A stretch of 14,581 nucleotides of DNA from positions 1-14,581 of the forward strand of contig NW_021825784.1 of assembly GCF_006345805.1 (NCBI RefSeq), written 5' to 3'. The translations under genes were made by a program, and so were the position numbers. The stretch comes from Octopus sinensis (taxonomy: Eukaryota). The notes beneath the pieces were generated by a model. That model did not search any database, was not told the DNA's origin, and saw nothing but the letters and a program-made list of their open reading frames with translations. Below, one piece after another: positions 1 to 14,581 of this stretch; positions within the stretch are counted from its first letter, which is position 1; each line of letters begins with the position of its first letter.

Positions 1-22
1 AGAGTTAAAACAGACAGATATA

Positions 23-239
23 TATATATACCAATTGAGGACTGAACACGAAAAGTGGACAGTCAGCATGCTAGATATAGACGTCAAATCGCCATCTCCA
101 CAAAAAGATATGTTCTCAGATCAAACTCACCAAGTTTGATCTGAGAAACATAATCTTTTGTGGAGAATGGCGATTTGACGTCTATATCTAGCATGCTGAC
201 TGTCCACTTTTCGTGTTCAGTCCACAATTGGTATATATA
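23..239. mobile_element. Long fold-back palindrome (about 105-bp arms, 5-nt loop), MITE-like element
   Basis: Left arm tatatataccaattg...gatcaaact (23-127), loop cacca (128-132), right arm agtttgatc...caattggtatatata (133-239). The arms are reverse complements apart from one substitution and a few 1-bp indels, and both ends run into TA repeats. The palindrome is seen directly; the MITE identity is inferred. Confidence 0.8.
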
Positions 240-521
240 AAATTTTAATCTTCGGATTATATTTAATTGCTAGACCACTGGTCTTAATTGATAAATATCA
301 ATTTCTACCCTAATTAATATTATATATTATATATAATACATACACACACACTATATCTATATATATATATATATAAGGTTAATCCAAACGGAAAACAGAT
401 AAAACAACAACACGTGGAACAATTAAAGTATTATTATTAGGCGCTCAGGAAAGGAAGGAAGAAGGAGGATATTTATATATATGTATGTATGTATGTGTGT
501 GTGTGTGTGTGTATGTGTGTA

Positions 522-976
522 GGCGCAGGAGTGGCTGTGTGGTAAGTAGCTTGTTTACCAACCACATGGTTCCGGGTACAGTCCCACTGAGTGGCATCTT
601 GGGCAAGTGTCTTCTACTATTGCCTCGGCCGATCAGAGCCCTGTGAGTGGATTTGTTTGATGGAAACTGAAAGAAGCCCGTCGTATATATTTATATATAT
701 ATATGAGTTGTTGTGTGTCTGTGTTGTCCCCCTAGCATTGCTTGACAACCTATTTCTTTATACCACAAGGGGCTAAACACAGAGGGAACAAAACAAGGAC
801 AGACATTGCTTGACAACCGATGTTTACGTCCCCGTTACTTAGCGGTTCGGCAAAACAGACTGATAGAATAAGTACTAGGCTTACAAAGAAAAAGTCCCGG
901 GATCGAGTTGCTCGATTAAAGGCGGTGCTCCAGCTTGGCCGCAGCCAAATGACTGAAACAAGTAAAAGAGTAAAAG
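522..976 (+). mobile_element. tRNA-derived SINE (octopus-type), near full length, with internal (TA)n and a nested insertion
   Basis: Head GGCGCAGGAGTGGCTGTGTGGTAAG has an A-box-like TGGCTGTGTGG and a degenerate B-box GGGTACAGTCCC. A CORE-like CTTGGGCAAGT motif follows, and the 3' end is GACTGAAACAAGTAAAAGAGTAAAAG. Family recognised from memory of octopus SINEs. Confidence 0.85.
751..803 (-). mobile_element. 53-bp retroposed fragment (probable SINE 3' tail) flanked by a 15-bp target-site duplication
   Basis: Perfect direct repeat CATTGCTTGACAACC at 736-750 and 804-818; the host SINE resumes after the second copy. The insert resembles the reverse complement of another octopus SINE tail (from memory). 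Confidence 0.75.
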
Positions 977-996
977 GATATATATATATATTATAT

Positions 997-1042
<46 letters not shown>

Positions 1043-1226
1043 TATACATAAAAAGATAGACAGATAGAGAGAGATGGCTAGATAGATAGGGGAGAGAGTC
1101 AAACAGATATTATATAATATATTATTTATATATATACATAAATAGATATATAATAAAAAGATATACAGATAGAGAGAGAGGTGGCTAGATAGATAGGGGA
1201 TGAAGAGTCAAACAGACATATATTAT

Positions 1227-1263
<37 letters not shown>

Positions 1264-1290
1264 GATAGATAGATAGATTGATAGAGAGAC
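977..1290. repeat. (TA)n and (GATA)n microsatellites with an imperfect about 105-bp tandem duplication
   Basis: (TA)n at about 977-1032. Unit aaatagatata...ggctagatagatagggga...gagtcaaacaga occurs at about 1034-1110 and again at about 1140-1220. (GATA)n at about 1228-1280. Confidence 0.85.
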
Positions 1291-1715
1291 AGTCAGATAT
1301 AGAGAGAGAGGCAGAAAGTGACGTTCCCGGATACACACACACACCACAACATCACACATAAATACACACACACGCACAACATAAACAGGCGTGTATACAC
1401 ACACACAGACACCACCGACACACACCCAGACATCATTCGTCTTATGCGTATACATGTGTAATACTCCACCCTCTCTCTCCCTTCTCTCTCTATAGACGTA
1501 TGTAAATATTCATACACTCTTACATATATAAATATTTACCTGCTTATGTACATACATAAATACATACATATACACACATCCGTTAGTTTTCCTTTCTTTT
1601 TCACGTCCAAATTAATTATAATTCCTAATTAATGACTTAATTGTGAGACCTTTCATGTCATAACATTATTTAATTCATAAAAATGCTGACAAATGTCTCT
1701 TTGATTTTAAATAAA

Positions 1716-1743
1716 GAATTTAGACAAAGATTTGTCTAAATTC
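1716..1743. other. Perfect 13-bp inverted repeat with 2-nt spacer
   Basis: GAATTTAGACAAA-ga-TTTGTCTAAATTC. Confidence 0.85.
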
Positions 1744-1781
1744 CCGCCTTTTTCTCCACGTTTTTTGTCATTCAAATTAGC

Positions 1782-1794
1782 GTTGCTAGGCAAC
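1782..1794. promoter_or_regulatory. RFX X-box-like motif
   Basis: GTTGCTAGGCAAC matches the palindromic RFX X-box type. It lies in unique sequence about 40 bp from an E2F-like TTCCCGCC (1741-1748). Function is not shown. Confidence 0.45.
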
Positions 1795-2859
1795 AGATAG
1801 AAACAATTGAACGGGAAGCGTCAGAAGTTATAGAGAGACTCCAGACTGGGCGGTTTGTGTGATACCAGACCAGAAATATCACCAGACACCCATAAGCATG
1901 GGTTGTCACAAATGGATTTACCCGTTGTCTTTTCTATGTGTGTGCAAGAATCTACGTATAATAATGTATAATTATAGTATATATATCTGAGTTTATATGT
2001 GAATATGCATGTATATATATATTCTGCTTTCCTGGGGTATAATTATGATGTATATTTATATTCCTATATAAATGTATCGGCAATCCTATACAATAGAGTC
2101 GGAAATTATCCAATACCTCAAATATTCCAACATCTTTTGATATTTCTTTTTTAAACTTGTACATATACATGAATAAATGTATACACAAACACACATACAT
2201 ATAGTATATATATACACACCTACATCTCTACAGTTATATATATATATATCCTTTGGCATAACTACAGATGAACACCCCATCGACTTTGTTTCCTCATAAC
2301 TTCCAGGAAAATGGATATTTTTAATGAAACTTCCACTTTCATTTTCTAAGAGAAAAGGATGCTCTCAAAAGAAATCCTCTTTTACAAAGCTCTATTTAAA
2401 TCCCTGTGGATAAATCCCAGCAAGAATCTTCTCAGGCTCTCCAATATTTTACAATTATATAAAGAGAAAGAATCGGGGGCCAGGAAGTGGGCTAAAAATA
2501 ATCAGAGATTTTTAAAATATTCTTTTTATTTTTTATAACATAAATGTGTTTCTGAGGGAAAAAATGAGAAAAAAAAGAAGACAAGGAGGGTGGTGTGCTA
2601 GAAAACAACAGCCAAATCTCCCTTAAATCACACACTTTTCCCTCGAACCTTACAAAACATTTTGCCAACAAATTCTTTTTAATCGTAATCTACATCGTTT
2701 GAAAGTTATTTCTACCAAATTCATTCAAAAATACCCATTTTTATACAAAATACCTTATACACATATATATTTATATACCTACATATACACACATGTCCTT
2801 GCTATGTTTTTTAAACACATAAAACTCATAGATGCATACTTTTATAATATTTTACACTT

Positions 2860-3220
2860 AAACCGCCGGAGGACAATATTTTCGGAGTTGCTTCTTAAAG
2901 TGTCCTTCACTTTTTTTATGACAAACGATACAAATTTCAGAGTATACTGTTAGGCCATCTATAGGACAATATTTGACATGGATGCTTTGAAAATTGTCCT
3001 TCGATTTTTATTTGTGATGAAACAAAAATGTGAAGGTTTTTGTGGCTCTTTCTAGCATGAAATGAGACCATATACAGGTCAATTTTATTTATAAATGCTT
3101 CTTATCTGTCCTTCAAATTTTATATGAAAAATAAAATGGTTTCTATTTCTAGCATGAAAAATGACCTGCTATGGGAAAGCTTTTACTGAATGCTTCTTAA
3201 AGTGTCCTTCTCTTTTTTTA
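2860..3220. repeat. Degenerate tandem array, about four units of about 100 bp
   Basis: Core TGTCCTTC, each preceded by TGCTT and followed by a T-run, at 2901, 2995, 3107 and 3203. TTTCTAGCATGAAA occurs twice and AGGACAATATTT twice. Confidence 0.65.
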
Positions 3221-3228
3221 TGAACCCC

Positions 3229-3253
3229 CAACAACAACAACAACAACAACAAC
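3229..3253. repeat. (CAA)n microsatellite
   Basis: Direct reading. Confidence 0.95.
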
Positions 3254-3383
3254 CCTACGAGGACGAAAGGCAATGTTTGTGCGTGTGTGCAGTTGGAATG
3301 TCACTGCAACAACAACAACAACAATCTATTCTTATTAAACGTTAAAAACTGTCAGATGCAGACTGCACACACGCACACACAAC

Positions 3384-3454
3384 GATGATGATGATGATGA
3401 CGATGGTGAAGATGACGATATAGTGATGGTGATGATGATGATGGTGATTATGAC

Positions 3455-3504
<50 letters not shown>

Positions 3505-3570
3505 CGATGATGATGATGACGACGACGGCGACGGCGACGATGATGATGACGAGGATGGTGGTGGTGATGG
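3384..3570. repeat. Long (GAT)n/(GAC)n/(GGT)n compound microsatellite
   Basis: Direct reading; it explains the spurious poly-Met and poly-Ser ORFs. Confidence 0.95.
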
Positions 3571-3940
3571 TGGCGGCAGTGGTAGTCTGCCTTTTAATGG
3601 AGAATCAATGATTATGAAAGTCTCTGGTTTCAGACCAGACATTCCTATACATACATGCATGCGTATATATATATATATATACACACACAAACATACATAC
3701 ATATAGCCTTATTTCTACACATACATTCCTAAATATGTGTGTATATATATATAAACACATGTACATATACTGTATATAAATATACACACACACACACACA
3801 GAGTGTTGTGGAATGTTACAACAATAATTGTTAGTGTGTAGAATGCAATGTATGCGATGCAGGTTGGATTCCCGGGCGAAGCCATTTATAACAACAATAA
3901 TAAGAAGAAGAAGATTGAAGTTTAATATTTCTGGCAATAT

Positions 3941-4998
3941 TTATTTGTCAAAATAAAAGAAAGCAAAAGATTGACGTCCAGGAATAATTCCAAAAACCAT
4001 CAAAGAATTGTCGGAAACATCCAAACCAAGAACTTCAAAGACTTCATTATCATCCTCAGTGAGGAGTAAATATTTTGGATTATCTTTTAATCCCAGGATT
4101 TCATCATCTTCAGATGTTTCCTCTTCAATATGTCGAGGTATTTCGTAAATATTGTTATTTGAATCTGTTATATAAACACATTCACCAATTATGGTCAGAC
4201 GAGGTCTTGGAATATAATAATGTTGCAGATCATAAATTATTCTTTCTTCTATTCTTATCCTCCTCACCAAAGACTTTTCCCTGAACCATTCCACAAAACA
4301 AAAAACTTTCCAATATCTACACCACTTCTCCTCCATCTCCCACCCTTCAAACTCCTCCCTCCTCACAACAACAATATCACCAAAAGATGTGACTCCCACA
4401 TCATCCAACACCACTTCATGTCTCTCCATCCTTCCCCCTCTCCTCATCTTCCCACGACACACTTCATCTTTACATTTCCCATCTTCGAAATCAACCACAT
4501 CCACATAATAAGGGTCAAAGATGTAGGGGTCATCCCAACAATAGTAATCCTTGTTCTTATTCCATTTCTTTTGTATTTCTTGTGTCTCTCTTCTTGAGTT
4601 ATGTCTCTAATATAATGACCACACACGAGTTGATTGTCGTTGTATTTATTAATCCTGTTGTAGTATTTCTCAGTTCTGATGGTTTTTAAACGACGGAGAT
4701 CCCTGTCGAAGACCCTCATTTCTCTCCCAAAGGCGACAATGAAACATTCCTCTGTCCACCGACATATGTCCAGTGGTGGTCGTTGTTGTTGTTCATGTTG
4801 AAGTATGTCCACTGTTGTTGTTGTTGTTGTTCTGATTAATGTGACACTTTCTCGAAACATCAACACACTCACATTCTCATATAACTTAATTAGTTTACTG
4901 TTCTGGTCCCTAATGTCCCTACAATTATAATCAACAGGTTCCTCGAATGCAGGAATGGAAAAAGGGACCATTGCTGTCCTATATGGAAGTCTCCTCAC
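3941..4998 (-). CDS. C-terminal propeller module of the same gene (two overlapping ORFs, frameshift near 4550)
   Basis: DICRWTEECFIVAF matches DICRWDSNHIGVTLP of the central ORF. Adding one A in an A-run near 4550 gives YKKKWNKNKDYYCWDDPYIFDPYYVDVVDF and joins 4444-4998 to 3941-4504. Confidence 0.85.
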
Positions 4999-7900
4999 TG
5001 ATATTTCATCAATTCCTGAATTATAATCTCCGCTATGTAATTACCACATCTCACCTTTAATCTACCTTTACCAATTATTTCACCTGATTTACCTCTTCTT
5101 CTTCCTCCTCCATCTCCATCTCCTCCTCTGTATTCCAATTTATTAATTAATTCATTACTGAATATTTCTTGTTCGTTTCAGATGTAATGGAAGGGAAACG
5201 AAGACCAGAATCAAGATTTAATGACGACACAGATTCCAGAATGTTCACTTGGTCCCCATCAATCTTTATGCAATGACATTCAATCAATTCATTATGTACA
5301 CACCAGTAAATACCCGCCACTTTTCTCCATATTACACCATAAGGGATGAGACTCGACCAAACTTGAGATGTCTGCAAATCTTCTCCATTCAGTTGAAATA
5401 TTTCTTTCCTTTTAGGAACCGTGGCCATTATGTGTGATTCTTGTGTAAAACACACACCACCAACTAAACTTGCAACATTTCTGTGACATAGCAACTGGCC
5501 GTCTTCATCGAATATTTTAACATTTCCATTATTGGCTTTTTCACACACAACTGTCTTTCCTTCCTCAGAGACATCAAAATCTTTTACTTGAACAGGACAT
5601 TCGTCTGTTTGTAAACGAGCAACCAGGAAGCTGTCTCGATTCACCATAAACAACCCTTCAACATACAATTCATTCTCTCTTCCCAATATCCCAAGGCTTC
5701 CAACAAACCTTGGTCCTTTACTGTCTATACTGAAGAAATATACTTTATCTTTATAAATTCTTTTATTTAAAAATATTCTCTTGTATTCCCCATTCTGGGT
5801 CAAACACAAAATGTTTCGATATCCAGATGGACCTAAATATTTCTCCCACTCACCATAAATGTACAAAAAACTGTCATCAATTGTCATCCTGTCAACACCA
5901 CTAAAATAATCCTTCATGTAGTGTCTGACTGAATGTAAATATTGACCATCACTGTTGAAGAAAATGATGAATTTCCAGTTGAAGACGATGATGACATCTT
6001 CATCAGTAACTTTAATATCCCGGATTATATCAGAACAATTTCCATCTTCGTCTCTTCTTATTAATGGTTCAGGTATGTCTATTTTATTTATTTCCTTCAC
6101 ACTCGAATGTATTTCATCAATATCAACAAAATGCAAATGTCTTCCATCTCTCACTTCACTCAAAACCAGTTGATTGTTTGATAAAGAAGCCACACATTTA
6201 TATTTATTTCTCGTTTCGTAAATTACCAACGACAATGGAAATTCCACTTTTAATGTCAACAGTTGGGATTTATTATAATCATCCCAATTCGTAATGACCA
6301 GTGTGTTTGACTGCCATCGACACATTTTAATATCATAATAAACATTCACTTTGATTGAATCCATAAGGTGACCATCCAATGTGAATATCTTAATGTTTCC
6401 ATTCCCCCTGTCCCATCCTGCAATCAGATTATTTTCAGTAAGAACCAAATGATTAATCCACGCTGGTTCTTTGTCTCCCAAATGTTTAGGGAGAGGAATA
6501 TGTCTGGCTTTATCAGAAACTGTCAGGTCCTGTAGATATAAAGTGGAAGACAACATTTCACTGAGAGAAATGTGTCTGGAAAATACATCCACCAGGTCGA
6601 TATAATAATTAAGTTGATTATTAGTAACGAGATCATTAACCAACAAATTCTGATCGTTTATGGCAAACATACGGCTTCTGTCTATCAGATAAACAGACGT
6701 TTGGTCAATAGATCCACCTTGGAGACTGAGGGGACGTTTCACTTGGGACATTAAAACACTGGGGACCATCTGACGACTGCCATGACCACCACCACCACCT
6801 ATTCTAGTGTTGTACTGAAAAGCTTTTCCCCTAGTAACAATTAATAGCTTTTCTGTTTTCTTGTCTATTGATAATGATTTCACAAACACAGGGATTTTAA
6901 TTGTCTTAATTACTTCGACTTGATTATAATAATTGATGGCTACAATGTCTAAATGTGATGGTTTATCACAATAAAAAACAATTTCACCTTCACCCATCTT
7001 ACACACCCGTACATAAGGCTGCCTTAACGATACACTTCTCACTCTCTTTGATAGGTTTCCGATGACCCTTAATTGTTTCTGTAGGGGTAATGTGACCCCT
7101 ATATGATTAGAATCCCATCGACATATATCTGTGGCTGTAGACGGCAGAGATAATCTGGACACAATGTCTCCTTCCTCAGAAATGTATAACAAGCAATCAT
7201 GCTTGATGTCAGACACCACCAACTGTCCATTGGACAGATTACATATTTCACCAATGACAAGTTTTTGGTCATTCTCCTTTTCTTTGAGACGTAGATTTAG
7301 ATTTCTAATATAAGGATTTTTCGTAGGTAAACAACAGCCAGACGACCGGTCTTGATACTTGTAAAGAAGAACCCTGTTGAGTTGAGTGTCCGGGACATAA
7401 AGAGTTCCTTGGAAAACAGCAATGTGAGGGTGAACAGGGAAAGGCAGTTCCCACTGCCATTTCATTTGTCCATATAGATCGTAACATCTGAGAATAGAGT
7501 GTCTCCTGAAGAGGACATAGAAATAAACATTATCAGAGTAGATGTGATGAGGGTAGCCATAGAATGGAAGGCATTTTTGAAAAAGTTCTTCACCACATGT
7601 GGAATAAAATACCATTTTATTTTCGTTTCCATCTACGACTACAAAATTAATTGGAGTTGCAGCAATGCTGACATTATGATGTCCCAGAGAATTCTTTCTG
7701 CAATGTCAACTTTATCTTTGTGGATCAATAGGATTGGACCTCGCTTTTTGTTTCAGTGGTGGTCACAGCTAAATACTTATTTGATACAATATGACATATT
7801 TTCATGTAACCAGTTTGCACCTTTATTAAGGCCTTTTCTTAGTTCAGGACAAGTGATATACTGAAATCCTTTCATTTCACAATAAAATACCAGGAATCTG

Positions 7901-9395
7901 TTTGCATTTATTCTACAACAGAAAGAAGGAAGCTCAAGGAAAACTGAATTATTTTGGTTAATTATTCCCCGTTATCAGTGAATAATTTAGCTTTCTTGTT
8001 TTTGTAAATTATTAATATAGAAGATGTAGACATAGGTAGAATATTGTAATGTTGTAGCAATCCTCAATATCAATATAGTCTTTTAAACTGGGGGTATGTA
8101 GCTGGTGGTTGTATGACAGTTTGGGCCAAAAGTCTTTATTCATTTGAATACCATGTGGTTTGCCGCAATAATCTGTTACCAAAATGGTATCTTTACCAAC
8201 AAAAATAGAGCGGCATTTCCTGCCAATGTCCCTCCTTGTTACACCACTTTAGCTGAAATCCTATAAATTATTTGTCCCTGGAGGACATAGAAATAATTTT
8301 GGTAGAGAGAGATTTACTTGGGAGGTGCAGAGAATGGGTCTTACCCCATAACTGTTGGCCATCAGTTTGTAACAGATTACTCTGTTGATGCTGGCGAATG
8401 TAATTACAAGTATATTCTGGACCCCTACAGCAATATCTGAAGGGGTTTCTTTGGTAATAAATTGATAGTTAATGGTGTTATCCTTCCAATCAAATTGGTA
8501 AACTGTCTTACCAAACATTTCTACACCTATAAGTGTAGAATCTTCCAAGTAACTCACCATATGTAACCCCAACTTTATCCTTTTGATCTTGAAGGTTTTG
8601 GGCTGATAATAAGATCATTTCTTGGAAGGGGAGGGTTGCCAGAACCATGTCTTCACTGATTCTGGTGAAACTGGTCAAAAGATGGACAATGGATATCAAT
8701 TCTGTGACTGTCTCTTGTTACTAAACTTATTGTCTTTCAGGTGGGATATGTCATCACTCCCTCCTCTATGATGACACTATTGGATATTATTGTCCTTCTT
8801 CAAATTCTTCTCCAGATTCCTCAATTTCTTCTCTGGTCACAACTGGCTGAAGAGGCCGAAATTTTGTGGTTACTTTTGGTGTTCAATGGTCTTGTGGTTG
8901 TATGGGTTACGGTGACATAAATGTCAAAGAGTCTTTGTTGAACCATTCGAGGTCCTGCTCAATAGAAATATTCTTTTCTTTAGTATATTTCAGCAAAATT
9001 CCAAGTCTCTCTTTGACCTTTTCTAAAATACAATTGGCACTTAATCCCAGACTTTCATAATATTGGCTCTCCTTAACTATATGCTCCATAAACTCATGCT
9101 GCAATCATATTGAAGACAAATCCTCGTATTTTAGCAACTATTTGGTTTTCAGTTCTTTTGTGCTTTCTTTGTCTCCATGTGTGTTGAGTCTTGCCACAGA
9201 TATGGCCTTCACTGCTGATTCTCTCTCTGAACTAACACTACAATATCCTTCATCACATCTCCTTGAACCATCATCTTCCTCGTATTTACCCCTTTTATTG
9301 TCTACTCCTTCTTCATCCCCTTTTGGTGTTGAGTAACTCAAAGCCTTTTTCTGAGGGATATGTTTCCTTAAACTATTTTCAGTTTGGTCTTCCAT
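3941..9395 (-). CDS. Large (about 1,800 aa) multi-NHL-like beta-propeller protein, apparently single-exon and frameshifted in this sequence
   Basis: ORFs 9138-9395, 8907-9104, 8508-8699, 8261-8572, 5147-7615, 4444-4998 and 3941-4504 join into one protein once 1-2 bases are restored at each break. NHL-like blades recur (GEICNLSNGQLVVSD, NHLVLTENNLIAGWDRGNGNIKIFTLDG, KDFDVSEEGKTVVCEKANNGNVKIFDEDG, DDVGVTSFGDIVVV). ATG 9395 lies 7 nt downstream of a good splice acceptor; stop TAA at 3941-3943. A recent pseudogene cannot be excluded. Confidence 0.8.
5147..7615 (-). CDS. Uninterrupted 822-aa central part of the propeller gene (about three NHL-like modules)
   Basis: A 2.5-kb open frame in AT-rich DNA with repeated blade motifs. 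The frame stays open upstream of the ATG (..GHHNVSIAATPINFVVVDGNENKMVFY), so 7615 is unlikely to be the true start. Confidence 0.92.
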   Translation of the reverse strand: MVFYSTCGEELFQKCLPFYGYPHHIYSDNVYFYVLFRRHSILRCYDLYGQMKWQWELPFPVHPHIAVFQGTLYVPDTQLNRVLLYKYQDRSSGCCLPTKNPYIRNLNLRLKEKENDQKLVIGEICNLSNGQLVVSDIKHDCLLYISEEGDIVSRLSLPSTATDICRWDSNHIGVTLPLQKQLRVIGNLSKRVRSVSLRQPYVRVCKMGEGEIVFYCDKPSHLDIVAINYYNQVEVIKTIKIPVFVKSLSIDKKTEKLLIVTRGKAFQYNTRIGGGGGHGSRQMVPSVLMSQVKRPLSLQGGSIDQTSVYLIDRSRMFAINDQNLLVNDLVTNNQLNYYIDLVDVFSRHISLSEMLSSTLYLQDLTVSDKARHIPLPKHLGDKEPAWINHLVLTENNLIAGWDRGNGNIKIFTLDGHLMDSIKVNVYYDIKMCRWQSNTLVITNWDDYNKSQLLTLKVEFPLSLVIYETRNKYKCVASLSNNQLVLSEVRDGRHLHFVDIDEIHSSVKEINKIDIPEPLIRRDEDGNCSDIIRDIKVTDEDVIIVFNWKFIIFFNSDGQYLHSVRHYMKDYFSGVDRMTIDDSFLYIYGEWEKYLGPSGYRNILCLTQNGEYKRIFLNKRIYKDKVYFFSIDSKGPRFVGSLGILGRENELYVEGLFMVNRDSFLVARLQTDECPVQVKDFDVSEEGKTVVCEKANNGNVKIFDEDGQLLCHRNVASLVGGVCFTQESHIMATVPKRKEIFQLNGEDLQTSQVWSSLIPYGVIWRKVAGIYWCVHNELIECHCIKIDGDQVNILESVSSLNLDSGLRFPSITSETNKKYSVMN

Positions 9396-9402
9396 AGTGA
9401 AT

Positions 9403-9420
9403 CTGTAAAGAAATATAAGG
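9403..9420 (-). other. Splice acceptor in front of the giant exon
   Basis: Minus strand ccttatatttctttacAG|ATTCACTATGGAAGAC: polypyrimidine tract plus CAG at the point where coding-like sequence ends. Confidence 0.65.
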
Positions 9421-10003
9421 AAAACATTTAGCTTTGTGAAAATATTAAAGTTTCAGGGAGATGATGTTTGCTTCATCATTTGAAAAACACAAACAAAACA
9501 TTTATGTATTTCTGTCAGTGAATTAATCTTGTCTAATTAATATTTAAACAACTTATTACAATCTATTCTAAGATGTCTTAATAAGTTTCATTAATTACAT
9601 GGAGTCTAGATATTAGAAATAATTATTTTCACTGGAAATGATATTTGCTCTCAACATCACAAAGAAATAGTCATGTGTGGCTTAGATTTATTTAACGATA
9701 ATTAGTCAAAGAGATTCCCCTGCTCCAAAAGCACTCAATAACGAGACACTCTAAGCTGTAGAGAAAATTAACTTTAATTGGTGTACATGCTATATTATGT
9801 CCCAACACACAGCAATCATGTTCAAACTTCGTTAACATGGAACAATTAGCAAAACATAGACTTTATTATGTTTCATAGACATTTGTCAGATATAAAACAG
9901 ACTGAACATTTTGCTAGTTAGATGGAATATAAGTATTACTAATGATTATATGTAATTAAAATGATGGGACAGTCATGGTTGGCTTGGTTTCCATCATATT
10001 TAC

Positions 10004-10261
10004 CTGGATTAACAAATACGAATAAAGCTGGAGATGAAACTGTTCTTAACCTGACAACTGCTGTAAATCTCTCGACATTTCAATATAATCCGCACAATTA
10101 TCATACACAACATTGATTAACTCGGAAAGCTTATCCAAAGATGGGCTTTCATATAACCACACTGATAGACAGCTTGTTGAGAGGATCGTTATTATTTGTT
10201 GCTGATTGAGATAATAAAGATTGGTTAATGAATAAGCCCAATTAATGAAAGGTAGGTTCAT
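10004..10261 (-). other. Possible upstream exon (coding or UTR)
   Basis: Protein-like 71-aa ORF (..LYESPSLDKLSELINVVYDNCADYIE..) followed by a donor-like CAG|GTAAAT (GT at 10003-10002). No family recognised. Confidence 0.25.
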
Positions 10262-10641
10262 CTTAATTATCTTTAAATAAGGACAATGTTTGGTAGCAAT
10301 GAGAAGATGTGTTTGTATGAAAAAGGGGTTTGGCAGGTGAAGTGTGTTTTGTTTTGTGTTAGGTGAGGAGTTATAACTTGGTGTAGTTTATTATGAAGTA
10401 TTGGGGTTTAATGAGGTGGATTAGGAAATATTGGTGGGGGTGTTTAATGACATTCTGGTGACCCATCATCATCAGAATGATCCTCCACCGCCTCCTTGGT
10501 CTATGAAATAATGACTGTTACTCTATTGACCCCAGGAGGAATGAAAAATAAAGAGACCTTCTTCAGGATACACATACATATATATGATACTAGCAGTATC
10601 GCCCGGCGTTGCCGGGTTTGTAAGGGAAATAACTATATAAG

Positions 10642-11038
10642 CATTTTTAGTGAGTATAGCAAAAAATAGCAAAAAATGCATTAGAATGGAATAAAAAATG
10701 ATGGTAATTTTTTTTTTAAATCGTTGACTCATCATAGACATTTTTAGATAGTTACTCCCTTTATAATAGCGAAAAATGCATTAAAATGAATAAAAAATGA
10801 TGGTAATTTTTTTTTTTTTATCGTTGACTCATCGTAAACATTTTTAGAAGTTACTTCTCTTATAAATAGCGAAAATGCATTAAAATCGAATAAAAATGAT
10901 GGTAATTTTTTTTTTAATCGTTGACTCATCGTAGACATTTGTAGAGAGTTACTTCTCTTATATAATAGCGAAAAATGCATTAAAATGGAATAAAAGATGG
11001 TGGTAAATTTTTTTTTAAATCGTAGACTCATCGTAGAC
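10642..11038 (+). repeat. Four tandem copies of an about 100-bp unit
   Basis: TCGT(T/A)GACTCATC at 10721, 10821, 10918 and 11020, each preceded by ATGCATTA..ATG...GATGGT..AATTTTTTT. Confidence 0.95.
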
Positions 11039-11066
11039 GGCGCTAATATCCCAGAAGGGCTCGATA

Positions 11067-11474
11067 TGAATCACGACTATAAGATACACTGCACCACAAA
11101 ATGTGGGAGTAGTTAGGATCTAAATCGTAGGAGACAGACACACAACCTTACTTTTATAATAAAGATTTGTGCAACAACGAAAACATTCGGTTGTGCAAAT
11201 TGTTTGAATCACGACTATAGATACCGGTTTTGCTTAAACTGCACCGCAAATGTGGGAGTAGTTAGGAATCTAAATCGAAGGAGACAGACCCACAACCTTA
11301 CTTTTATATATAATATTTGTGCAACAACGAAAACATTCGGTTGTGCAAATTGTTTGAATCACGACTATAAGATACCCGGTTTTGGTTAAACTGCACCGCA
11401 AAATGTGGGAGTAGTTAGGAATCTAAATCGTAAGGAGACAGACAGCTCACAACAACTACATTTTATATATATAG
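11067..11474 (+). repeat. Three tandem copies of a 138-150-bp unit
   Basis: TGAATCACGACTATA at 11067, 11205 and 11355, each followed by ACTGCACC..AAATGTGGGAGTAGTTAGG..CTAAATCG..GGAGACAGAC. Confidence 0.95.
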
Positions 11475-11991
11475 AGTAGCATATAACTGCCCGGCGTTTC
11501 TCGGGTTTGTAGGGAAATAACTATATAAGCATTTTTAGAGAGTTACTTCCCTTATAGATGCCAATTCGGCTTTCTTAGCCATTTCTGTTTTGGTGTCTTC
11601 AAGCCATGAAGTTGTTGTCTCAAAAGAACGCTGGTCTCCTTGACAACGCTTTACGAACGACGTGATTTCCTTACACTCTCCTTCCCCACAGCTTCATGAG
11701 GGAGGGAAGAGGGGGAGAAGCAACCAGGTGCAGGTGTGACCATGGACGCCAACTCCGCCGCCATCGACACACGAAAAAATATGCATTAAATGGAATGAAA
11801 AATTATGTTAAATTATTTTTAAAATCGTAGACTCATTGTAGACGTGTGCTAATACCCAGACGGGCTCGATATGAATCACGACTATAAGATACCCGAATTT
11901 AGTTAAACTGCACCGCAAAATGTGGGAGTAGTTAGGAATCTAAATCGAAGGGGACAGACACTCACACAACTACAGTTTTATATATATAGAT
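11475..11991 (+). mobile_element. Helitron-like element, copy 2, head-to-tail with copy 1 and carrying an extra about 215-bp internal segment
   Basis: Repeats the 5' end (GCCCGGCGTTTCTCGGGTTTGTAGGGAAATAACTATATAAGCATTTTTAG) straight after copy 1 and has the same 3' end (GGGACAGACAC...TTTTATATATATAGAT). Confidence 0.6.
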
Positions 11992-12213
11992 ATGAAAAGG
12001 AGTGGCTGAGTGTTGGGGAGAGACTCAGGTAGGTCCAGTAACATCCCTAGTTTCATTGGAAGAATGGTGAAGAGAAGAGATTTACTGCCAATCTTTGTCA
12101 CAGCAGTAAGATAGTAGAGTAAAAAGAAGAAGCGAGAGTGATTGAGAGATGAAAGATAGAGGTAGGGGTGATAGGGGCGTGGCAGTAGGGACTCAAGGTC
12201 CGAGAGTTGACAC

Positions 12214-12270
12214 TTATCAAACTGGTTTTTGGAGGTCTGGGAATATACCTTTAAAGAACCAGTTTGATAA
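12214..12270. other. Perfect 14-bp inverted repeat with 29-nt spacer
   Basis: TTATCAAACTGGTT (12214-12227) and AACCAGTTTGATAA (12257-12270). Confidence 0.85.
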
Positions 12271-12327
12271 ATGCTAATAAACGAAAATTTCAGATCTCGG
12301 GTCAGTTTGTTACTTCTGCTAAATATT

Positions 12328-12355
<28 letters not shown>

Positions 12356-12358
<3 letters not shown>

Positions 12359-12656
12359 CAAAATCAAAATCCAAGTCGATCAACATCAATGGAAATTGTA
12401 GCTGTGATACCAGTGCCGGTGGCACATAAAAAGACCATCTGATCGTGGCCGTTTGGCAGCCTCGTCTGGCACCTGTGTCGGTGGCACGTAAAAAGCACCC
12501 ACTACACTCACGGAGTGGTTGGCATTAGGAAGGGCATCCAGCCATAGAAACTTTGCCAGATCAGACTGGGCCTGGTGCAGCCTTCTGGCTTCCCAGACCC
12601 CAGTTGAAACGTCCAACCCATGCTAGCATGGAAAGCGGACGCTAAGTGATGATGAT
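12356..12656 (+). mobile_element. Short retroposon (SINE or 5'-truncated LINE) with RTE-like 3' tail
   Basis: Duplicated CGGTGGCAC(A/G)TAAAAAG motif, GGAGTGGTTGGCATTAGGAAGGGCATCCAGC, and end CCAACCCATGCTAGCATGGAAAGCGGACG followed by (GAT)n. Recognised as a common octopus repeat; RTE affinity is from memory. Confidence 0.75.
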
Positions 12657-13140
12657 TAATATAATATACATATATATACCTTCACATACCCATGTATAAA
12701 TATTTGTGTCCATGTATGTTTATAGCTATGAATCAATGAACAACAAAAGAACAAGAGTTACGTAGACACCTCATTAGCTTCCAGCTGTTTCTGCTACAGG
12801 AAGCAGTGAACTCGAGCTGAGTGTGTGTGCGCGTAGGTGTCTGTGCATTTGTTTATGTTTGCAATCTCTTTTAAGTTGCTCCAAGCAGAAACATCTGTCA
12901 ACCAATCACCTCCACCTTCGAAGACATGGGAAATAAGAACTTTTGTTCTTGCAAAATGGTTTGGGGTGAGCAATAGGAAGGCTGTCTGTCTGTAAAACAA
13001 GGCTACAATAATATATTCACCTAACCCATGCTAGCATACAAAATCAGATGTGCAATCAAACATAAGTAAACCAATGTTTATTCATTCATATACTCTTATG
13101 CATGCATAAACACATACACACACGTGTGTGTGTGTGCATC

Positions 13141-13270
13141 TGGTGTTAAGAAGATCATCCAGCTGTAGAAATCTTGCCAAATCTTTCATTGGAGCTCAGC
13201 AATGTCCTCTGGTTCACTGCTTCCTCGTCAACTGTCCTACCCATGCCAGTTAGGGAAAATAGATGTCAAA
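13141..13270 (+). mobile_element. Older degenerate copy of the 3' part of the same retroposon
   Basis: GGTGTTAAGAAGATCATCCAGCTGTAGAAA...TGTCCTACCCATGCCAG aligns by eye with about 12520-12630. Confidence 0.6.
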
Positions 13271-13566
13271 ACCTTTATAATACATCAGGTGGTGTATTTT
13301 CTTTTCTGTATTTTCCTTCTAATAATTTTGTTTTGTTTTTTGCCAGGTTCTTGTGAGTGCCACTCAGTCAAGTCTATGACTACACTCGATGAGGGTCACT
13401 AATCTTCAGCTGGTTTCAAGCAAGAGAATATTTCCCCAAGTTCTTCCAACATGAACAGCACAATGGTTGGATATGTTTTCTGGTGGAACACTGCAAACAA
13501 ACGACTCTGTTTGTTTGACGTGACATTTGTTTATAATAAGCAGCAGATATCAAGACAAGGAGACGT

Positions 13567-13567
<1 letters not shown>

Positions 13568-13614
<47 letters not shown>
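13568..13614. repeat. (CA)n microsatellite
   Basis: Direct reading. Confidence 0.95.
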
Positions 13615-13616
<2 letters not shown>

Positions 13617-13761
13617 CATGCATACACATACAAGTACAAATGTAGATATGCATACATGAATATACACACACAAGTATATACCATAGGATTTATCAGTTCC
13701 AGGTACGAAACCCACTCACAAGCCTTGAGTCAACCTGGAACATTAGAAGAAGTTAATTCTT

Positions 13762-13838
13762 TAAGGTGCTGCAAAGTGGGACTGAACCTGAGACCACAAG
13801 GTTCTGAAGTGAATTTCTTACCATACAGCAGCCATGCC
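13762..13838 (-). mobile_element. Degenerate tRNA-like SINE head (same family as 522-976)
   Basis: Reverse complement GGCATGGCTGCTGTATGGTAAG...CAGGTTCAGTCCCACT...GCACCTT parallels 522-601. Confidence 0.65.
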
Positions 13839-13878
13839 CCCAACTTTTTTTGGTATATTTTGAAGATAATAATAATCC

Positions 13879-14094
13879 TTTCTACTATAGGCATAAGGCC
13901 TGAAATTTTGGGTGTGGGGGGTTAATTGATTATGTCACCCCCCCCCTCCCCTAACTGGTTCTTATTTTATCAATCCCAAAAGGACGAGGGGCAAAATCAA
14001 CCTTGGTGGAATTTGAACTCAAAATGTAAACTTGGAAGAAATGATGCAAAGTATTTTGTCTGGCATTTTGTAACAATTCTGCTTGTTCATCACA
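13879..14094 (-). mobile_element. tRNA-derived SINE, second family
   Basis: Minus strand has B-box-like GAGTTCAAATTCCACC; tail ATAGGCATAAGGCCTGAAATTTTGG; aligns with 14241-14449. Confidence 0.75.
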
Positions 14095-14240
14095 TTAATA
14101 ATAATAATAATAAGAAGAAGAAGAATATCAATAACTATAACAATAACAACATCAATAATAATAATATTAGCAGCAGCAGCAAAAACAACAACAACAACAG
14201 CAATGATTTCTTTTATGTTTTTTTTAATATAATAAAAATG

Positions 14241-14449
14241 ATTTCAAGTTTTGGCACAAGGCCAGCAAGTTCAAGGAAGGGGCCAGTCTATTACACTGAC
14301 CCCAGTACTCAACTAGTACTTAATTTATGGATCCGAAAAGGGTGAGAGGCTAAGTCAACCTTGGTGGAATTTGAACTCAGAATGTAAAGATGGACAAAAT
14401 GCCGCTCAACATTTTGCTTTGCATCCTCACAATTCTGCCAGCTCGTCAC
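14241..14449 (-). mobile_element. tRNA-derived SINE, second family (related copy)
   Basis: Shares TCAACCTTGGTGGAATTTGAACTCA and GGCACAAGGCC with 13879-14094; minus-strand head GACGAGCTGGCAGAATTG. Confidence 0.8.
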
Positions 14450-14451
14450 AG

Positions 14452-14507
14452 TAATTATAATAATAATAGTAATAATAATAATAATAATAATAATATAATA
14501 ATAATAA

Positions 14508-14538
<31 letters not shown>

Positions 14539-14581
14539 AAGAAGAAGAATGCTTTCTTACAATAGGCACAAGGCCTGAAAT
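14452..14581 (-). mobile_element. (AAT)n(AAG)n microsatellite and 3' tail of a third SINE copy cut by the window edge
   Basis: ATAGGCACAAGGCCTGAAAT near 14562-14581 is nearly identical to the tail near 13887. Confidence 0.7.

Follow-up and report, generated by a model that had tools for sequence, protein, structure and literature searches.

The minus strand of the window analyzed here, which is a stretch of 14,581 nucleotides of Octopus sinensis DNA, contains at 9395..3941 a coding region that is very likely a member of a tandemly amplified gene family. The genes of this family lack introns, have been detected in octopods only, and encode NHL-type six-propeller proteins; the family is referred to here as the octopod hexa-propeller family. 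After frame repair, this region comprises approximately 1,824 codons. The start ATG is located at 9395-9393 and the stop codon at 3943-3941, which bears out the limits (3941-9395) drawn in a first-pass annotation. Frameshift-aware protein-to-DNA alignment showed that positions 9389..3944 are colinear with a 1,851-aa reference built from 2 paralogues, with 90.9% amino acid identity over 1,792 codons, and colinearity was also observed by tblastn of paralogues and by DNA alignments with 3 paralogous loci (L001, L002, and L003). In total, the locus has 43 homologues (best E = 0), which is far above chance. The similarity continues on both sides of the coding region. The 3' flank (1741..3940, minus strand) is common to the paralogous loci, with 86-94% identity to L003, and belongs to the duplicated segment, and an upstream flank (9924..10569, minus strand) is common to L001 (97% identity). 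A (GAT)62 microsatellite lies within the 3' flank (3384-3569), and interspersed and tandem repeats are abundant in the window.

The species in which members of the family are present are Octopus vulgaris, O. sinensis, O. bimaculoides, and Argonauta hians. The proteins predicted from intact members are soluble, 1,625-1,925 aa long, and have a common layout: a charged head that is variable, then a conserved N-terminal module (approximately 130 aa), and 6 diverged homologous units. Searching 1.84 billion representative sequences exhaustively with HMMER and a 1,002-position family profile returned only 29 clusters at E<=0.001, and, among the deposited proteins, every looked-up cluster belonging to the family was from Octopus or Argonauta. 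At this level of deposited proteins, the family is absent from squids, cuttlefish, and Nautilus. The 3 weakest large clusters scanned (E 5e-5 to 5e-4) were bacterial or metagenomic WD40-repeat proteins with weak and short similarity. All named members are annotated as "hypothetical" or "uncharacterized", and a literature search by locus identifiers and topic found no published description of the family. The proposal of the first-pass annotation that the protein is lineage-specific and uncharacterized thus agrees with its distribution, and so does the proposed single-exon structure with that of the paralogues: their annotated coding sequences are single intervals, and their uninterrupted open reading frames (ORFs) reach 1,524 aa in L002 and 1,494 aa in L003 (470 and 1,336 aa in L001). 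One gene model (P0040), with ankyrin repeats and a sub-threshold RING, was set aside as probably chimeric because its exons are joined across 44 kb.

The copies are concentrated on one 29-Mb chromosome, where there are dozens of them, some lying head-to-tail approximately 7-10 kb apart. This arrangement fits tandem segmental duplication. The cluster of paralogues is on the O. vulgaris chromosome OX597841.1. The copies are 80-97% identical, several of them are frame-broken, and the flanks they share reach past the ORF; together with the repeat content of the window, these features would also be expected if the ORF were part of a mobile or selfish element and the copies transposed insertions instead of gene duplicates. 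We consider this highly improbable. Searches of the window and of its flanking ORFs detected no transposase, reverse transcriptase or integrase domain, and a transposon origin was rejected on the basis of the Rfam search of the window, which gave no match, and of the flanking ORFs, which contain no Pfam domain. Moreover, the copies are confined largely to one chromosome with head-to-tail neighbors, dispersed members are retained as orthologues in 3 species, and units 2 and 3 are under purifying selection (see below). The orthologues from the 3 Octopus species sit within one 90% cluster and are intact full-length members. Gene duplication is therefore the reading we retain.

As written in the assembly, the window copy is not intact. 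Repairing its frame with a frameshift-aware protein-DNA dynamic programme identified 20 frameshifts, 19 of which are 1-2 nt deletions. The frameshifts are located at approximately 9154, 9125, 9093, 8938, 8909, 8877, 8794, 8679, 8606, 8364, 8311, 8246, 8046, 7963, 7830, 7735, 7691, 5169, 5023, and 4565. A TGC>TGA change at 8737 produces the single in-frame stop, the sole one in approximately 1,822 repaired codons. The first-pass annotation had joined 7 ORF fragments into a hidden protein of approximately 1,800 aa; instead, the frame is in about 22 pieces and requires approximately 20 corrections rather than 6. The protein family behind that proposal is real and single-exon, but it is already in the databases as unnamed gene models. 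Most of the breaks are clustered: the region 7691..9154 (minus strand) holds 17 frameshifts of 1-2 nt, 16 of them modelled as deletions, together with the stop at 8737, and yet its substitution divergence from the closest paralogue is only approximately 3%. The sole long open stretch (5150..7705, minus strand, 852 codons) runs from the end of unit 2 through units 3 and 4 into unit 5, most of which it includes. Compared with paralogues whose frames are open over 1,494-1,524 aa, the window copy has a disrupted frame, a feature expected of a pseudogene.

We lean towards the explanation that most of these breaks are deletion-biased consensus errors of the assembly and not real decay, because the 1-2 nt deletions are far too many for a divergence of 3%. 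Aligned with L003, the window has 33 small deletions against 5 insertions, and nearly all the deletions are of a single base. In the DNA alignment, the 5' 1.6 kb of the copy shows 19 frameshifts versus approximately 50 substitutions, whereas the central 2.5 kb, at the same substitution level, shows none versus approximately 80. The same single-base deletions occur in patches in the non-coding flank (2900-1700). The deletion bias, the patchy occurrence of the deletions, and the high number of indels relative to substitutions all suggest consensus errors, and the source assembly probably holds uncorrected single-base deletions in this region. A substantial possibility, if not the one we prefer, is that the copy is a genuine, recently inactivated pseudogene, in which the frameshifts and the stop are real and no protein is made. 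Besides the 20 frameshifts and the nonsense substitution, this is suggested by the fact that no gene product on record is identical to the 822-aa ORF of the window, and dead copies are usually numerous in large tandem families. Frame breaks are approximately 10 times denser in the window copy than in the other 6 loci of the cluster that were examined, each of which has only 1-2. However, 19 indels to approximately 50 substitutions in the 5' part is several times what is generally expected of neutral decay, and neither the frameshift-free central part nor a deletion bias that extends into the non-coding flank is easily reconciled with inactivation. Furthermore, only one stop has accumulated along the repaired codons, and the frameshifted part retains a pN/pS of 0.54 when compared with L003. 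If the breaks are assembly errors, as we favor, the animal itself may carry an intact gene at this locus.

The repaired protein is formed by an N-terminal region followed by 6 tandem units, all on the minus strand. The 6 motifs on which the first-pass annotation had based its count of about 6 tandem units are all present at or near the positions it gave, one in each unit. Unit 1 (8078..8822) carries FTRISEDMVLATLP at 8669-8628 and is heavily frameshifted. Unit 2 (7286..8077) carries FCCRINANRFLVFY at 7923-7882; its 5' part is frameshifted and its last 3 blades lie within the open 852 codons. The frame is intact in unit 3 (6485..7285; DICRWDSNHIGVTLP at 7129-7085) and in unit 4 (5615..6484; KMCRWQSNTLVITNW at 6328-6284), the latter being the best-modelled NHL-like propeller. 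Unit 5 (4927..5614; GVCFTQESHIMATVP at 5458-5414) contains the one-base deletions at approximately 5169 and 5023, and its first blade, VVCEKANNGNVKIFDEDGQLL, is the most NHL/WD40-like stretch. Unit 6 (3944..4926; DICRWTEECFIVAF at 4770-4729) is longer (328 aa), with a charged insert and the one-base deletion at approximately 4565, and ends in ...GRQSFAFFYFDK. Unit lengths are approximately 230-330 aa, and the motifs of units 1 to 6 are spaced by 251, 266, 267, 290, and 230 aa.

At the level of single sequences, the relationship between the units is faint: blastp of the repaired protein against itself gave the diagonal only, and unit-versus-unit blastp gave weak in-register matches (best 1.8e-4). 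Profile-profile comparison with hhalign aligned the units in register, most strongly units 3 and 6 (95.6% probability, E 1.3e-8), followed by units 4 and 5 (E 1e-5) and by units 2 and 4 and units 3 and 4 (E 2-6e-4). In addition, a blade HMM found 6 evenly spaced sites in each of 3 members (P0045, P0046, and P0071), none of which had been used to build it. The in-register profile matches and the blade sites in these unused members indicate that the recurrence of the motif reflects homology and not chance. Judged from their sequence profiles, the 6 units are homologous and strongly diverged, which agrees with the earlier count.

The N-terminal region (8823..9395, minus strand) begins with a type B head (MEDQTEN...), which is charged and variable, and continues with the conserved module of approximately 130 aa, which has the pattern ...ESLGL...WFQQRLFDIYVT.NPY..KTIEPPKVTTKFRP.... 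A zinc-finger pattern is absent from this region, and the best matches to the profile of the module had E values no lower than 0.04 in the PDB and 0.016 in Pfam. Neither a RING nor a B-box was detected by Pfam, whether the search covered the window fragments, full-length members, or the N-terminal module, so that the remark of the first-pass annotation that neither was visible now extends to the family. Neither a signal peptide nor a TM segment was found (the maximum Kyte-Doolittle mean over 19 residues is <1.9).

To describe the fold of the units, we combined AlphaFold models, Foldseek searches, and profile searches. The MSAs behind the models are shallow (34-44 sequences, all of one family). 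In the AF2 models, the chain forms all-beta meanders with blades of 4 strands. For unit 4 (pTM 0.73), residues 20-220 form 5 four-stranded blades with pLDDT 85-94, and residues 248-314 have pLDDT <50, leaving the sixth blade without a confident model; the number of 6 blades per unit is inferred from unit length and from the alignment to six-bladed targets. The top Foldseek matches to unit 4 were Mei-P26, Thin, TRIM2, Brat, TRIM71, NHL-2, and TRIM3, with target TM of 0.5-0.6, and the alignments with six-bladed NHL domains extend over approximately 255-265 columns. The profile of the pooled units (A4) gave the same answer against the PDB, with TRIM2 (2.1e-9), TRIM3 (3e-8), TRIM71 (4e-7), and Brat (3e-6), and more weakly Thin (4e-4) and Mei-P26 (7e-4); the top 16 matches were TRIM-NHL-type domains plus 3 designed WRAP-T propellers. 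One blade profile matched each of the 6 blades of TRIM2. In each unit, a single well-preserved blade carries the sequence link to NHL. With a family-wide profile, PDB matches were all NHL domains at only E 0.1-1. The best score for Pfam NHL (PF01436) was 18.5 bits in P0049 versus a cut-off of 20 (E 0.002), and NHL was not detected in P0010, P0012, P0015, P0020, P0045, P0046, P0047 or P0071. Overall, Pfam returned nothing above threshold on 9 window fragments and 10 family members, and no match at all on the window fragments.

Altogether, models and profiles indicate that each unit is an NHL-type beta-propeller. We also considered that the units could be propellers of another class (WD40 or YWTD/LDL-receptor class B) whose likeness to NHL is generic blade similarity. 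The 852-aa model, which is of poor quality in unit 5 and at the end of unit 3, found its best Foldseek matches among tandem WD40 and YWTD proteins (IFT-A, UTPs, LRP4, LRP2, and LRP6), a result that places it among tandem-propeller proteins. The only non-octopod HMMER matches scanned were the bacterial and metagenomic WD40-repeat proteins mentioned above, Pfam NHL stays below threshold, and Pfam gave a faint IFT122 propeller match on P0012. Nevertheless, this alternative is improbable. The multi-propeller matches reached E 1e-16 to 1e-11 for tandem WD40 proteins, but with TM of only 0.2-0.3, which is expected for any tandem-propeller query, and a single unit points to NHL first, both by sequence and by fold. 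In the PDB search with the pooled-unit profile, WD40 (WDR5) appeared only at E>0.5, and none of the 26 PDB sequences matched at E<=10 was a YWTD protein. Pfam detected no WD40 above threshold (WD40_CFAP43 reached E 0.063 on P0045) and no Ldl_recept_b or EGF in the window fragments or members searched. Finally, a unit length of approximately 230-330 aa fits 6 blades, not 7. An NHL-type propeller is thus the assignment we keep for each unit, and both parts of the first-pass description, beta-propellers and NHL-like, find support in these analyses.

Comparison of 7 cluster paralogues revealed that the units do not evolve alike. Units 2 and 3 are under purifying selection (pN/pS 0.25-0.35; 0.35 for unit 3), in contrast to unit 4, which is hypervariable, with a pN/pS of 1.0-2.4 (Fisher p=3e-4) that is 1.04 when only single-hit codons are counted. 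Between recent paralogues, variation in propeller 4 exceeds that in the other propellers by a factor of 3-6 and falls mostly in loops. The hypervariability of unit 4 versus the constraint on units 2 and 3 is a new observation of this analysis. Relaxed constraint, and not positive selection, could account for the pN/pS near or above 1 in unit 4, and gene conversion among the paralogues could distort the counts. A pN/pS of 3.2 obtained for unit 5 was an artefact of the out-of-frame tail of locus L007 and disappeared after trimming.

NHL propellers are well known as binding modules, and they bind RNA or protein on one face. By analogy with these domains, our best guess is that the octopod protein acts inside the cell as a multivalent binding scaffold, one of whose propellers is variable and serves in recognition. 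Propellers 2 and 3 would provide conserved architecture or constant contacts, propeller 4 would form a specificity-determining surface, and the paralogue cluster would constitute a diversifying recognition family. A bolder version of this idea, which we regard as speculative and rather unlikely, is that the family is a diversifying recognition system private to octopods, with propellers 1-3 and 5-6 as constant scaffold and propeller 4 setting target specificity; its members might sense or restrict viral or transposon RNA, or take part in self/non-self or gamete recognition. If true, the octopod family would represent a new solution to a problem solved elsewhere by the B30.2 domains of TRIM5 and finTRIM proteins or by LRR receptors. 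To our knowledge, the NHL propeller has been described only as a single copy per protein, and a chain of 6 propellers without an E3-ligase module is an undescribed architecture. Among the many unnamed genes specific to octopuses, the family is therefore a concrete candidate for a recognition or regulatory system of this lineage, and the hexa-propeller offers structural biology a natural scaffold of several propellers. Domains can now be annotated in more than 40 database entries in which none is recorded.

The closest known relative of a single unit is the NHL domain of the TRIM-NHL proteins (TRIM2, TRIM3, TRIM71/LIN-41, Brat, Mei-P26, Thin, and NHL-2). The blade signature, a hydrophobic strand followed by D..N..I.vF..dG.l, is common to these and the octopod proteins, and the octopod proteins are probably intracellular, as TRIM-NHL proteins are. 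However, TRIM-NHL proteins carry one propeller behind a RING, B-box, and coiled coil, whereas the octopod proteins have 6 propellers and no RING or B-box, and only about one blade per octopod unit keeps a recognizable NHL signature, with Pfam NHL below threshold. The YWTD arrays of LRP4, LRP5/6, LRP1, and LRP2 string several six-bladed propellers along one polypeptide, an arrangement that the octopod proteins probably share, and they rank with the best structural matches of the 852-aa model but were not retrieved in the pooled-unit PDB sequence search. These arrays are extracellular and EGF-separated, with signal peptides, membrane anchors, and YWTD motifs, all of which the octopod proteins lack. 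IFT122/IFT140, the UTP and WDR proteins of the SSU processome, COPI, and DDB1 are, as proposed for the octopod proteins, intracellular scaffolds, with 2 or 3 consecutive propellers. Tandem WD40 proteins of this kind are the top Foldseek matches to the 852-aa model, and the blade-level likeness to bacterial WD40 arrays is weak. Unlike the octopod proteins, which have 6 NHL-like propellers per chain, each probably with about 6 blades, and are lineage-restricted and amplified, they are seven-bladed and encoded by ancient conserved single-copy genes. In its evolution, the octopod family resembles TRIM5 and the fish finTRIM proteins, which are rapidly evolving tandem recognition families with one hypervariable domain, the B30.2. 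The shared pattern is one of young tandem paralogues, a scaffold that is conserved, and a single domain in which amino acid changes are in excess and concentrated in loops. In the octopod proteins the variable domain is a propeller, not a B30.2/SPRY domain, and there is no E3 ligase module; the likeness to TRIM5 and finTRIM is one of evolutionary pattern.

The window is AT-rich, with a GC fraction of about 0.36, and contains many microsatellites. Its longest open frame, on the minus strand at 7705..5150, has 852 codons and is flanked by shorter open stretches in all three frames of that strand. A word-indexed search with this 852-aa stretch matched 43 proteins, which are 500 to 1,478 aa long (the best 92% to 93% identical) and go by the name of 'hypothetical' or 'uncharacterized'. 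Each comes from O. vulgaris, O. bimaculoides or O. sinensis, and many are encoded on the O. vulgaris chromosome record OX597841.1 (29.19 Mb). Several of these proteins aligned colinearly with the window by tblastn from 9395 to 3944, the frame changing repeatedly. The frame was repaired by frameshift-aware alignment to a 1,851-aa reference, composed of the open frame of the O. vulgaris paralogous locus L003 and the C-terminus of the family protein P0002. The aligned span, 9389-3944, covers 1,792 codons at 90.9% identity and crosses 20 frameshifts and one stop codon, the latter a TGC>TGA substitution at 8737. The frameshifts lie mostly within 9154-7691 (17), with none within 7690-5170 and 3 at 5169, 5023 and 4565. 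Colinearity with the reference bore out the start (9395) and end (3941) proposed in the first-pass annotation, and the six motifs it had picked out are all correctly placed; its seven ORF fragments understated the damage.

We lean towards reading these frame breaks as consensus errors, biased towards deletions, that affect patches of a long-read assembly. Relative to L003, the closest paralogue, substitutions amount to only about 3% in the 5' 1.6 kb, where there are nonetheless 19 small deletions; the central 2.5 kb has an equal substitution level and no frameshifts. Across some 8 kb, 33 deletions of 1 to 2 nt were counted in the window against 5 insertions, and the non-coding flank 2900-1700 has similar single-base losses in comparison with that paralogue. 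Natural decay with so many indels would be expected to bring several-fold more substitutions and several stop codons, which is why consensus errors are favoured. The broken 5' part has fewer amino-acid changes than predicted under neutrality: pN/pS is 0.54, from single-hit changes of which 16 are synonymous and 34 non-synonymous. That the copy is a young pseudogene is nonetheless a possibility to be taken seriously, given its one nonsense change and the only one or two breaks in each of the other paralogue loci examined. The single-base deletions are patchy (1700-2900 and 7691-9154) in coding and non-coding DNA alike, suggesting that the source assembly is unevenly polished.

Other features of the window recur around its paralogues. 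A (GAT)62 microsatellite (3384-3569) follows the stop codon at a distance of about 370 bp, and similar low-complexity tracts occupy the equivalent place downstream of L001 and L003. The units of 2 tandem arrays, a 100-bp unit x3.8 (10665-11038) and a 150-bp unit x2.4 (11088-11444), recur in several copies at 80% to 92% identity in the flanks of the O. sinensis locus L002. Short interspersed repeats at 469-997, 12355-12656, 13952-14080 and 14277-14457 occur at multiple sites in L001-L003 (71% to 92% identity), the last two matching L002 arrays with a copy spacing of about 180 bp. ORFs in these regions gave no protein domains.

The single-exon claim was upheld by the annotated coding sequences of the family proteins P0001, P0002 and P0003, each of which is a single genomic interval; the coding region therefore has no introns. 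Among the loci taken from the assemblies of O. vulgaris and O. sinensis (L001, L002, L003, L005, L006, L007 and L008), almost every one has one or two frame breaks, at positions that all differ: L001 (O. vulgaris) reads as open frames of 470 and 1,336 aa, L002 as 1,524, 118 and 145 aa in succession, and L003 as 1,494 and then 333 aa. As a result, family gene models are split or shortened to 500-1,478 aa rather than about 1,800. The window belongs to an amplified subfamily that extends over at least 7.0-22.8 Mb of OX597841.1, some copies being direct neighbours; homology between copies reaches into both flanks, and no transposon protein was found in the window or its flanking ORFs; tandem segmental duplication thus fits as the origin of the copies.

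A family profile of 1,002 positions, searched exhaustively with HMMER against 1.84 billion representative proteins, returned 29 clusters at E ≤ 0.001. Seven of 10 new clusters looked up were family members from Octopus or Argonauta hians; the other 3, the weakest large matches (E 5e-5 to 5e-4; one cyanobacterial protein and two unnamed), are all WD40-repeat proteins by Pfam. Intact full-length members exist (P0045, 1,712 aa; P0049, 1,662; P0071, 1,718; P0044, 1,625; Argonauta proteins of 1,913 and 1,925 aa), and P0046, P0066 and P0067 (1,674-1,680 aa) are kept across all three Octopus species in one 90%-identity cluster. The family is uncharacterised, and it already stands in public databases, though unnamed.

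The six units of the window (8078..8822, 7286..8077, 6485..7285, 5615..6484, 4927..5614 and 3944..4926, minus strand) have motifs spaced by 251, 266, 267, 290 and 230 residues. Pairwise blastp between units gave weak matches in register. Profiles built from paralogues, one per unit, aligned in register for units 3-6 (95.6% probability, E 1.3e-8), 4-5 (E 1e-5), 2-4 (E 2.5e-4) and 3-4 (E 5.8e-4), remaining pairs matching more weakly, and the pooled alignment of all units has a pattern in common that extends over the first ~130 residues or more. A first-blade HMM found six sites, 250-290 aa apart, in each of P0045, P0046 and P0071, which had been left out of its building; in the Argonauta protein and in P0049 it found three to four. 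On these in-register profiles and HMM sites, the six tandem units are a true repeat, the ground plan of the family.

AlphaFold2 gave a modest model of the 852-aa stretch from a 44-sequence alignment (mean pLDDT 56; residues 401-620 at 80-89), almost wholly 5-7-residue strands grouped in fours. Foldseek matched it to tandem-propeller proteins (IFT-A subunits, UTP/WDR proteins, LRP4, LRP2, LRP6, COPI and DDB1) with E 1e-16 to 1e-11 and a low TM, as expected for a multi-domain query. Unit 4 alone, modelled from an alignment pooling units 1-6 of diverse paralogues, reached pTM 0.73; five of its blades are confident (pLDDT 85-94) and the last ~65 residues are unmodelled. Its top match was the Mei-P26 NHL domain (1.8e-7, target TM 0.60), further best NHL matches were Thin, TRIM2, Brat, TRIM71, NHL-2 and TRIM3, and other six-bladed enzymes, e.g. 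virginiamycin B lyase, were also matched. The stretch SIDQTSVYLIDRSRMFAINDQNLLVNDL...YLQDLTVSDKAR (6517-6797; ORF residues 304-397) is among the most conserved of the family, with many invariant and near-invariant columns in the family alignment, and despite this its AlphaFold confidence is very low (pLDDT 20-35).

Pfam made no NHL call, the best score being 18.5 bits (P0049) against a cut-off of 20, and the family-wide profile matched PDB entries at E 0.1-1 only, 8 of 8 being TRIM2, TRIM3 or TRIM71 NHL domains. The pooled-unit profile matched significantly TRIM2 (2.1e-9), TRIM3 (3e-8), TRIM71 (4e-7), Brat (3e-6), Thin (4e-4) and Mei-P26 (7e-4), and its first-blade segment aligns successively to all six TRIM2 blades. 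From these matches and those of the unit 4 fold, we accept 'NHL-like' as homology at blade and fold level. Altogether, the structural interpretation of the first-pass annotation is supported, the window copy itself being frame-broken as written, and the architecture is a new arrangement of a known fold.

Paralogues differ in the 5' end of the gene, which exists in 2 unrelated versions (window 8980-9924 versus L001 5780-6881): MED(Q/K/P/N)... in the window, L003, P0015 and P0020, and MEK(I/M)NEE... in L001, L002, P0006, P0010 and P0012. Because sequence on both sides is shared between the window and L001 (97% upstream, 90% downstream), the head looks swapped as a module. Two Argonauta hians proteins, P0047 and P0068, begin with 5-9 tandem ADNTRMV heptapeptides, an array not found in the Octopus members examined. 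As first noted, no RING or B-box precedes the propellers, nor was any other known domain found there by Pfam or PDB in the window fragments, full-length members or N-terminal module; family proteins also showed no signal peptide or hydrophobic segment. In the gene model P0040 (L008 3001-56548), family units are preceded by an ankyrin repeat and by a C3HC4 RING that scores below threshold. We set it aside as probably a chimeric annotation and not a RING-bearing member, since 44 kb separates these upstream exons from a family copy that is otherwise ordinary.

Codons were compared among seven cluster paralogues (window, L001, L003-L007), using single-hit codons away from gaps only. Synonymous and non-synonymous changes numbered 11 and 10 at the end of unit 2 (pN/pS 0.25), 32 and 40 in unit 3 (0.35), and 21 and 89 in unit 4 (1.04; Fisher p = 3e-4 versus the rest). 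Multi-hit codons numbered 40 in unit 4 versus 1-4 per other unit, and their inclusion raised its pN/pS to 2.35. Pairwise estimates agreed: unit 4 reached 2.99 in the window-L003 pair, and overall pN/pS was 1.93 for L001-L003. With the distant paralogue L002 as the comparison, the whole region gave 0.5-0.6. Per-site variability among 20 close paralogues was 0.09-0.19 in unit 4 versus 0.015-0.05 elsewhere, and within unit 4, 0.165 in predicted loops versus 0.091 in strands. Unit 4 (5615-6484) is thus 3-6 times more variable than the other propellers of recent tandem paralogues (L001, L003-L007), its excess amino-acid changes and multi-hit codons falling mostly in predicted loops, with units 2-3 under purifying selection. 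From this pattern it follows that the cluster genes are under constraint, or were until recently, and so are not all dead, and that one propeller, unit 4, is either free to vary or driven to do so.

The most likely picture is of a soluble, intracellular protein whose six binding-competent propellers would make it a multivalent scaffold. To judge from NHL domains, its ligands, RNA or protein, would be bound by one propeller face. The conserved units would serve architecture or constant partners, and unit 4 copy-specific recognition. To propose an immune, anti-transposon or reproductive role is guesswork, suggested by nothing but the evolutionary pattern. The octopod proteins do not belong to the TRIM-NHL family: they are without its RING or B-box, yet their blades and fold are homologous to those of TRIM-NHL proteins.
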